From Candidatus Magasanikbacteria bacterium CG_4_10_14_0_2_um_filter_37_12 (lineage in GTDB: Bacteria > Patescibacteriota > Patescibacteriia > Magasanikbacterales > UBA922): a stretch of 39,261 bases of DNA. The stretch covers positions 1 through 39,261 of the forward strand of contig PFPK01000046.1 in the NCBI GenBank assembly GCA_002793015.1, in the 5' to 3' direction. Under the pieces are notes generated by a model, which had not been told where the DNA came from, ran no database searches, and worked only from the letters and a program-made list of their open reading frames with translations. This document shows, in pieces, positions 1 to 39,261 of the stretch. How positions within the stretch are numbered: the first letter of the stretch is position 1; every line of letters begins with the position of its first letter. The position numbers were made by a program, and so were the translations under genes.

Positions 1-2082
1 GATTCCGATGTCAGCTTGAGCAAGTGCTGGAGCGTCATTGATTCCATCCCCTACCATAGCGATAATCCTTCCTTTTTCAGCTTGTTGAAGTTTTTTTATG
101 TGCTCCGCCTTATCGCCTGGTAATACCTCTGCAATGATTATGTCAATATCAAGCTCTTTCCCAATGGCTTCAGCCGTAGACTTGTTGTCTCCTGTCATCA
201 TCGCCACTTGGATACCCATCTTATGAAGCACATCAATAGCTTCTTTTGAAGATGTCTTGATTGTATCAGCAAGAGCAAAAACAGCCACATGATTTCCTCC
301 TATAGCCATATAGATCGTTGTTTTTCCATGAGATATAAGCTCGGTTGCCTTTGTGGCAAGTGCAATGTTAAGGACAATGCCTTCTTCATCCATGAGTCGT
401 TTATTTCCCAGAAGAATATTTTTTTGTTCAATACTGCCGGACACGCCACGCCCCTCCACTGCTTTGAAATCATTGACTGACAATACTGGCTTTCTACCTA
501 AAGTCTCTTCTGCAAATACAGCAATTGCACCTGAAAGTGGGTGTTCTGACAAATGTTCGAGTGCATACGCTTGGGCCAAAATATTTTCTTTGTCTTCATT
601 TTCTAATGGCACAAACTCAGTAACTTCTGGTGTTCCATTTGTTAGTGTTCCAGTTTTGTCGAATACAATCGTATGAATACTATGTGCCTTTTCAAGTGCT
701 TCTGCATCCTTTATCAAGATTCCTTTGCTCGCTGCCTTTCCTGTTCCGACCATGATGGCTGTTGGTGTAGCCAGCCCAAGGGCACAAGGACAAGCAATAA
801 TGAGAATAGTCGTGGCAATATAGACTGCCAGCTGTAGTGCACTAGTATCCCCTGGTATCAACCCCAGACTAGGCGCAACAAAAAACCAAAACAAGGCTAA
901 AACAATAGCAATGGAAATGACAATTGGTACAAATACTCCAGATATCTTGTCTGCTAATTTTTGAATTGGGGCAGTTGTACCTTGTGCTTCTTCTACCATC
1001 TTGATAATTTGAGAGAGCATCGTTTCACTGCCAACATGTTCAGCTTTAAACTGGAATGTACTGGTTTTGTTGATTGTAGCACCAATAACCTTGCCCCCTA
1101 CTTTTTTTTCTACAGGAATTGACTCGCCTGTGACCATGGATTCATCAATGGTACTGGCTCCAGAAGTAATCTGTCCGTCCACGGGAATTTTTTCTCCTGG
1201 ACGAACGACAATGGTATCACCTTTTCGTACATCACTTACGGCAATCTTCACTTCTTCACCATTTCTTATTACTGTGGCCTCTTTTGCCTGAAGTCGAAAG
1301 AGAGCCTTTACAGCATCGCTAGTCTTGGCTTTTGCTCGTGCTTCAAGTAAGCGCCCTAGCAGAATGAAAAATACAATGAAAACCGATGCTTCAAAAAATC
1401 CATCACTGGCTACATCACCAAACAGGTGCGGAGCAAACGTTACTAGAGTCGAGAATAGCCACGCCGTCGTGGTGCCAAGAGCAATCAGTGTGTCCATATT
1501 TGCGTTTCTTACTTTCAAAGCGTGCCAGGTACTGATAAAAAACTGTTTTCCTCCAATAAACAAAATTGGTGTTGTAAGTAAAAATTGTAAAAATTGCAAA
1601 ACTTGAATTTTGTATATGCTTCCAGTAAATGTGATAAAACCAAATAGTGGATTCATCATCTCATTGGCAACAGATGGGCGAAAAGCCATAGAAATCATCA
1701 AGATAAGGAAAGGAATTGCTCCAAGCCCTACCAATGTTACTGTCTTTTTCAACTTCTGATATTCTTCTTTTTTGAGAGCTGACGCATGGCTCTTGTGATC
1801 CATGTTTGGTCCATTCATCTCATGTATTTTTTGAGCTTCTGACGGTGAGGCAAGCACTGTGCCTGAATCTCCAGCAATCAACTTGTACCCCCCAGCACTC
1901 TGAACAGCCTCACCTATTTTGGCAATAGTCACTTGTGATTCATCATACTCAACAGTCATAATTTCGCTGGCATAATTTACATTGACTAATTCTACACCGC
2001 TCAATTTGTTGACCATTTTTTCAATTAATTTTTTGCAGGATGCACAGTGCATGCCGACAATTGGATATTGTTCTTTTTTCAT
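1..2082 (-). CDS. copA: Copper/heavy-metal translocating P1B-type ATPase (CopA-like); the C-terminal end runs off the left edge of the window
   Basis: This gene is absent from the ORF track because it has no stop codon inside the window. My own minus-strand translation from the ATG at 2082..2080 is open to position 1. It reads [19 protein letters not shown] (HMA domain, CxxC), [13 protein letters not shown] (CPC motif), VFDKTGTLT (phosphorylation site), SEHPLS, and [19 protein letters not shown] at the window edge. Confidence 0.9.
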
Positions 2083-2094
2083 AAATCAAAAAAT

Positions 2095-2481
2095 TTATAT
2101 TATGGCACTAATCATATTTTTTAGTTTTTCTTCTACTTCTCGAGCCATTTTAACAAGTTTGTCATTTTTTACCATGTTCATAGCCACACTAGGTTGTATT
2201 GCTGACACAACAACATGCCCATCTACCCCATATAAAATAACATTACATGGTAGTAATAAACCAATTTCTTTTTCTGCTTTCAACGCTTCGTATGCAAAAG
2301 ACGGATTACATACCCCAAGAATAAAATAGTTTTCAAAATCAACACCGAGCTTTTTCTTGAGTGTTGCTCGAACATCTATTTCAGTAAGGATGCCAAACCC
2401 TTCTTTTGTGAGTGCGTCTTTTGTTTTTTCAATTGCCTCTTTAAAAGAACAAACAATTGTAGTTCTCATTCCATAGTTCAT
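2095..2481 (-). CDS. DUF302 domain protein, directly upstream of and co-directional with copA
   Basis: The 128-aa ORF shows the DUF302-like pattern FGILTEIDVRATLKKKLGVDFENYFILGVCNP...LLPCNVILY. There is a 12-nt gap to the copA start. The true start could be the internal MRTT. Confidence 0.75.
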   Translation of the reverse strand: MNYGMRTTIVCSFKEAIEKTKDALTKEGFGILTEIDVRATLKKKLGVDFENYFILGVCNPSFAYEALKAEKEIGLLLPCNVILYGVDGHVVVSAIQPSVAMNMVKNDKLVKMAREVEEKLKNMISAII

Positions 2482-2507
2482 AAAATATAATATAAAATAT
2501 AAATAGA

Positions 2508-2536
2508 GCGTCTGTTGTTATATAAAAAACAGACGC
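2508..2536 (-). terminator. Candidate intrinsic terminator after the 2562..2843 gene
   Basis: A 9-bp stem pairs gcgtctgtt (2508..2516) with aacagacgc (2528..2536). On the minus strand it is followed by a T-rich tract (TCTATTTATATTTT). Confidence 0.45.
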
Positions 2537-2561
2537 CGAATATATACTTTACTTTATGTAA

Positions 2562-2843
2562 TTATTCTTTGTGACAGTCTGTTCTTTTTTTAAAACAACA
2601 CCCCACTAATATCCAAAGGCCAACTCCTACATATCCACAAATATACGTCTGGAACAATCCTGAAATAAAACTCTGTATATTCATTCCAGAAAAACCAACG
2701 TAACTAAGTCGAAACATCTGCAGATGCATTGTTTGTTCTACTGGATGTACAAAATACCATACAAAACAGACAATAAAAAGAAGTGATAAGAATAATCCGA
2801 TGCTGTTTCCACATCGCCAAAATCCACATTCTGGTTTATGCAT
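2562..2843 (-). CDS. Small Cys-rich two-TM membrane protein, function unknown
   Basis: The ORF track starts this ORF at a GTG (2852). I prefer the ATG at 2843 (MHKPECGFWRCG...) because a strong SD (GAAAGGAGGTGAT) sits about 8 nt upstream. It has two hydrophobic segments and Cys pairs (CGFWRC; GCCFKKRTDC). Confidence 0.55.
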   Translation of the reverse strand: MHKPECGFWRCGNSIGLFLSLLFIVCFVWYFVHPVEQTMHLQMFRLSYVGFSGMNIQSFISGLFQTYICGYVGVGLWILVGCCFKKRTDCHKE

Positions 2844-2939
2844 ACATATCACCTCCTTTCAAAGTAGGCTATTTTATACATAGTATACACTATATGTATG
2901 TGTTAGCAACTCATCTTGTGCCAAAAATACCTGAAAAAA

Positions 2940-3860
2940 TTACTCTTTTTCAGGTATAATTACTTTGTTTGTCTTCAAATCATTATATGTAACTTTACCG
3001 AGAGCTTCGTTTTTTCTGAATACAAACGTACCATCTTGTTCCTTTGTACCAACCTGAGACCAGATATTACTTATGGTAGCATATTCGTCCACCTCACTTG
3101 AAAGTATTATTGTAGGGACACTAGTGATAGTGTATCTAGCAAGCAATTCCTGCCCTTCCTCGCTTTGGATATCAAGAAGTGTCTCAGAATTAACAGCCAC
3201 ACCGAATTGTGCCAATATTGAACGCTGTACTTGACGTACATCATAACATTCAGTACAGCTAGCATCCGCAAGATAAATCACGTCCACAAGACCAAGTATT
3301 TTATTATCTTCCATATTTAAATATGGCGGAATTTTGTCTTCCCACACAAGTGTATTCTCGTCAACAACTTTAGAACTTTCTTGCAAAACTTTTTTGACAG
3401 ATGATTTAATCGTGTCGTCACTTAAAAACAACATGGCTGGGAGATGTTCAAACTTATATTTTTTTATTAGTGACTGGCCTTCTTCACTTTCTGCAGATAC
3501 TGTTCTGGTATCCAACAAGTCGACGTTTTGTTTTTCAACAAAGGATTTTTCTATATCCATTGCTCCACACAACGGACATTCTTCCGGAACGACAACAAGC
3601 AATGTCCCCTCTTGTGGCTTTGTAATACTAATTGCTTCATCAAGTTTTCCACTCATGCGAAATGTAAACAATCCCATGACAAGAAAATTTAGAATGAAAA
3701 TTATTCCCAGTATCAAAAGAAGAGTTTCCGTTGGATTCTTCGTTCCTGGTAATGAAATATATTTTTGCTTTGTCTCTCCATCATCACAACATCCTTCATC
3801 TTTTTTTTCTAGATCTTCTTTGAGATCTTGATTATGCTCTTTTTTGGAATTTGTTAACAT
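2940..3860 (-). CDS. Membrane-anchored protein with two tandem thioredoxin/glutaredoxin-like folds, each with a CxxC (PDO-like thiol:disulfide oxidoreductase)
   Basis: The charged N-terminus (with GCCDDG) is followed by one TM (LLLILGIIFILNFLVMGLF). Two internally repeated units follow: VVVPEECPLCG...SEEGQSLIKKYKFEHLP and IYLADASCTECYD...SEEGQELLARYTITSVP. Confidence 0.6.
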   Translation of the reverse strand: MLTNSKKEHNQDLKEDLEKKDEGCCDDGETKQKYISLPGTKNPTETLLLILGIIFILNFLVMGLFTFRMSGKLDEAISITKPQEGTLLVVVPEECPLCGAMDIEKSFVEKQNVDLLDTRTVSAESEEGQSLIKKYKFEHLPAMLFLSDDTIKSSVKKVLQESSKVVDENTLVWEDKIPPYLNMEDNKILGLVDVIYLADASCTECYDVRQVQRSILAQFGVAVNSETLLDIQSEEGQELLARYTITSVPTIILSSEVDEYATISNIWSQVGTKEQDGTFVFRKNEALGKVTYNDLKTNKVIIPEKE

Positions 3861-3899
3861 AAAATAATATTATTACAAAAAATAAATTTATGAGAATAT

Positions 3900-4085
3900 T
3901 TAGCACCCCCCTACCATTTGAGGAGCACTGCCATCGTCTGTAAAGCTGACTGCCGTAGGACTTGCTCCGAGTCCGATTTGTGCTTCTTCCAGTTTACTAC
4001 TCATTTGTGCTAACACCACTGTCTGATATGACAGTGCAATAATGACAACGACGAGAATAATTGAAAGTGATTTTTGAGATATCAT
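3900..4085 (-). CDS. 61-aa signal-anchored protein ending in ...APQMVGGC-COOH
   Basis: It has one N-terminal TM (LSIILVVVIIALSYQTVVLA) and a short, probably extracytoplasmic tail. The C-terminal 15 aa match the C-terminus of the next gene upstream (4131..5303). Confidence 0.5.
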   Translation of the reverse strand: MISQKSLSIILVVVIIALSYQTVVLAQMSSKLEEAQIGLGASPTAVSFTDDGSAPQMVGGC

Positions 4086-4130
4086 ACTATTTATAATACT
4101 TACTTAGTTAAATTATTTGTCATTAATTAT

Positions 4131-5303
4131 TTAACATCCACCAACCATACCAGGTGCTGTCGTTTCAGGTGTAAATCCAGATGATGATGCTTGTTTTTTT
4201 AGATCCGTAAGTTCTGCATCTGTTAGATTCATGGTGAGATACTTGATATCTGGAAGAAAATCAGATTTTTCACCAGCAAGTGCACTCGCCATACGTTGTT
4301 GCATTTGTATTGGGAAGTACAATCCTTTTTGTCGCATCAGCTCATAGGCAATCTCTGCGTTTGTCATGTTAGGATAATTTTTGATGAGATACGCAGCTGT
4401 TCCACGCATCGCAATCGAATGAGCGCAAGCACATGTTGGAGATCCGTCTTCACGAACCAATGTTTTTACACCACAACAAAATTCACACGTCACATACGGC
4501 TCAGTACCTATGGCAATATATCGCTCCATCTCTTCGTCAGTGAGCTGAATTGGCTTTGATCCTTGCTGTGGTGCCATAACGCCAAGTTTTGCGATAGACA
4601 CATTGATCGCATTCATATTCGACATATCAAGTCCAAGTTCTGATCCATAAAATGGCAATTCTCTTGGTGTCACAAGTGCCACAACATCCTTTGCAAAATC
4701 TCCTGTCATCAATACTCCCCCACTCATCGTTGATCCTGTTATGGCGTGACCTATACCAATGATCATAGATTGATTAAGAAGAAAAAGAAAAATAATAAGA
4801 GTTATTGTGAGATGATTAAATACATAATGCGACATACTTTTTTGTCCGTCTTCTTTGGGAGCAAACTTCTTCCATAGTAGTGTTATGCCAACGAGTAAAA
4901 GCAAGACTGAGAGAAGGCGAAGTCCCCAAAAATATGGTGATATAGCCATGACGGTTGCTGACAATCCGAACCATCCCAAGAAAAATATCGGACACACTGG
5001 ACAGAGTAATGTAAAAAGCGCAAGAATTCCTGATCCTCCCCCAACAGTACATGTTGTGGCTGTGTGTTGTCTTACGATGTGATAGAGCGCTGTACCAAAT
5101 CCAAATAGGATTGCGAATACTACAACAAATACAATATCCAATGTTGTCCGTTCTGTTAAAAACGAAATTTGGTACCCTACAATAGGAAGTGCCCACATGC
5201 CGTACAGAAATGTTTCTAAAAGAAGTGCTATCGCTGTTGTTCCAGCAAACCAGTACCAGAACGAATCATACGACAGGAGTCTCTGAATTTTGTTCATAGA
5301 CAA
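4131..5303 (-). CDS. Polytopic Cys-rich membrane protein with a soluble CxxCC/CxC domain, ending in ...APGMVGGC-COOH; function unknown
   Basis: The 390-aa ORF has several TM segments with intramembrane TCTVGGGSG and LLCPVCPIFF. A soluble part follows with YVTCEFCCGVKTLVREDGSPTCACAHS. The C-terminal tail is GFTPETTAPGMVGGC. Confidence 0.7.
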   Translation of the reverse strand: MSMNKIQRLLSYDSFWYWFAGTTAIALLLETFLYGMWALPIVGYQISFLTERTTLDIVFVVVFAILFGFGTALYHIVRQHTATTCTVGGGSGILALFTLLCPVCPIFFLGWFGLSATVMAISPYFWGLRLLSVLLLLVGITLLWKKFAPKEDGQKSMSHYVFNHLTITLIIFLFLLNQSMIIGIGHAITGSTMSGGVLMTGDFAKDVVALVTPRELPFYGSELGLDMSNMNAINVSIAKLGVMAPQQGSKPIQLTDEEMERYIAIGTEPYVTCEFCCGVKTLVREDGSPTCACAHSIAMRGTAAYLIKNYPNMTNAEIAYELMRQKGLYFPIQMQQRMASALAGEKSDFLPDIKYLTMNLTDAELTDLKKQASSSGFTPETTAPGMVGGC

Positions 5304-5375
5304 TACATATAATTATGATGCATCTGCGATGGCGCAGCACATTTTTTGTAATTGAGTCAATCTTTTTGCATACAA

Positions 5376-5888
5376 TTATTTCTTTTTTGTATACATCCAT
5401 ACGGCACCGATACCTCCCAACACCAGAATCCACCCAAACAATGTTTGAACAGAAATCTGAGATTGCCAGAAACTTTGTTTTATATTTTGTGGTTGTACCG
5501 TTGCAGGAATATTTTTATTTTCTGCGCGTAAATTTATAGATCTCATCATACCTCCAATCACTTTTGGTAATATACTACCTTCCAATGCTCCTTTCTGGTC
5601 ATCATTACAATAAAAACGTTGTGCCATAATACTGTGCATACGCACCAGATTATCTGAACCATCTCCGCCCATCATAACATCCATAATCTCATGTTCACCA
5701 CCCGGATGGATTTGTTCCATGTAGTAGTCACCGAGATGATCGAGCTGTTCTGTTGTGAGCTGGTCACATGGTGTTTGTTCTTCGATAATATTCTCAGCCT
5801 CTGAAAAAAGTCCTCCCTCTGTATGTGCAAATGCAGTGACAGGGAAGAATATTACAAAGGTAAGGAACATTAAAAAAAATTTATTCAT
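5376..5888 (-). CDS. Secreted/anchored His- and Met-rich protein (putative metal-binding)
   Basis: It has a signal peptide (MNKFFLMFLTFVIFFPVTAFA), then HLGDYYMEQIHPGGEHEIMDVMMGGDGSDNLVRMHS and GGMMRS. A C-terminal TM anchor (LFGWILVLGGIGAVWMY) is followed by KKK. Confidence 0.6.
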   Translation of the reverse strand: MNKFFLMFLTFVIFFPVTAFAHTEGGLFSEAENIIEEQTPCDQLTTEQLDHLGDYYMEQIHPGGEHEIMDVMMGGDGSDNLVRMHSIMAQRFYCNDDQKGALEGSILPKVIGGMMRSINLRAENKNIPATVQPQNIKQSFWQSQISVQTLFGWILVLGGIGAVWMYTKKK

Positions 5889-5928
5889 ATATTTTAGTTA
5901 TTAAACAATAATATTTTTATGATATTAT

Positions 5929-6369
5929 CTACCAATCACGGCAACAGGCAATGATCTGCTCAACAAGTTTGTGTATCTTTGGATTCCTTCGTGTCAAATA
6001 AATACTCCCAAATAACAGCCAAATAATAACGACAAAAGTACTCGCAAAAATCGCTTTTTCTGTCCAAGTAAGCACAACATACACCAAGAACGTCCCCGTC
6101 AAAATATAAGGAAGTCGAAAGAGATGAAATCGTTCATCAAGCCGTTTTTCAAGCAAATAATACATTCCGATGATACTCTGCCCCATTAATAATGCAATAA
6201 CTAACTCATCTTTGTAATACCCAAACAAGGATAGTACAAGTAGTAACACCCATGTACCACTCACAGCACTACATATTACACAAAATTTCCATGTCGTAAT
6301 ACGTTTTACTGCCAGCCCAATGACAAATAGTGTGGTGATTGAAACAAGGGCAATCGTGATGTCATTCAT
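5929..6369 (-). CDS. Small polytopic membrane protein with an intramembrane CxxC (FCVIC) and a C-terminal ACC
   Basis: I trimmed the tracked ORF (5929..6471) to the MNDITIALV start at 6369. That start overlaps the stop of the upstream gene in an ATGA arrangement (6366..6369). The product is about 147 aa with 4 predicted TM segments. Confidence 0.55.
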   Translation of the reverse strand: MNDITIALVSITTLFVIGLAVKRITTWKFCVICSAVSGTWVLLLVLSLFGYYKDELVIALLMGQSIIGMYYLLEKRLDERFHLFRLPYILTGTFLVYVVLTWTEKAIFASTFVVIIWLLFGSIYLTRRNPKIHKLVEQIIACCRDW

Positions 6370-6899
6370 AGGCCAAATTGGATAACAAGTGATACAAGCA
6401 CAAGCAAAGTAAGGGTAATCACAATGCCTTGGTAGGGAATGATTTTGCCGTTCTGTCGTTTTTTTATCCATGAACTAATATATGGTGATACCAACATAAT
6501 GACAGCTCCGATAATACTTCCCATCAAAAAATTATGGATCAAGTATGTTCTGTTGAAGATATTTCCGTATGGGCCAAACCAATAAATATTGATAGACATA
6601 TACTCACTTACTAGCGGAAGCATTGGTACGACAGTAGAAACGACAACCAAAATAGTAATAATCGTTGACTGATATAGGATTACCTGCTTCCATTTTTTTG
6701 CCAGTCGCGCCATCCACAAGCCAAGGGCGAGTGCAAAGGCTCCGATAAATACGCCAACTGCCATGGTACTTACTCCTAAATATGTCGCCCCAACAGCAAG
6801 TGTGCCAGCACCGATCGTACACAAAGGGCAATGTGCTTTTGCAACTGTTGGGATAAACAATAGGAGGCCACTGAGAAGTATTATAATCTGTTTTTTCAT
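6366..6899 (-). CDS. Polytopic membrane protein with a signal peptide immediately followed by HCPLC
   Basis: I trimmed the tracked ORF (6366..7082) to the MKKQIIILLSGLLLFIPTVAKA start at 6899. The upstream extension overlaps the DUF411 gene and looks non-protein-like. HCPLCTIGAG follows the predicted cleavage site. Confidence 0.6.
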   Translation of the reverse strand: MKKQIIILLSGLLLFIPTVAKAHCPLCTIGAGTLAVGATYLGVSTMAVGVFIGAFALALGLWMARLAKKWKQVILYQSTIITILVVVSTVVPMLPLVSEYMSINIYWFGPYGNIFNRTYLIHNFLMGSIIGAVIMLVSPYISSWIKKRQNGKIIPYQGIVITLTLLVLVSLVIQFGL

Positions 6900-6909
6900 A
6901 AAGAATACG

Positions 6910-7428
6910 TTAGAGGAACATAAACGATACTGTTCCACCATCTCTATCAAAACTATAGACGTTAAAAGCTGATCGCTTTGTACCTGGCATACCTGGAGAT
7001 CCGACAGGCATACCCGCCATACCAATACCTTTGACATCTGAGTGTAAAGCAAGAAGTTGTTGTATTGCTTCAACAGGCACATGCCCTTCGACTACATATT
7101 CTTCATCCCCGACAACAGTCGTGTGACAACTTGACTGATCCATTGGCACACCATATTTTTCTTTTGTGGGAGAAATATCGTCTACATCAATAACTTCCAC
7201 ATTATATCCTTCTCGCTTGAGATACGAAATATAATTTCCACAACATCCACAAGTTGGAGATTTGTATACCGTCATGTGTGGCTTCTCCGTGTTTAAAGCA
7301 AGAGTTTTTTCACTTCCCAACCCGATATTTGTAGATTTACCGCCTGATGCAAACAACATGCCAGTGCCTAGAACGATGAACACAATACCTATAGACAGCA
7401 CGACCGCTTGTTTCTTTTTCTTTTTCAT
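6910..7428 (-). CDS. copG: DUF411 / CopG-family copper-binding protein
   Basis: Family hallmarks are present: VYKSPTCGCCGNY, CHTTVV, EGHVP and GMPVGSPGMPG. The start is set at MKKKKKQ (7428), which gives an N-terminal TM/signal anchor. Confidence 0.8.
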   Translation of the reverse strand: MKKKKKQAVVLSIGIVFIVLGTGMLFASGGKSTNIGLGSEKTLALNTEKPHMTVYKSPTCGCCGNYISYLKREGYNVEVIDVDDISPTKEKYGVPMDQSSCHTTVVGDEEYVVEGHVPVEAIQQLLALHSDVKGIGMAGMPVGSPGMPGTKRSAFNVYSFDRDGGTVSFMFL

Positions 7429-7451
7429 ATATGACAAAATAAATATGTTAC

Positions 7452-7487
7452 AAAAAACGTCCACTCTTTTTGCTGAGTGGACGTTTT
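7452..7487 (-). terminator. Intrinsic terminator separating the 7503..7940 gene from the copG-led gene string
   Basis: A 10-bp GC-containing stem pairs acgtccactc with gagtggacgt around an 8-nt loop. On the minus strand it is followed by TTTTTT. Confidence 0.65.
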
Positions 7488-7502
7488 AATATACACCAAA
7501 AA

Positions 7503-7940
7503 TTATACTATTATTGGTATATAGGCACGTCCAAAAAAATAATGAGGTAAATTTCCTTTGTTATTTATTGCAAGCCACCGAAGTATTTTTTGCCAAACCA
7601 AAACATGGCTTTCAGGCTCTCTCCTTGTATACCAATAGAGATAAGGAATTCTTACAACATCTTTCAATAAAAATAAAGATATTATAAGATAGACAAAAAA
7701 GAACTCAAAAATGTTGACGCTAGCAAGAGAAGTTAACTGCGATGTGAGAGCTCTAAGGTGTGAAGTAATCATTGCCAATACGTCGGCGTCGCCAACACAT
7801 GATGTATTGATAACATTCGCCATTGGACAGGCATGATCTTCCATGTCTCCCATATTTTCCATACTCGTAATAGACAATACTCCTATATAAAAAATAGAGG
7901 AAAAAGTGATAGCTATGGTAATGGCGATAAATCTTATCAT
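7503..7940 (-). CDS. Membrane protein with an extracytoplasmic Met/His/Cys patch (MENMGDMEDHACPM...SC); function unknown
   Basis: The 145-aa ORF has an N-terminal TM and at least one more hydrophobic segment. I recognise no family. Confidence 0.45.
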   Translation of the reverse strand: MIRFIAITIAITFSSIFYIGVLSITSMENMGDMEDHACPMANVINTSCVGDADVLAMITSHLRALTSQLTSLASVNIFEFFFVYLIISLFLLKDVVRIPYLYWYTRREPESHVLVWQKILRWLAINNKGNLPHYFFGRAYIPIIV

Positions 7941-8020
7941 ATATTAATATTATACAGAAATACATCAAAAAATGCAAGGTTTTATCTTTTAATTTTATTA
8001 TTTACATTACAGAAAAAAAA

Positions 8021-8203
8021 CTACCTAGCTCCTTTATCACCTCTGTTACCAACACTGCGTTGTCTTTTGGCACCTGTTGGGCTACTATTTTTGGCATGAA
8101 ATCCTTTTTGGCTGCTCACTTGCAGATTTTGGTATGTCTTCGTGGAAGCATCACCAGATTTCTTTTCTGCTTCTTTTAATTTTTTTAAAACTTTGTTTAG
8201 CAT
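8021..8203 (-). CDS. Small (60 aa), very basic, low-complexity hypothetical protein
   Basis: This is supported only by an open reading frame. The composition is Lys/Arg/Gly/Ser-rich and I recognise no motif. Confidence 0.3.
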   Translation of the reverse strand: MLNKVLKKLKEAEKKSGDASTKTYQNLQVSSQKGFHAKNSSPTGAKRQRSVGNRGDKGAR

Positions 8204-8312
8204 ATATTTTGATTACTAATATGATGTTTAAATAAATTTTATCAAATTTATGATAAAAAGTACAGCCCTCGTCAGTTTGAACATCTCACCTCTATAATTA
8301 AATGTTCAAATT

Positions 8313-8342
8313 AAAAAATTCGCTATGGCAAGCGAATTTTTA
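8313..8342 (-). terminator. Intrinsic terminator downstream of the tRNA-Asn gene
   Basis: The stem pairs aaaattcgct (8315..8324) with agcgaatttt (8331..8340) around a 6-nt loop. A U-run follows on the minus strand. Confidence 0.55.
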
Positions 8343-8359
8343 AAGTTTTCTAACTTTTG

Positions 8360-8742
8360 CTCGGTGGGCGAGATTCGAACTCGCGACCAATTGGTTACAC
8401 TTGTCTTCTGGTTTCCCAAAAGGATGGACTATATTATCACCCTTGCCAAAAATCTCGATTTGACCGAGAAGCGTGTGGGTGCGAGGCGCTTCCCCACCCC
8501 GATGAACATCAGGGGAGTACTCCCTTAAAGGGATAGTCTCTGAACCTTCCTTTTCATGTCTCACACTACGCCAGAAATCTATCCGCAACGTCAAGAAATG
8601 AAAAGGCTTGGCTGCTGATTACCCACTCTGCATAACAGAGTTCAGGCTTCCAGCAGTTCACCTCGTTATCATCCCGATATTACTATCGGGAGCTGCTATA
8701 TATTGTTTACAGCCAACTGCTCTACCACTGAGCTACCACCGA
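8360..8742 (-). tRNA. tRNA-Asn(GUU) interrupted by a group I intron in the anticodon loop; no encoded CCA
   Basis: Exon 1 (8742..8709) reads TCGGTGG TA GCTC AGTGGTA GAGC A GTTGG CTGT. Exon 2 (8397..8360) reads TAA CCAAT TGGTC GCGAG TTCGAAT CTCGC CCACCGA G. Joined, they form a 72-nt cloverleaf with the loop CT-GTT-AA, a U1-A72 pair and a G73 discriminator, as in E. coli and B. subtilis tRNA-Asn. Confidence 0.85.
8398..8708 (-). ncRNA. Group I self-splicing intron (311 nt, no ORF), resembling the cyanobacterial tRNA-Leu-type (IC3-like) introns
   Basis: P1 pairs exon GGCUGU with the intron guide GCAGCU, with a terminal U.G pair. P2 is CCCGAUA-GUAA-UAUCGGG. P4 is CUGCUG/CAGCAG, P5 is CUCUG/CAGAG, and P6 is CCUUUUCAU/AUGAAAAGG. 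The conserved blocks CAGCCAAGCC, GGUUCAGAGACUA (P7) and AUAUAGUCC (P7') are present. The intron ends in G (..AAGUG). Confidence 0.8.
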
Positions 8743-8823
8743 ATATGTCGTATGATCTTTTGTATAAAAAGGTCGGATATATAATACTAAAAAATATACA
8801 AGATGTCAATAGATTTTTAAGAT

Positions 8824-8852
8824 AAAAAATCTTACTATGTTAGTAAGATTTT
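8824..8852 (-). terminator. Intrinsic terminator after rlmN
   Basis: A 12-bp stem pairs aaaatcttacta with tagtaagatttt around a 3-nt loop. A T-run follows on the minus strand. Confidence 0.55.
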
Positions 8853-8931
8853 GGCTATTTTTTATCAAAGCACTTGAACTTTGTACGATAGGCTTCCAGA
8901 TAAAACATTGTCCATTCAGCCAAAGGTTTTG

Positions 8932-9945
8932 CTAATTATTCTTCTCCCCAACCAACTGTCCACAAGCAGCATTAATATCTGTACCAAAAGTTTGGCGCTG
9001 AGTAACTCTGACTCCTGCTCTCATCAGAATATTCATAAATTTTTTAATAGCCACTGGGGTTGAGGAACGAAATTTCCCGGTCGGATTGTAGCGAATCAAA
9101 TTCACCATATATAAAGGACGATTGATCAGTTTCGCCAACTGTTTGGCGTGGTACTCACTATCATTCACTCCATCGATCATCAGGTACTCAAACATCACTT
9201 GCCTTGATTTCTCATCAACATAATTTCTAATAGCACTCATCAGTTCATCCAATGAATATTTTGTATTGACAGGCATGAGCTCTGAACGAAGTTTGTCATT
9301 TGGAGCATGGAGTGAAATCGCCAGGTTAACTTGCATCTTCTCTTTGGTAAATTTGTTGATTTGTGGTACTAGTCCACAAGTGGAGACAGAGATATGCCGT
9401 GCTCCGATATTGAATCTCTCCTTATTATTGAGAGTCCTTATCGACTCCATGACATTGTTATAATTTAAAAAAGGCTCGCCCATCCCCATAAAGACAACGT
9501 TGGTCACTCGAACAGGCCTTTTACCAGTGTCGTTGTTTAAATATCTCTGCCAAAACAAAACTTGCTCGACTATCTCGGTAACTTCTAAATTTCTCTTGTA
9601 GCCTAGCTTGCCAGTGGCACAAAAGCTACATCGCATTGGACAACCTACTTGAGAAGATACACAGACTGTTGCTCTGCCATCACGATGTTTTAATAAAACT
9701 GTCTCGATAACACTTAGATCATCAAGGCATATAAGGGCTTTAACAGTATCAGTATTTTTTGAACCTGATATTTTGGCTTTTATTTTTAGCTGGCATTCAC
9801 TATTCAATGATTCCCGCAAAGTCAAAGGAAGAGTTGTGTTGTCATTCCAGTCAGAAATTAGATCCACAAAAATTGCTTTATAGGCTTGCTTAAAACGGAA
9901 TTTTGGCTCATTTGCTAAGATAATTTTGAGATTGTCTAGGTTCAT
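8932..9945 (-). CDS. rlmN: 23S rRNA/tRNA (adenine-C2)-methyltransferase, radical SAM (RlmN)
   Basis: The radical-SAM cluster motif CPMRCSFCATG is present, together with VFMGMGEPFLN and ISLHAP. The length is 337 aa. Confidence 0.85.
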   Translation of the reverse strand: MNLDNLKIILANEPKFRFKQAYKAIFVDLISDWNDNTTLPLTLRESLNSECQLKIKAKISGSKNTDTVKALICLDDLSVIETVLLKHRDGRATVCVSSQVGCPMRCSFCATGKLGYKRNLEVTEIVEQVLFWQRYLNNDTGKRPVRVTNVVFMGMGEPFLNYNNVMESIRTLNNKERFNIGARHISVSTCGLVPQINKFTKEKMQVNLAISLHAPNDKLRSELMPVNTKYSLDELMSAIRNYVDEKSRQVMFEYLMIDGVNDSEYHAKQLAKLINRPLYMVNLIRYNPTGKFRSSTPVAIKKFMNILMRAGVRVTQRQTFGTDINAACGQLVGEKNN

Positions 9946-10002
9946 AGAAAGATTTGCTGATTGGTATTTCTATCCGAAAAAATATTTGGTTTAAGACCTT
10001 TC

Positions 10003-10031
10003 AGAATAGCATGATAGAAGATCATTGTCAA
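10003..10031 (-). promoter_or_regulatory. Candidate sigma70-type promoter for rlmN
   Basis: On the minus strand: TTGACA (10031..10026), a 17-nt spacer, then TATTCT (10008..10003). It lies about 58 nt upstream of the start codon. Confidence 0.4.
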
Positions 10032-10224
10032 TCTGAACGCATCAAGTGTCAAACCAAAGTTAAAATGTCATAGTTTGAGCTTTTTTAAAATGTCATACTT
10101 GGTTATTTTTGGCTGAAATAAAAAGAAAAATAGGTATTTAACCTACTTTTTTTTGTGTCGAGCTCGCATACGGGGAGAGCTTCAGAACTTTTTTTAGCTA
10201 GTTGCAGATAAATTTTATCTAAAA

Positions 10225-10497
10225 TTACAGATTTTTATAAATATCGTGTTTACCTATTGAAATAAACAAAATATCACCATTTTTTTGACGTTTGAAAATT
10301 GTTCTATAATTTTTATTTAGTGATATTGACCATAGAAAATTCAAGTCGCCATGTAATTGATGAAGTCTGAGAGAGTGATGAAGAGGATTGAGTCTAAATA
10401 TTTTTTCTTTCTTTTCAAATATATTCAATATATCTGGTGATAATTTTTTTGCCTCCTTCAAAAATGACGGTGCATAAAAAACATTATTTACTATCAT
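10225..10497 (-). CDS. Type II toxin, RelE/ParE superfamily (YafQ/HigB-like mRNA interferase)
   Basis: The 90-aa ORF has the pattern HSLRLHQLHGDLNFLWSISLNKNYRTIF...ILFISIGKHDIY. It overlaps the upstream antitoxin ORF by 14 nt. Confidence 0.65.
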   Translation of the reverse strand: MIVNNVFYAPSFLKEAKKLSPDILNIFEKKEKIFRLNPLHHSLRLHQLHGDLNFLWSISLNKNYRTIFKRQKNGDILFISIGKHDIYKNL

Positions 10498-10729
10498 ATA
10501 TCTTCAATGCTTCAGTGATAGACGCAGCCTGTATGCACTTTCCTTCCTCATAATCTCTCTCAGTTTCTTCTACATCTTTTAAAAGCTGTGCAACGCTAAT
10601 CACGTCATTATCAGCTTCAAATAAATATTTTATATAACTGGAAACAGATGCAAAGCCTTTTTGTTTCGCTTTTTTTTTAATTTCTTTTGTTGTTTGTTGT
10701 GGCAGTGATAAACTCAATACTTGACGCAT
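10484..10729 (-). CDS. Type II antitoxin, probable ribbon-helix-helix
   Basis: The 81-aa ORF has an N-terminal RHH-like segment (VLSLSLPQQTTKEIKKKAKQKGFASVSSYIKYLF) and an acidic C-terminus. It lies immediately upstream of the toxin. Confidence 0.6.
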   Translation of the reverse strand: MRQVLSLSLPQQTTKEIKKKAKQKGFASVSSYIKYLFEADNDVISVAQLLKDVEETERDYEEGKCIQAASITEALKIYDSK

Positions 10730-10752
10730 ATATTTTGATTAATAATATACCT

Positions 10753-10780
10753 ACATTGTAATACATATGTAATACAATGT
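10753..10780. promoter_or_regulatory. Candidate TA operator: tandem/inverted TGTAATACA repeats
   Basis: The sequence ACATTGTAATACAT|ATGTAATACAATGT is a 14-bp inverted repeat with one mismatch. It lies 24 to 51 nt upstream of the antitoxin start. Confidence 0.45.
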
Positions 10781-10803
10781 CAATGATACTTATTCACATC
10801 CAC

Positions 10804-10835
10804 AAAAAATATGACTAATTTTAGTCATATTTTTT
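10804..10835 (-). terminator. Intrinsic (bidirectional-looking) terminator after the SWIM gene
   Basis: The stem pairs aaatatgacta with tagtcatattt around a 4-nt loop. It is flanked by A6 and T6 runs. Confidence 0.55.
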
Positions 10836-10882
10836 AGCTCGTGGTTTGCGGGCATTGTTGAAAATAGCGGTGTTAATTTTTT

Positions 10883-11629
10883 TCATTCATCAAATCCTTC
10901 GTCCACTATCTTTACTAATGGTTCTTCCCAATCAAAACAGGTTTGTACACCACATAAATTTTCAAAAGCTGACACACAAAGGTCATCCATGTGAGCATAT
11001 TCTTGGAGAAGAACAACCACTTCTGTCATAAACCCGCCCACGGTACCATCTGAATCATCTACCCCGCCAGTGCATAATTTTTTGTCTAGACGCAAAAGTA
11101 AATTAACCAATAATTTTGCCGTCTGCTCACTTACCGGTAATGTTGATACAATATGTGATAGACGATTGACACCCTCTGCAAGAGAATCTTGATACACAAA
11201 CCAAATTCTAGATGGGCCACTATACGACTTGATATATTTCATCGCCGAGGTAATTGATTTTTTTAGTGTTAGCAAATCTTCTTTGTCCAATTCACCATAA
11301 TTACCGCTACATTTTGGACTAGTAATAATTTCCTTATCTTCTTGTTTTAATTTTTCACCGTCTAAAACTGCATAGATAGATACGGCTACTATATGTTTGC
11401 AAAGCGTATCTCTTTGACCAAGATAACAATTACAAGTAGCTAAACCATAACGACGAGCCTCTATTGAAACTCTGTACGGTTGGGTACCAAGTACTACAGC
11501 ATTATAAGAACCGATCCTTTCTTTAAACTGAGTTACTTTTCCGTTTTCATACAAATTAATGGCTCTTTCAAAAGTTTGTTTATCTGTAGCAAATTTAATT
11601 TTATTTATATCATATGCTGGTTTTTGCAT
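10883..11629 (-). CDS. SWIM zinc-finger domain protein
   Basis: CNCYLGQRDTLCKHIVAV fits the SWIM signature CxCx(n)CxH. The ORF is 248 aa with no other recognisable domain. Confidence 0.65.
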   Translation of the reverse strand: MQKPAYDINKIKFATDKQTFERAINLYENGKVTQFKERIGSYNAVVLGTQPYRVSIEARRYGLATCNCYLGQRDTLCKHIVAVSIYAVLDGEKLKQEDKEIITSPKCSGNYGELDKEDLLTLKKSITSAMKYIKSYSGPSRIWFVYQDSLAEGVNRLSHIVSTLPVSEQTAKLLVNLLLRLDKKLCTGGVDDSDGTVGGFMTEVVVLLQEYAHMDDLCVSAFENLCGVQTCFDWEEPLVKIVDEGFDE

Positions 11630-11655
11630 ACTATCTATCTTAATTTTCTGATACT

Positions 11656-11729
11656 TGGCTCGCGGGCAGGGATTCGAACCCCGATAGTCAGGACCAAAAC
11701 CTGAAGTCCTACCTTTAGACGACCCGCGA
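11656..11729 (-). tRNA. tRNA-Gln(UUG), CCA encoded
   Basis: The cloverleaf reads TCGCGGG TC GTCT AAAGGTA GGAC T TCAGG TTTTGGT CCTGA CTAT CGGGG TTCGAAT CCCTG CCCGCGA G CCA. It has U1-A72 and G73, as in E. coli tRNA-Gln. Confidence 0.85.
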
Positions 11730-11843
11730 ATATTTATTGTAAGTGACCTAAATTCTCCATCAAACTTGTCCGCTTATGTTGGCGGAGCGGAACGATCCAC
11801 AAACAAACTAGTACTAATTACAGATTACCAGTTACCAACGTCT

Positions 11844-12752
11844 TTAGACCTTCAAATGTCTCCTAATAGCCAATATGCTAGAAAACAAGGTGAGCAAAAG
11901 TACTACCCCAAACTGGACACCAACGAGCAATATTATATTGTCTAAGTAGTAATTTGTCAAGAAGGCTGTTTTGTTGAATATAACCCCCACGTATGGATCT
12001 ATGAAGCTTATAATGAAGAGAACCAATGAGAAAGTAACAGCTGTGCTAACAACACTAAAAATCAAAGACTCCACCAGGAATGGGCCACGCACAAACCAAT
12101 TAGTGGCTCCAACAAGTTTTTTGATACTAATTTCGATTCTCTGGGTATAGATAGCAATGCGTATAGTGTTGAAGATAATAAGGAAAGCAATAATACCGAA
12201 AAAGGTGCTAAGAGCAATAGTAAAACGCTCAACCTGGGTAGTAATATTATCAATCTTACGAATTGCCACTTCTGTATCAGTAAAAGTCTTTGACTCTATA
12301 ATATTCTCATACTCAGGAATATTGAGAGCTGCAATAATATTGGGATAATCAGAAGGCACACGAGTCTTAATGACCGTGGTCGGTCCTAATGGGTTTTCGT
12401 CTAATTCATCGAGGGATGCTAATATTTCCTCATTTCCAGCGTGCGTTTTTTTGAAATCATCAAGCACTTGTTCACTGCTATAAAAAGTAACCTCAACAAC
12501 TTCTGGAAAAGAGTTTATATATTCAGTCACTTCCTTTATCTCTTCGTCAGTAGAATCAGCATTAAAATAAATACTAACATCAATTTGATCTTTGATAGAT
12601 TGTGTAGCCTGATTTGTCAAAATTTGAATGACAAACAATGTATTCACTGATAACAACATTAGAATCAAAATCAAAATCGTCATGAGTGAAAGACCAAAAT
12701 TACGACCAATATCTTGAAGAGCAAATTTTATAATACGTAAAAATGAAAACAT
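11844..12752 (-). CDS. ftsX: Cell-division ABC transporter permease FtsX
   Basis: The 302-aa ORF has an N-terminal TM, a large extracytoplasmic loop and three C-terminal TMs. It starts 6 nt downstream of ftsE. Confidence 0.8.
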   Translation of the reverse strand: MFSFLRIIKFALQDIGRNFGLSLMTILILILMLLSVNTLFVIQILTNQATQSIKDQIDVSIYFNADSTDEEIKEVTEYINSFPEVVEVTFYSSEQVLDDFKKTHAGNEEILASLDELDENPLGPTTVIKTRVPSDYPNIIAALNIPEYENIIESKTFTDTEVAIRKIDNITTQVERFTIALSTFFGIIAFLIIFNTIRIAIYTQRIEISIKKLVGATNWFVRGPFLVESLIFSVVSTAVTFSLVLFIISFIDPYVGVIFNKTAFLTNYYLDNIILLVGVQFGVVLLLTLFSSILAIRRHLKV

Positions 12753-12758
12753 AAATTT

Positions 12759-13451
12759 TTAATGCTTTTTACTTAAATTATATTTTCCATGTTCTTCATC
12801 AGAAATAACCTTACCATTCTGAAGAGTAATAACTCTGCGCCTAAGTTGATTGACTATCTCACGATTGTGAGTAACCAAAAGAATGGTTGTGCCAAATTCA
12901 TTTATTTTTTTTAAAATTTCCATTATTTCTTGGGTATTAATGGAGTCCAAATTGCCAGTTGGTTCATCTGCCACAAGTATCTTCGGCCGATGAACTAAAG
13001 ACCTAGCTATAACTACTCTTTGTTGTTCACCACCAGACATCTGGTGTGGATAACGAGCACCCTTATGCCCCAAACCAACAATATCAAGCACTCGAGGCAC
13101 GACTTCACGAATTCTTGAACCAGACTCCCCTGCCACTTGGAGAGCAAAGGCAACGTTTTCGGTGACAGTCTTTTTTGGCAGTAATTTGAAATCTTGAAAA
13201 ATAACTCCAATCTGACGACGAAGCAGCGGAATATCGTGATAAGAAATTCGAGAAATATCCCATCCGCCAATTTCAATTTTGCCGGCTGACGGTCTTTCTT
13301 CAGCAATAATCAATTTAACAAGAGTAGTCTTGCCAGTGCCACTCTGACCGACAACAGAGACAAACTCTCCAGTGCCAATGTGTATATTAACATCATCGAC
13401 TCCAACGCTATCTCTACTATATTGTTTGGAAATTCCAGTGAGTGAAATCAT
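12759..13451 (-). CDS. ftsE: Cell-division ABC transporter ATPase FtsE
   Basis: It has Walker A GQSGTGKTT, the ABC signature MSGGEQQR and Walker B ILVADEPTGNLD. The length is 230 aa. Confidence 0.9.
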   Translation of the reverse strand: MISLTGISKQYSRDSVGVDDVNIHIGTGEFVSVVGQSGTGKTTLVKLIIAEERPSAGKIEIGGWDISRISYHDIPLLRRQIGVIFQDFKLLPKKTVTENVAFALQVAGESGSRIREVVPRVLDIVGLGHKGARYPHQMSGGEQQRVVIARSLVHRPKILVADEPTGNLDSINTQEIMEILKKINEFGTTILLVTHNREIVNQLRRRVITLQNGKVISDEEHGKYNLSKKH

Positions 13452-13651
13452 AGATATAAATTAATTTTGACCGCAAGAAAAAATCTTTAGAAAGTAAGAT
13501 AATAAATTCCCTACAGTAAAAATTCTAGCACTGACCATGCCAGAACAACCAACGAACTGACAAGAAATTACAATGGTTTTTATTATAACATATTTGCAAA
13601 AACAAAAAAATAGGTTTGTCCTACTTTATCAAATCTGCTTAAAAAATAATG

Positions 13652-13724
13652 AGCCCACGAGCAGGATCGAACTGCTGACCTATGCGTTACGAATGCATTG
13701 CTCTACCAACTGAGCTACGCGGGC
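13652..13724 (-). tRNA. tRNA-Thr(CGU), CCA not encoded
   Basis: The cloverleaf reads GCCCGCG TA GCTC AGTTGGTA GAGC A ATGCA TTCGTAA CGCAT AGGTC AGCAG TTCGATC CTGCT CGTGGGC T. It has one A.C mismatch at positions 31-39. Confidence 0.8.
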
Positions 13725-13786
13725 GCTTAAGTGTTCTACTTCAGCCAGAGTCATTGATTAGAAAGCTATGATGGCCTGTGTAAGGG

Positions 13787-14128
13787 CTATTTTAACTCGA
13801 GACGAGGAATAATGTCAATCATTGGCTCTTCGTACGGGTGATCCATTCTAACGGCTTCTACGACACGTAAGAGATCATCTTCGTGGCAAATAACTTCCAC
13901 AACCATCTCATCCACATGTTCAATTTTTCCTATTTTACCGATAGCGGGATTAGCCCCGGCTAGTGGTCGAAAACTACCAGACACTGGATACACATATGTA
14001 CAATAGTCATAGTTGCCAATTTTTCCAGCACCATTCTCTCCCAAGACTTCTTTTATCTTTTCTACAAATTCTTTTGGGAGTACAATTTTTAATTTAAAAT
14101 ATTTTGATTGAGTTAACATAATATGCAA
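13787..14128 (-). CDS. Small conserved hypothetical protein resembling the PII-like insert domain of NIF3/YqfO proteins
   Basis: The 113-aa ORF contains GKIGNYDYCTY...SFRPLAGANPAIGKIGKIEHV...HPYEEP. The HPYEEP motif is typical of that family. This assignment comes from memory only. Confidence 0.4.
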   Translation of the reverse strand: MHIMLTQSKYFKLKIVLPKEFVEKIKEVLGENGAGKIGNYDYCTYVYPVSGSFRPLAGANPAIGKIGKIEHVDEMVVEVICHEDDLLRVVEAVRMDHPYEEPMIDIIPRLELK

Positions 14129-14254
14129 GATGCAAGATGCACCAGCGTTATTTACAGTTTTAATTATAAACCACCATACTTTTGCTTAAAAACAAGAACT
14201 CTCTAGAACAACCTGTCCGCCAAATTGAAAGATTGGTTACAATATCACTATAAA

Positions 14255-14285
14255 TATAATCCTTGCTAAATAGCAAGGATTATAT
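14255..14285 (-). terminator. Candidate terminator after the PPIase gene
   Basis: A 13 to 14-bp stem pairs atataatccttgct with agcaaggattatat around a 4-nt loop. The downstream T-run is weak. Confidence 0.45.
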
Positions 14286-14307
14286 AGAAAAAATTATAAG
14301 ACAAATC

Positions 14308-15429
14308 TTAACCTTGAATGCCTGTTTCTGCATTTTCATCAATCAACAACTCATCTGTGTTTGTAGTATCTTGTGCTTCCTGAACTTCTTGCTGTGGGGC
14401 TGGTTCATCAAATAAGCCTTCAAAAGGATTGTGAACATCCGCTAAAATTTCAATTTTAGCATCACGAATTTGTGATTCTAAGAAAGCATTAAAATCTTTG
14501 ATAATTTTTTGATCAATAACCTGAATAATGTGATAACCAAATTCTGTCTCCACTAATTCAGGATTTAATTCTCCTGGTTGAAGAGAGAAAGCCACGTTTT
14601 CAAACTCAGGGACCATCATTCCTTTACTAAACCATCCCAAATCTCCGCCATTATCTTTGGTGCTGTCAGATCCATACTGAGCAGCTAGTTCAGCAAAATC
14701 TTCACCATTTTTTATTCTGTCCAAAACTGCCTGTGCTTCTGATTTCAATTCTACTTTATCTTTATCATCAGAAAACATAAATAAGATATGGCGAGCATTT
14801 GTCTGTTCTGAACTGAATTCACTTCCAAATTGATCACTGCTAGTAGCAAATGCCCCAGACAATTTTTGTTCCAAAACTATTGGGCGAATTATTCTGTCAA
14901 CAAAAGTTTCTAGTTTCCACCCAAAGGTCTTTTTAATTTCTTGTTTGGCAGTATCTTCGTCTGGAAACTGTGACATCATTGCTTCCTTAGCATCGGTGAT
15001 GTCCTGGTCTTCCACAACCGTATTGTATTGTGTAGCAAAATTAACAATCAAGCGATTGACCATCAAACGACTAAGTGCTTGATCAGAAATTTGTTCTGCC
15101 GTAGGTGTCGGTGTTCCATTTTTGTCTTGAGTAGCATAAAATAAACTAAGAGATTTTTTGTCCATCACATAATCCGTATATGCGACATTCAATCCATTTA
15201 TTTTGGCTACAGGAACATGAAAAAACTCTGCACTACGAAGCGTAAAATCCGACTCTGACAAACTGTGAACAGAATTTATAGTCACAAAATAACTACCAAT
15301 AAGCCCAAGTAACACTACAACTAACACTCCCAATATAAATGTTTTTAATACAGAATTTGGCTGTTTTTTTACAGTCTTTGAGTCTGATGGTGTATTTTCT
15401 GTTGGCATTTTGCGTGTTTCTTCTTCCAT
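14308..15429 (-). CDS. Membrane-anchored parvulin-type peptidyl-prolyl isomerase (PrsA/SurA-like)
   Basis: An N-terminal TM is followed by a PpiC domain: ARHILFMF...GGDLGWFSKGMMVPEFENVAF...GYHIIQV. Confidence 0.8.
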   Translation of the reverse strand: MEEETRKMPTENTPSDSKTVKKQPNSVLKTFILGVLVVVLLGLIGSYFVTINSVHSLSESDFTLRSAEFFHVPVAKINGLNVAYTDYVMDKKSLSLFYATQDKNGTPTPTAEQISDQALSRLMVNRLIVNFATQYNTVVEDQDITDAKEAMMSQFPDEDTAKQEIKKTFGWKLETFVDRIIRPIVLEQKLSGAFATSSDQFGSEFSSEQTNARHILFMFSDDKDKVELKSEAQAVLDRIKNGEDFAELAAQYGSDSTKDNGGDLGWFSKGMMVPEFENVAFSLQPGELNPELVETEFGYHIIQVIDQKIIKDFNAFLESQIRDAKIEILADVHNPFEGLFDEPAPQQEVQEAQDTTNTDELLIDENAETGIQG

Positions 15430-15484
15430 AAAATATTAATTAAAATTTATTTTTTAAAAACTAGTGACAAATTATATATGAATT

Positions 15485-15889
15485 CTAATGTATAAAATAA
15501 TACCACCATTGGGCTGGATTGTCCAAATTCTCTTCTGGGGATAGATCTTGGTTGTTCACAATGTTCTTTGTTATATATCCTTCATCACGCTGTGGAAAGG
15601 CTATCACATTTTCGCCTGGCTTTTTTAGATTTAACTCTGTTCTGGCCTTTTCTTCCACAAATGAGGGACTCATGACGTACTTGAGAATCTCCAGAGACTC
15701 TATTTTTTTCTTTTCCAACTTTTTGACCTGATCTTGCAAACTCTGTATTTCTTGTCGGATAGTATAATCCTGATAATACGCTCTCGCATAGCTAAAAGCA
15801 ACAAGAATAGTGACAACAAGAGCTATAACCAAAAAAAGGCGTGATCCAAAAAAACGCTTGAAACCATTTTTGTCTATGTTTCTTGGCAT
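15485..15889 (-). CDS. Septum formation initiator (FtsB/DivIC-like)
   Basis: The 134-aa ORF has one TM followed by a coiled coil (IRQEIQSLQDQVKKLEKKKIESLE) and ...EEKARTELNLKKPGENV. Confidence 0.6.
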   Translation of the reverse strand: MPRNIDKNGFKRFFGSRLFLVIALVVTILVAFSYARAYYQDYTIRQEIQSLQDQVKKLEKKKIESLEILKYVMSPSFVEEKARTELNLKKPGENVIAFPQRDEGYITKNIVNNQDLSPEENLDNPAQWWYYFIH

Positions 15890-15960
15890 ACTTATTTACA
15901 AGTATAACATTTTTTTTGTTTTTTAAGAAATGATTTTTTAAAAAATCCATAACATAACCA

Positions 15961-17268
15961 TCATAACAAAGCTAAATTTTTTCTTACCTCTTCACGATCA
16001 TCCCATGCAATCATCCTCCCGCCAGCTATGCACATAGCTTGTTCACTTCCTTTACCAGTAACTAGAATCAAATCCTCTTCTCTAGCAATTTCAAGAGCTT
16101 TCTTAATACCCTCTCCCCTATCCAAAATTTTGAACAAATTTTTGTTTGGTATTTTTCCTGTTTTTGCTACCGCACTTGCTACATCATTGATTATTTCCAT
16201 TGGGTCATCATCATAAGAATCTTCGTCTGTCACAATGCAGATGTCTGCTCGTTCCCCAATCAAACTACCAACTGTAAAACGACGTTCTTTATCTCTTCCT
16301 CCTCCAGTCGACCCAAAAACGTGAATGACTCTTTTTGGCTTAAGTAAATCGACAATTTGATAGAGAGCAGTCATAGCATGTGGCTCAAAAGCATAATCTA
16401 CGATTACCTGAAAACCATATTCTTCTGCTTCTTTTATAAATTCTACTCGTCCCGGCACATTCTTAAACTCATTTGTTGCTTCCTGAATGACACTCCAAGA
16501 GATATCTAACTGACGGGCTATTACTACCACTGCCAATATATTATAAATATTATGTTCACCATACATACTGACATTAAACTCCCGATCATGAATTTTGAAA
16601 TGTAGGCCGTTTTTATCAACAATAATATCTTTTGGTTCAAAATCAGAACCAATACCAAATTTTATTTTATTTTCAAAATTAAAATCCAAAAACTTAGTAA
16701 AACCCTTGACTTCCTTATTAACAATCGCTGTTTTCAAAATTGATTTATTATTTATAATTTTAGATTTGTGATTTGCAACATAGTCAAACAAGTCTAATTT
16801 AGCCTGTTTGTATGCCTCAAAACTACCGTGTGATTCGATATGCTCTGGATAAAGATTGGTAAGAATCATCATGTCATAATTGATAAATTTATGACGATGT
16901 TGAACACGGCCTTCTGAAGTAGTCTCAACAATGGCAATATCACAACCTTTCTCAACCATTTTACGCAAGTATTTTTGAATTTTCATCCGTCCAAGCATGG
17001 TCATTTTTTGATCGTTTAACTTTTCCAAGCCTGCAATATAAAAATCAATAGTAGAAAGTACGCCAACAGTATGTCCAGAGCTCTCAAGTAACTGTCTAAG
17101 CAAATAAGCTGTAGTGGACTTTCCACTAGTCCCCGTAATTCCAATCACCAATAATTCTTCTGAAGGATGCTTATATTTGACCGCTCCATACCACGCCCAA
17201 AAAAGATGTCTTAGATTTAAGATTTTTTTTGGGATTAATTTTTTAAGCATTGATTTAATCTGATTCAT
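15961..17268 (-). CDS. Mur ligase family protein, MurE-like but with a short N-terminus
   Basis: It has the P-loop IGITGTSGKSTT, ETTSEG, TNLYPEHIESHGSFEAYKQAKLDLF, FGSTGGGRD and VTDEDSYDDDP (in place of the MurE T-DNPR-E-P). The start is trimmed to MNQIKSML (17268). The 28-codon GTG-initiated extension in the ORF track runs into a GC-rich spacer. Confidence 0.7.
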   Translation of the reverse strand: MNQIKSMLKKLIPKKILNLRHLFWAWYGAVKYKHPSEELLVIGITGTSGKSTTAYLLRQLLESSGHTVGVLSTIDFYIAGLEKLNDQKMTMLGRMKIQKYLRKMVEKGCDIAIVETTSEGRVQHRHKFINYDMMILTNLYPEHIESHGSFEAYKQAKLDLFDYVANHKSKIINNKSILKTAIVNKEVKGFTKFLDFNFENKIKFGIGSDFEPKDIIVDKNGLHFKIHDREFNVSMYGEHNIYNILAVVVIARQLDISWSVIQEATNEFKNVPGRVEFIKEAEEYGFQVIVDYAFEPHAMTALYQIVDLLKPKRVIHVFGSTGGGRDKERRFTVGSLIGERADICIVTDEDSYDDDPMEIINDVASAVAKTGKIPNKNLFKILDRGEGIKKALEIAREEDLILVTGKGSEQAMCIAGGRMIAWDDREEVRKNLALL

Positions 17269-17494
17269 ATTTATATTATACTCTTCGTCGTATACTAAGC
17301 TTACTGCATCCCAACCAAGACGCCAGGGTGTCTTCGGGTGTCCCACAGCCACTCTTGCACAAAAGGAGTGATAACCTGCGGTGTTTTCTATGGTCGTAGT
17401 GTTGGCAAAAAGTTTTTTAGAAAGCCTCTATTTTTTCTTTTGTGCTCCTTTATGGGTGGCTAGCAGACTTTTTAGCCTATGTCGCCGTGGATTT

Positions 17495-18073
17495 TTATTG
17501 GCGTAAACTCAACTCGTAAACCACTCTCTCAATTTTCTGTACGGCACTTTTTGCTTGATCGAATTTGTTGCGCAGATAACTTGTTAAATTAAATTCAATA
17601 AGTTCACCCGTGATCTCAGCGGCCATTTTGCTGCACTTTTTTACCATATCTACATTACGTTCAGTCGCAGACTTGATAGCATAGCGATAGAGCTCTCCTG
17701 GCACGTCGCAAAGTCCAGCGATATATATTTCTCCTGGAATATTGATGCTCTTGATTTCATCAATTTTGTTAGTAGTGATAAATTGGTAAAACAATACTGC
17801 CTCCACATATTCTTCAAGAGCAGCTTTGTAAGCGCCTTCATCAAGAATTGCCTTACTATTTCTATGTTTTTTATTGAGTGCTTTTATAATTTTTTCACTT
17901 TCTTTAATTTTTTCTACCGCTTCTTTCATATTGTCACGATGCATAGCAAAGATGGCACGCTTGGCGTAATGGAGAGCGTCACCAGATTCTTTTATTACAT
18001 CACGACGAACCATTGCATAGTTTAAAATGTTATTTTTTATTTTATTGAGATAAGTTTTTTTTATTGCAGACAT
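17495..18073 (-). CDS. Translin-family-like protein
   Basis: The 192-aa all-helical ORF has EEYVEAVLFYQF...IYIAGLCDVPGELYRYAI. This fits the translin pattern Y.EA...F...Y..GL.D..GEL.R as I recall it. Confidence 0.5.
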   Translation of the reverse strand: MSAIKKTYLNKIKNNILNYAMVRRDVIKESGDALHYAKRAIFAMHRDNMKEAVEKIKESEKIIKALNKKHRNSKAILDEGAYKAALEEYVEAVLFYQFITTNKIDEIKSINIPGEIYIAGLCDVPGELYRYAIKSATERNVDMVKKCSKMAAEITGELIEFNLTSYLRNKFDQAKSAVQKIERVVYELSLRQ

Positions 18074-18116
18074 AATTTCAAATTAAATGAATAATAAATT
18101 TGTTGTGTGCCATTTG

Positions 18117-20774
18117 TCATGTGGTACTTGATTTTCTAACAAGAAAAATGCCTTTAACTATTTCAATCAACATAACATTTAATAACCCAAATAATAACAT
18201 GATGCCCCAGTGTTGCCAACCCAACGCTATTGTACGTAATAAATATTGCAAATGAGGTAAGTATACAGCTCCCAAAAGCATGGCCCAACCAAAGGCTATA
18301 GACGCTGTTAAATATTTGTTATTGAAAGGATTCATATTCCAAATGTGACGACGCATACTGCGTACCGAATAAATATATAGGAGAGAATCAATACCAAGCC
18401 CCACAAACATAATAGTACGTGTCAGATCAATGTCACCTGTAATGCGCCAAAAATATAAGAAAAGGCCAAAGAGTACTATATTTGACACAATACTAATAAT
18501 CGCAATCATCGTCTTCATCTCCTTATCTAAGATTGAGTCATCTCTTTTCCTAGGAGGTTCTTTCATGTTTTCTTTGTCCCCCTTGTCAAAGGCAAGAGCC
18601 ATATTTGGGAAAGAATCTTCTATCAAATTAACCCACAAAATTTGTGCTGGCAAAATAGCTAATGGCAATCCTCCAATAAGACTTCCCGCTATCAAAATAA
18701 CCTCTGCAAAACTCCCTGACAAAAGATACAAAACAATTTTTTTGATATTTTGATAAATTCCTCTTCCTTCTTCCACAGCGTCTACAATTGTTCCAAGCCT
18801 GTCGTCTTCTAGTACAATATCAGCAGTCTCTTTGGCAACATCAGTGCCAGAGCCAAGTGCAATTCCTATATCGGCACCCTTGATAGCGGGTGCGTCATTC
18901 ACGCCATCACCTGTCATTGCCACCACTTCATCATTACGTTGAAAAGCTTGGACAATCCTTATTTTGTCTTCTGGATTGACACGAGCAAAAACTGAAATAT
19001 GTTTTACAGCTTGTTCAAGTTCATCGTTATTTATTTTTCCAAGCATTTCACCATCAAAAATATTTTCATCTTCTGCTGGCAGATTTATTTCACGAGCGAT
19101 AGACTGTGCCGTCTTGACATGGTCTCCAGTAATCATCACAATTCTTATTCCTGCTTTCTTGGCAATGTCAATGGTACTCTTCACGTCACTGCGCAAAGGA
19201 TCAGATAAGGCAAAAAGGCCAACTAAGACTACATCGTTTACATCTTTTTGATTTAATTCAGAATTTGAATTTTGTTTTTTTGAAAATCCAACGGCAATAG
19301 CCCTTAATCCTTTTTCAACAAATGTATTGAGATGCTCTTCAAAAAACTTTTTTTGTTTTTCATTTAATTTCCAAACTTTGCCATTTTTATAATAGTGGGT
19401 GGCTTTTTTAAATATTACTTCTGGAGCACCTTTAACATAAATAATTTCTTTGCCATCAATATGATGAAGAGTTGCCATGTATTTCTTGATACTATCAAAA
19501 GGTAGCTCGCCCTTTCTTGGAACTATTTTTTCAAATTCTTGTTTTTTGATTCCAATGTCAAGGCCAACACGAGCAAAAGCAATATCTGTAGTATCTCCTA
19601 CAAAAATTTCTTTATCTGTCATCTCTTGAGTGATAGCATTATTGCAGAGAATTCCGATTTTGAATGCCAAAAGAGCATCTGGGTGGTGATCTTCTTTCTC
19701 AATATGAATGACTTTTAACTCGTCGTGATCAAGATTATTTTCAGCAGTAATCAGACTAGTGATAGACATGTTGCCTTCTGTCAAAGTCCCCGTCTTGTCG
19801 GTACAGATCACACTTACCGAACCAAGTGTCTCTGCCGCAACCAGCTTCCTGACCAAAGCCTTTTTCTTCAAAATAAACTGCATTCCTACTGCCAAAATAA
19901 TCGTCAGAGAAATGACCAAGCCTTCTGGAATGGCGGCAACTGCCACAGCTACGGAAGTTCCAAACATTTCCAAAAATGTGTGTTTTTCAGAAGTGCCAAA
20001 TACTCCTAGAAAAAAAATAGCGACAGAAATAAAAAGAACTACAATAGCAATCATTTTACTTAACTTTGTCAATTGTTGTTGTAAGGGTGTCTTGTCGTCA
20101 CTAGTTTGCTTTACCAACCTGGCAATATTGCCCAACTCTGTTTTCTCTCCAACGGCTGTGACTACCACCCGAGCCCGACCGTTGGTAATAGTCGTTCCCC
20201 GAAAAACCATGTTAGTTCTGTCCCCTATTCCTGCTTCTTGTTTTATTTTTTCTTTTTGTTTTTCGACTGGTTCTGATTCCCCTGTTAGAATAGATTCATT
20301 TACTGTAAAGTCAATATTTTCTATTATCCGACCATCGGCTTGGACTTTATCTCCAGCATCGAGCAAAAGTATATCACCAACTACAATGTCTTCACTCGGG
20401 ATAAGATGTTTCTCTCCATTGCGAAGAACCATTGCTTTGTAGGTAATGAGAAAATATAATTTTTTTAGAGCATTGTCAGCTTTATTTTCTTGGACAAAAC
20501 CGACTAGGACATTCACCCCTACTGTAATACCGATGACAGTCATGTCAATAAATTCACCTAAAATTCCACTAGCAATGCCAGCTACAACCAAAATCAAAAT
20601 CAGTGGACTTGTCCACTGTTCAAAAAATATTTTGAATTTAGTCATTCCATTATCAGATTTCGGTAAAATATTTGGCCCATTTTCAGACAACATCTTCTTG
20701 GCAATGTCTTTAGATAATCCTTTTTCCGAAGAGTGCAACTTTTTTAGGACTTCTTTTGTAGAGAGTGAATGCAT
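18117..20774 (-). CDS. P2-type cation (Ca2+-type) transporting ATPase
   Basis: The 885-aa ORF has TGES, the AIPEGL TM4 motif, ICTDKTGTLT, MITGDH and MTGDGVNDAPAIKGADIGIALG. Confidence 0.9.
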   Translation of the reverse strand: MHSLSTKEVLKKLHSSEKGLSKDIAKKMLSENGPNILPKSDNGMTKFKIFFEQWTSPLILILVVAGIASGILGEFIDMTVIGITVGVNVLVGFVQENKADNALKKLYFLITYKAMVLRNGEKHLIPSEDIVVGDILLLDAGDKVQADGRIIENIDFTVNESILTGESEPVEKQKEKIKQEAGIGDRTNMVFRGTTITNGRARVVVTAVGEKTELGNIARLVKQTSDDKTPLQQQLTKLSKMIAIVVLFISVAIFFLGVFGTSEKHTFLEMFGTSVAVAVAAIPEGLVISLTIILAVGMQFILKKKALVRKLVAAETLGSVSVICTDKTGTLTEGNMSITSLITAENNLDHDELKVIHIEKEDHHPDALLAFKIGILCNNAITQEMTDKEIFVGDTTDIAFARVGLDIGIKKQEFEKIVPRKGELPFDSIKKYMATLHHIDGKEIIYVKGAPEVIFKKATHYYKNGKVWKLNEKQKKFFEEHLNTFVEKGLRAIAVGFSKKQNSNSELNQKDVNDVVLVGLFALSDPLRSDVKSTIDIAKKAGIRIVMITGDHVKTAQSIAREINLPAEDENIFDGEMLGKINNDELEQAVKHISVFARVNPEDKIRIVQAFQRNDEVVAMTGDGVNDAPAIKGADIGIALGSGTDVAKETADIVLEDDRLGTIVDAVEEGRGIYQNIKKIVLYLLSGSFAEVILIAGSLIGGLPLAILPAQILWVNLIEDSFPNMALAFDKGDKENMKEPPRKRDDSILDKEMKTMIAIISIVSNIVLFGLFLYFWRITGDIDLTRTIMFVGLGIDSLLYIYSVRSMRRHIWNMNPFNNKYLTASIAFGWAMLLGAVYLPHLQYLLRTIALGWQHWGIMLLFGLLNVMLIEIVKGIFLVRKSSTT

Positions 20775-20834
20775 AATTTTGCTAAGTTTATACGGTTATC
20801 TTAGCATATTTTTGAGTTTTGAACAAGAAAAAAA

Positions 20835-21698
20835 TTACTTCTGACAGACCCTGCAATACACGGTTCCTCTACCAGCTATTTTATTTTTTTTCAAAACATT
20901 GCTCTTACATCTTTTGCATTTCTTTCCACTCCGTCCATAAACTTTAAGAAAATTGAAAAAATTGCCTTTATTGCCATTGGCATCACGATAATCATTGAAA
21001 GTAGTCCCCCGCTCTTTCACTGCTTGTCTTAGTACTCTTATGATTGCTTTATATATTTTTTTTATTTCTGACTTTGCTAATGAATTGACTGGGCGATTTG
21101 GTAATACTTCTGCATCAAATAATGTTTCATCAACATAAATATTACCTAGTCCAACAACAAATTTTTGATTTAATAAAAATGATTTGATATTAACTTTCTT
21201 TTTTTCTAATAATTTTTCAAATTTCTCCAATGTAAATTCTTGCTCTAAAGGCTCTACTCCAAGCTTAACGTCAATTTCTTGCATTCTGTTTTCATCCGCA
21301 ATTTCGAGATAACCAAACTGACGCATATCGTTAAAAAAAAGTTGAGAACCATCGACGAAATAGAAAATAATATGACTAAATTTGTTTGGCAAAGTTTTCA
21401 AGTCTTCTTTCGTACCATGTCCTCCAGCCAAAAAATTATTTTCTCGCTTATAGATCATCTGTCCGGTCATTCGAAGATGAACAACCATACTATTTGTAGA
21501 ATTATTAATCTCAAAAATCAAATACTTGGCACGCCTTCTGATTTTGGAAAAATGATTGTTTTCAAGAAGAGTTAAAAAATTACCTTCTGGTTGTTTGACC
21601 ATTTTTGGCAGTCTCAATTCTATGTGATCAATACTAAGACCCACAATATGGGTTTTCAAATCTCGGACTATTGTCTCTATTTCTGGGAGTTCTGGCAT
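20835..21698 (-). CDS. mutM: Formamidopyrimidine-DNA glycosylase (Fpg/MutM)
   Basis: It has the N-terminal MPELPEIET and a C-terminal zinc finger CKRCKSNVLKKNKIAGRGTVYCRVCQ. The length is 287 aa. Confidence 0.9.
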   Translation of the reverse strand: MPELPEIETIVRDLKTHIVGLSIDHIELRLPKMVKQPEGNFLTLLENNHFSKIRRRAKYLIFEINNSTNSMVVHLRMTGQMIYKRENNFLAGGHGTKEDLKTLPNKFSHIIFYFVDGSQLFFNDMRQFGYLEIADENRMQEIDVKLGVEPLEQEFTLEKFEKLLEKKKVNIKSFLLNQKFVVGLGNIYVDETLFDAEVLPNRPVNSLAKSEIKKIYKAIIRVLRQAVKERGTTFNDYRDANGNKGNFFNFLKVYGRSGKKCKRCKSNVLKKNKIAGRGTVYCRVCQK

Positions 21699-21749
21699 AG
21701 ACTTGATTATGACTTTATAAGTTTATCCATGAACATAATATAACAAGTA

Positions 21750-21778
21750 TTGACTAAAAAATAAAATTTATGTATAAT
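21750..21778 (+). promoter_or_regulatory. Consensus sigma70-type promoter for tRNA-Lys
   Basis: TTGACT (21750..21755), an exactly 17-nt spacer, then TATAAT (21773..21778). It ends 20 nt upstream of the tRNA 5' end. Confidence 0.6.
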
Positions 21779-21798
21779 TTTGTCTGTACTATATTAAC

Positions 21799-21874
21799 GG
21801 TCCGGTAGCTCAGTTGGTAGAGCAGCAGCCTTTTAAGCTGATGGTCGTGGGTTCAAATCCCACCCGGATCACCA
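21799..21874 (+). tRNA. tRNA-Lys(UUU), CCA encoded
   Basis: The cloverleaf reads GGTCCGG TA GCTC AGTTGGTA GAGC A GCAGC CTTTTAA GCTGA TGGTC GTGGG TTCAAAT CCCAC CCGGATC A CCA. Confidence 0.9.
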
Positions 21875-21880
21875 ATAAAA

Positions 21881-21905
21881 AACTACCTTATTTAGGTAGT
21901 TTTTT
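21881..21905 (+). terminator. Intrinsic terminator after tRNA-Lys
   Basis: The stem pairs aactacct with aggtagtt around a 5-nt loop and is followed by TTTTT. Read on the other strand, it also sits just downstream of typA. Confidence 0.65.
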
Positions 21906-21927
21906 GATCTTAATCTAATTTTTATTC

Positions 21928-23712
21928 TTAACTCTTATTTCTCTTCCTATCCAACTCAGTCAAATGTTGCTTTCTGATTCGAATATGATGAGGAGTAATT
22001 TCCAAATATTCATCTTCGGCCATCATTTCCAGACCACTTTCTAGCGTAACCAGAAGCGGTGGAGTCAAGTTGAGTGCGTCATCTGCACCACTAGCCCGCA
22101 TATTTGTCAATTGTTTACCTTTGATCGGGTTGACAGCCATGTCTTCTCCTTTGGATGTATTACCAATCACCATACCTTCGTAAACTTCCACATTTGGTCC
22201 AATATAAATAGTACCACGATTTTGTAGATTGGCCAGAGAAAATCCGAGAGCTTTACCAGTGACCATAGAGATCATAGAACCAACACTGCGTTTTTCGATA
22301 TTACCCACATGTGTGCGGAAACCAATTACCTGACTACAAAGAATTCCTTCACCCTTTGTATCCACAATAAACTTACCACGGTATCCGAGTAGGCCACGAG
22401 ATGGAATTTCAAAAATAATTCTAGTTTGGCCATCTTTACTAGACATGTTGGCCATAATTCCTTTGCGTTTGCCCAGACCTTCAGTTACAACCCCCACAAA
22501 GGCATCTGGAATATCCACAGTAACTTCTTCAAAAGGTTCATTTTTTTGACCATCAATTTCTTTCAAAATAACTTGTGGTTGAGAAACTTGCATTTCAAAT
22601 CCTTCACGACGCATATTCTCTAGGAGAACAGCAATATGCATCTCCCCACGACCATAAATCTTGAGGTGATCAATTTCAGAAAAATCAACTTTCAATCCCA
22701 CGTTCACTTCTAGTTCTTTTTCCAATCTTTCTTTAATTTGTCTACTCGTGACAAACTTACCATCTCGTCCAGCAAAAGGAGAATTATTAACCAGAAGATT
22801 CATGGAAATAGTTGGCTCATCAATAGTGATGGCTGGCAAAGGTTCTTGTGATTCATCTACACAAATTGTCTCACCAATATAGATGTCTGGAATACCCGCA
22901 ATCATGACGAGGTCTCCAGCCACTGCTTCTTCGACATCCACTCTCTCTACACCTCTAAAGCTTTGTATCTTGGTAATGCTTCCTTTTCGAGTTTCGCCAT
23001 CAGGCTTTTTGACAACTACTTTGCTAGCATTTTTTAAAGTTCCTTCATATACTCGTCCCACCGCAAGACGACCAAGATAGTTGTCATAGCCAAGGTTGAA
23101 TGGTTGCATGCGGAATGGTTTTGTAGTATCAGATGGAGCTGGTGGGACAACCTCTAAGATAACATCCAAGATAGGCATGAGGTCTTTGTCTTCATCAGTC
23201 AAATTTCTTTTGGCATAACCACCTTTGCCGTTGGCATAGAGAGTGACGAAATCAAGTTGGTCGTCATTTGCTCCTAAATCCATAAATAGCTCGAGGACTT
23301 GATCATGAGCACGACGAGGATCTGCTGCAGGCTTATCAATTTTATTTAAAATCAAAATTGGTTTCAATCCAAGCTCTAGTGATTTTTTCAAAACAAATTT
23401 TGTCTGGGGCATTGGACCTTCCTGAGCATCCACAATCAGTAGTACAGAGTCAATGGAGCGCAAAACACGCTCTACCTCTGAACCGAAGTCAGCATGACCA
23501 GGAGTATCAACGATATTGATTTTTGTATCTTTATAAAATACTGAAGTGTTCTTAGCGTAAATCGTAATACCACGCTCCAGCTCGATAACGTTGCTATCCA
23601 TACTTGAGTCATCCTCTGGACTGACCATACCAGTCTGGCGCATCAGTCCGTCGGTCAATGTTGTCTTGCCATGGTCAACGTGAGCAATAATAGCGATGTT
23701 TCGGATGTCCAT
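21928..23712 (-). CDS. typA: Translational GTPase TypA/BipA
   Basis: The start is trimmed to MDIRNIAIIAHVDHGKTTL (23712). It has the G motifs DTPGH and NKID, and an EF-G-like domain order. The 40-codon upstream extension in the ORF track is hydrophobic nonsense. Confidence 0.9.
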   Translation of the reverse strand: MDIRNIAIIAHVDHGKTTLTDGLMRQTGMVSPEDDSSMDSNVIELERGITIYAKNTSVFYKDTKINIVDTPGHADFGSEVERVLRSIDSVLLIVDAQEGPMPQTKFVLKKSLELGLKPILILNKIDKPAADPRRAHDQVLELFMDLGANDDQLDFVTLYANGKGGYAKRNLTDEDKDLMPILDVILEVVPPAPSDTTKPFRMQPFNLGYDNYLGRLAVGRVYEGTLKNASKVVVKKPDGETRKGSITKIQSFRGVERVDVEEAVAGDLVMIAGIPDIYIGETICVDESQEPLPAITIDEPTISMNLLVNNSPFAGRDGKFVTSRQIKERLEKELEVNVGLKVDFSEIDHLKIYGRGEMHIAVLLENMRREGFEMQVSQPQVILKEIDGQKNEPFEEVTVDIPDAFVGVVTEGLGKRKGIMANMSSKDGQTRIIFEIPSRGLLGYRGKFIVDTKGEGILCSQVIGFRTHVGNIEKRSVGSMISMVTGKALGFSLANLQNRGTIYIGPNVEVYEGMVIGNTSKGEDMAVNPIKGKQLTNMRASGADDALNLTPPLLVTLESGLEMMAEDEYLEITPHHIRIRKQHLTELDRKRNKS

Positions 23713-23782
23713 AGATATAGTTGAAGATATATTTGTTATATAAATAAAATTCTCCTCTTGCTGGGGAATTCCAGTTGGCAGA

Positions 23783-23811
23783 AGTATAACGAAAAATAAG
23801 GAATTTGTCAA
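23783..23811 (-). promoter_or_regulatory. Candidate sigma70-type promoter for typA
   Basis: On the minus strand: TTGACA (23811..23806), a 17-nt spacer, then TATACT (23788..23783). Confidence 0.45.
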
Positions 23812-23869
23812 GATGAATGGATGAGGTGCCAATGGGAAATAGCAATGGGTAAAAAAGAATGTTTTGCCA

Positions 23870-25042
23870 TTATTCTCCCTTTTTCACGAAAAATAAGGTT
23901 TCTCCCTGTCCTTCGAGTAGATTGGCAATTTCTTGGAAAACAATTGCAAAACGAGTATCCGTCATTTCCTGATTCTCGTCGGTATTGTTATGCAGACACC
24001 ACAGCTCGTCAGCTATGGCTTTGAGACTTTTGTTTGATTCATGACCATGGGGATTCACACAGTATGATCTAAATACCTTAATAAGTTCTATGGCAATAGT
24101 GTCTGCATCCTTTTTTTTCATGGACGGATTTTTGACCAGCTTGTTTGCTTTGTCCATCAATCTTGGCAAGGCTTCTTTCACCACTTCTATGTTTTCCATG
24201 TAGGAAAATATCTCAAAGAAAGCCACTCCGATATAGTAATTTGCCACTTCCAGGGATTTGCCACTGTGCAGACTTTCTGAGAGAGCATGGAGTACCGACA
24301 GTGCGCGTCGGTAAAATTTTTCTGCCACTTCGTTTTGCCCGGTGAGCATGGCGTCATTGATATCATACTTTATCGAGCCAATAAAAATTTTGTAGACAAT
24401 ATTTCCGATAATGACTGCACCAAAGAAAAATGATATGAGTTTCCACCAGATACGGGCCTTGTGAATGTCCGCTACTAATGGTTGCCAAAACGGAGCACCT
24501 AGAGAGAATACACTCAAGGTAAAGAGCAGACCAAGTGAAATCGCAAATGCTTCAAACAAATTTGAGGTTAATTCAAGACCAAACGCTTCAAATTTTTGTT
24601 TCATGTTTGCCAGTGAGATGGCAAACCATGCAGTACCCGCAACCATGGTGATCGGAATGAGCACGGAAACAATAATTGTCGTATCCAGAAAAAGGATGGG
24701 AAGGATCGCCAGCAGAGCATACCAGATGGTTTTTTTGAGCCCCGAAGCGTATTTCTTTTTGACAGAGTTCTCTGCTACGGTTCGCTCAAGAGATGAGAGT
24801 TCTATCTCAAACAGATTTTTGAGCACTCGGTTGGTGATGATTCTATAAAATACAGACATACAGTGGTGAATGAAAGATAAAAAAATAAACACACAATAAG
24901 AAATATTGTACCCATATTTTGTATGTTCGTCAACAAGCAATGGTAGCAATACTAAACATAAGAGCGAGGAATTGACCACGATAGGATAGATTATAAACAT
25001 TTTTGTTTCCATTATACCTATTAACACACTTGTTAAATTCAT
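23870..25042 (-). CDS. Hypothetical polytopic membrane protein with a C-terminal helical soluble domain
   Basis: The 390-aa ORF has about 6 to 7 hydrophobic segments followed by a roughly 170-aa helical region. I recognise no motif. The 3' two-thirds are visibly GC-richer than the neighbouring genes. Confidence 0.55.
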   Translation of the reverse strand: MNLTSVLIGIMETKMFIIYPIVVNSSLLCLVLLPLLVDEHTKYGYNISYCVFIFLSFIHHCMSVFYRIITNRVLKNLFEIELSSLERTVAENSVKKKYASGLKKTIWYALLAILPILFLDTTIIVSVLIPITMVAGTAWFAISLANMKQKFEAFGLELTSNLFEAFAISLGLLFTLSVFSLGAPFWQPLVADIHKARIWWKLISFFFGAVIIGNIVYKIFIGSIKYDINDAMLTGQNEVAEKFYRRALSVLHALSESLHSGKSLEVANYYIGVAFFEIFSYMENIEVVKEALPRLMDKANKLVKNPSMKKKDADTIAIELIKVFRSYCVNPHGHESNKSLKAIADELWCLHNNTDENQEMTDTRFAIVFQEIANLLEGQGETLFFVKKGE

Positions 25043-25298
25043 GACGTGGTAAAAGATTCACAATCTGAGAAAAGATATATTTGTCTTGATTTATAGATAA
25101 TTATCATTAAAAATTAGATAAACTATAAATAATTATCTCATAACAATTCAAGTCGTGTACACCCCAAAAATACCTTTTTAGTTGTAAAATTAGGTAAAAT
25201 TTGATAGGATAATTTTAAAATCCTCTGATCAAGAAAAGGCACTTAGATATCTAAACAGAGTAGAACAACTAAAAGAAAAAGTATGGTCGTAGACATAT

Positions 25299-25730
25299 AT
25301 GAAAAAAATTTACACAAAAAAACCTTCTGAAACACAAGACCTAGCAAAACAGCTTGCTCAAAAAAGTAATGGTGGTGATATTATTTTACTCGAAGGTGAT
25401 CTTGGCACTGGCAAGACAACCTTTACAAAAGGATTTGCTATGGGCCTCGGCATTATTGAGGATGAAATCGTTAGTCCTACCTTTACTTTAATGCAAATTT
25501 ATAAAATAAAAAATTCAAAAATAAAAAATCTAGTCCATATTGATACATATCGGCTAGAAAATGAAGATCAACTTATTGAGATCGGAGTTGAAGATTATCT
25601 AGGTGACGAGAATAGTGTTTGTATCATAGAGTGGCCTGAAAAAATATCAAATCTTTTGAAAAATAAAAAAACAATCAATCTCTTGATAAAGCATGTTGAT
25701 AAAAATACGAGAGAAATAGAAGTAACTTAA
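25299..25730 (+). CDS. tsaE: tRNA t6A37 biosynthesis ATPase TsaE (YjeE)
   Basis: It has the P-loop GDLGTGKTTFTKG, plus SPTFTL and HIDTYRL. The length is 143 aa. Confidence 0.85.
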   Translation: MKKIYTKKPSETQDLAKQLAQKSNGGDIILLEGDLGTGKTTFTKGFAMGLGIIEDEIVSPTFTLMQIYKIKNSKIKNLVHIDTYRLENEDQLIEIGVEDYLGDENSVCIIEWPEKISNLLKNKKTINLLIKHVDKNTREIEVT

Positions 25731-25735
25731 TAAAG

Positions 25736-26833
25736 TTATTCTTTTGGAAACCACATTTTGTATAATTTGAGAGCAATCCACTCCTTTGTTTTTTGCCAGT
25801 TGCCACGCTTCTTCCATCCTTCTGCATCAAATGGCGTTGATTTTTCTATCCAATTAAGCACAGTCTGCTTAATTTTTTTTACAGCGTTACCTTCGCTTAG
25901 CTTTACATTAGCTTCATAATTATCATAAAAGCTAACTTTATCAATATTGCTACTGCCAATCATGGCCCAATCTTCGTCTACTACGACTCCCTTGCCGTGC
26001 ATCATACCGTCAGAAAAATGAATATTTACCCCAATTTTTTTCATTAACGAAAAAAAAGTATAAGCAGCATACTGTGCTACTTGAACGTCAGAACGGAATG
26101 GGATTAGCAAATCAATTTTAATCCCTCTTTTTCGAGCAGCCCAAAGTGACTTGATAAATTTCTTATCTGGAAAGTAGTAAGGTGAAAAAAGAATAACTCT
26201 TTCTCTAGCCCTAAGGAGAGCTTCACTATATAGCTTACGAGTTTTTGATTTTTTTGATCCTGCTTCGTCATAGACAAATTCTAGATCCTCAATATCATTT
26301 TGAACACGAAATTTGTACTTGAGAAGATGTTTAACATGATCTTTTTCTCCACCTGACATAATATATGATTTTGTAAAGGATCGTAGTAGAGAGTGGACTG
26401 CCTTACCAACAATCTTTACCTGAATATCCATCCAGTTTTTCATACTTTTTTCTATATTAACACCACCAATAAACCCAACGTCCTCATCTACCACAAGGAC
26501 TTTACGGTGTAGCCTGGTAGCAAACCTCTTCCATAAATTGCGGAATCTTTTTTGTGAAGTATTAAAAAAGAGAAGATCAACTCCAGAATTTTTTAATGAA
26601 GCAAGCCTCTTCCTAGAGATATTGAAACTACCGAATGAATCAACCACAATTTTTATGTCTACTCCTTCTTTCACTTTATTTTCTAGCAAATCAAAAAATC
26701 TAGCACCGACTTCATCATCAGTAAAAATATATAATTGCCAATAAATTGATTTACGTGCCAAAAAAAGGGCTTGGTACATAGCATCCCAAGCTTCTTTTGA
26801 TGTAGAATATATTTTGTATTTTGATTGATCCAT
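25736..26833 (-). CDS. Phospholipase D-family protein (cardiolipin-synthase-like) with two HKD motifs and no TM
   Basis: The two HKD motifs are LHRKVLVVDEDVGFIGGVNI and MHGKGVVVDEDWAMIGSSNID. Confidence 0.75.
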   Translation of the reverse strand: MDQSKYKIYSTSKEAWDAMYQALFLARKSIYWQLYIFTDDEVGARFFDLLENKVKEGVDIKIVVDSFGSFNISRKRLASLKNSGVDLLFFNTSQKRFRNLWKRFATRLHRKVLVVDEDVGFIGGVNIEKSMKNWMDIQVKIVGKAVHSLLRSFTKSYIMSGGEKDHVKHLLKYKFRVQNDIEDLEFVYDEAGSKKSKTRKLYSEALLRARERVILFSPYYFPDKKFIKSLWAARKRGIKIDLLIPFRSDVQVAQYAAYTFFSLMKKIGVNIHFSDGMMHGKGVVVDEDWAMIGSSNIDKVSFYDNYEANVKLSEGNAVKKIKQTVLNWIEKSTPFDAEGWKKRGNWQKTKEWIALKLYKMWFPKE

Positions 26834-26887
26834 TTTATAAAATTAAACTATAACAATATGGTATACCAAAAAAGATATTTATACAAA

Positions 26888-26915
26888 CAGACACCGCCTC
26901 TTTAAGGGCGATGTC
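26888..26915 (-). terminator. Candidate terminator after the pyrH-like gene
   Basis: A 10-bp stem pairs AGACATCGCC with GGCGGTGTCT (one G.U pair) on the minus strand. The following T tract (GTTTGT) is weak. Confidence 0.4.
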
Positions 26916-26939
26916 TAGTTTTAGAAAACAAATTTTATA

Positions 26940-27617
26940 TTAGTAAATCACTGTACCATGAAAATTCTTACCGCCCAAAACATTCTTTACTTCTTTCAAA
27001 TTTGTACCATCTAGGATACTAACTCGGAGCCCAAGTTTCTCTGCTTCTCTACTTGCAATTGGGTCAAATGGTGCACTCTTGCCTGGGTTCCACGTATTTC
27101 CTACGATATTTTCTCGAAAATCTGACCAGCAAATTTGCTCTATTTTTTTGGCATTCTTGTATTTATTTGGATCTTTGTCGTAGACATATTCAATATTGGA
27201 AAGATTGATGATATCTTTCACGCCATATGTCTTGGCTAGAAGCACTGCGTCTGTATCTGTAGAGTGACCAGGTTGCCAACCAGCTGTAATAATAACAGGT
27301 TTGTTTGTCTTAATTTTTTTGCTAGGGTCCCTCACAACTTCTTTGTAAGCATGTTCACCAAATAAAATTCTCACAAAATTAGCATTGAGTATAGTAGAGT
27401 GAATTCCAACCCAATCCAAATCTCTATCAGACAACTTGGTTACTTTCTTGGCAACGTCTTGATAAGCTCGGCAAGTCGCTCCACCACCAATAGTAAGGAT
27501 AAATTTATTACCATTTTTTACTTCGTTCAAAATAAGCTTGCGAAATTTCTTCAAAAACTTTATATCAAAACCAGTTTTGGGAATGACTATTGATCCTCCT
27601 ACTGAAATTATTTTCAT
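26940..27617 (-). CDS. pyrH: Amino-acid-kinase-fold protein, probable archaeal-type UMP kinase
   Basis: The 225-aa ORF has MKIISVGGSIV, ILTIGGGATCRAY and PGHSTDTDAVLLAKTYGVKDIINLSNIEYVYDKDPNKYKNAKK. Confidence 0.6.
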   Translation of the reverse strand: MKIISVGGSIVIPKTGFDIKFLKKFRKLILNEVKNGNKFILTIGGGATCRAYQDVAKKVTKLSDRDLDWVGIHSTILNANFVRILFGEHAYKEVVRDPSKKIKTNKPVIITAGWQPGHSTDTDAVLLAKTYGVKDIINLSNIEYVYDKDPNKYKNAKKIEQICWSDFRENIVGNTWNPGKSAPFDPIASREAEKLGLRVSILDGTNLKEVKNVLGGKNFHGTVIY

Positions 27618-27630
27618 ATTAAAATTTAAT

Positions 27631-27969
27631 CTAACTTTTTAAACTTTTACTGACTACCCAACTGACCAAAGTCAGTATTAATGCACCAAAAAATGCTGAA
27701 ACAAAACCATCTACCTCAAAACCCTTTACAATAGTGGAGCCAAACCAGAACATAAGTCCATTGACCACAAATGTAAACAATCCTAAACTAAGTAAATTGA
27801 TAGGCAGTGTAAGCACCAAAAGTATTGGTCGGATGATAGCATTGATCAGACCCAAAATCAAGGCCGCAATGAGAGCTGCATAAAATCCGGTAACTGTCAC
27901 TCCAGGCAAATAATAAGCAATAGCCAAAATAGTTAGACCATTCAATAACCAACGAAGTAATAATTTCAT
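27631..27969 (-). CDS. Four-TM phage-holin-family-IV-like membrane protein (DUF360/YvlD-like)
   Basis: The 112-aa ORF contains LNAIIRPILLVLTLPINLLSLGLFTFVVNGLMFW, which is typical of that family. Confidence 0.6.
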   Translation of the reverse strand: MKLLLRWLLNGLTILAIAYYLPGVTVTGFYAALIAALILGLINAIIRPILLVLTLPINLLSLGLFTFVVNGLMFWFGSTIVKGFEVDGFVSAFFGALILTLVSWVVSKSLKS

Positions 27970-28014
27970 ACTATTTTCAATTAAAATACTGATTACTTTA
28001 AATTATACTAGATG

Positions 28015-29427
28015 CTAGCGATTTTCACGTCGATAAGCATAAAGGCTGGTAAAAATTATAAAAATAATAAATGAACCTAAGGCAGAAAATTGTATAATGC
28101 GCTTGAGATTAACGCTATCTGCTTGTAGAGGATTCTGATCTTCACCGTCTACTTGCCCATCCTCATCTGTATCCGCCAATATTGGATTGGAGCCTTTGTC
28201 TATTTCTGTGCCATCGCTTAATCCATCACTGTCAGTATCTAACTTAAGTGGATCTGTACCAAATTGGACTTCTTCGATATCTTTAATATTATCTCCATCA
28301 TCATCGTCGTCCGCTTCATTACCGATACCGTCCAAATCTGTATCTATAGATTCTTTAGGATCGGTAGGAAAGATGTCCAAAAAATCGGATACTCCGTCAC
28401 CATCAGTATCTTGCTTTAAAGGATCTGAACCTTTTGTGATCTCTTCGCCATCTTTGAGACCATCGCCATCAGTGTCTGATTTTAGTGGGTCTGTGCCAAA
28501 TTCTTTCTCTTTGTTGTCCACCAGACCATCGCCATCAGTGTCTGATTTTGTTGGATCTGTGCCAGCATTCAATTCCTCCTGGTCAAAAATTCCGTCCCCG
28601 TCTGAATCATTTATTGTTGGATCTGTGCCCTTTTCTTTTTCTATTTTGTCGGTTAGACCATCGTCGTCAGTGTCTACTTTTAGCGGATCGCTACCAAAAT
28701 CCAATTCTTCTTGATCAGTAAGACCATCATTATCATCATCATTATCAGCGTTGTCCCCTACCCCATCGTTATCAAAGTCAGTCCACTCTTTACTATCTTT
28801 TGGAAAAAAATCTACGGTGTCATTATGTCCATCGCCATCTGTGTCAGATTTTAGTGGATTCAATCCTGCGTCAATTTCACTTTTGTCCAAGAGACCATCA
28901 CCATCTGTATCAACTTTTAGTGGATCCGTTCCTAATTCACTCTCTTTAGCATCACTTATTCCGTCATTATCGTCATCAGTGTCTTCCTTGTTACCAACAT
29001 CATCACCATCTGTATCAATATCAATATCAAAATCACGAGTAGCTTGATAATTAGCTAGTTGCTCTTGATTTATATCAAGCTTATTACCGCTATTATCCGT
29101 TACCTTGATATCAATCATTCTGGCTTCGATATTTTGTACTCCTTCTGGCAAAGTGTAATCAATAGATACTTGCTTGGCTTCTTCAAAAGGTAAATCAACA
29201 ATCTCTGCCGTGCCGATGTGGATACTGTTACTGAAGAATGTAACTTTGGCGGAAAAAAGAGGAAAATCATTATTGACCACCACTGTATAAATTTTCACTG
29301 TATCTCCAGCAAAGGCATCACTATTGGAAATATACAATCCTTTGTCAATCAAAAAATTGAAGCTCTCTGCTGACACAAATGTAGGTATAAATAAAACAAC
29401 AGCTATTATTAAAAATAATTTTGTCAT
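28015..29427 (-). CDS. Secreted, C-terminally membrane-anchored protein with an Ig/CARDB-like N-domain and about 15 thrombospondin type-3 (Ca2+-binding) repeats
   Basis: It has a signal peptide and repeated GTDPLK-x-DTDGDG-x-x-D units. A C-terminal TM (FSALGSFIIFIIFTSLYAY) is followed by RRENR. Confidence 0.8.
   Translation of the reverse strand: MTKLFLIIAVVLFIPTFVSAESFNFLIDKGLYISNSDAFAGDTVKIYTVVVNNDFPLFSAKVTFFSNSIHIGTAEIVDLPFEEAKQVSIDYTLPEGVQNIEARMIDIKVTDNSGNKLDINQEQLANYQATRDFDIDIDTDGDDVGNKEDTDDDNDGISDAKESELGTDPLKVDTDGDGLLDKSEIDAGLNPLKSDTDGDGHNDTVDFFPKDSKEWTDFDNDGVGDNADNDDDNDGLTDQEELDFGSDPLKVDTDDDGLTDKIEKEKGTDPTINDSDGDGIFDQEELNAGTDPTKSDTDGDGLVDNKEKEFGTDPLKSDTDGDGLKDGEEITKGSDPLKQDTDGDGVSDFLDIFPTDPKESIDTDLDGIGNEADDDDDGDNIKDIEEVQFGTDPLKLDTDSDGLSDGTEIDKGSNPILADTDEDGQVDGEDQNPLQADSVNLKRIIQFSALGSFIIFIIFTSLYAYRRENR
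28108..29025 (-). repeat. In-frame coding repeats (DxDxDG thrombospondin type-3 units)
   Basis: Degenerate repeats of about 36 to 70 nt, rich in GAT/GAC/GGT codons, run through this stretch. They create the spurious Ser/Pro-rich plus-strand ORFs at 28187..28714, 28485..28721 and 28751..29047. Confidence 0.75.
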
Positions 29428-29440
29428 AAAACATGATTTA

Positions 29441-30367
29441 TCATTGCCCTACAATTAGTTCACCATTGTTGATATTGATTATTATATCACCTTCTAAGTC
29501 AGTTCTCAATATTTTGCTCTCTGATCTTTCCAATCTTTTCAGCACACGGGGTGAAGGATGTCCAAATTTATTATTTTTTCCAGCTGAAATCACAGAATAC
29601 AAAGGACTTGTCGAGCTAACAAAAGTGCTGTTAGAAGAAGAATTGCTACCGTGATGTCCAACTTTGAGAACTTCCACGTCAAGCTGTTCGCCATAAGTTT
29701 TAATCAAATAATCTTCTAAATCTATTTCCGCATCTCCCATAAGTAGTACATCTTGGTCTTGATATGATAATTTTAAGACAACAGACGTGTCGTTGGCCCC
29801 AGTGTCTTTGTCCATGCTTGGAATTCTAGAATCCAGATCGATCGGATGGTCAGGATATAAAAAATGTAATTTGGCGCCTGCAATATCCCAACTGTCTTCT
29901 TTGTCAACAATAAAATACGTAGCTCCTTGAGCTACCTCGGAATCAATAGCACCCATAAATGAAAGCCAAAAATTGTCGTACTCCTTATTAAGATCATTAT
30001 AAATAATCTCTCCTACATCAAATCTGTTCAAAACATCAATACAGCCACCATAGTGATCTAAATCTGGATGAGTGACAAGTAGATAATCAATTTTGTGATC
30101 ATAAAAATCCATTACTCGACCAAGGGCCTCAATGATCCGCCCATCGATAGAACAATCAACAAGCATTTGCTGACTATCCGGAAATTCAATCAAAGTGGCG
30201 TCACCTTGTCCAATATCTAAAAATGAAATCTTTACTTGATCAACAGGAACTTGTTCAGCAGATTTTTCATTTGGTGGCAAGTCCACTTGGTCGTCTTTTT
30301 TTATAAACCACAACAACCCAAGTACTATGACAAGTAAAATTGTGATGAAGATAAATGATTTTTTCAT
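29441..30367 (-). CDS. Stand-alone, membrane-anchored ComEC-type metallo-beta-lactamase domain protein
   Basis: An N-terminal TM is followed by DIGQGDATLIEFP, LLVTHPDLDHYGG and LKVGHHGSNSS, matching the C-terminal MBL domain of ComEC/Rec2. Confidence 0.75.
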   Translation of the reverse strand: MKKSFIFITILLVIVLGLLWFIKKDDQVDLPPNEKSAEQVPVDQVKISFLDIGQGDATLIEFPDSQQMLVDCSIDGRIIEALGRVMDFYDHKIDYLLVTHPDLDHYGGCIDVLNRFDVGEIIYNDLNKEYDNFWLSFMGAIDSEVAQGATYFIVDKEDSWDIAGAKLHFLYPDHPIDLDSRIPSMDKDTGANDTSVVLKLSYQDQDVLLMGDAEIDLEDYLIKTYGEQLDVEVLKVGHHGSNSSSNSTFVSSTSPLYSVISAGKNNKFGHPSPRVLKRLERSESKILRTDLEGDIIININNGELIVGQ

Positions 30368-30444
30368 AAATAATTAAGATAAAAGTAATAAGTTAATAAG
30401 CAATAAGTAATAGTTGTAAAAAAATTTTCCTAAAAATTAACTTG

Positions 30445-31971
30445 TTACTTACTAATTACTACTTTTGTATGCTTTTTATTAATCCACAAAAAAATTGCCA
30501 CATAGCCAACAATCATGCCCCAAAGAGGAAAACGCACATCCACGGCAGAAAATTGCAAGCTAGCAAACCACCTGACCACAAAGATAATAAAACACATACC
30601 TATCCAAGCCACCCAGGAAATTACCAAAGCTAGAGGTTGAAAAACAAAACTAAACAAAACTGCAAAAAATCCAAGCATCATAATCCACGGAATAATCCAG
30701 AGAATCAAAATATTGACAATCGGAGCAACAATGGAAAGGCGTCCAAATTGAAATAAGATCAATGGGAGTGTTGCAATAATTGCAGAAAGTGTGGAAAGCA
30801 AAGATTCTTTGATCCCAAAAATTTCTGGCACTTTTTCAAAAGGCTTTCTAATTTTGACAGTCAAATAAACTAATCCTAATGTAGAAATAAATGAAAGCTG
30901 AAATCCTGCGTCCCACATCAGGATATAAGGATTTTGTACAGCCATGACGACCGCAGTGATCAGCATGACGCTGCCGACCTGTGAAACTCGCCCAGTCTGT
31001 CTCGATAAAAGGACAATAATTCCCATAATTCCAGCCCGCACAACAGAAGCACTAAGGCCAGCAAAAATGACAAATATTATGATTCCAAAACTAATCACCC
31101 AAAAGGCTTTTTTGCGAGGAACATAAAAAGCTAAACAAATACTAATCAAAATGGTCGCAATGATCGTAATGTTGTATCCAGAAATAGCTACAATATGTGT
31201 CACGCCCGTCCGACTAAAAAGTTCATTGAGTTCTCCTAGCCCTCCTCGATAACCATACAAGAGACCAGCCATAAAACTGGCTTGTGGTTCATGCCAAAGC
31301 TTATTGATCTTCTCAGCCACGACCGACTTGAGAGTGTATATTCCTCCCAAAATTTTGCTACCATCGCCTGATCCTATTTTGGTAATATTTGGATTTTGAC
31401 ACAAAGTGAATACTCCATAGCGAGCCAAATATTTGTCATAACGAAAATCTTCAATTGGTTCTGGCAATTCTAGACTACATTTTATTTCTAATTTGTCGCC
31501 ATATTCATATCGTGGGTACAAAAATGATTTTAGATAAATATCTCCAGATATCTGGTGTTCTACTCCTGTTTTATCAACAAATTTTTGGCTGTGAACTATA
31601 TACCTAACGCCATCCATTCTGACGTCTGGCTCTGCTGATACATAGCCGATGATAGTTTTTTTATCACCTGCATAATAAATAACGTTGTTGTCGTTGTTTA
31701 TTGGAATAGAAATAAAAAATCTACCAACTCCAAGAATAAAAAATACCAAAGAAAACACGATGTAACGCACTAAATTATTTTTCCAAAAAATAATTAAAGT
31801 AGATAGTGAAATAAATAAAGATACATACAAATAAACAAAGTCTATTTGTAGATCTGTTACAGAAGCACAAGCAATACCAATGAGAAAACAAAAGCAAAAC
31901 AGGACAAATGTTTTGCTTTTTGAATTGGTTATTTTGTTTATTCCCTCCATAGAAATAACACTATGAGTCAT
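30445..31971 (-). CDS. comEC: ComEC/Rec2 DNA-uptake channel (DUF4131 plus competence membrane domain), lacking the MBL domain
   Basis: The 508-aa polytopic ORF contains TGVTHIVAISGYNITIIA and GLSASVVRAGIMG, as in the ComEC competence domain. Confidence 0.75.
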   Translation of the reverse strand: MTHSVISMEGINKITNSKSKTFVLFCFCFLIGIACASVTDLQIDFVYLYVSLFISLSTLIIFWKNNLVRYIVFSLVFFILGVGRFFISIPINNDNNVIYYAGDKKTIIGYVSAEPDVRMDGVRYIVHSQKFVDKTGVEHQISGDIYLKSFLYPRYEYGDKLEIKCSLELPEPIEDFRYDKYLARYGVFTLCQNPNITKIGSGDGSKILGGIYTLKSVVAEKINKLWHEPQASFMAGLLYGYRGGLGELNELFSRTGVTHIVAISGYNITIIATILISICLAFYVPRKKAFWVISFGIIIFVIFAGLSASVVRAGIMGIIVLLSRQTGRVSQVGSVMLITAVVMAVQNPYILMWDAGFQLSFISTLGLVYLTVKIRKPFEKVPEIFGIKESLLSTLSAIIATLPLILFQFGRLSIVAPIVNILILWIIPWIMMLGFFAVLFSFVFQPLALVISWVAWIGMCFIIFVVRWFASLQFSAVDVRFPLWGMIVGYVAIFLWINKKHTKVVISK

Positions 31972-32096
31972 GCAACCCGCCCTCTATCCGCCCTTCAATC
32001 TTGATGGAGGGAGAACGTTCTAATTAGTAAGTCTCCTCCCCTTTTTAAGGGGAGGGTTAGGGTTGGGTTGCGTGGCTTGTCCACTAACTTTTAAAG

Positions 32097-35000
32097 TCAA
32101 ACCACAATATTCAAGATTCTGCCTTTCACGTAGATTACTTTCTTTGGCTCCTGTCCGCCTAGCCACTTTACGACATTTGGTTGGGCCAGTGCCATGGACT
32201 CCACTTCGTCATCAGTGGCATCAATAGAGATTACAATAGAAGCACGAACTTTTCCATTGACTTGTACAGCCATTGAAAGTTTGTCTCCTGTAAGCTTATC
32301 TTCATCATAAGCAGACCATGCTTCTAAGGAAATGGAATCCTTGTGTCCTAGAATACTCCAAAGCTCTTCAGAGATGTGCGGAGCAAATGGAGCAAGCAGT
32401 GTAACTAGTGACTGATAGCTAGTGAGTAAAACTTTTTCTTGTTTATAAAATTCATTAACTAGCTCCATTAATTTGGCAATAGCAGTATTGAATCCAAGCT
32501 TGGACAAATCATCACCAACTTTTTGAATAGTATGATGAAGCTTTCTGTCTAACTCAAGATCTAACTTAGCATTATCACTTAATCTATCCTGCAAATTCCA
32601 GACACGATCCAAAAATCTCTTAATCCCTTTTACACCATTTTCATCCCATGGTTTGTCTTCTTCCATTGGTCCCATGAACATCTCATACATGCGCATAGTG
32701 TCTGCCCCAAATTCATTGACAACATCTGTTGGATTGATGACGTTCTCCCAACGCTTGCTCATCTTGCGACCATCTGGACCAAGAATGAGACCTTGGTGGC
32801 GATGGACGGTAAATGGCTCATCAAAATCAATGTAGCCAGCGTCATATAATACTTTGGTGAAAAATCTTGCATATAGCAAGTGTCCATTGACATGTTCTGG
32901 TCCACCGAGATAGAAATCTACTGGCATCCATTTTTTCAATGCTTCTGGTGATGCGAATTCTTTTTCATTGTGCGGATCAAGATAGCGAAAAAAATACCAT
33001 GAGGAGCACATGAAGGTGTCTAATGTGTCTACTTCACGTTTCCAACCTTTACCATATTTTTCTTCCACCCCATCTTGAAAACTTGGCGAATACGTGAGCG
33101 GTGATTGACCTGTTGGTTTGAAATCTACGTCATCTGGTAAGATAACAGGGAGATCTGATTCCGGAAGTGGACGCAAATCAGGTCGGACTTCTCGCATAAT
33201 TTCATCCAAAAAAGATGAAAAAATATTATACCCATGTTCAATATCAAAATGTCCAGCATCTCGTTCAATTATTATCCGCGCTTCTGGTATGTATTTTTCA
33301 AAATACTTTTTTGTCGCATCGCATGGAATATAAGGATCGTTTGTAGAAAGATATATTACAATTTCACCTACATTTTTTCTTATTTTTTTAAAATCTAAAC
33401 AATCTTCTTTATCTCCAAAAAATGCTAGGGCAATTTCTTTTTCTGCATCTCCCCAGCCTTCTCTTCCAAATCCTATATACCAATCTTTTGTAGGTGTAGA
33501 AGGTGCTACTAAAACAAGTTTTCTGAACTCCATTGTCTGTGCAAGTGCTAATGCTATCCAACAGCTTAATGAGCGCGCCGTAACAACGGTGTTTGTTGTA
33601 TCTTTCGATAATTCTTTTTGTGTTGCTTCAAGCCAATCATTAAATTTTGGATGCTCTGGGTGTGGTAAAAGAGGAGTTATCGATACAATGTGTTTTTCTG
33701 CAAGTTCTTTACTAATCCATGGATGAAAATGAGACTGTGGATCACTCCCCCACGCATGTAAATTCAAAACAAAATCTGGTAATTCATCAAACTTTTGACT
33801 TTCGGACTTTATGGACTTTTGACTAGTGAGCATCGGAATTGGTGCTCCCCAAAATCTCTGACGAGATACAGACCAGTCGCGGAGTTTGTACTGTACTTTT
33901 CGCTTCCCATGACCATTTTTTTCAAGCCAGTCGATTATTGCTGTTTTTGCTTCTTCTGTTGTGAGGCCGTTGAGGAAGTCGGAGTTGATGGTAATACCGG
34001 GTTCTGATACACATTCGTCATATCCGTCAAAATAGTATTTAACAAGAAGCCCTTCACCAGTATCATGCGGATAGACGTTGGATGTTTTGTTTCGCTCAAA
34101 TGCAGAAACAGCTTCTTCACGTGTCATCCATATATATTCGTAGATATCTTTGTCCTCGCCATATAACGCTACTTTTTCCTCATTTTTAAGTTGCACTGAA
34201 AATATTTTCCGTATGTAATGTTTTAGTTCTTTGGATTTTGTAGTCAAAAAATGCACCCCAACCTGTCCTTTGCATTCACCGGGCATATTATTTATATATC
34301 CTGTTTCCTCGGCAAATTCTCTTTTAAGTGTTTCATAATCTGTTTCATTTTCCTCTTGTGTACCACCAGGTAAACGATACAGATCATTCTTCTTTTCATA
34401 CATAACCAGCACCTTACCATCTCTTTCCAACAATCCGTAAACTCCAACACTCTTTTCTTCTCCTTCTAGCGGATCTCCAATATCTTTTGCCACTACCTCC
34501 CGAATCGGCAACCCAAACTTCTTCGCAAACTCAAAATCCCGTTCATCATGTGCAGGCACTGCCATAATAGCACCAGTGCCGTAGGTCGCAATAACATAGT
34601 CTGCAATCCAAATAGGAATCTCTTCATCATTGGCAGGATTCACCGCTTTGACACCTTTCAATTCAACTCCAGTTTTATCTTTTTCAATCTGCCGATCCAG
34701 ATCTGTTTTCTTTGATGTTTCTTCAATATATTTTTCCACTTCATCCCAGTTTGTAATATTATCTTTCAAATCCTGTACATACTGCCCCTCTGGTGCAAGC
34801 ACCATATATGTCGCACCAAAAAGTGTGTCCGGACGAGTCGTAAACACTTCAATCACATTTCGTAATTTCGTACTTTTCGTATTTCGTATATCAGCACTTT
34901 CACCAACTTCATAAACATTAAACTGTATCAATGCCCCTTCAGACCGCCCTATCCAATCCTTCTGTCTCTTGATGGTCTCGGCTGGCCAATCAATCCTGTC

Positions 35001-35621
35001 TAGGCCTTCAAGAAGTTTATCGGCATAATCAGTAATTTTTAAATACCATTGTTCCATTTCTTTTTGGATGACAACAGTATCACAACGTTCACAATGTCCG
35101 TCTACTACTTGGGCATTGGCTAGCACTGTCTTACAGCTCTCGCACCAATTGACTGCTTGCTTCTTGCGATAAGCCAAACCACGCTCGTACATGAGAAGAA
35201 AAAACCATTGCGTAAATTTGTAATATCCAGGATCGCTTGACCGTACAAACCGATCCCAGTCTACAGATACTCCCAGAGCTTTCACTTGTGAGACAAAATT
35301 TTCGGTAGTCTTATCAATAGTTTCTTGTGGATGGACATTAGTCTTGATCGCATAATTTTCTGCAGGAAGTCCAAAAGAATCAAGTCCAAAGACTTGCAGG
35401 ACTTTCTTGCCTTTCATTCTTTGATAACGAGCATAGATATCGCAAGCAGTGTACACTTCGGCATGACCAACATGCAGACCACTGCCAGATGGATACGGAA
35501 GCTGTGGCAAAATGTAGCACTTGTTTTCTGGCGTGACATCTTCGGGCGTAGCAAAAGTCTTGTGTTCTTCCCAATGTTTTTGCCACTTAGCTTCAATTAA
35601 TTTTGGATTATAATTTTCCAT
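32097..35621 (-). CDS. leuS: Leucyl-tRNA synthetase with two inserted enzyme domains (Nudix; alpha/beta-hydrolase)
   Basis: The landmarks appear in canonical order: HVGH (aa 50-53), CESC..CERC Zn module, TTRPDT, GTGAIMAVPAHDERD, YKLRDWSVSRQRFWGAPIPM, LPVILPDD, DTFMCSSWYF and KMSKR (aa 953-957). The total length is 1174 aa. Confidence 0.9.
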   Translation of the reverse strand: MENYNPKLIEAKWQKHWEEHKTFATPEDVTPENKCYILPQLPYPSGSGLHVGHAEVYTACDIYARYQRMKGKKVLQVFGLDSFGLPAENYAIKTNVHPQETIDKTTENFVSQVKALGVSVDWDRFVRSSDPGYYKFTQWFFLLMYERGLAYRKKQAVNWCESCKTVLANAQVVDGHCERCDTVVIQKEMEQWYLKITDYADKLLEGLDRIDWPAETIKRQKDWIGRSEGALIQFNVYEVGESADIRNTKSTKLRNVIEVFTTRPDTLFGATYMVLAPEGQYVQDLKDNITNWDEVEKYIEETSKKTDLDRQIEKDKTGVELKGVKAVNPANDEEIPIWIADYVIATYGTGAIMAVPAHDERDFEFAKKFGLPIREVVAKDIGDPLEGEEKSVGVYGLLERDGKVLVMYEKKNDLYRLPGGTQEENETDYETLKREFAEETGYINNMPGECKGQVGVHFLTTKSKELKHYIRKIFSVQLKNEEKVALYGEDKDIYEYIWMTREEAVSAFERNKTSNVYPHDTGEGLLVKYYFDGYDECVSEPGITINSDFLNGLTTEEAKTAIIDWLEKNGHGKRKVQYKLRDWSVSRQRFWGAPIPMLTSQKSIKSESQKFDELPDFVLNLHAWGSDPQSHFHPWISKELAEKHIVSITPLLPHPEHPKFNDWLEATQKELSKDTTNTVVTARSLSCWIALALAQTMEFRKLVLVAPSTPTKDWYIGFGREGWGDAEKEIALAFFGDKEDCLDFKKIRKNVGEIVIYLSTNDPYIPCDATKKYFEKYIPEARIIIERDAGHFDIEHGYNIFSSFLDEIMREVRPDLRPLPESDLPVILPDDVDFKPTGQSPLTYSPSFQDGVEEKYGKGWKREVDTLDTFMCSSWYFFRYLDPHNEKEFASPEALKKWMPVDFYLGGPEHVNGHLLYARFFTKVLYDAGYIDFDEPFTVHRHQGLILGPDGRKMSKRWENVINPTDVVNEFGADTMRMYEMFMGPMEEDKPWDENGVKGIKRFLDRVWNLQDRLSDNAKLDLELDRKLHHTIQKVGDDLSKLGFNTAIAKLMELVNEFYKQEKVLLTSYQSLVTLLAPFAPHISEELWSILGHKDSISLEAWSAYDEDKLTGDKLSMAVQVNGKVRASIVISIDATDDEVESMALAQPNVVKWLGGQEPKKVIYVKGRILNIVV

Positions 35622-35701
35622 ACTCTATGCATCAATATATTGGATAATAATTTTTTGTTTTTCTTCCCACTCACCAGTAGTACGTCCTGAAAATTTGAAT
35701 G

Positions 35702-36925
35702 TTAAATTTCCATTTTACTAGCCACTCTTTCGATAGCCTTGACAAAAGCAGCAGTGCGCATATCTATATTATATTTTTCTTTGGTTTCCCAAACTTCATG
35801 AAAAGCGTCAACTATTATTTTTTCTAATTTTTCAAGAATATCTACTTCACTCCAGTGTTCACCTTTGATATTTTGATCCCATTCAAAATAACTGACTGTA
35901 ACTCCACCAGCATTAGCAAGTACATCAGGTACAACTATAATACCTTTTTCTTTCAAAATTTCATCTGCTTCTGGCGTAGTTGGTCCGTTGGCTAATTCTA
36001 CGATACTTTTGGCCCTAATATTACCAACATTCTCAGCAGTAATGACATTCTCCAGAGCAGCTGGCACAAGAATATCCACAGCAAGCTCCAGAATCTCCTC
36101 ATTTGAAATTGCCTCTGTACTACCAAAACCAACTACCGAACCAGTCTTTTCTTTATACACAGTCAAGGCACTTATATCTAGTCCATCATCTGATTTGATT
36201 CCCCCTTTGGAATCACTAACCGCCACAATCTTGTACCCCATCTCAGCCAAAATCTTGGCCATAAAGCTACCAGCATTACCAAATCCCTGAATAGCCACAG
36301 TAGTCTCGCTTGGTACTAGGCCAAGTTTAGTAGCCAATTCTCTGGTGCAATAAGCTCCGCCTTGAGCAGTTGAAAATCCCCTACCTTCTGAACCGCCCTG
36401 CTCAATTGGCTTACCAGTGATTACTCCTGGATCTGAGTGACCAACCAGCTTTTCATATTCATCACGCATCCAAGCCATGATCTGAGGAGTAGTATAAACA
36501 TCTGGTGCTGGAATATCCTTATCAGACCCGATATCACGCCAAATCTTCTCTATATATCCTCGTGACAATCTTTCTATTTCTCCTTCAGACAGTTCCTTTG
36601 GATTGACAATAATACCACCCTTTCCACCACCCATCGGGATATTGACTGTCGCACACTTGACCATCATCCAAAAAGAAAGAGCCTTCACTTCTTCAAGAGA
36701 AACGTTCCAGTGATAGCGAATACCGCCTTTGTAAGGCCCAAGAGCGTTATTGTATTGGCTTCTAAAGCCTGTAAATACTTTGGTGGAGCCATTATCCATT
36801 TTGACAGGAATAGATACTGTGAGAACTCTCTCAGGGCTCTTCAAAATCTCATGTACATCGGAATTCAAATTTATAATTTTGGAAGCATTATCAAGTTGCT
36901 TCATGGCATTTTCAAACTGGTTCAT
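35702..36925 (-). CDS. gdhA: Glutamate dehydrogenase (Glu/Leu/Phe/Val dehydrogenase family)
   Basis: It has KGGIRYH, PMGGGKGG and the dinucleotide fold IQGFGNAGS. The length is 407 aa. Confidence 0.85.
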   Translation of the reverse strand: MNQFENAMKQLDNASKIINLNSDVHEILKSPERVLTVSIPVKMDNGSTKVFTGFRSQYNNALGPYKGGIRYHWNVSLEEVKALSFWMMVKCATVNIPMGGGKGGIIVNPKELSEGEIERLSRGYIEKIWRDIGSDKDIPAPDVYTTPQIMAWMRDEYEKLVGHSDPGVITGKPIEQGGSEGRGFSTAQGGAYCTRELATKLGLVPSETTVAIQGFGNAGSFMAKILAEMGYKIVAVSDSKGGIKSDDGLDISALTVYKEKTGSVVGFGSTEAISNEEILELAVDILVPAALENVITAENVGNIRAKSIVELANGPTTPEADEILKEKGIIVVPDVLANAGGVTVSYFEWDQNIKGEHWSEVDILEKLEKIIVDAFHEVWETKEKYNIDMRTAAFVKAIERVASKMEI

Positions 36926-37041
36926 ATGGTTAAGTAATACTTAAATGTTCACATCTTACGCCTGCTAGATTAAGTCGTCAAACTGAGCTATGCAAAAAAT
37001 GTGTAAAAAAAAGACGCCCAATGAAGAGCACTTTTAAAATT

Positions 37042-38025
37042 TTACTGCTTTGTTTTTTTATAATGTTTCACTATGACATTGCCAATTTTGTATACTATCC
37101 AGATTACCAATAAATAAATGAGAATGACTGGAATATACACTACCAACCAAATTACCCACTCGACTATATACTGTAATTGATCTACCAAATCTCGCACAGA
37201 ATCTTTCACCACTCCCCAAGGTTTCCACTTGCTATCAGTATCAAGTACTGGAAGAACACTTGGGTCAGTAGATAGATAGACAGTCAATGTTGACAGGTCG
37301 GCACTTTGTTGTAAATATTTCATCCGACCTTCAATTCTATCAATGTTACTTCGGACATTGCTTAGTTCTCTTTGCACAGCCAGAATATCTTCAATTTTGA
37401 AAGCCTGTTTCATGATATTTAAAAATTGTGTTTCTGTAGCTCGCAAATTTGTCAATTGAGCATCAAGATCAACAAACTCTTCAGTCACGTCTTGTCCATC
37501 CATACGTTCAGAAACTACTTCACCATAAGTTTTGACCTCCTCGATACCTGTATCAAAAGAACCAGCTGGAATACGCACTGTAATACTACCACTCAAGAGA
37601 ACACCAGATTTATTGACGTCGCTACTGACAATGAAGCCACTTTTGGCATTGGTATATTCACTTATTTTTTTAATCGCTTCACGAACATCTTTCACAACCA
37701 TAGATATGTTGGCAGTCTTGATAATCAAGCGGTCTTGTGCCTGAATGTTAACCGCACCAGAAGCCGATGAAGCAAATACAGTATTGCCAACGGTCATTTT
37801 CATTTGACTGCCAGAAAATCCAGCTTCTTGTACAGTAGCTAAACCATGTGTTTCCTCTACGCTGTCGTACATCATCATATCTCTATCTAAAGACACCTCA
37901 CCATACGAAGAAGAATCTGTAGCAGTGGATAAGTTGTTACGTACAACATTACGTCCGATTGATAATGCAATTATAAATACTACTGCACTACTAATTAAAA
38001 GTCCTATTTTGAAATTTTTTGACAT
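37042..38025 (-). CDS. DUF4349-like membrane-anchored protein
   Basis: It has an N-terminal TM and a central region with a coiled-coil segment (DAQLTNLRATETQFLNIMKQ...RELSNVRSNIDRIEGRMKYLQ). A C-terminal TM pair follows. Confidence 0.6.
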   Translation of the reverse strand: MSKNFKIGLLISSAVVFIIALSIGRNVVRNNLSTATDSSSYGEVSLDRDMMMYDSVEETHGLATVQEAGFSGSQMKMTVGNTVFASSASGAVNIQAQDRLIIKTANISMVVKDVREAIKKISEYTNAKSGFIVSSDVNKSGVLLSGSITVRIPAGSFDTGIEEVKTYGEVVSERMDGQDVTEEFVDLDAQLTNLRATETQFLNIMKQAFKIEDILAVQRELSNVRSNIDRIEGRMKYLQQSADLSTLTVYLSTDPSVLPVLDTDSKWKPWGVVKDSVRDLVDQLQYIVEWVIWLVVYIPVILIYLLVIWIVYKIGNVIVKHYKKTKQ

Positions 38026-38084
38026 ATTAATTATTTTTTACCTCTCATTTTACCAATTTATGTGTCTTGACTAACCAGACCACT

Positions 38085-38354
38085 TTACTTTCTGGATGGA
38101 ACTATACCACTACAAAGCATATCTGCTCTTGTCAACAATTCATCTTCAGCATCCAGATTTCTAACTACTCTGCCCGTGTCACATTTATAACAAGGGTGCG
38201 CCCTATCTCTGCTTTTACCATTAACGTCTACATGTCTATCATGACACTCACTCACAGTCACTGCGTCATTAGTTGAGGTGTCGGGGCACATTACAATACC
38301 AGACACACAGCAAGCTATGGTGAATTTACCCCGATGGATTAAATAAGTTAACAT
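38085..38354 (-). CDS. Small Cys/His-rich hypothetical protein
   Basis: The start is trimmed to MLTYLIHRG so that it lies downstream of the trxA terminator. It contains ACCVSGIVMCPD, ECHDRH and HPCYKC, and I recognise no family. Confidence 0.3.
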   Translation of the reverse strand: MLTYLIHRGKFTIACCVSGIVMCPDTSTNDAVTVSECHDRHVDVNGKSRDRAHPCYKCDTGRVVRNLDAEDELLTRADMLCSGIVPSRK

Positions 38355-38387
38355 AATATCGTAAGTTGTAAGTATACAAAATTTTAT

Positions 38388-38415
38388 AAAAAAAAACAAT
38401 CCAATTAAGGATTGT
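38388..38415 (-). terminator. Intrinsic terminator after trxA
   Basis: On the minus strand, the stem ACAATCC/GGATTGT with a 6-nt loop is followed by T8. Confidence 0.65.
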
Positions 38416-38431
38416 TAAGGTGTTAAGGTGA

Positions 38432-38755
38432 TTAAACATGTTTATCCACCATTTCTTTTAATTTTTCTTTAGTCATTCCGCCAACAAGCTGATCTACCAC
38501 TTCTCCGCCTTTGATAAGAAGGAAAGTGGGAATACTCATCACTCTGTATTTTCCGGCTATAGCTTGATTCTCGTCTACATTTAGCTTGGCTACTTTTACT
38601 TTTCCGACATCATATTCACTAGCCAATTCCTCTATGATGGGTCCCATCATTTGACAAGGACCACACCATGGAGCCCAAAAATCTACCAAAACTGGCACAC
38701 TAGATTGCAAAGCTTCTGCTTCAAAATTATCGTCTGTAAGAACTAATTCCGACAT
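38432..38755 (-). CDS. trxA: Thioredoxin
   Basis: It has the WAPWCGPCQ active site, is 107 aa long, and has cis-Pro in the MSIPT context. Confidence 0.9.
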   Translation of the reverse strand: MSELVLTDDNFEAEALQSSVPVLVDFWAPWCGPCQMMGPIIEELASEYDVGKVKVAKLNVDENQAIAGKYRVMSIPTFLLIKGGEVVDQLVGGMTKEKLKEMVDKHV

Positions 38756-38831
38756 ATTTTTTCTTTTTTAAATTAAAAACTTTTTCTGAGTTAATTTTAA
38801 CACACGAAAAATAAAGGGCAAGTGTGGATAA

Positions 38832-39261
38832 TTAAGCTGCCTTATCTACTCTTGATTTATCCTTCATGTCAAGTACCACTTTTTTTAAGAGTGATTGCAA
38901 ATGCTTGTCAACACCACTTTTAGCAATATAATTTTCTAGTTCAGATGAAATTTCTTGATCATTTTTTTGCAAATATTCCATTACCTTGATAGTCGCAACT
39001 TCTAAGTTTCCTTTTGATTGAAAATGGATCTTAGATATTTCTTCAAGAATATTAGCATCTTCTTCTGAGAGAGAAACTTCAGTAGTCTCACCTTCTGTAC
39101 TATCAACATCGGAAGCCATAATACTGTCATTCTCTCCCTCTACTATCTGCCCATAATAAAAACTTATATCAAAAATTTCTTCATTACCATAACAGTCAAT
39201 TACTTTTAATTGATAGGAAAAACCCTTGTTACCCAAAAAGTTACCATAAATTGGATCAACA
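38832..39261 (-). CDS. Acidic hypothetical protein, probably truncated at the right window edge
   Basis: The reading frame stays open to position 39261 (..VDPIYGNFLGNKGFSYQ..). The start in the ORF track is a TTG. I recognise no motif. Confidence 0.4.
   Translation of the reverse strand, partial: VDPIYGNFLGNKGFSYQLKVIDCYGNEEIFDISFYYGQIVEGENDSIMASDVDSTEGETTEVSLSEEDANILEEISKIHFQSKGNLEVATIKVMEYLQKNDQEISSELENYIAKSGVDKHLQSLLKKVVLDMKDKSRVDKAA

Follow-up and report, generated by a model that had tools for sequence, protein, structure and literature searches.

Eight co-directional genes for cysteine-rich envelope proteins, lying next to copA, raise the question of whether they form one system and what that system handles. 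A first-pass annotation of the window (the whole stretch of 39,261 nucleotides analysed here) had suggested a conserved copper or thiol-redox module, most of it without known function. Its individual claims are taken up below together with the evidence that bears on them.

Layout and composition of the string

The string (g1–g8) spans 2562-7428 on the minus strand, as do the flanking features described here, with gene starts refined using homologs and database gene calls. All eight ORFs are present, and the strong terminator and hairpin said to enclose them both fold much more stably than shuffled sequences. An intrinsic terminator upstream of g1 (7452..7487; 13-bp stem followed by T6, -23.2 kcal/mol, z = -5.6 vs shuffles) ends the g0 transcript, and a second hairpin separates g8 from the DUF302 gene (2508..2536; -23.6 kcal/mol, z = -7.0 vs shuffles). 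Narrower rules for loop and tail made a simple terminator scan miss both 7452-7487 and 2508-2536. The ATGA overlap described earlier is present at 6366-6369, where g2 and g3 meet.

As had been predicted, the products all belong to the membrane or the extracytoplasmic space: each of the eight has one or more hydrophobic signal or transmembrane (TM) segments. Cysteine makes up 2.3% of the string proteins vs 0.71% of the 20 other ORFs of the window (3.2-fold), and methionine 4.0% vs 2.3%. Every motif listed for the string in the first-pass annotation was located. The motif cysteines of g1, g2, g3, g4, g5 and g7 vary little or not at all across homologs of other genomes, which bears out the conservation expected of the listed cysteines.

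The identities assigned to the flanking copper-associated genes hold as well. The copA gene (1..2040), truncated at its 3' end by the window edge, encodes a P1B-type Cu(I) ATPase recognised by its HMA domain and ACPCALG (CPC) motif in translation; a full-length CopA homolog in a related locus (L001) carries the YN...MALSS signature of the Cu(I)/Ag(I) type. The DUF302 protein (2095..2481) matches Pfam PF03625 with E = 1.3e-23 (83.1 bits vs a cut-off of 23), and DUF302 recurs in 10/80 related loci. On the other side, 5' of g1, the reported upstream membrane protein is present as g0 (7503..7940), a two-TM ORF containing MENMGDMEDHACPM. We treat it as context of uncertain membership; phmmer finds a homolog in just one related locus.

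Proteins of the string and the shared carboxy-terminus

The first gene, g1 (6910..7428), encodes a membrane-anchored CopG/DUF411 protein (Pfam PF04214, E = 7e-20; 70.9 bits, cut-off 27), in agreement with its earlier assignment. CopG holds a tetranuclear copper cluster via a CxCC motif and Met residues (PMC7558416). The same CxCC motif is present in g1 as TCGCCG (7240-7251), and it is kept among g1 homologs together with the Met residues. Next, g2 (6366..6899) is polytopic, and its mature form is predicted to begin with H-C-P-L-C (6819-6833); AHCPLCT is invariant across the g2 homologs compared (n=19). All 173 homologs of g2 are hypothetical proteins, and the named taxa among them are CPR and DPANN only. 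By hydropathy and charge, g3 (5929..6369) is a five-TM protein with a CxxC where TM2 meets the cytoplasm (CVIC, 6271-6282) and a C-terminal CC (ACC, 5941-5949). Its C30 and C33 are invariant among homologs, and C142/C143 are 92% conserved.

The product of g5 (4131..5297), an ORF starting with ATG (an alternative TTG at 5303 is possible), comprises a 4-TM domain with CPVCP (4989-5003), an anchor helix, an ectodomain and a terminal MVGGC (4134-4148). The ectodomain motif C-x2-C-C...C-x-C-x-H (4419-4487) consists of CEFCCG (4470-4487) and CACAH (4419-4433). Invariant alignment columns are C273, C276, C277, C291, C293, H295, M386, G388 and C390. AlphaFold models the ectodomain with a pLDDT of 93.6 and a pTM of 0.90, and the model has no significant Foldseek match in the PDB; the best rows, prenyltransferase beta subunits, are non-significant (E about 1, TM 0.2) and serve as a lead only. 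Pfam and NCBIfam profiles likewise gave no match to g5.

Directly after it lies g6 (3900..4085), an ORF with an N-terminal TM segment encoding a 61-aa peptide, anchored at its N-terminus or signal-cleaved. It ends in MVGGC (3903-3917), and the terminal Cys is its sole cysteine. In essentially every locus, g5 is followed by a small ORF that has a TM segment at its N-terminus and a g5-type tail. The g5 and g6 families have in common the invariant carboxy-terminus L-P-x-M-V-G-G-C-stop, a new point and the most distinctive feature of the island; the first-pass annotation had merely hinted at it. In a metagenome sample, the MVGGC tail was confined to these two families (133 ORFs). Tail variants co-vary inside loci, with QVGGC paired with QVGGC in 5/5 cases and MAGGC with MAGGC in 3/4. 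The predicted topology places the g5 ectodomain and the tails of both proteins outside the membrane, and modelled tail residues have a pLDDT of 70-79, not indicative of disorder. His/Met segments, or cytoplasmic N-termini rich in His/Cys, occur in some tail peptides.

The membrane-anchored g7 (2940..3860) combines two thioredoxin-like folds, each with a CxxC pair (CPLC, 3567-3578; CTEC, 3246-3257). The first pair is kept in 63/63 homologs and the second in 97%. Its profile and structure matches (Thioredoxin, PDO, Aquifex PDO 2ywm/2ayt) are weak, and the protein recognisably resembles protein disulfide oxidoreductases with two thioredoxin folds. The claim that six of the genes lack any known function has to be relaxed for g7. 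Profile searches place none of the six in an unrelated, well-understood family.

The remaining two genes, g4 and g8, are accessory and sporadic members of the island. The secreted Met/His-rich g4 (5376..5888) carries a signal peptide, is anchored by a TM segment at its C-terminus and contains HPGGEHEIMDVMMGG at 5664-5708. Its family is small, with C41, C94, M57, H66 and H85 conserved; in DPANN, a homolog shares its island with DsbD, YHS, DUF302 and an ATPase. The small Cys-rich two-TM protein g8 (2562..2843) has homologs in 6-8 related loci, often just ahead of copA. The strong Shine-Dalgarno noted previously is AGGAGG, 8 nt 5' of the ATG; the match to DUF5676 stays below cut-off and is weak (E = 0.003).

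A mosaic island in CPR and DPANN

Homologs of g5 occur in 522 species genomes, with the family restricted to the ultra-small bacteria and archaea of CPR and DPANN. We read the string as a single lineage's version of a mosaic envelope island common to CPR/Patescibacteria and DPANN archaea. The island is built of modules: a core of g5-g6-g7 found in both groups, a separate g1-g2-g3 unit, and the sporadic g4 and g8. Its constant head is g5 followed by the small peptide, and the next gene is nearly always g7 or g2; in 60/80 loci g7 lies immediately 3' of g5 and the peptide. Independently of g5, the g1-g2-g3 sub-module is also found directly behind csoR-copA, and loci without g5 show csoR, a P-type ATPase and DUF411 with g2-g3 directly behind, as in L207 (csoR-ATPase, DUF411, then g2). 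The gene for g3 follows that for g2 in L001, L005, L006, L014, L045, L072, L206 and L207.

Islands with g5 homologs are co-directional (466/510 labelled neighbours run with g5) and include copA, CsoR-family regulators, DUF411 and DUF302. Of the 29 g5 loci with complete flanks, 11 have copA within 10 kb and 15 have copA, CsoR or DUF411; for a gene present once in a genome of 1 Mb, about 2% would be expected. CsoR-family genes occur in 16/80 loci, about 10 of the 16 with the Y-C...H-x3-C Cu(I) fingerprint, and one lies directly 5' of g5 in L003, L015, L046, L062 and L073. The islands also hold DsbD_TM/DsbD_2 proteins, further thioredoxin-like genes and, in several cases, rhodanese domains, either free or fused to DUF1573. 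The unknown genes do recur beside copA, csoR, DUF411 and DUF302 in CPR/DPANN genomes, as had been anticipated; the idea of a single conserved module gives way to a mosaic.

A proposed role in copper stress and competing explanations

We propose, with confidence about evenly balanced, that the island is an envelope system for copper stress or thiophilic-metal stress, the copper specificity being drawn entirely from gene association. Cu(I) would be expelled by CopA and caught at the outer face by flexible g6/g5 tails, with one Met thioether and one terminal Cys thiolate per tail. From there the metal would pass to the ectodomain of g5 and its Cys5-His site; alternatively, the tails may act as relay or sacrificial thiols. 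CopG (g1) would interconvert Cu(I) and Cu(II), g7 would re-reduce or isomerise copper-oxidised tail and envelope cysteines, and g4 might add further Met/His copper binding. Linking outside chemistry to the cytoplasm would fall to g2, with HCPLC on the outer side, to g3, with CxxC and CC on the inner side, and to the g5 membrane domain that carries CPVCP. Several observations speak against this reading. About half of the complete-flank loci lack any copper marker within 10 kb, and the commonest upstream regulators, a BlaI/BlaR1-like pair in 35/80 loci, are no known copper sensor. Within the 39-kb window there is neither a regulator gene nor a DsbD-type reductant conduit. A lone Met plus Cys is by itself a weak Cu(I) site, and four of the five g5 cluster cysteines could simply serve structural zinc or disulfides.

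The thiol chemistry of g7 might instead belong to a general oxidative-folding machinery of quinone-less organisms, which we regard as rather unlikely. Here g5 would make or transfer disulfides, g7 with its two conserved CxxC units would be a DsbA- or PDI-like catalyst, and the terminal cysteines of g5/g6 would be shuttle thiols forming tail-to-tail mixed disulfides; the copper genes would lie nearby for no other reason than copper damage to thiols or a role of copper as the cofactor. CPR and DPANN, to which the g5 family is limited, mostly lack quinones, and the DsbD-type, rhodanese and additional thioredoxin-like genes, as well as the roughly half of complete-flank loci free of copper markers, fit such a role. 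Placement of the island under CsoR-type or BlaI/BlaR1-type repressors, however, points to an inducible stress response and not to housekeeping. The strong enrichment of copA, DUF411, DUF302 and YHS and the His/Met-rich segments in g4 and some tail peptides also disagree with a housekeeping role, and domains for coupling to flavin, quinone or another oxidant were not found. The strict conservation of a 12-residue motif at the exact carboxy-terminus of an enzyme-sized protein and an adjacent mini-protein, exclusive to these families in the metagenome sample and co-varying within loci, hints at another role for the MVGGC end, namely a recognition or processing signal and not a ligand. As an enzyme, for example with a zinc-activated thiol or a Cys-His centre, g5 would act on the terminal Cys of the peptide, and on its own, by modification, cross-linking, lipidation or trimming, yielding a matured surface or secreted thiol peptide. 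Zinc in C-x2-C...C-x-C would leave one Cys and one His free, and prenyltransferase beta subunits, the non-significant Foldseek rows, act on C-terminal cysteines. We nevertheless hold this explanation to be unlikely: that fold match is non-significant, the neighbourhoods hold no gene for a known modification enzyme, be it radical SAM, YcaO, sortase, Lgt or prenyltransferase, the TM helix and basic tail that accompany the motif in known sorting signals are absent, and the copper-gene linkage is left unexplained.

Two further explanations were considered. Substitution of copper by Ag, Hg, Cd or Zn under otherwise identical logic is suggested by vicinal Cys pairs in or near membrane helices (the C-terminal CC of g3, the CC of g8, the 'ACCAHH' and 'GCPTCG' families), which recall Mer transport proteins; Ag(I) is also moved by P1B-1 pumps. 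DUF411/CopG, CsoR and the CopA ortholog of L001 point at copper, however, and with no MerA, MerB, MerR or ArsR gene or Zn/Cd-type ATPase signature seen and no Mer family above the Pfam cut-off, we find another metal highly unlikely. To a sulfur or persulfide relay we assign only a slight probability. Its terminal cysteines would carry persulfide sulfur from rhodanese domains, for sulfide/polysulfide detoxification or for precipitating copper as sulfide at the surface. Sulfur carriers are typically single reactive cysteines on flexible arms, the CsoR family includes persulfide sensors, and several islands hold a free or DUF1573-fused rhodanese. Rhodanese is nevertheless missing from the window and from most loci, and no persulfide dioxygenase, SQR or TusA-type gene was seen. 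The majority of the CsoR homologs carry the Cu(I)-type C-H-C ligand set.

Composition of the gene string

The eight consecutive minus-strand genes of the first-pass annotation were borne out as open reading frames at 2562-7428. With starts refined against homologs and database gene calls, g1 lies at 6910-7428, g2 at 6366-6899, g3 at 5929-6369, g4 at 5376-5888, g6, a 61-aa peptide, at 3900-4085, g7 at 2940-3860 and g8 at 2562-2843; g5 (4131-5297) begins at an ATG whose equivalent Met is the start in homologs. The ATGA overlap of g2 and g3 is exact at 6366-6369. Direct folding confirmed both bounding hairpins as strong, one with a 13-bp stem followed by T6 at 7452-7487 (-23.2 kcal/mol, z = -5.6) and the other at 2508-2536 (-23.6 kcal/mol, z = -7.0); a generic terminator scan had called neither of them because of its loop and tail rules. 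Every motif quoted in the first-pass annotation was found in the window translations, and the envelope location that it assigned to the products agrees with the prediction of a signal-like or transmembrane segment in all eight. The g1-g8 proteins contain 2.3% cysteine and 4.0% methionine, compared with 0.71% and 2.3%, respectively, in 20 other ORFs of the window.

Searches of ten proteins against Pfam and NCBIfam named DUF411 and DUF302 alone, with thioredoxin and DUF5676 below threshold. The DUF411 assignment of g1 stands at 70.9 bits against a cut-off of 27 (PF04214, E = 7.2e-20), and that of the downstream DUF302 gene at 83.1 bits against 23 (PF03625). The CxCC motif of g1, T-C-G-C-C-G, is encoded at 7240-7251; among homologs C60 and C63 are invariant, and C62, M140 and M147 are each conserved in 78%. 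The truncated ORF at 1-2040 encodes a CopA-type ATPase with HMA and CPC (ACPCALG) in the window fragment; its TM7-8 lie outside the window, and the YN...MALSS signature was seen in the ortholog from the related locus L001. All three, g1, the DUF302 protein and CopA, are unremarkable representatives of families already described.

According to Hausrath et al. (2020; as summarised in PMC7558416), CopG binds a tetranuclear copper cluster through CxCC and Met, with Cu(I)/Cu(II) interconversion proposed. As a bona fide DUF411 protein with CxCC and conserved Met that adjoins copA, g1 resembles CopG, but it is membrane-anchored and its host is predicted to have a single membrane. The C-x2-C-C-G cysteine cluster of the g5 ectodomain is superficially similar, although neither by sequence nor by fold could g5 be related to DUF411.

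For g2, g3, g4, g5, g6 and g8, as well as for the recurrent membrane families provisionally named 'ACCAHH' and 'GCPTCG', no described family was matched in Pfam or NCBIfam. The 173 homologs of g2 are all hypothetical proteins, and the named ones come from the two organism groups of g5, Patescibacteria (CPR) and DPANN archaea. In 19 homologs A-H-C-P-L-C-T is invariant where the signal peptide is predicted to be cleaved, so that mature g2 would begin with His-Cys. In g3, both a CxxC at a cytoplasmic helix end and a C-terminal CC[KR][ND]W are kept. Only five homologs were found for g4, with two Cys, Met57, His66 and His85 conserved; in a DPANN genome its neighbours are a BlaI/M48 pair on one side and, on the other, DsbD_TM, a glutaredoxin-like gene, YHS, DUF302 and a P-type ATPase. 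The small g8 is a weak relative of DUF5676 and directly precedes copA in several loci.

This arrangement of cysteine pairs is reminiscent of the Mer relays (MerP/MerT/MerF/MerC), in which a thiophilic metal moves along cysteine pairs located outside the membrane, within it and on its inner side; the comparable pairs are HCPLC of g2 outside, CPVCP of g5 within a helix, and CxxC and CC of g3 inside. The island around g5 differs in having no MerA or MerR. A Mer transporter identity (MerT/MerF/MerC) for g3, g8 or the N-terminal domain of g5 was rejected, as none matched these families in Pfam or NCBIfam at E ≤ 0.1, and related transmembrane families showed no match to Mer families at E ≤ 10.

In many DPANN loci, the position behind g2 is taken not by g3 but by a protein provisionally named 'c14' (about 165 aa, soluble, looking unrelated to the five-TM g3). 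The two proteins, g3 (ACC at 5941-5949) and 'c14' (L205:7527-8027; L044:1392-1883), carry the same cytoplasmic C-terminal CC[KR][NDE]W, which is a second shared C-terminal cysteine tail in the island.

The g5 family and the MVGGC tail

None of the 84 word-indexed homologs of g5 has a Pfam domain or an informative name. Their sources are Magasanikbacteria, Peregrinibacteria and other Patescibacteria, together with Woese-, Pace- and Nanoarchaeota. A pattern scan with one genome per species located relatives in 522 species genomes, and when 1.84 billion representatives were searched exhaustively by HMM, only 283 clusters were returned; judged from these searches, the family is compact and well separated. 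The alignment displays an invariant C-x2-C-C ... C-x-C-x-H (C273, C276, C277, C291, C293 and H295) and an equally invariant carboxy-terminal M-V-G-G-C. An N-terminal four-TM CPVCP domain is present only in the forms of about 390 aa; elsewhere it is encoded by a gene of its own, that of the 'GCPTCG' family (E = 7e-6 in a pairwise comparison).

The AlphaFold2 model of the g5 ectodomain (pLDDT 93.6, pTM 0.90) is mainly helical, with the cysteine cluster placed on short strand or knuckle elements. The full-length model has a pLDDT of 84. The last 10-20 residues are modelled with a pLDDT of 70-79, which is above the usual for a free tail. Foldseek comparison of both models with the PDB gave nothing significant (best E 0.97, TM ≤ 0.21); rows suggesting a prenyltransferase likeness have E about 1 or worse and are no evidence for it. 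The ectodomain profile produced a chance match only against PDB sequences (E = 2.6). At E ≤ 10, Pfam assigned no consistent family to 21 family members, with PCYCGC, YHS and TRASH absent. The PCYCGC-motif family PF13798, which we had taken to be a possible relative of the ectodomain, was discarded on this ground.

P0001, the gene call for g5 (4131-5303 in the window), is 355 aa long, compared with 385-391 aa for full-length homologs; its start is placed about 35 residues too far downstream, and therefore the first transmembrane helix is missing. At L206, a locus without g5, a 243-aa anchored Cys protein (L206:6260-6988) occupies the place of DUF411 before g2. It holds the motif PCCGNSAYFPDCNHGMAMLG ('PCCGNS...DCNHGMAMLG'), ends in ...QGGGCNV and aligns weakly with the g5 profile at the cysteine cluster (hhalign, probability 17%, E = 0.0014); it may be a distant relative. 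The Woesearchaeota contig L205 carries two g5 paralogs. In the first (1-951) the MVGGC tail is missing, but the next gene encodes a peptide that bears it; the second (5374-6503) ends in the tail, and two tail peptides come after it. Cupredoxin, DoxX, DUF411, g2, rhodanese and a YHS-HMA ATPase are encoded in this island as well.

Directly after the g5 homolog, 83 of 85 sources have one, sometimes two, small ORFs with the same tail. Their products start with a hydrophobic helix, continue with about 35-40 residues of low-complexity linker and close with the common ending; they contain no second cysteine. The logo shared by 78 large and 83 small proteins reads S-[ILV]-x-[ND]-L-P-x-M-V-G-G-C-stop, and the cysteine is the last residue in 161 of 161 tails. 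A chance origin was rejected: among 28,731 stop-to-stop segments with a length of 25 aa or more, the GGC ending is seen in only 172, almost all of them members of the g5 and peptide families. An independent scan of metagenome DNA for P-x-MVGGC-stop yielded 133 ORFs. Of these, 41 encode g5-like proteins and about 70 small anchored peptides; g5 fragments and GC-rich chance matches account for a few each, and the tail was not found on proteins of any other type. A limited literature check for 'MVGGC' returned unrelated uses only and no relevant paper.

Tail variants match within a locus (QVGGC with QVGGC in 5/5 cases, MAGGC with MAGGC in 3/4), possibly with few lineages behind these cases. Such co-variation suggests that one common site reads both tails. 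Hydropathy and charge place the N-termini inside, and the g5 ectodomain and both tails outside. Some tail peptides contain His/Met segments, e.g., EKMNYEHHGTLPAR and EEMMAEMHPELYGE, and 10 of 79 have His/Cys-rich cytoplasmic N-termini, e.g., HHDHCANC, HEHCEHCQGHGH and CC. These segments, and the fact that Met at position -5 is replaced by Gln only, are hints consistent with metal binding.

In its short, strict C-terminal motif, its presence on several proteins and a dedicated partner gene adjoining, the tail resembles sorting signals (LPXTG/sortase, PEP-CTERM, PGF-CTERM, GlyGly-CTERM), but the tail genes have no sortase, exosortase or rhombosortase nearby. A sortase or exosortase signal was rejected for g5 and g6: since the cysteine is the last residue, no transmembrane helix or basic cluster follows the motif. 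Sortase-like genes were likewise not found among the recurrent neighbours of g5 loci. A CaaX box was rejected as well: it requires its cysteine at -4, whereas that of the tail is at -1. The ThiS/MoaD/ubiquitin-like GG carriers, also rejected, are cytoplasmic beta-grasp proteins, whereas in the peptides a TM helix is joined by a low-complexity linker to the tail, and the mostly helical model of the g5 ectodomain speaks against such a fold there as well. A RiPP precursor role of g6 was dismissed, as no radical SAM, YcaO, lanthipeptide synthetase or MbnBC gene occurs among the recurrent neighbours in 80 loci.

Flexible short C-terminal segments with a reactive cysteine that ferry electrons or Cu(I) to a fixed site are found in the CGC tail of Erv2p, the C-terminal CXC of CCS and the HCH tail of Ctr1, and the g5/g6 tail is comparable to these shuttle arms. 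It differs in its single terminal cysteine, its extracytoplasmic location and its duplication on a separate mini-protein, and there is no homology.

In the Parcubacteria-type loci L052, L054, L056, L059, L066, L068, L071 and L079, the tail peptides are extended by 25-70 cytoplasmic residues with a conserved (E/D)L(E/D)xLKxEIL motif. The His/Cys-rich starts of the ten peptides include C2H2-like motifs.

Recurrence and regulation of the island

To describe the surroundings of g5, ORFs within 7 kb were clustered across 80 non-redundant loci and labelled by phmmer. The consensus island is co-directional and runs from a BlaI-BlaR1-like pair or CsoR through g5, the peptide, g7 and a variable set to copA; in some DPANN, g2 stands in for g7 after the peptide. 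The variable set includes DUF1573, 'GCPTCG', 'ACCAHH', a cytoplasmic protein with a CC end, g3, g8 or DUF5676, and DUF302. Among the 80 loci, g7 is the most frequent of these neighbours (60), followed by DUF1573 (37-54), a BlaR1-like M56/M48 peptidase (37), a BlaI-family repressor and 'ACCAHH' (35 each), 'GCPTCG' (28), copA (22, or 31 with HMA proteins counted), g2 (18), CsoR (16), g3 (12), DUF302 (10) and DUF411 (8). Labelled neighbours lie on the strand of g5 in 466 of 510 cases. The Magasanikbacteria-type loci L001, L005, L006 and L014 retain nearly the whole window order, g1-g2-g3 ... g5-g6-g7-(g8)-copA.

When only the 29 loci with complete 10-kb flanks are considered, copA is present in 11 and at least one of copA, CsoR and DUF411 in 15, compared with about 2% expected, by our own estimate, for a single-copy gene within such a distance in a genome of about 1 Mb. 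CsoR is located directly upstream of g5 in five loci. About 10 of the 16 CsoR homologs have the Cu(I)-sensing Y-C ... H-x3-C ligand set, and the remaining full-length ones have His instead of the last Cys. The g2-g3 pair also occurs without g5, in the order csoR, P-type ATPase, DUF305, DUF411, g2, g3 at L207 and csoR, ATPase, DUF1573, 243-aa Cys protein, g2, g3 at L206. As g2-g3 follow csoR and an ATPase in these loci, g1-g2-g3 are a separate copper-linked sub-module.

Immediately upstream of g5, 35-37 of the 80 loci (within L027-L083) carry the BlaI repressor (PF03965) and the BlaR1-like M56/M48 membrane peptidase, e.g., at L037:8685-9740 and L038:6081-6515. The peptidase has no penicillin-binding sensor domain and is rich in Cys in some segments (ICGCTDH and the C-terminal ectodomain); the two proteins may work together in signal transduction as a sensor of metal or thiol stress. 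Members of the variable set also show strict motifs, with M..CC.H....P..G invariant in the 'ACCAHH' membrane family (35 loci) and CPxC in the 'GCPTCG' membrane family (28 loci), the latter being a free-standing N-terminal domain of g5; neither has a Pfam match, and members lie, among other places, at L069:12283-13125 and L044:6575-7081. Many contigs with typical CPR or DPANN islands (L005, L029-L043 and others) are labelled 'uncultured Gammaproteobacteria bacterium' or 'Methanosarcinales archaeon', which look like automated-binning errors, and our taxonomic statement on the island makes no use of these labels.

The frequent neighbour g7 conserves both CxxC pairs across 63 sequences. It remains below the cut-off of the thioredoxin, glutaredoxin and PDO models of Pfam and NCBIfam (TIGR02187, 16.5 bits against 185), and its best PDB sequence matches include the Aquifex PDO entries 2ywm and 2ayt (E about 0.08). 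It weakly resembles the two-thioredoxin-fold PDO proteins in sequence, and we predict that it works like a PDO- or DsbA-type protein while failing every family threshold. The PDO proteins of Pyrococcus and Aquifex have two thioredoxin folds and two CxxC motifs, to which the two putative thioredoxin-like units of g7 and their conserved CxxC pairs are comparable. They are cytoplasmic, however; for g7, a membrane anchor and an outside location of the domains are predicted.

Copper stress generates non-native disulfides that are repaired by thioredoxin-fold proteins, e.g., Scs and DsbC. Extracytoplasmic CxxC thioredoxin-fold proteins are tied to copper stress in ScsABCD and DsbD-DsbC/DsbG of Proteobacteria and in CcdA-ResA of Firmicutes. 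Many related islands resemble these systems in encoding DsbD-type membrane proteins; however, nothing similar to the g5-peptide pair is known from the Scs and Dsb systems. For the window itself, an Scs or DsbD-DsbC-type system was rejected, as it holds no DsbD or CcdA homolog and none of its proteins matched DsbD_TM or DsbD_2 in Pfam.

Possible function of the island

The products of the island are membrane or extracytoplasmic proteins with conserved thiol and thioether motifs, and g5 and its peptides form a dedicated pair with a common terminal-cysteine tail. The repeated co-directional linkage to a Cu(I) pump, a Cu(I)-type CsoR, CopG and DUF302 is strong. From gene content and context, the island most likely serves, when induced, to defend the envelope against copper or another metal of similar thiophilic character, a general reading to which we give an even chance, with considerably less confidence in each specific step. 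The tails of g6 and g5 would act as tethered Met/Cys arms, by which Cu(I) is captured, or thiol equivalents are shuttled, to the Cys5-His site of g5. The arms would be kept reduced by g7, and g2/g3 together with the CPVCP domain would connect the chemistry at the outer face with the cytoplasm.

A housekeeping disulfide-forming system of quinone-free cells would also fit the presence of thioredoxin, DsbD and rhodanese genes and the absence of a copper marker from half of the loci. We consider this unlikely; the repressor-controlled, copper-pump-linked organisation does not fit with it. If instead the tail were a processing or modification signal and g5 the enzyme, conservation of the exact terminus and tail co-variation would fit; however, no known maturation enzyme lies nearby and the copper linkage would be left unexplained. 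We consider this account decidedly unlikely. Little support is found for another thiophilic metal, which is very improbable, or for a persulfide relay, which we regard as extremely improbable.

A copper-linked envelope thiol system is of a known overall kind. We know of no counterpart to the g5-peptide pair and its common terminal-cysteine tail, or to the g5 fold; on a limited literature check, they are apparently undescribed. We tentatively propose, at clearly less than an even chance, that g5 and its companion peptides constitute an unrecognised surface class, 'MVGGC-terminal arms', combining a new Cys5-His fold with membrane-tethered mini-proteins that bear a single terminal Cys. This class would provide an extracellular metal/thiol relay or do the work of a low-molecular-weight thiol buffer in protein-tethered form, would have been exchanged between CPR and DPANN, and may protect or service the surface of cells that have no outer membrane and mostly no quinones. 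That the core represents a separate, new mechanism has, in our estimate, a minority chance of about a third.

To our knowledge, the handling by single-membrane cells of Cu(I) pumped out by CopA is poorly understood, and almost nothing is known of metal and thiol homeostasis in CPR bacteria and DPANN archaea. The island bears on Cu(I) handling at the outer face, and it is conserved, compact and experimentally tractable. If the proposal is true, copper and thiol biology would gain a new protein family and, with the tethered terminal-cysteine arm, a new design principle; the sharing of an envelope defence module between domains would be documented as well.

Elsewhere in the window, at 8345-8745 on the minus strand, the halves of a tRNA gene flank a group I intron. 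ARAGORN alone did not call this intron-split tRNA. The catalytic intron at 8405-8718 (Rfam, 67.5 bits against a gathering score of 50) sits in the anticodon loop, between the 5' half TCGGTGGTAGCTCAGTGGTAGAGCAGTTGGCT and the 3' half ...CCAATTGGTCGCGAGTTCGAATCTCGCCCACCGA. The interrupted gene is probably tRNA-Thr(UGU), with ambiguous exact splice sites.

Follow-up and report, generated by a model that had tools for sequence, protein, structure and literature searches.

A tRNA-Asn(GUU) gene of a probable CPR bacterium interrupted at anticodon positions 35/36 by a probably active group I intron

A tRNA-Asn(GUU) gene on the minus strand of the window (the whole stretch of DNA analysed here, 39,261 nucleotides), spanning positions 8742..8360, carries a group I intron of 311 nt that breaks it between anticodon positions 35 and 36. 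It is highly probable that we are dealing with a live gene, carrying between U35 and U36 a catalytically intact, ORF-less intron; the host itself is probably an ultra-small bacterium of the Patescibacteria (CPR). The first-pass annotation had proposed a 311-nt intron at this very site without stating the strand, and its coordinates, 8360-8742, proved exact.

The interrupted gene and its predicted product

The three parts of the gene are as follows:

8742..8709, minus strand: 5' exon, 34 nt, tRNA-Asn positions 1-35, UCGGUGGUAGCUCAGUGGUAGAGCAGUUGGCUGU, ending in GGCUGU at U35
8708..8398, minus strand: intron, 311 nt, starting AAACAAUAUAUAGCAGCU and ending AAGUG, supported by RF00028, the z-score of the fold and covariation
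8397..8360, minus strand: 3' exon, 38 nt, tRNA-Asn positions 36-73, from UAACC... to G73, UAACCAAUUGGUCGCGAGUUCGAAUCUCGCCCACCGAG

Joined in silico, the exons give a 72-nt cloverleaf with U1-A72 and G73, which ARAGORN calls tRNA-Asn(gtt); CCA is not encoded at the end of the 3' exon. G34, U35, U36 and G73 correspond to the identity elements of E. coli AsnRS. The unspliced gene is invisible to ARAGORN, which reports only tRNAs for Gln, Thr and Lys in the raw window, a silence that is expected, since this tool has no group I detection. No second tRNA-Asn gene accompanies it in the window, about 42 kb of the genome having been inspected. The 5' exon recurs in two sister loci (L170 and L180), and the 801-nt region containing the split gene is 99.9-100% identical across independent assemblies from different samples. 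In two strain variants, a C67-to-A change creates a G.A mismatch within the acceptor stem.

Core helices and their covariation

The group I identity proposed earlier was confirmed by the Rfam model RF00028, which matched positions 8718..8405 (minus strand) over its full length (positions 1-253) at 67.5 bits (E 3.6e-15), above the gathering score of 50. Three sequence blocks likened by the annotation to the Anabaena tRNA-Leu(UAA) intron, CAGCCAAGCC, GGUUCAGAGACUA and AUAUAGUCC, are indeed found in the intron and agree with the RF00028 consensus. Moreover, the intron has a minimum free energy of -112.8 kcal/mol versus -87.1 +/- 5.1 in shuffles (z = -5.07), and the thermodynamic fold alone gives P2, P3, P4, P5, P6, P7.1, P7.2, P8 and P9. 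In shuffled sequences, 0.00 matches are expected for the search pattern. The structural elements, read in the direction of the transcript, are:

8696..8691, minus strand: guide GCAGCU (3' strand of P1), pairing with GGCUGU; its G lies opposite U35 and forms the U.G pair at the 5' splice site
8673..8690, minus strand: P2 hairpin CCCGAUA-GUAA-UAUCGGG with GNRA loop L2; 7/7 pairs compensated
8665..8659, minus strand: 5' strand of P3, followed by the P4-P5-P6 domain (domain entry 8544..8665)
within 8544..8665, minus strand: P4, UGCUGG/UCAGCA, 99% paired
within 8544..8665, minus strand: P5, CC/GG, short and conserved, with P5a, CUCUG/CAGAG, as a distal extension
within 8544..8665, minus strand: P6, GCC/GGU, conserved, with the distal 9-bp P6a, CCUUUUCAU/AUGAAAAGG, and a 40-nt distal extension
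8534..8538, minus strand: 5' strand of P7, GACUA, inside AGAGACUA, invariant in 57/57 sequences
8497..8533, minus strand: P7.1, UCCC-UUUAA-GGGA; linker GUACU; P7.2, CCCCUGAU-GUUC-AUCGGGG
8488..8482, minus strand: 3' strand of P3, CGCCUCG; pairing of P3 92.5-100%, 3 of its pairs covarying
within 8427..8488, minus strand: P8, CACCC/GGGUG, plus an inner hairpin, 91-99% paired
8431..8427, minus strand: 3' strand of P7, UAGUC, preceded by J8/7, AUAAUA; AUAUAGUCC is invariant
within 8398..8425, minus strand: P9.0 (AU/GU), which covaries
within 8398..8425, minus strand: P9, CUUUUGG-GAAA-CCAGAAG, with GNRA loop L9; 98.6% paired in the sub-lineage, 7/7 pairs compensated
8398, minus strand: invariant terminal G (omega-G), following the tail ACAAGU

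Much of what had been read by eye in the first-pass annotation is recovered here: the guide with its U.G pair, the P2 hairpin with its GNRA loop, P4 in the register given there, and the terminal G. Two of its helices exist but bear other names, as the supposed P5 is P5a and the supposed 9-bp P6 is P6a, the conserved P5 and P6 being the short helices listed above. P3, P7, P8, P9.0, P9 and P7.1/P7.2 are additions to the earlier list. The P7 helix in AGAGACUA is presumably the guanosine-binding helix.

At the 5' splice site, the GCAGC of the guide is invariant (57/57 sequences), and the U.G pair is found in 50 of 52 aligned cells (the other two are C-G, and five are gapped) and in 21/21 members of the window's sub-lineage. 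The P1 pairing conserved family-wide comprises CUGU/GCAG only, while the 6-bp P1 holds in the window's own sub-lineage. The first base of the window's intron adds no P1 pair (A opposite A); in most relatives P1 is extended.

RNAalifold, applied to 34 relatives with the window excluded, recovered P1, P2, P4-P8 and P9.0, with 31 of 45 pairs compensated. Since P3 and P7 cross, P3 cannot be displayed by RNAalifold, and it was judged by explicit pair counting. When the window's structure was projected on 57 sequences, 85.1% of the cells were paired, compared with 35-45% in slid-partner controls, and the covariation score was 0.358 versus 0.05-0.12 after sliding, a value reached by none of 500 shuffles (0/500); within the window's sub-lineage, 88.5% of the cells were paired versus 38-52% in the slid controls. 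Compensatory changes are found in P4, P6, P8 and P9 alike, they occur at each pair of P6a (83-84% paired) as well as in P7.1 (96-98% paired), and the GNRA loops L2 and L9 are conserved across the family. Each of the 40 columns invariant over the 57 family members is kept in the window, among them GCAGC, AGAGACUA, AUAUAGUCC and the omega-G with the following UAA; as the search pattern required this last column (57/57), it adds no independent evidence where the relatives are concerned. Covariation supports P1-P9, the P3/P7 pseudoknot included, although P7 is invariant and covariation there therefore neither backs nor contradicts its pairing. The conservation across the family, together with the RF00028 E value and the near-identity of independent assemblies from different samples, leaves a negligible chance that the locus is an assembly chimera or a fortuitous resemblance.

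We rejected P10 as a conserved element, because the family pairs that position with the first intron base (columns 10/33); in the window, the start of the 3' exon and the bases 5' of the guide could form only two pairs (UA/UA). In Anabaena tRNA-Leu, the two exons' pairing within the anticodon stem reportedly stands in for P10 (Zaug et al. 1993, as cited in PMC3984707), and the tRNA-Asn intron likely shares this type of substitute. Possibly the short P1 and the lack of an apparent P10 point instead to an intron that is functional yet dependent in the cell on a protein, either a chaperone or a tRNA-binding factor, for which P7.1/P7.2, conserved in shape and variable in sequence across the family, could be the platform; for many group I introns, splicing in vivo depends on protein helpers (PMC3984707). 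We regard such dependence as quite unlikely, given the complete core with both GNRA loops, the lack of a maturase-like ORF in or adjoining the intron, and the efficient self-splicing of the related compact Azoarcus and Anabaena tRNA introns, as cited in PMC3984707.

A site-specific family and its known counterparts

As the first-pass annotation held, tRNA-Asn(GUU) lies outside the classical list of host tRNAs. Its view of the intron as uncommon had to be abandoned: in species-representative genomes, upwards of 100 tRNA-Asn genes at the least (>100) are split at exactly the same 35/36 site, mostly in Patescibacteria (CPR) and Omnitrophota, about a third of them with an HNH gene. Four further split tRNA-Asn genes reside on viral contigs, one of them within a phage tRNA array. 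Twelve of 14 relatives tested passed the RF00028 threshold, with scores of 54.5-102; the window's 67.5 bits lie below 10 of these 12, a deficit owed to the long stretches inserted in P6 and between P7 and P3'. Sharing both the family site (CUGU, intron, UAA) and the host tRNA, the window's intron is, as these features indicate, a member of a large and little-described family specific to tRNA-Asn 35/36. Five Firmicutes matches (L011, L047, L049, L060 and L071) were discarded as chance pattern matches beside intact tRNAs.

An insert between P7 and P3' is found in 77 of 100 family introns, and 71 of these 77 inserts fold as two hairpins (median z -3.0). An ORF for an HNH homing endonuclease of ~100 aa (PHROG 2255, E about 1e-30) occupies the P1 loop in 30 of 91 relatives' introns, and the same tRNA-Asn exons occur among genomes with HNH-bearing and with HNH-less introns. 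The window's P1 loop, of only 12 nt, contains neither such an ORF nor a remnant of one, in agreement with the earlier statement that this copy lacks a homing endonuclease, and no ORF in the window's intron has a family match. An 84-aa ORF that overlaps the intron (8340..8594, minus strand) is taken as spurious, since it belongs to no Pfam family and is not conserved.

The intron of Azoarcus sp. BH72 tRNA-Ile(CAU), an IC3 intron with crystal structures, is likewise compact, ORF-less and placed in the anticodon loop of a bacterial tRNA; it also has GNRA loops on P2 and P9, and the blocks AGCCAAGC, GAAGGU..AGAGACUA and AUAGUCCA are common to both. A provisional comparison puts the two at ~61% identity over ~190 alignable nt, to be taken as a lead. 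A minority sub-family of tRNA-Asn introns (L083, L018, L102, L065 and L013) appears still more Azoarcus-like than the window. The two introns differ in host, Ile(CAU) versus Asn(GUU), in the insertion point, which follows position 36 in Azoarcus and position 35 in the window, and in the P7.1/P7.2 and long P6 and P8 extensions of the window's intron (311 nt versus about 205).

The cyanobacterial tRNA-Leu intron (Anabaena), compared by description, is inserted at 34/35; it too lies in an anticodon loop, is retained vertically over a wide clade, is mostly ORF-less and belongs to a gene missed by tRNA finders. The tRNA-Asn family differs from it in host tRNA and in clade (CPR and Omnitrophota), in the extra P7.1/P7.2 and in the HNH gene that part of its members carry. 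The cyanobacterial tRNA-fMet intron resembles the tRNA-Asn introns in being mobile, in its location in the anticodon loop and in its sporadic mix of forms with and without an ORF. Its endonuclease, I-Ssp6803I, is of the PD-(D/E)XK type, unlike the ~100-aa HNH enzyme encoded in the P1 loop of the tRNA-Asn family, of which the window copy is ORF-less. Within the tRNA gene, I-Ssp6803I is directed at the anticodon region (Bonocora & Shub 2001, as cited in PMC3984707).

With the phage introns of subgroup IA (T4 td, Twort), the window shares P7.1 and P7.2 between the P7 5' strand and the P3 3' strand, but its core blocks, tRNA host and compactness resemble IC3. In the Michel-Westhof classification P7.1/P7.2 are the hallmark of IA, whereas in IC3 introns P7 is joined directly to P3', with no P7.1/P7.2. 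The window shows the IC3 traits of a tRNA anticodon loop site, a compact size, a P2 without P2.1 or P5abc, and GNRA loops on P2 and P9; the direct junction of the P7 5' strand with P3' is not found. Because GACUA of P7 and CGCCUCG of P3' are separated by ~45 nt that form two hairpins, we did not file the intron as canonical IC3, though its core resembles that subgroup.

A 2025 preprint by Nakagawa et al. reportedly describes group I introns in Patescibacteria tRNA genes, with which the tRNA-Asn family very likely overlaps, and an early TM7 genome paper is said to have mentioned a tRNA-Asn intron. The novelty of the tRNA-Asn 35/36 family is modest. Lui et al. 2021 (PMC8172020) make a passing remark on group I introns in Patescibacteria tRNA genes and name no tRNA there. 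The 22-49-nt 'group I introns' described in cyanobacterial tRNAs (PMC5733544) are irrelevant here, as they are far too short for group I.

Expression, inheritance and biological meaning

The gene is enclosed by two putative expression signals:

8781..8809, minus strand: sigma-70-like promoter, TTGACA, 17-nt spacer, TATTAT, agreeing with the consensus at 11/12 positions, better than any other in the region scanned
8314..8341, minus strand: hairpin AAAAAUUCGCU-UGCCAU-AGCGAAUUUUU, 18 nt past the tRNA

The promoter lies ~32-38 nt upstream of tRNA position 1. The hairpin was scored on the plus strand, and on the minus strand the palindrome likewise precedes a run of U; it is likely an intrinsic terminator able to act in both directions. 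The neighbours of the split gene (a radical-SAM gene, ftsE, ftsX, PpiC and a Mur ligase) are repeated in many loci with 45-80% amino-acid identity, including L127, from a labelled Patescibacteria genome. Across sister species the exons are unchanged, with introns at about 70-76% identity; relatives' introns are only about 70% identical to that of the window, their exons being identical or nearly so. In the metagenome collection, an uninterrupted gene follows none of the ~39 related 5' exons, a weak negative given that the window's own contigs were themselves not retrieved from this collection. All 41 intact tRNA-Asn genes found come from other lineages; their anticodon stems differ, and nearly all of them encode CCA. 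The near-consensus promoter, the terminator hairpin, the conserved gene order and the lack of an intron-less allele argue together for a live, splicing-dependent gene.

Hardly compatible with these observations is a decaying, non-splicing relic in a tRNA pseudogene, with Asn decoding left to another gene. Such decay would suit the RF00028 score below 10 of the 12 scoring relatives, the long lineage-specific inserts, the missing homing endonuclease gene, the acceptor-stem mismatch of two strain variants and the extent of genome inspected (~42 kb). We nevertheless consider it very improbable, as all invariant core positions and all helices are intact, compensatory changes keep the peripheral helices in the sub-lineage, both expression signals surround the gene, the exons stayed unchanged across sister species while the introns diverged, and the lineage yielded no intact allele among ~39 related exons.

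The window's lineage appears to have lost the HNH gene and to have inherited the intron vertically. A recent arrival by homing or phage might be considered instead, since HNH-bearing and HNH-less forms coexist with identical tRNA-Asn exons and interrupted genes occur on viral contigs, once in a phage tRNA array. It is however unlikely: the P1 loop holds no endonuclease remnant, the closest introns are only ~70% identical and yet occupy the same syntenic locus between identical or near-identical exons, and all ~39 related exon variants are interrupted.

For the live, splicing-dependent gene that we favour, we propose a pathway whose steps are all drawn from the sequence and from general knowledge of group I introns. 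Transcription from TTGACA-17-TATTAT to the hairpin 18 nt past G73 would yield a precursor of roughly 450-470 nt, in which C32-U33-G34-U35 would pair with GCAG of the guide, G30-G31 being added in this lineage, and the U35.G wobble would mark the 5' splice site. The core would fold from P3 to P9 with the P3/P7 pseudoknot, and the two GNRA loops (L2 and L9) together with the hairpins P7.1/P7.2 would brace it. Free guanosine or GTP bound in P7 would attack after U35; the omega-G (8398), placed by P9.0, would then take over the pocket, and the 3'-OH of U35 would attack before U36, so that exon ligation restores the loop CU-GUU-AA. With no convincing P10, the exons would probably be held together by the tRNA anticodon stem. 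Maturation would be completed by RNase P, 3' trimming and CCA addition. The family as a whole would spread, or have spread, by means of the HNH homing endonuclease whose gene sits in the P1 loop.

Group I introns lie outside what tRNAscan-SE was designed to find (PMC8450103), and since ARAGORN also misses the gene, the intron-bearing genomes seem to be without tRNA-Asn, a seeming absence that skews completeness estimates and ideas on CPR translation. If the split gene is the sole tRNA-Asn gene, the ribozyme would be essential in these minimal cells. The family provides >100 naturally occurring versions of a compact group I ribozyme to which an unusual P7.1/P7.2 has been added, and the ~100-aa HNH endonucleases of the relatives, which probably recognise tRNA-Asn anticodon-loop DNA, rank among the smaller intron-encoded nucleases and are of interest as tools. 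The presence of copies in phage tRNA arrays hints at how the intron could be transferred. More tentatively, it is conceivable, if doubtful, that the sole tRNA-Asn gene is permanently interrupted in a large part of Patescibacteria and Omnitrophota and Asn decoding depends on a long-inherited ribozyme of hybrid architecture (tRNA-type core with IA-type P7.1/P7.2), with still-active HNH homing and copies in phage arrays. If true, the tRNA-Asn intron would join the cyanobacterial tRNA-Leu intron as a second such case, and the supply of tRNA-Asn could be tied to the nucleotide state of the cell, as guanosine or GTP is used in splicing.

The split tRNA-Asn gene and its intron

The two tRNA-Asn exons lie 311 nt apart and, as the first-pass annotation had proposed, form a tRNA-Asn when joined: in silico, ARAGORN calls the resulting cloverleaf tRNA-Asn(gtt), with a U1-A72 pair, the anticodon loop CU-GUU-AA and G73, and without an encoded CCA. 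On the unspliced window the program called no tRNA at 8742..8360. The search with the Rfam group I intron model RF00028 that had been suggested as a check returned a match at 8718..8405 (minus strand) over the full model length (67.5 bits, gathering score 50, E 3.6e-15), the sole non-tRNA Rfam match within the 39-kb window. The splice junction is unambiguous, because the 7-nt anticodon loop is restored only by a cut after U35 together with an intron ending in G; among relatives, the base 3' of CUGU is variable, and the 3'-end G followed by UAA is constant.

Features of the split gene and its intron (all minus strand, 5' to 3')
8742..8709: tRNA-Asn 5' exon, UCGGUGGUAGCUCAGUGGUAGAGCAGUUGGCUGU
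8397..8360: tRNA-Asn 3' exon, UAACCAAUUGGUCGCGAGUUCGAAUCUCGCCCACCGAG
Guide 8696..8691: P1, exon GGCUGU with GCAGCU, U35.G at the splice site
P2: CCCGAUA-GUAA-UAUCGGG
8665..8659 with 8488..8482: P3, CGAGGUG/CGCCUCG
P4: UGCUGG/UCAGCA
P5: CC/GG plus distal CUCUG/CAGAG helix (P5a)
P6: GCC/GGU, then 9-bp CCUUUUCAU/AUGAAAAGG helix (P6a) and 40-nt tip
P7: GACUA/UAGUC
P7.1, extra hairpin between P7 and P3': UCCC-UUUAA-GGGA
P7.2, second extra hairpin between P7 and P3': CCCCUGAU-GUUC-AUCGGGG
P8: CACCC/GGGUG plus inner hairpin
P9.0: AU/GU
P9: CUUUUGG-GAAA-CCAGAAG
8398: terminal G of the intron, preceded by the tail ACAAGU

The guide pairing with its U.G, the GNRA-capped P2 and the terminal G had thus been read correctly in the first-pass annotation, as had the lack of a homing endonuclease ORF: the P1 loop is 12 nt long and holds no endonuclease remnant. 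Its observation is confirmed and its interpretation supported, with small corrections such as the minus strand; the helices that it named stand, and what it had not seen are P7.1, P7.2 and the P1-loop endonuclease of the family. A thermodynamic fold of the intron alone gives P2, P3, P4, P5, P6, P7.1, P7.2, P8 and P9, at -112.8 kcal/mol versus -87.1 +/- 5.1 in dinucleotide shuffles (z = -5.07). The inner hairpin of P8 (8453-8469, minus strand, UCUCGGUCAAAUCGAGA) is followed by UUUUU and was flagged as terminator-like; the window's own sub-lineage keeps a hairpin and U run at this site.

A near-consensus promoter (TTGACA-17-TATTAT, 8809..8781, 11 of 12 consensus matches) precedes the gene; 18 nt past its 3' end comes a hairpin with a trailing U run (8341..8314). 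No family matched an 84-aa ORF that overlaps the intron. Neither ARAGORN nor Rfam found a second tRNA-Asn in the 39-kb window, which also encodes tRNA-Gln, tRNA-Thr and tRNA-Lys and otherwise consists of housekeeping genes (LeuRS, TypA, Fpg, FtsE/FtsX, Mur ligase, ComEC, P-type ATPase). We considered an assembly artefact and rejected it, since the tRNA-Asn region is 99.9-100% identical across independent assemblies of different samples. Two strain variants from different samples (L003, L005) are one base off the window over 2.2-2.6 kb; the change, C67 to A in the acceptor stem (window 8366), turns G6-C67 into a G.A mismatch.

Elsewhere in the window, LeuRS (32097-35621, minus strand, 1174 aa) carries an insertion of ~420 aa between the editing domain and the remaining catalytic core, within which lie a NUDIX domain (aa 390-511, E 4.6e-11) and a serine-hydrolase/alpha-beta hydrolase domain (aa 621-802, E 2.3e-13), an unusual domain fusion for an aminoacyl-tRNA synthetase. 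This bacterium also has genes for a translin-family protein (PF01997, E 2e-22; 17495-18073, minus strand), a glutamate dehydrogenase with best scores to archaeal GdhA models (35702-36925, minus strand) and a HigB-like toxin (10225-10729, minus strand) overlapped by an 81-aa partner ORF.

Covariation and subgroup placement

When 34 short relatives were aligned without the window, RNAalifold gave the anticodon stem, P1, P2, P4-P7, P7.1, P8 and P9.0, with compensatory changes at 31 of 45 pairs. We then mapped the complete structure of the window's copy, including the P3 pseudoknot, onto a 57-sequence alignment, using as control the same structure with its 3' partners slid by 1-3 columns: 85.1% of cells were paired versus 35-45% in the slid controls, and the covariation score was 0.358 versus 0.05-0.12, a value matched by none of 500 shuffles. 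All 40 columns that are invariant in this alignment are preserved in the window. Within its own sub-lineage (21 sequences), 88.5% of cells were paired versus 38-52% in slid controls, every pair of P2, P5a, P6a and P9 showed compensatory changes, and P3 formed at 7 of 7 pairs, three of them with such changes. P7 never varies in the alignments and is therefore uninformative on covariation, either way. The family-wide constant part of P1 is CUGU/GCAG only, and exon positions -5 and -6 showed no covariation with the guide in the 57 sequences; a 6-bp P1 is universal in the sub-lineage, where those exon bases were fixed beforehand by the search pattern. No conserved P10 was found across the family alignment. 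The anticodon stem is intact, abuts P1 and covaries strongly among the 34 relatives, and it is probably this stem that aligns the exons. For the Anabaena intron, exon alignment by the anticodon stem was shown experimentally, as a later review relates (Zaug et al., 1993, cited in PMC3984707).

Among the matches listed from a scan of genomes, an insert of 27-126 nt separates AGAGACUA from the P3' strand in 77 of 100 introns, and it folds as exactly two hairpins in 71 of the 77 (median z -3.0). P7.1 (UCCC-loop-GGGA) frequently has a GNRA loop; it is 96-98% paired and shows compensatory changes. Extra helices between P7 and P3' are a hallmark of subgroup IA, and in this respect the family resembles that subgroup, whereas the core blocks and tRNA setting are like those of the IC3 introns of Azoarcus and Anabaena; the identity of ~61% to an Azoarcus sequence is a lead only. 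A minority sub-family (L083, L018, L102, L065, L013) has tRNA-Asn introns of 199-235 nt without P7.1/P7.2 and with a different P4/P6 sequence (AUACCGUGGGAAC...GCGCCGUAGAGACUAGAUACC); it looks more similar to the Azoarcus intron than the rest of the family does, and the two members tested fell below the RF00028 gathering score.

Relatives, hosts and history of the family

The scan of GTDB representatives (one genome per species) with the pattern ATATAGUC, 13-43 nt, G and a tRNA 3' half starting with UAA matched at least 120 loci. Rebuilding the exons of the matches listed gave at least 91 tRNA-Asn(GUU) genes split at exactly 35/36; most other listed loci are the same split gene with one stem mismatch, or are ended by a contig edge. 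Five Firmicutes matches were dismissed as chance, and intact tRNAs adjoin them. The pattern permits other tRNAs with a UAA-starting 3' exon, and no 35/36-site intron in a non-Asn tRNA occurred among the matches listed. RF00028 threshold was passed by 12 of 14 relatives tested (54-102 bits). The window's element belongs, as a well-preserved copy without an ORF, to a large group I intron family specific to tRNA-Asn. Among the matches listed, the great majority of hosts are Patescibacteria, spread over many classes; Omnitrophota and a single Margulisbacteria genome also occur. Bins filed as 'uncultured Gammaproteobacteria', 'Bdellovibrionales' or 'Pseudomonadales' (L013, L031, L044, L045, L055, L059, L062, L079, L086, L090, L092, L096, L100, L102, L113, L116, L122, L126) share their tRNA-Asn exons and introns, exactly or nearly so, with Parcubacteria and Saccharibacteria, and because of these shared exons their labels look unreliable.

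Thirty of 91 introns among the matches listed are 519-640 nt long, and most of these (L014, L030, L031, L040, L058, L059, L103, L123 and ~20 more loci) hold, within the P1 loop, a conserved sense ORF of ~100-136 aa with the motifs CxxC...HH...CANCH. PHROGs identifies the product as a small HNH endonuclease (PHROG 2255, E ~1e-30); against Pfam HNH it is borderline (one of four above threshold). ORF-bearing and ORF-less introns coexist among genomes with identical tRNA-Asn exons, which fits the expectation for a homing cycle. Several of the long introns have a TATAAT-like box near the 5' end.

A metagenome scan by the window-type 5' exon (TCGGNGG...NNNNGGCTGT, five positions open) gave 80 loci. 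The exact 5' exon occurs in two (L170, L180), both interrupted by introns that share ~76% identity with the window's intron across the 3' half; all ~39 related-type exons are interrupted, and the 41 intact genes represent other lineages. No intron-less allele of the window's lineage appeared among the 80 loci, a weak negative because the collection failed to return the window's own contigs. The closest full-length introns (L141, L137) are ~70% identical. A radical-SAM gene, ftsE, ftsX, PpiC and a Mur ligase flank the split gene in the window and many metagenome loci, and also in L127, a genome labelled Patescibacteria (FtsE 73% identical). Our inference from sequence is a host within Patescibacteria, with long-standing vertical inheritance of the intron at this locus.

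Viral contigs carry such genes as well. On IMGVR_UViG_3300028299_000003 (76.6 kb; L209:130-428, minus strand), a tRNA-Asn(GUU) with a 226-nt intron at 35/36 (RF00028, 96 bits) ends a 10-gene tRNA array; the contig is probably a phage, since it carries tail-fibre, baseplate and HNH genes. Split tRNA-Asn genes also occur on L210 (a 543-kb contig), L212 and L216. Phage group I introns known by 2014 were all in protein-coding genes (PMC3984707).

Proposed splicing route and significance

Judging from sequence, structure and conservation, splicing would follow the usual group I route: P1 would present U35.G, a P7-bound guanosine would attack after U35, and the terminal G, positioned by P9.0, would swap into the pocket; exon ligation would restore the GUU anticodon, and RNase P, 3' trimming and CCA addition would complete the tRNA.

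Group I introns in CPR (Patescibacteria) tRNA genes are a general phenomenon already on record: Lui et al. (2021; PMC8172020) noted them in some tRNAs of circularised CPR genomes, naming none, and Patescibacteria tRNA group I introns are the subject of a preprint as it appears in a reference list (Nakagawa et al., 2025; bioRxiv 10.1101/2025.07.03.662931). An Asn host is unmentioned in a 2014 review devoted to group I introns in bacteria (PMC3984707); the tRNAscan-SE 2.0 paper gives introns as reported in tRNA-fMet and tRNA-Ile2 only, the program not being designed for finding them (PMC8450103), and tRNA hosts are untreated in surveys that deal with insertions in CPR rRNA or with group I introns of archaea. 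The tRNA-Asn intron family has value both for annotation and as a set of ribozymes, and its interest would grow should the intron prove to interrupt the sole tRNA-Asn gene throughout these phyla (Patescibacteria, Omnitrophota).

Follow-up and report, generated by a model that had tools for sequence, protein, structure and literature searches.

A Patescibacteria leucyl-tRNA synthetase with Nudix and YdeN/RBBP9-type hydrolase inserts, one combination from a system of exchangeable cassettes

Canonical leucyl-tRNA synthetases (LeuRS; e.g. E. coli 4AQ7/4ARC, T. thermophilus 1H3N/2BYT and N. gonorrhoeae 7NU3) share one domain order: Rossmann core, ZN1/CP1 hairpin, CP1 editing domain after the zinc knuckle, anticodon-binding domain and C-terminal domain. 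The enzyme described here has the same order and the same catalytic and editing motifs, but it holds about 375 extra residues that form two foreign enzyme domains. As in M. mobile and B. subtilis LeuRS, the leucine-specific domain is absent (a GPDGR linker is present), and in contrast to T. thermophilus LeuRS there are no Zn2 cysteines at the hairpin that carries the second insert. Small-molecule-modifying domains in class Ia synthetases have a precedent in the NCBIfam model NF040702 (‘isoleucine--tRNA ligase, N-acetyltransferase domain-containing’), and some Patescibacteria LeuRS likewise hold a GNAT domain at the position called site 0 below. Compared by its model description, NF040702 concerns another synthetase and another domain, and cassette polymorphism is not described there. 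Editing factors such as AlaX, YbaK/ProX, D-Tyr-tRNA deacylase and the archaeal ThrRS N-terminal editing domain, which are appended or free-standing, would be functional analogues if the LeuRS hydrolase deacylates aminoacyl esters; to our knowledge, their folds and mechanisms are unrelated and none is a Ser-Asp-His alpha/beta-hydrolase. A full-text literature search found neither the two-insert LeuRS architecture nor the cassette pattern described, in keeping with an earlier sequence-only reading that knew of no such LeuRS. Database records carry automatic labels only (e.g. ‘leucyl-tRNA synthetase/predicted alpha/beta hydrolase family esterase’). Many Patescibacteria share the architecture, so it is not unique.

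The window, a contig of 39,261 nucleotides from a Candidatus Magasanikbacteria genome, carries leuS in the order Trx-GDH-leuS-comEC-MBL, a locus shared with insert-free orthologues. The host is the organism’s ordinary, essential LeuRS, with synthetic site, zinc knuckle, CP1 editing site and tRNA-binding domains intact (Table 1). The ORF scores 911.9 bits against TIGR00396 (leuS_bact; cutoff 548.4). Among 70 relatives, H50, G52 and H53 of the synthetic site and D359, R361 and D362 of the editing site are invariant, and T261-T266 is conserved in at least 90%; both editing motifs, TTRPDT (aa 261-266) and AHDERD (aa 357-362), are intact. The PF13603 match covers aa 221-383 (profile positions 1-146 of 185). 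Further landmarks are AHDERD...REVV (aa 357-377), PGITINS (541-547), WGAPIPM (591-597) and LPVILP (824-829). The segment that separates the inserts aligns with T. thermophilus LeuRS residues 375-438 and keeps a constant 43 aa between its anchors in 120 relatives, while the C-terminal region aligns with residues 638-876. Between them the alignment skips from T. thermophilus residue 579 to 638, where the GPDGR linker takes the place of the leucine-specific domain. The zinc knuckle corresponds to the ZN1/CP1-hairpin domain of described function (PMC13454842). An AF2 model of the whole protein (pLDDT 86.6, pTM 0.80; both inserts mostly 87-96) superposes on the E. coli, T. thermophilus and N. gonorrhoeae enzymes with a target-normalised TM of 0.77-0.83. 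All LeuRS landmarks lie where the sequence-only reading had put them; its estimate of some 300 extra residues was too low, the excess over insert-free relatives (785-810 aa) being about 375-390 aa.

Table 1. Features of leuS and its two inserts (nucleotide positions are those of the window)
Feature	Residues	Position	Strand	Remarks
leuS	1174 aa	32097..35621	(-)	bacterial-type LeuRS, housekeeping copy, hosts both inserts
HIGH signature HVGH (synthetic site)	50-53	35463..35474	(-)	H50, G52 and H53 invariant in 70 relatives
ZN1 / CP1-hairpin zinc knuckle	C160, C163, C177, C180	35082..35144	(-)	aligned to T. thermophilus LeuRS ZN region
CP1 editing domain, N-terminal 4/5	221-377	34491..34961	(-)	PF13603
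Insert 1 (site 1), Nudix hydrolase domain	378-540	34002..34490	(-)	nested within CP1 editing domain
Nudix box GTQEENETDYETLKREFAEETGY	G420...Y442	34296..34364	(-)	fits GX5EX7REUXEEXGU at all positions
CP1 C-terminal end, return strand and RDWSVSRQRFWGAPIPM core segment	541-597	33831..34001	(-)	separates the inserts
Insert 2 (site 2), minimal alpha/beta serine hydrolase ‘type A’	598-823	33153..33830	(-)	YdeN/RBBP9-type
Nucleophile elbow A-R-S684-L-S	S684	33564..33578	(-)	aligned to RBBP9 Ser75, YdeN AHSLGC motif
Catalytic Asp (STNDPYIP)	D762	33336..33338	(-)	aligned to RBBP9 Asp138 in STDDPFLP
Catalytic His (DAGHFD)	H791	33249..33251	(-)	aligned to RBBP9 His165 in DCGHF
KMSKS signature KMSKR	953-957	32751..32765	(-)	short GPDGR linker precedes
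Anticodon-binding and C-terminal tRNA-binding domains	1023-1136 (PF08264)	32100..32555	(-)	PF08264

Both inserts lie in surface loops. The chain of each departs from the host and returns to it at a single point, and each forms an independent fold with its catalytic residues conserved. The first, in a peripheral loop of the CP1 editing domain, is a Nudix hydrolase domain: Pfam NUDIX (PF00293) matches it with 43-48 bits (E 1.6e-12 to 4.6e-11; gathering threshold 21.1), and the box reads G420-x5-E426-x7-R434-E435-F-A-E438-E439-T-G441-Y442, a strict form kept in 44 of the 47 homologous inserts. The block is modelled at pLDDT 79-95 (mostly 87-95), and Foldseek, run on the excised segment, returns only Nudix enzymes for it, among them 2azw (TMt 0.75), the Ap4A hydrolase 3i7u (0.70) and BdRppH (0.70). 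Free-standing Nudix hydrolases (E. faecalis 2AZW, A. aeolicus 3I7U, B. bacteriovorus RppH 3EES, P. aerophilum 1JRK) have the same perfect box and alpha/beta/alpha Nudix fold, whereas the LeuRS copy sits within another domain. It breaks PF13603 at position 146 of 185 (T. thermophilus LeuRS residues ~369-375); since the Nudix insert is nested inside CP1, the editing domain is itself a host, and a 2026 survey counts zero instances of PF13603 as a host domain (PMC13114784). The Nudix identification made from the sequence, box position included, thus agrees with profile, model and structure search, but its placement after the end of CP1 does not hold. The positions given there for the two inserts stand; their extents were drawn slightly too narrow compared with the alignment-defined borders. 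As to substrate class, matches to MutT-like, RppH, ADPRase, CTPase and Ap4Aase families are equally weak, and against the NCBIfam equivalogs the best scores are far under the cutoffs, with neither a subfamily motif nor a close orthologue found.

The second insert stands where the catalytic core otherwise has the tip of a beta-hairpin of 15 aa, in the ‘Zn2/CP3’ region; the basal form of this hairpin is ML-YDEKGELHPVPEED-LPVILP. Pfam Ser_hydrolase (PF06821) matches it with 51-55 bits (E 9e-15 to 2.3e-13; threshold 22); in a PDB sequence search the best matches are YdeN (1uxo) and RBBP9 (2qs9, 7oex), with Ser684, Asp762 and His791 aligned to the triad; and in Foldseek the excised segment yields only YdeN and RBBP9 for the hydrolase, ranks 1-5, 7 and 8 being YdeN 1uxo (TMt 0.86, rmsd 2.2 A) and RBBP9 (TMt 0.80-0.84). 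The YdeN/RBBP9-like hydrolase proposed from the sequence is confirmed by these searches and by the AF2 model. YdeN of B. subtilis (1UXO) and human RBBP9 (2QS9/7OEX) share its minimal alpha/beta-hydrolase fold (TMt 0.80-0.86, rmsd 2.2-2.9 A) and hold the triad in the same motifs, xxSxG, S-T-x-D-P-[YF]-[IL]-P and G-H-F. The LeuRS hydrolase differs in being embedded in a synthetase, in its low identity (19-23%), in an Arg for the His before the nucleophile, and in an additional segment of 15-20 aa after the strand ‘LVLVAP’; an NCBIfam search with it returned nothing up to E 1. Ser, Asp and His are each kept in 23/23 type-A inserts. The ‘ARSLSC’ elbow is no degenerate form; (G/A)-R-S-L-(G/S) is the invariant signature of the subtype. 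The alpha-amine ligands of RBBP9 (Glu108, Tyr99, Ser76) are not conserved, so its aminopeptidase specificity is not transferable.

Such a gene could in principle result from chimeric assembly, from a frameshifted gene fusion, from an intein or from a mobile element, and insert GC3 (0.28 and 0.20) does lie under that of the LeuRS core (0.35-0.46). These values, however, are within or near the range of the other genes in the window (0.31 +/- 0.04). The inserts are not artefacts or inteins, because the identical 1174-aa protein recurs on four contigs from independent ENA and JGI assemblies, at a syntenic leuS-comEC locus; moreover, dozens of relatives that are 50-65% identical share the same in-frame two-insert architecture, and the AF2 model is confident and continuous. 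Inteins likewise sit in frame at conserved sites of essential housekeeping proteins and are patchy among close relatives, but the Pfam scan found no Hint, intein or homing-endonuclease domain, the borders lack an HN[CST] junction, and no direct or inverted repeats flank the inserts. An origin as artefact or selfish element is effectively refuted. The absence of intein-like termini and the retention of both blocks in the mature enzyme, claimed from the sequence, are thus upheld for what are ordinary enzyme domains, and the two checks proposed with them gave confident independent folds for both inserts and dozens of insert-bearing relatives.

This LeuRS is one combination from a cassette system of Patescibacteria class Ia synthetases. 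Three fixed insertion hot spots in LeuRS, plus the equivalent ValRS hairpin, hold interchangeable modules: Nudix, at least three hydrolase subtypes, SAM-methyltransferase, HAD, Ham1/ITPase, GNAT, histidine phosphatase and unknown folds. Site 0 contains Ham1, GNAT or hydrolase, and site 1 Nudix, methyltransferase, HAD, hydrolase or unknown modules; across 120 relatives site 2 is either 15-16 or 193-245 aa long, and all LeuRS segments outside the hot spots are length-invariant. Nudix and hydrolase co-occur 22 times against about 23 expected by chance, so the two inserts assort independently. Among pairs with cores at least 80% identical, 24/47 differ in insert state and 7/47 carry unrelated cassettes; some LeuRS with cores ~90% identical have no inserts at all, and cassettes are gained, lost or replaced between enzymes with 90-100% identical cores. 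Homologous recombination between leuS alleles adds, removes and replaces modules. In one pair (P0019 and P0027) the DNA is 100% identical over aa 1-300 and ~930-1020, but only 41-60% identical across the central tract that holds the hydrolase. Omega is 0.05-0.19 for cassettes overall (0.05 and 0.18 for insert 1 in related pairs; 0.18-0.19 for insert 2, with 0.19 for the type-A subtype) and 0.03-0.13 for the LeuRS core, which indicates purifying selection on both inserts, with catalytic residues kept. In a GTDB scan the system occurs in Patescibacteria-type genomes only.

Two readings of these domains deserve the most weight. The one we prefer, though we hold it at a little under an even chance, is that LeuRS serves as a carrier of independent accessory enzymes within the cassette system, their passenger nature being suggested by comparative patterns; judged from sequence, the inserts are most likely autonomous, active accessory enzymes on a normal LeuRS. 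Module diversity, independent assortment and dispensability disfavour tight coupling to LeuRS. The other, proposed in the sequence-only reading and in our view rather unlikely, couples both domains to aminoacylation: the hydrolase would be a cis-tethered alpha-aminoacyl esterase that removes wrong amino acids from tRNA, or would destroy released non-cognate aminoacyl-adenylates or esters, and the Nudix domain would dispose of Ap4A/Ap3A or further nucleotides that arise as by-products when amino acids are activated. Class Ia synthetases would then have a third quality-control site in the hydrolase. Within its family only RBBP9 has been characterised, and it acts on alpha-aminoacyl amides and esters that have a free amine, which it cleaves (PMC8866121). 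These substrates are chemically close to aminoacyl-tRNA. A reference title terms RBBP9 a valacyclovir-activating enzyme. Valacyclovir itself is a nucleoside analogue esterified with valine. The same hydrolase occupies the structurally equivalent ValRS hairpin; in LeuRS and ValRS, the two editing synthetases for aliphatic amino acids, this hairpin adjoins the SRQxWG motif. Class Ia synthetases make up most multidomain proteins with the hydrolase (83 LeuRS insert instances, 19 ValRS and a handful of other hosts), and the Arg-Ser elbow occurs in only 3/121 free-standing representatives, the G-R-S-L-G subtype being almost confined to synthetase-embedded copies. Together, this excess, the homologous hairpin and the confined elbow could mean a link to aminoacylation; the strong purifying selection and the Ap4A hydrolase among the nearest Nudix structures also fit. 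On the other side, the CP1 editing residues are fully conserved, which leaves no lost function for the inserts to replace, and the amine ligands of RBBP9 are not conserved. The hydrolase also sits at sites 0 and 1 of other LeuRS and on adenylate kinase, ribosomal protein L22 and FtsY (there with histidine phosphatase), so no fixed geometry is needed. Close relatives hold unrelated enzymes at the same sites (methyltransferase, HAD, Ham1, GNAT), with methyltransferase, HAD or unknown modules in place of Nudix at site 1. The inserts assort independently and are missing from LeuRS with ~90% identical cores, and the Nudix domain points to no one substrate class.

Fast cassette turnover might instead reflect chemical warfare with hosts or neighbours, the cassettes inactivating, at the target itself, natural inhibitors of class Ia synthetases that mimic aminoacyl-adenylates. 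Presence and type vary between 90-100% identical flanks, dynamics that resemble conflict loci and not housekeeping genes; many alternative enzyme families use the same sites, and they are typical of small-xenobiotic modification or cleavage. In microcin C immunity, an aminoacyl-adenylate mimic is countered by MccE, a GNAT, and by MccF, a serine hydrolase. LeuRS is the target of natural Leu-AMP mimics (agrocin 84/TM84; PMC5059758), and the NCBIfam model ‘IleRS with GNAT domain’ is typed ‘exception’, as are MupA and MupB. We nevertheless consider target protection improbable: omega is conservative and not diversifying, the hydrolase insert is unmatched in NCBIfam, nucleotide house-cleaning is a better fit for Ham1, HAD and histidine phosphatase, and adenylate kinase fusions do not suit it. 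Less probable still are pseudo-enzymes whose role is structural, regulatory or in binding tRNA or other proteins. With the leucine-specific domain, normally a tRNA-binding aid, missing, the inserts could conceivably supply another binding surface, and the Arg and the extra segment of type A depart from the family. Yet the family-defining catalytic residues are kept (Nudix box 44/47, Ser/Asp/His 23/23), which is unexpected for pseudo-enzymes; LeuRS without this domain are known to be active (PMC3643597), and insert-free relatives lack it as well.

Under the preferred reading of LeuRS as carrier, the passengers would do housekeeping or ‘house-cleaning’ on small molecules, independent of leucylation, and would not add a new LeuRS proofreading step. 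A nucleoside-diphosphate-X compound would be hydrolysed by the Nudix domain, and an ester or amide bond of some small substrate by the hydrolase. As parts of an essential, constitutively made protein, both would be sure to be expressed and inherited in a tiny cell with few regulators. The recurrence of the hydrolase in ValRS lends some favour to a link with class Ia synthetases, and free-standing relatives of about 190 aa exist, e.g. in Moranbacteria.

The leuS product is best classified as a bona fide leucyl-tRNA synthetase (LeuRS) in which enzyme cassettes are nested, a set shuffled by recombination and not described before. The host is a normal LeuRS chassis: its 1174-aa protein is an equivalog of TIGR00396 leuS_bact (911.9 bits; cutoff 548.4), the CP1 editing domain follows the zinc knuckle (PF13603, E 6.4e-54), and every LeuRS landmark quoted in the sequence-only reading was recovered in the ORF. 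There is no leucine-specific domain (LSD); the alignment with T. thermophilus LeuRS (1H3N) skips residues 580–637 of the latter, and a GPDGR linker stands there instead. The LSD is not universal, since B. subtilis and Mycoplasma mobile LeuRS are without it and LSD-less LeuRS is active (PMC3643597). The ILGPDGR linker of the query resembles the GKDG tetrapeptide in the M. mobile enzyme. The LSD is also missing from all 120 relatives compared, in which, as in the query, a short G-x-D-x linker precedes KMSKS. With a short linker in place of the LSD and cassettes inserted elsewhere, the LSD site is minimal and other sites are expanded.

Features of the query LeuRS and of neighbouring genes in the window
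Feature	Position in window	Strand	Residues (aa)	Remark
leuS	32097..35621	-	1174 in all	
HIGH signature HVGH			50-53	invariant or nearly so in 70 relatives
Zinc knuckle			160-180	four Cys
Site 0				directly after DWIGRSEGA, CP1 start
Extra loop at site 0	34866..34916		236-252	VYEVGESADIRNTKSTK
CP1 threonine-rich motif TTRPDT			261-266	
CP1 AHDERD			357-362	D359 and D362 invariant
Site 1			377 to 541	from ...REVV to PGITINS
Insert 1 (Nudix)	34002..34490	-	378-540	at site 1
Nudix box	34296..34364	-	G420...Y442	GX5EX7REUXEEXGU matched at each specified position
PGITINS			541-547	
WGAPIPM			591-597	
Site 2			597 to 824	from WGAPIPM to LPVILP
Insert 2 (hydrolase)	33153..33830	-	598-823	at site 2
LPVILP			824-829	
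ILGPDGR linker	32766..32786		946-952	
KMSKS signature KMSKR			953-957	invariant or nearly so in 70 relatives
Thrombospondin-repeat protein	28015..29427	-	470 in all	
390-aa ORF	4131..5303	-	390 in all	
390-aa ORF	23870..25042	-	390 in all	

When the query was aligned with its 120 best relatives, a list biased toward its own kin, all LeuRS segments proved length-invariant with the exception of three spots, sites 0, 1 and 2. Insert 1 breaks the PF13603 model at position 146 of 185, at a position equal to residues about 369–375 of T. thermophilus LeuRS; it sits inside CP1, not after the end of that domain as had been read from the sequence. Insert 2 takes the place of a 15-aa beta-hairpin tip, which in insert-free relatives reads ML-YDEKGELHPVPEED-LPVILP. 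In T. thermophilus LeuRS the equivalent hairpin bears Cys439 and Cys442, and it appears to belong to the core part named ‘Zn2’ in N. gonorrhoeae LeuRS (PMC9424281). At site 0 itself, the query has an extra loop of ~14 aa exactly at the start of CP1. This loop is poorly predicted (pLDDT <50 at aa 242–248) and may be a cassette remnant or seed.

Insert 1 is a Nudix domain. NUDIX PF00293 matches aa 390–511, scoring 43 bits within the whole protein and 48 bits on the insert alone (gathering threshold 21.1), and a strict Nudix box is found in 44/47 homologous inserts. The excised Nudix-linker-hydrolase segment was modelled and searched against the PDB with Foldseek, which aligned insert 1 with many Nudix structures (probability 1.00, TMt up to 0.75). 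Fold, profile and box thus uphold the initial assignment, perfect box included. The structural matches are generic (2azw, 0.75; Ap4A hydrolase 3i7u, 0.70; also RppH, ADPRase and CTPase), and PDB and Foldseek neighbours cover several substrate specificities; all NCBIfam equivalog matches fall far under their cutoffs, and no conserved downstream specificity residue was seen.

Insert 2 had been taken for a YdeN/RBBP9-like hydrolase with Ser684, Asp762 and His791, and Pfam, PDB alignment and Foldseek agree on this. Ser_hydrolase PF06821 matches aa 621–802 (51 bits in the full protein, 55 bits excised; threshold 22), and among solved structures only B. subtilis YdeN (1uxo, E 2.9e-6) and human RBBP9 (E 4e-4) are significantly related to the insert in sequence. 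S684, D762 and H791 align with RBBP9 S75, D138 and H165, and all three are present in 23/23 inserts of the query's subtype (type A). Foldseek ranks 1–5, 7 and 8 are 1uxo, 9fcr, 7oex and 2qs9 (TMt 0.80–0.86), with a superposition on YdeN at TMt 0.86 and rmsd 2.2 Å and on RBBP9 at TMt 0.80–0.84; the top 50 contain no alpha/beta-hydrolase besides YdeN/RBBP9. The query lacks the canonical G-H-S-x-G elbow and reads A-R-S-L-S, which retains the small-x-Ser-x-small geometry with Arg in place of His. As the subtype elbow is (G/A)-R-S-L-(G/S), the query's ARSLSC is typical, not degenerate. In free-standing relatives the elbow is His-Ser in 105/121 and Arg-Ser in only 3/121. The RBBP9 alpha-amine ligands Glu108, Tyr99 and Ser76 are not conserved in the inserts, whose equivalents are E/K/D/S, T/S and L. 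The insert is thus a member of the family, yet not an RBBP9 orthologue, and transfer of RBBP9 substrate specificity to it is ruled out by the unconserved ligands.

An AlphaFold2 model built on a 70-sequence alignment had a mean pLDDT of 86.6 and a pTM of 0.80, with the inserts mostly at 87–96. Its core can be superposed on the LeuRS of E. coli, T. thermophilus and N. gonorrhoeae at a target-normalised TM of 0.77–0.83, and none of the structural matches was a solved LeuRS covering the inserts. In this model both inserts appear as independently folding domains of the families foreseen from the sequence. Selection was estimated as omega by the Nei-Gojobori method on related pairs, with dS partly saturated in one pair. 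For P0061/P0076 (P-numbers denote protein relatives), omega was 0.051 in Nudix and 0.050–0.058 in the core; for P0030/P0034, 0.18 in Nudix, 0.18 in the type-B hydrolase and 0.10–0.13 in the core; for P0062/P0068, 0.19 in the type-A hydrolase. Model and sequences together show two inserts that are predicted to fold independently, with predicted catalytic machinery complete, under purifying selection. Pseudo-enzyme inserts are, beside this, very improbable. The chance that the architecture is an artefact is virtually nil; misassembly or chimerism is excluded by an identical protein in independent ENA and JGI assemblies, on four contigs in all, and by many diverged homologues. No HN[CST] occurs anywhere in the protein, no Hint/intein Pfam match was found and no repeats flank the inserts. 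An intein or mobile element is accordingly excluded, with junction residues, Hint or endonuclease domain and flanking repeats all lacking, and the initial statement that these are not inteins stands. GC3 is 0.20 in the hydrolase insert, 0.28 in the Nudix insert and 0.35–0.46 in the LeuRS core, against 0.31 +/- 0.04 in other window genes; it is therefore the core, not the inserts, that is the outlier toward high GC3.

The query shows a single combination out of a wider cassette system, and the cassettes differ widely among relatives. Architectures were counted in 115 full-length relatives: hydrolase only in 30, none in 29, Nudix plus hydrolase in 22, Nudix only in 21, and others (methyltransferase, unknown or site-0 modules) in 13. 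Nudix is combined with hydrolase at the frequency expected if the two assorted independently (22 observed vs ~23 expected). Site 1 also receives at least two modules of 80–130 aa without a Pfam match, and the Pfam-less modules are possibly further enzyme or binding domains. Site 2 hosts three hydrolase subtypes with a mutual identity of only ~23%. LeuRS with three inserts reach 1342–1344 aa (P0085, P0251).

Modules found at the three LeuRS sites and in other hosts of the hydrolase
Site or host	Module	Proteins or signature
Site 0	Ham1/ITPase	P0085, P0153, P0203
Site 0	GNAT	P0260
Site 0	one or two hydrolases	P0037, P0134
Site 0	no Pfam match, ~190-230 aa	P0190, P0251
Site 1	SAM-methyltransferase	P0015, P0097, P0101
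Site 1	HAD phosphatase	P0067
Site 1	hydrolase	P0192, P0244, P0203
Site 1	no Pfam match, 123-130 aa	P0032, P0082, P0085, P0086, P0088
Site 1	no Pfam match, 79-92 aa	P0012, P0099, P0116
Site 2	hydrolase type A (query's subtype)	‘LHAWGS...GRSLG’
Site 2	hydrolase type B	‘FIHGY...HSLGG’
Site 2	hydrolase type C	
FtsY + histidine phosphatase	hydrolase	P0188
Adenylate kinase	hydrolase	P0221
Ribosomal protein L22	hydrolase	P0146
ValRS	hydrolase	P0138

On a core-LeuRS neighbour-joining (NJ) tree, Fitch counts gave 28 and 24 state changes; because this tree is star-like, the counts were not relied upon and pairwise region-by-region comparison was used. Among 47 pairs with both core halves at least 80% identical, 24 differ in insert presence and seven have unrelated cassettes of the same class. 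P0006 (Nudix plus hydrolase) and P0039 (no insert) have N-cores 92% identical; P0010 and P0013 have cores 91% and 88% identical, with Nudix at 30% and hydrolase at 28%; in P0031 and P0034 the Nudix domains are 33% identical, yet the hydrolases 82%. The clearest case is P0019 (contig L088) and P0027 (contig L089), leuS alleles from different samples with different hydrolase subtypes. Their DNA identity is 97–100% over aa 1–300 (100% in 9/10 windows), 92–96% over aa 301–360, 60–63% over aa 361–433, 94% over aa 434–463, 41–59% over aa 464–691 (type C vs type B hydrolase), 84–93% over aa 692–871 and 99–100% over aa 872–1021. With a central ~1 kb at 41–60% between ends at 100%, this essential gene offers a textbook case of a mosaic made by recombination. 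These graded borders reach into the core, a pattern that speaks for homologous recombination involving a diverged leuS allele and not for site-specific insertion. The cassettes are interchangeable and individually dispensable. The hydrolase-domain NJ tree fits several independent captures, which is suggestive only, given a weak topology at 25–30% identity.

The hydrolase also occurs outside LeuRS, and FtsY, adenylate kinase and ribosomal protein L22 are likewise essential proteins to which it is joined. Searched with the insert, 1.84 billion cluster representatives yielded 786 relatives (E up to 1e-3). Ranked behind those embedded in LeuRS are free-standing proteins of ~180–215 aa with 27–43% identity, including a ‘serine hydrolase family protein’ of a Moranbacteria MAG; long matches are mostly LeuRS. 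The hydrolase is present in 19/120 Patescibacteria ValRS among the matches listed (P0138, P0274–P0392), which are then 1055–1102 aa long vs a median of 921 aa. Histidine phosphatase (PF00300) is present in ~7/120 of the ValRS listed, and P0291 has both. In ValRS, the hydrolase lies between CISRQxWxGHxIPVWY... and ...DTLDTWFSSG, the hairpin equivalent to LeuRS site 2; its copies are mostly type-A-like (LLHAWGS, GRSLG, DPYI, HF), and a few are type-B-like.

Named relatives are MAGs of Magasanikbacteria, Nomurabacteria, Dojkabacteria, Roizmanbacteria and ‘Patescibacteria group’. When the insert-bearing segment was scanned against GTDB species representatives, the conserved core linker brought up matches at 581 LeuRS loci. 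Among the best 80 of these 581, matches reaching well into the insert regions bear Patescibacteria-type names (Magasanikbacteria, Saccharibacteria, Dojkabacteria, Peribacteria, Parcubacteria), and some are labelled as ‘uncultured Gammaproteobacteria’ or ‘Woesearchaeota’ MAGs; linker-only matches in the same 80 come from Kangiella, Desulfovibrio, Pyrinomonadaceae, Clostridia and others. Patescibacteria-type LeuRS contigs L003, L006, L008 and L019, and the protein P0192, are titled ‘uncultured Gammaproteobacteria bacterium’, ‘Woesearchaeota archaeon’ or ‘Nanohaloarchaeota archaeon’; labelling or binning looks unreliable for these contigs.

As to function, we tentatively prefer to regard the inserts as autonomous accessory enzymes on LeuRS. 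They would comprise a Nudix pyrophosphohydrolase and a small-substrate esterase/amidase, carried by an essential protein with constitutive expression in loops where whole domains can be inserted. The preference follows from the diversity of unrelated modules at the same sites, the independent assortment of Nudix and hydrolase, the lack of inserts in near-identical LeuRS, the intact CP1 editing site and the non-synthetase hosts of the hydrolase. Nudix, Ham1, HAD and histidine phosphatase are classical nucleotide ‘house-cleaning’ families.

The main rival, which we consider unlikely, is the proposal of the sequence-only reading that the inserts are coupled to aminoacylation. RBBP9 has been shown experimentally to be a serine aminopeptidase requiring a free alpha-amine (PMC8866121), the title of one cited reference calls it a valacyclovir-activating enzyme, and the hydrolase occupies the same hairpin in both aliphatic-amino-acid editing synthetases, LeuRS and ValRS. 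Nevertheless, the alpha-amine ligands are among the residues that the inserts do not conserve, the hydrolase is found at sites 0 and 1 too, and no LeuRS function has been lost that needs replacing. It is also conceivable, if improbable, that the cassettes in LeuRS and ValRS are target-tethered countermeasures: hydrolase, GNAT, Nudix, phosphatase and methyltransferase modules would break down or alter natural inhibitors that mimic aminoacyl-adenylates, or other toxic analogues, at the very synthetase threatened by them, and the rapid swapping of cassettes by recombination, in leuS alleles identical elsewhere, would record a chemical arms race of these episymbionts with hosts or neighbours. This is suggested by a turnover like that of conflict loci and by the types of enzyme family concerned.

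Aminoacyl-tRNA synthetases are among life's most conserved enzymes, and their lineage-specific additions are usually RNA-binding or editing modules. It is unexpected that an essential class Ia synthetase serves unrelated small-molecule enzymes as their chassis, with three hot spots of defined position, and that recombination swaps the modules within a time over which the synthetase core hardly alters. The editing domain contains one of these hot spots, and its family has recently been described as never hosting insertions: a 2026 domain-insertion survey gives ‘zero instances of host function’ for LeuRS editing domains (PMC13114784), to which the Nudix domain nested in CP1 is an exception. If the inserts are independent passengers, they would give a clear natural example of ultra-small, regulator-poor cells bundling accessory functions onto essential proteins, and engineering would profit from a map of LeuRS/ValRS loops tolerating whole-domain insertion. 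Coupling to aminoacylation would mean a third hydrolytic site in class Ia synthetases, for quality control or self-protection. On either reading, the poorly understood bacterial YdeN family obtains a first functional context.

The architecture had been thought undescribed. This holds for the literature covered, since a full-text search, with most subscription journals outside its scope and absence therefore unproven, found no paper on LeuRS or ValRS with Nudix or alpha/beta-hydrolase inserts, nor one, within the same scope, describing the hot spots and cassette exchange. It does not hold for databases, which already contain many such proteins under automatic names only (‘leucyl-tRNA synthetase/predicted alpha/beta hydrolase family esterase’, ‘alpha/beta fold hydrolase’, ‘class I tRNA ligase family protein’); that many such synthetases bear one of the last two names is a systematic annotation problem. 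The nearest catalogued precedent is the NCBIfam model ‘IleRS with GNAT domain’.

The window has the gene order thioredoxin - glutamate dehydrogenase - (inositol phosphatase) - leuS - comEC - ... - metallo-beta-lactamase. This order is common to the double-insert P0021 and the insert-free 809-aa LeuRS P0070 (>20 contigs); leuS genes with or without inserts are therefore orthologous housekeeping genes, not extra paralogues. In relatives, a free-standing ~200-aa methyltransferase lies between comEC and metallo-beta-lactamase (L090 7135..7734, L092 8393..9031), and the window lacks it at the corresponding position (between 30367 and 30445). Capture of this neighbour into leuS is excluded by its 25% identity to the LeuRS methyltransferase cassette. 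The other window genes are ordinary (P-type ATPase, BipA, Mur ligase, PPIase, PLD, radical SAM). The two 390-aa ORFs have no Pfam match at E up to 1e-5. Four repeats of the bacterial thrombospondin type-3 family (PF18884, E 3e-42) are present in the 470-aa protein, which is probably a calcium-binding surface protein. In two relatives, toxin-antitoxin genes (MazE-like, PemK-like) adjoin leuS (L084 3240..3305, L088 943..1335).
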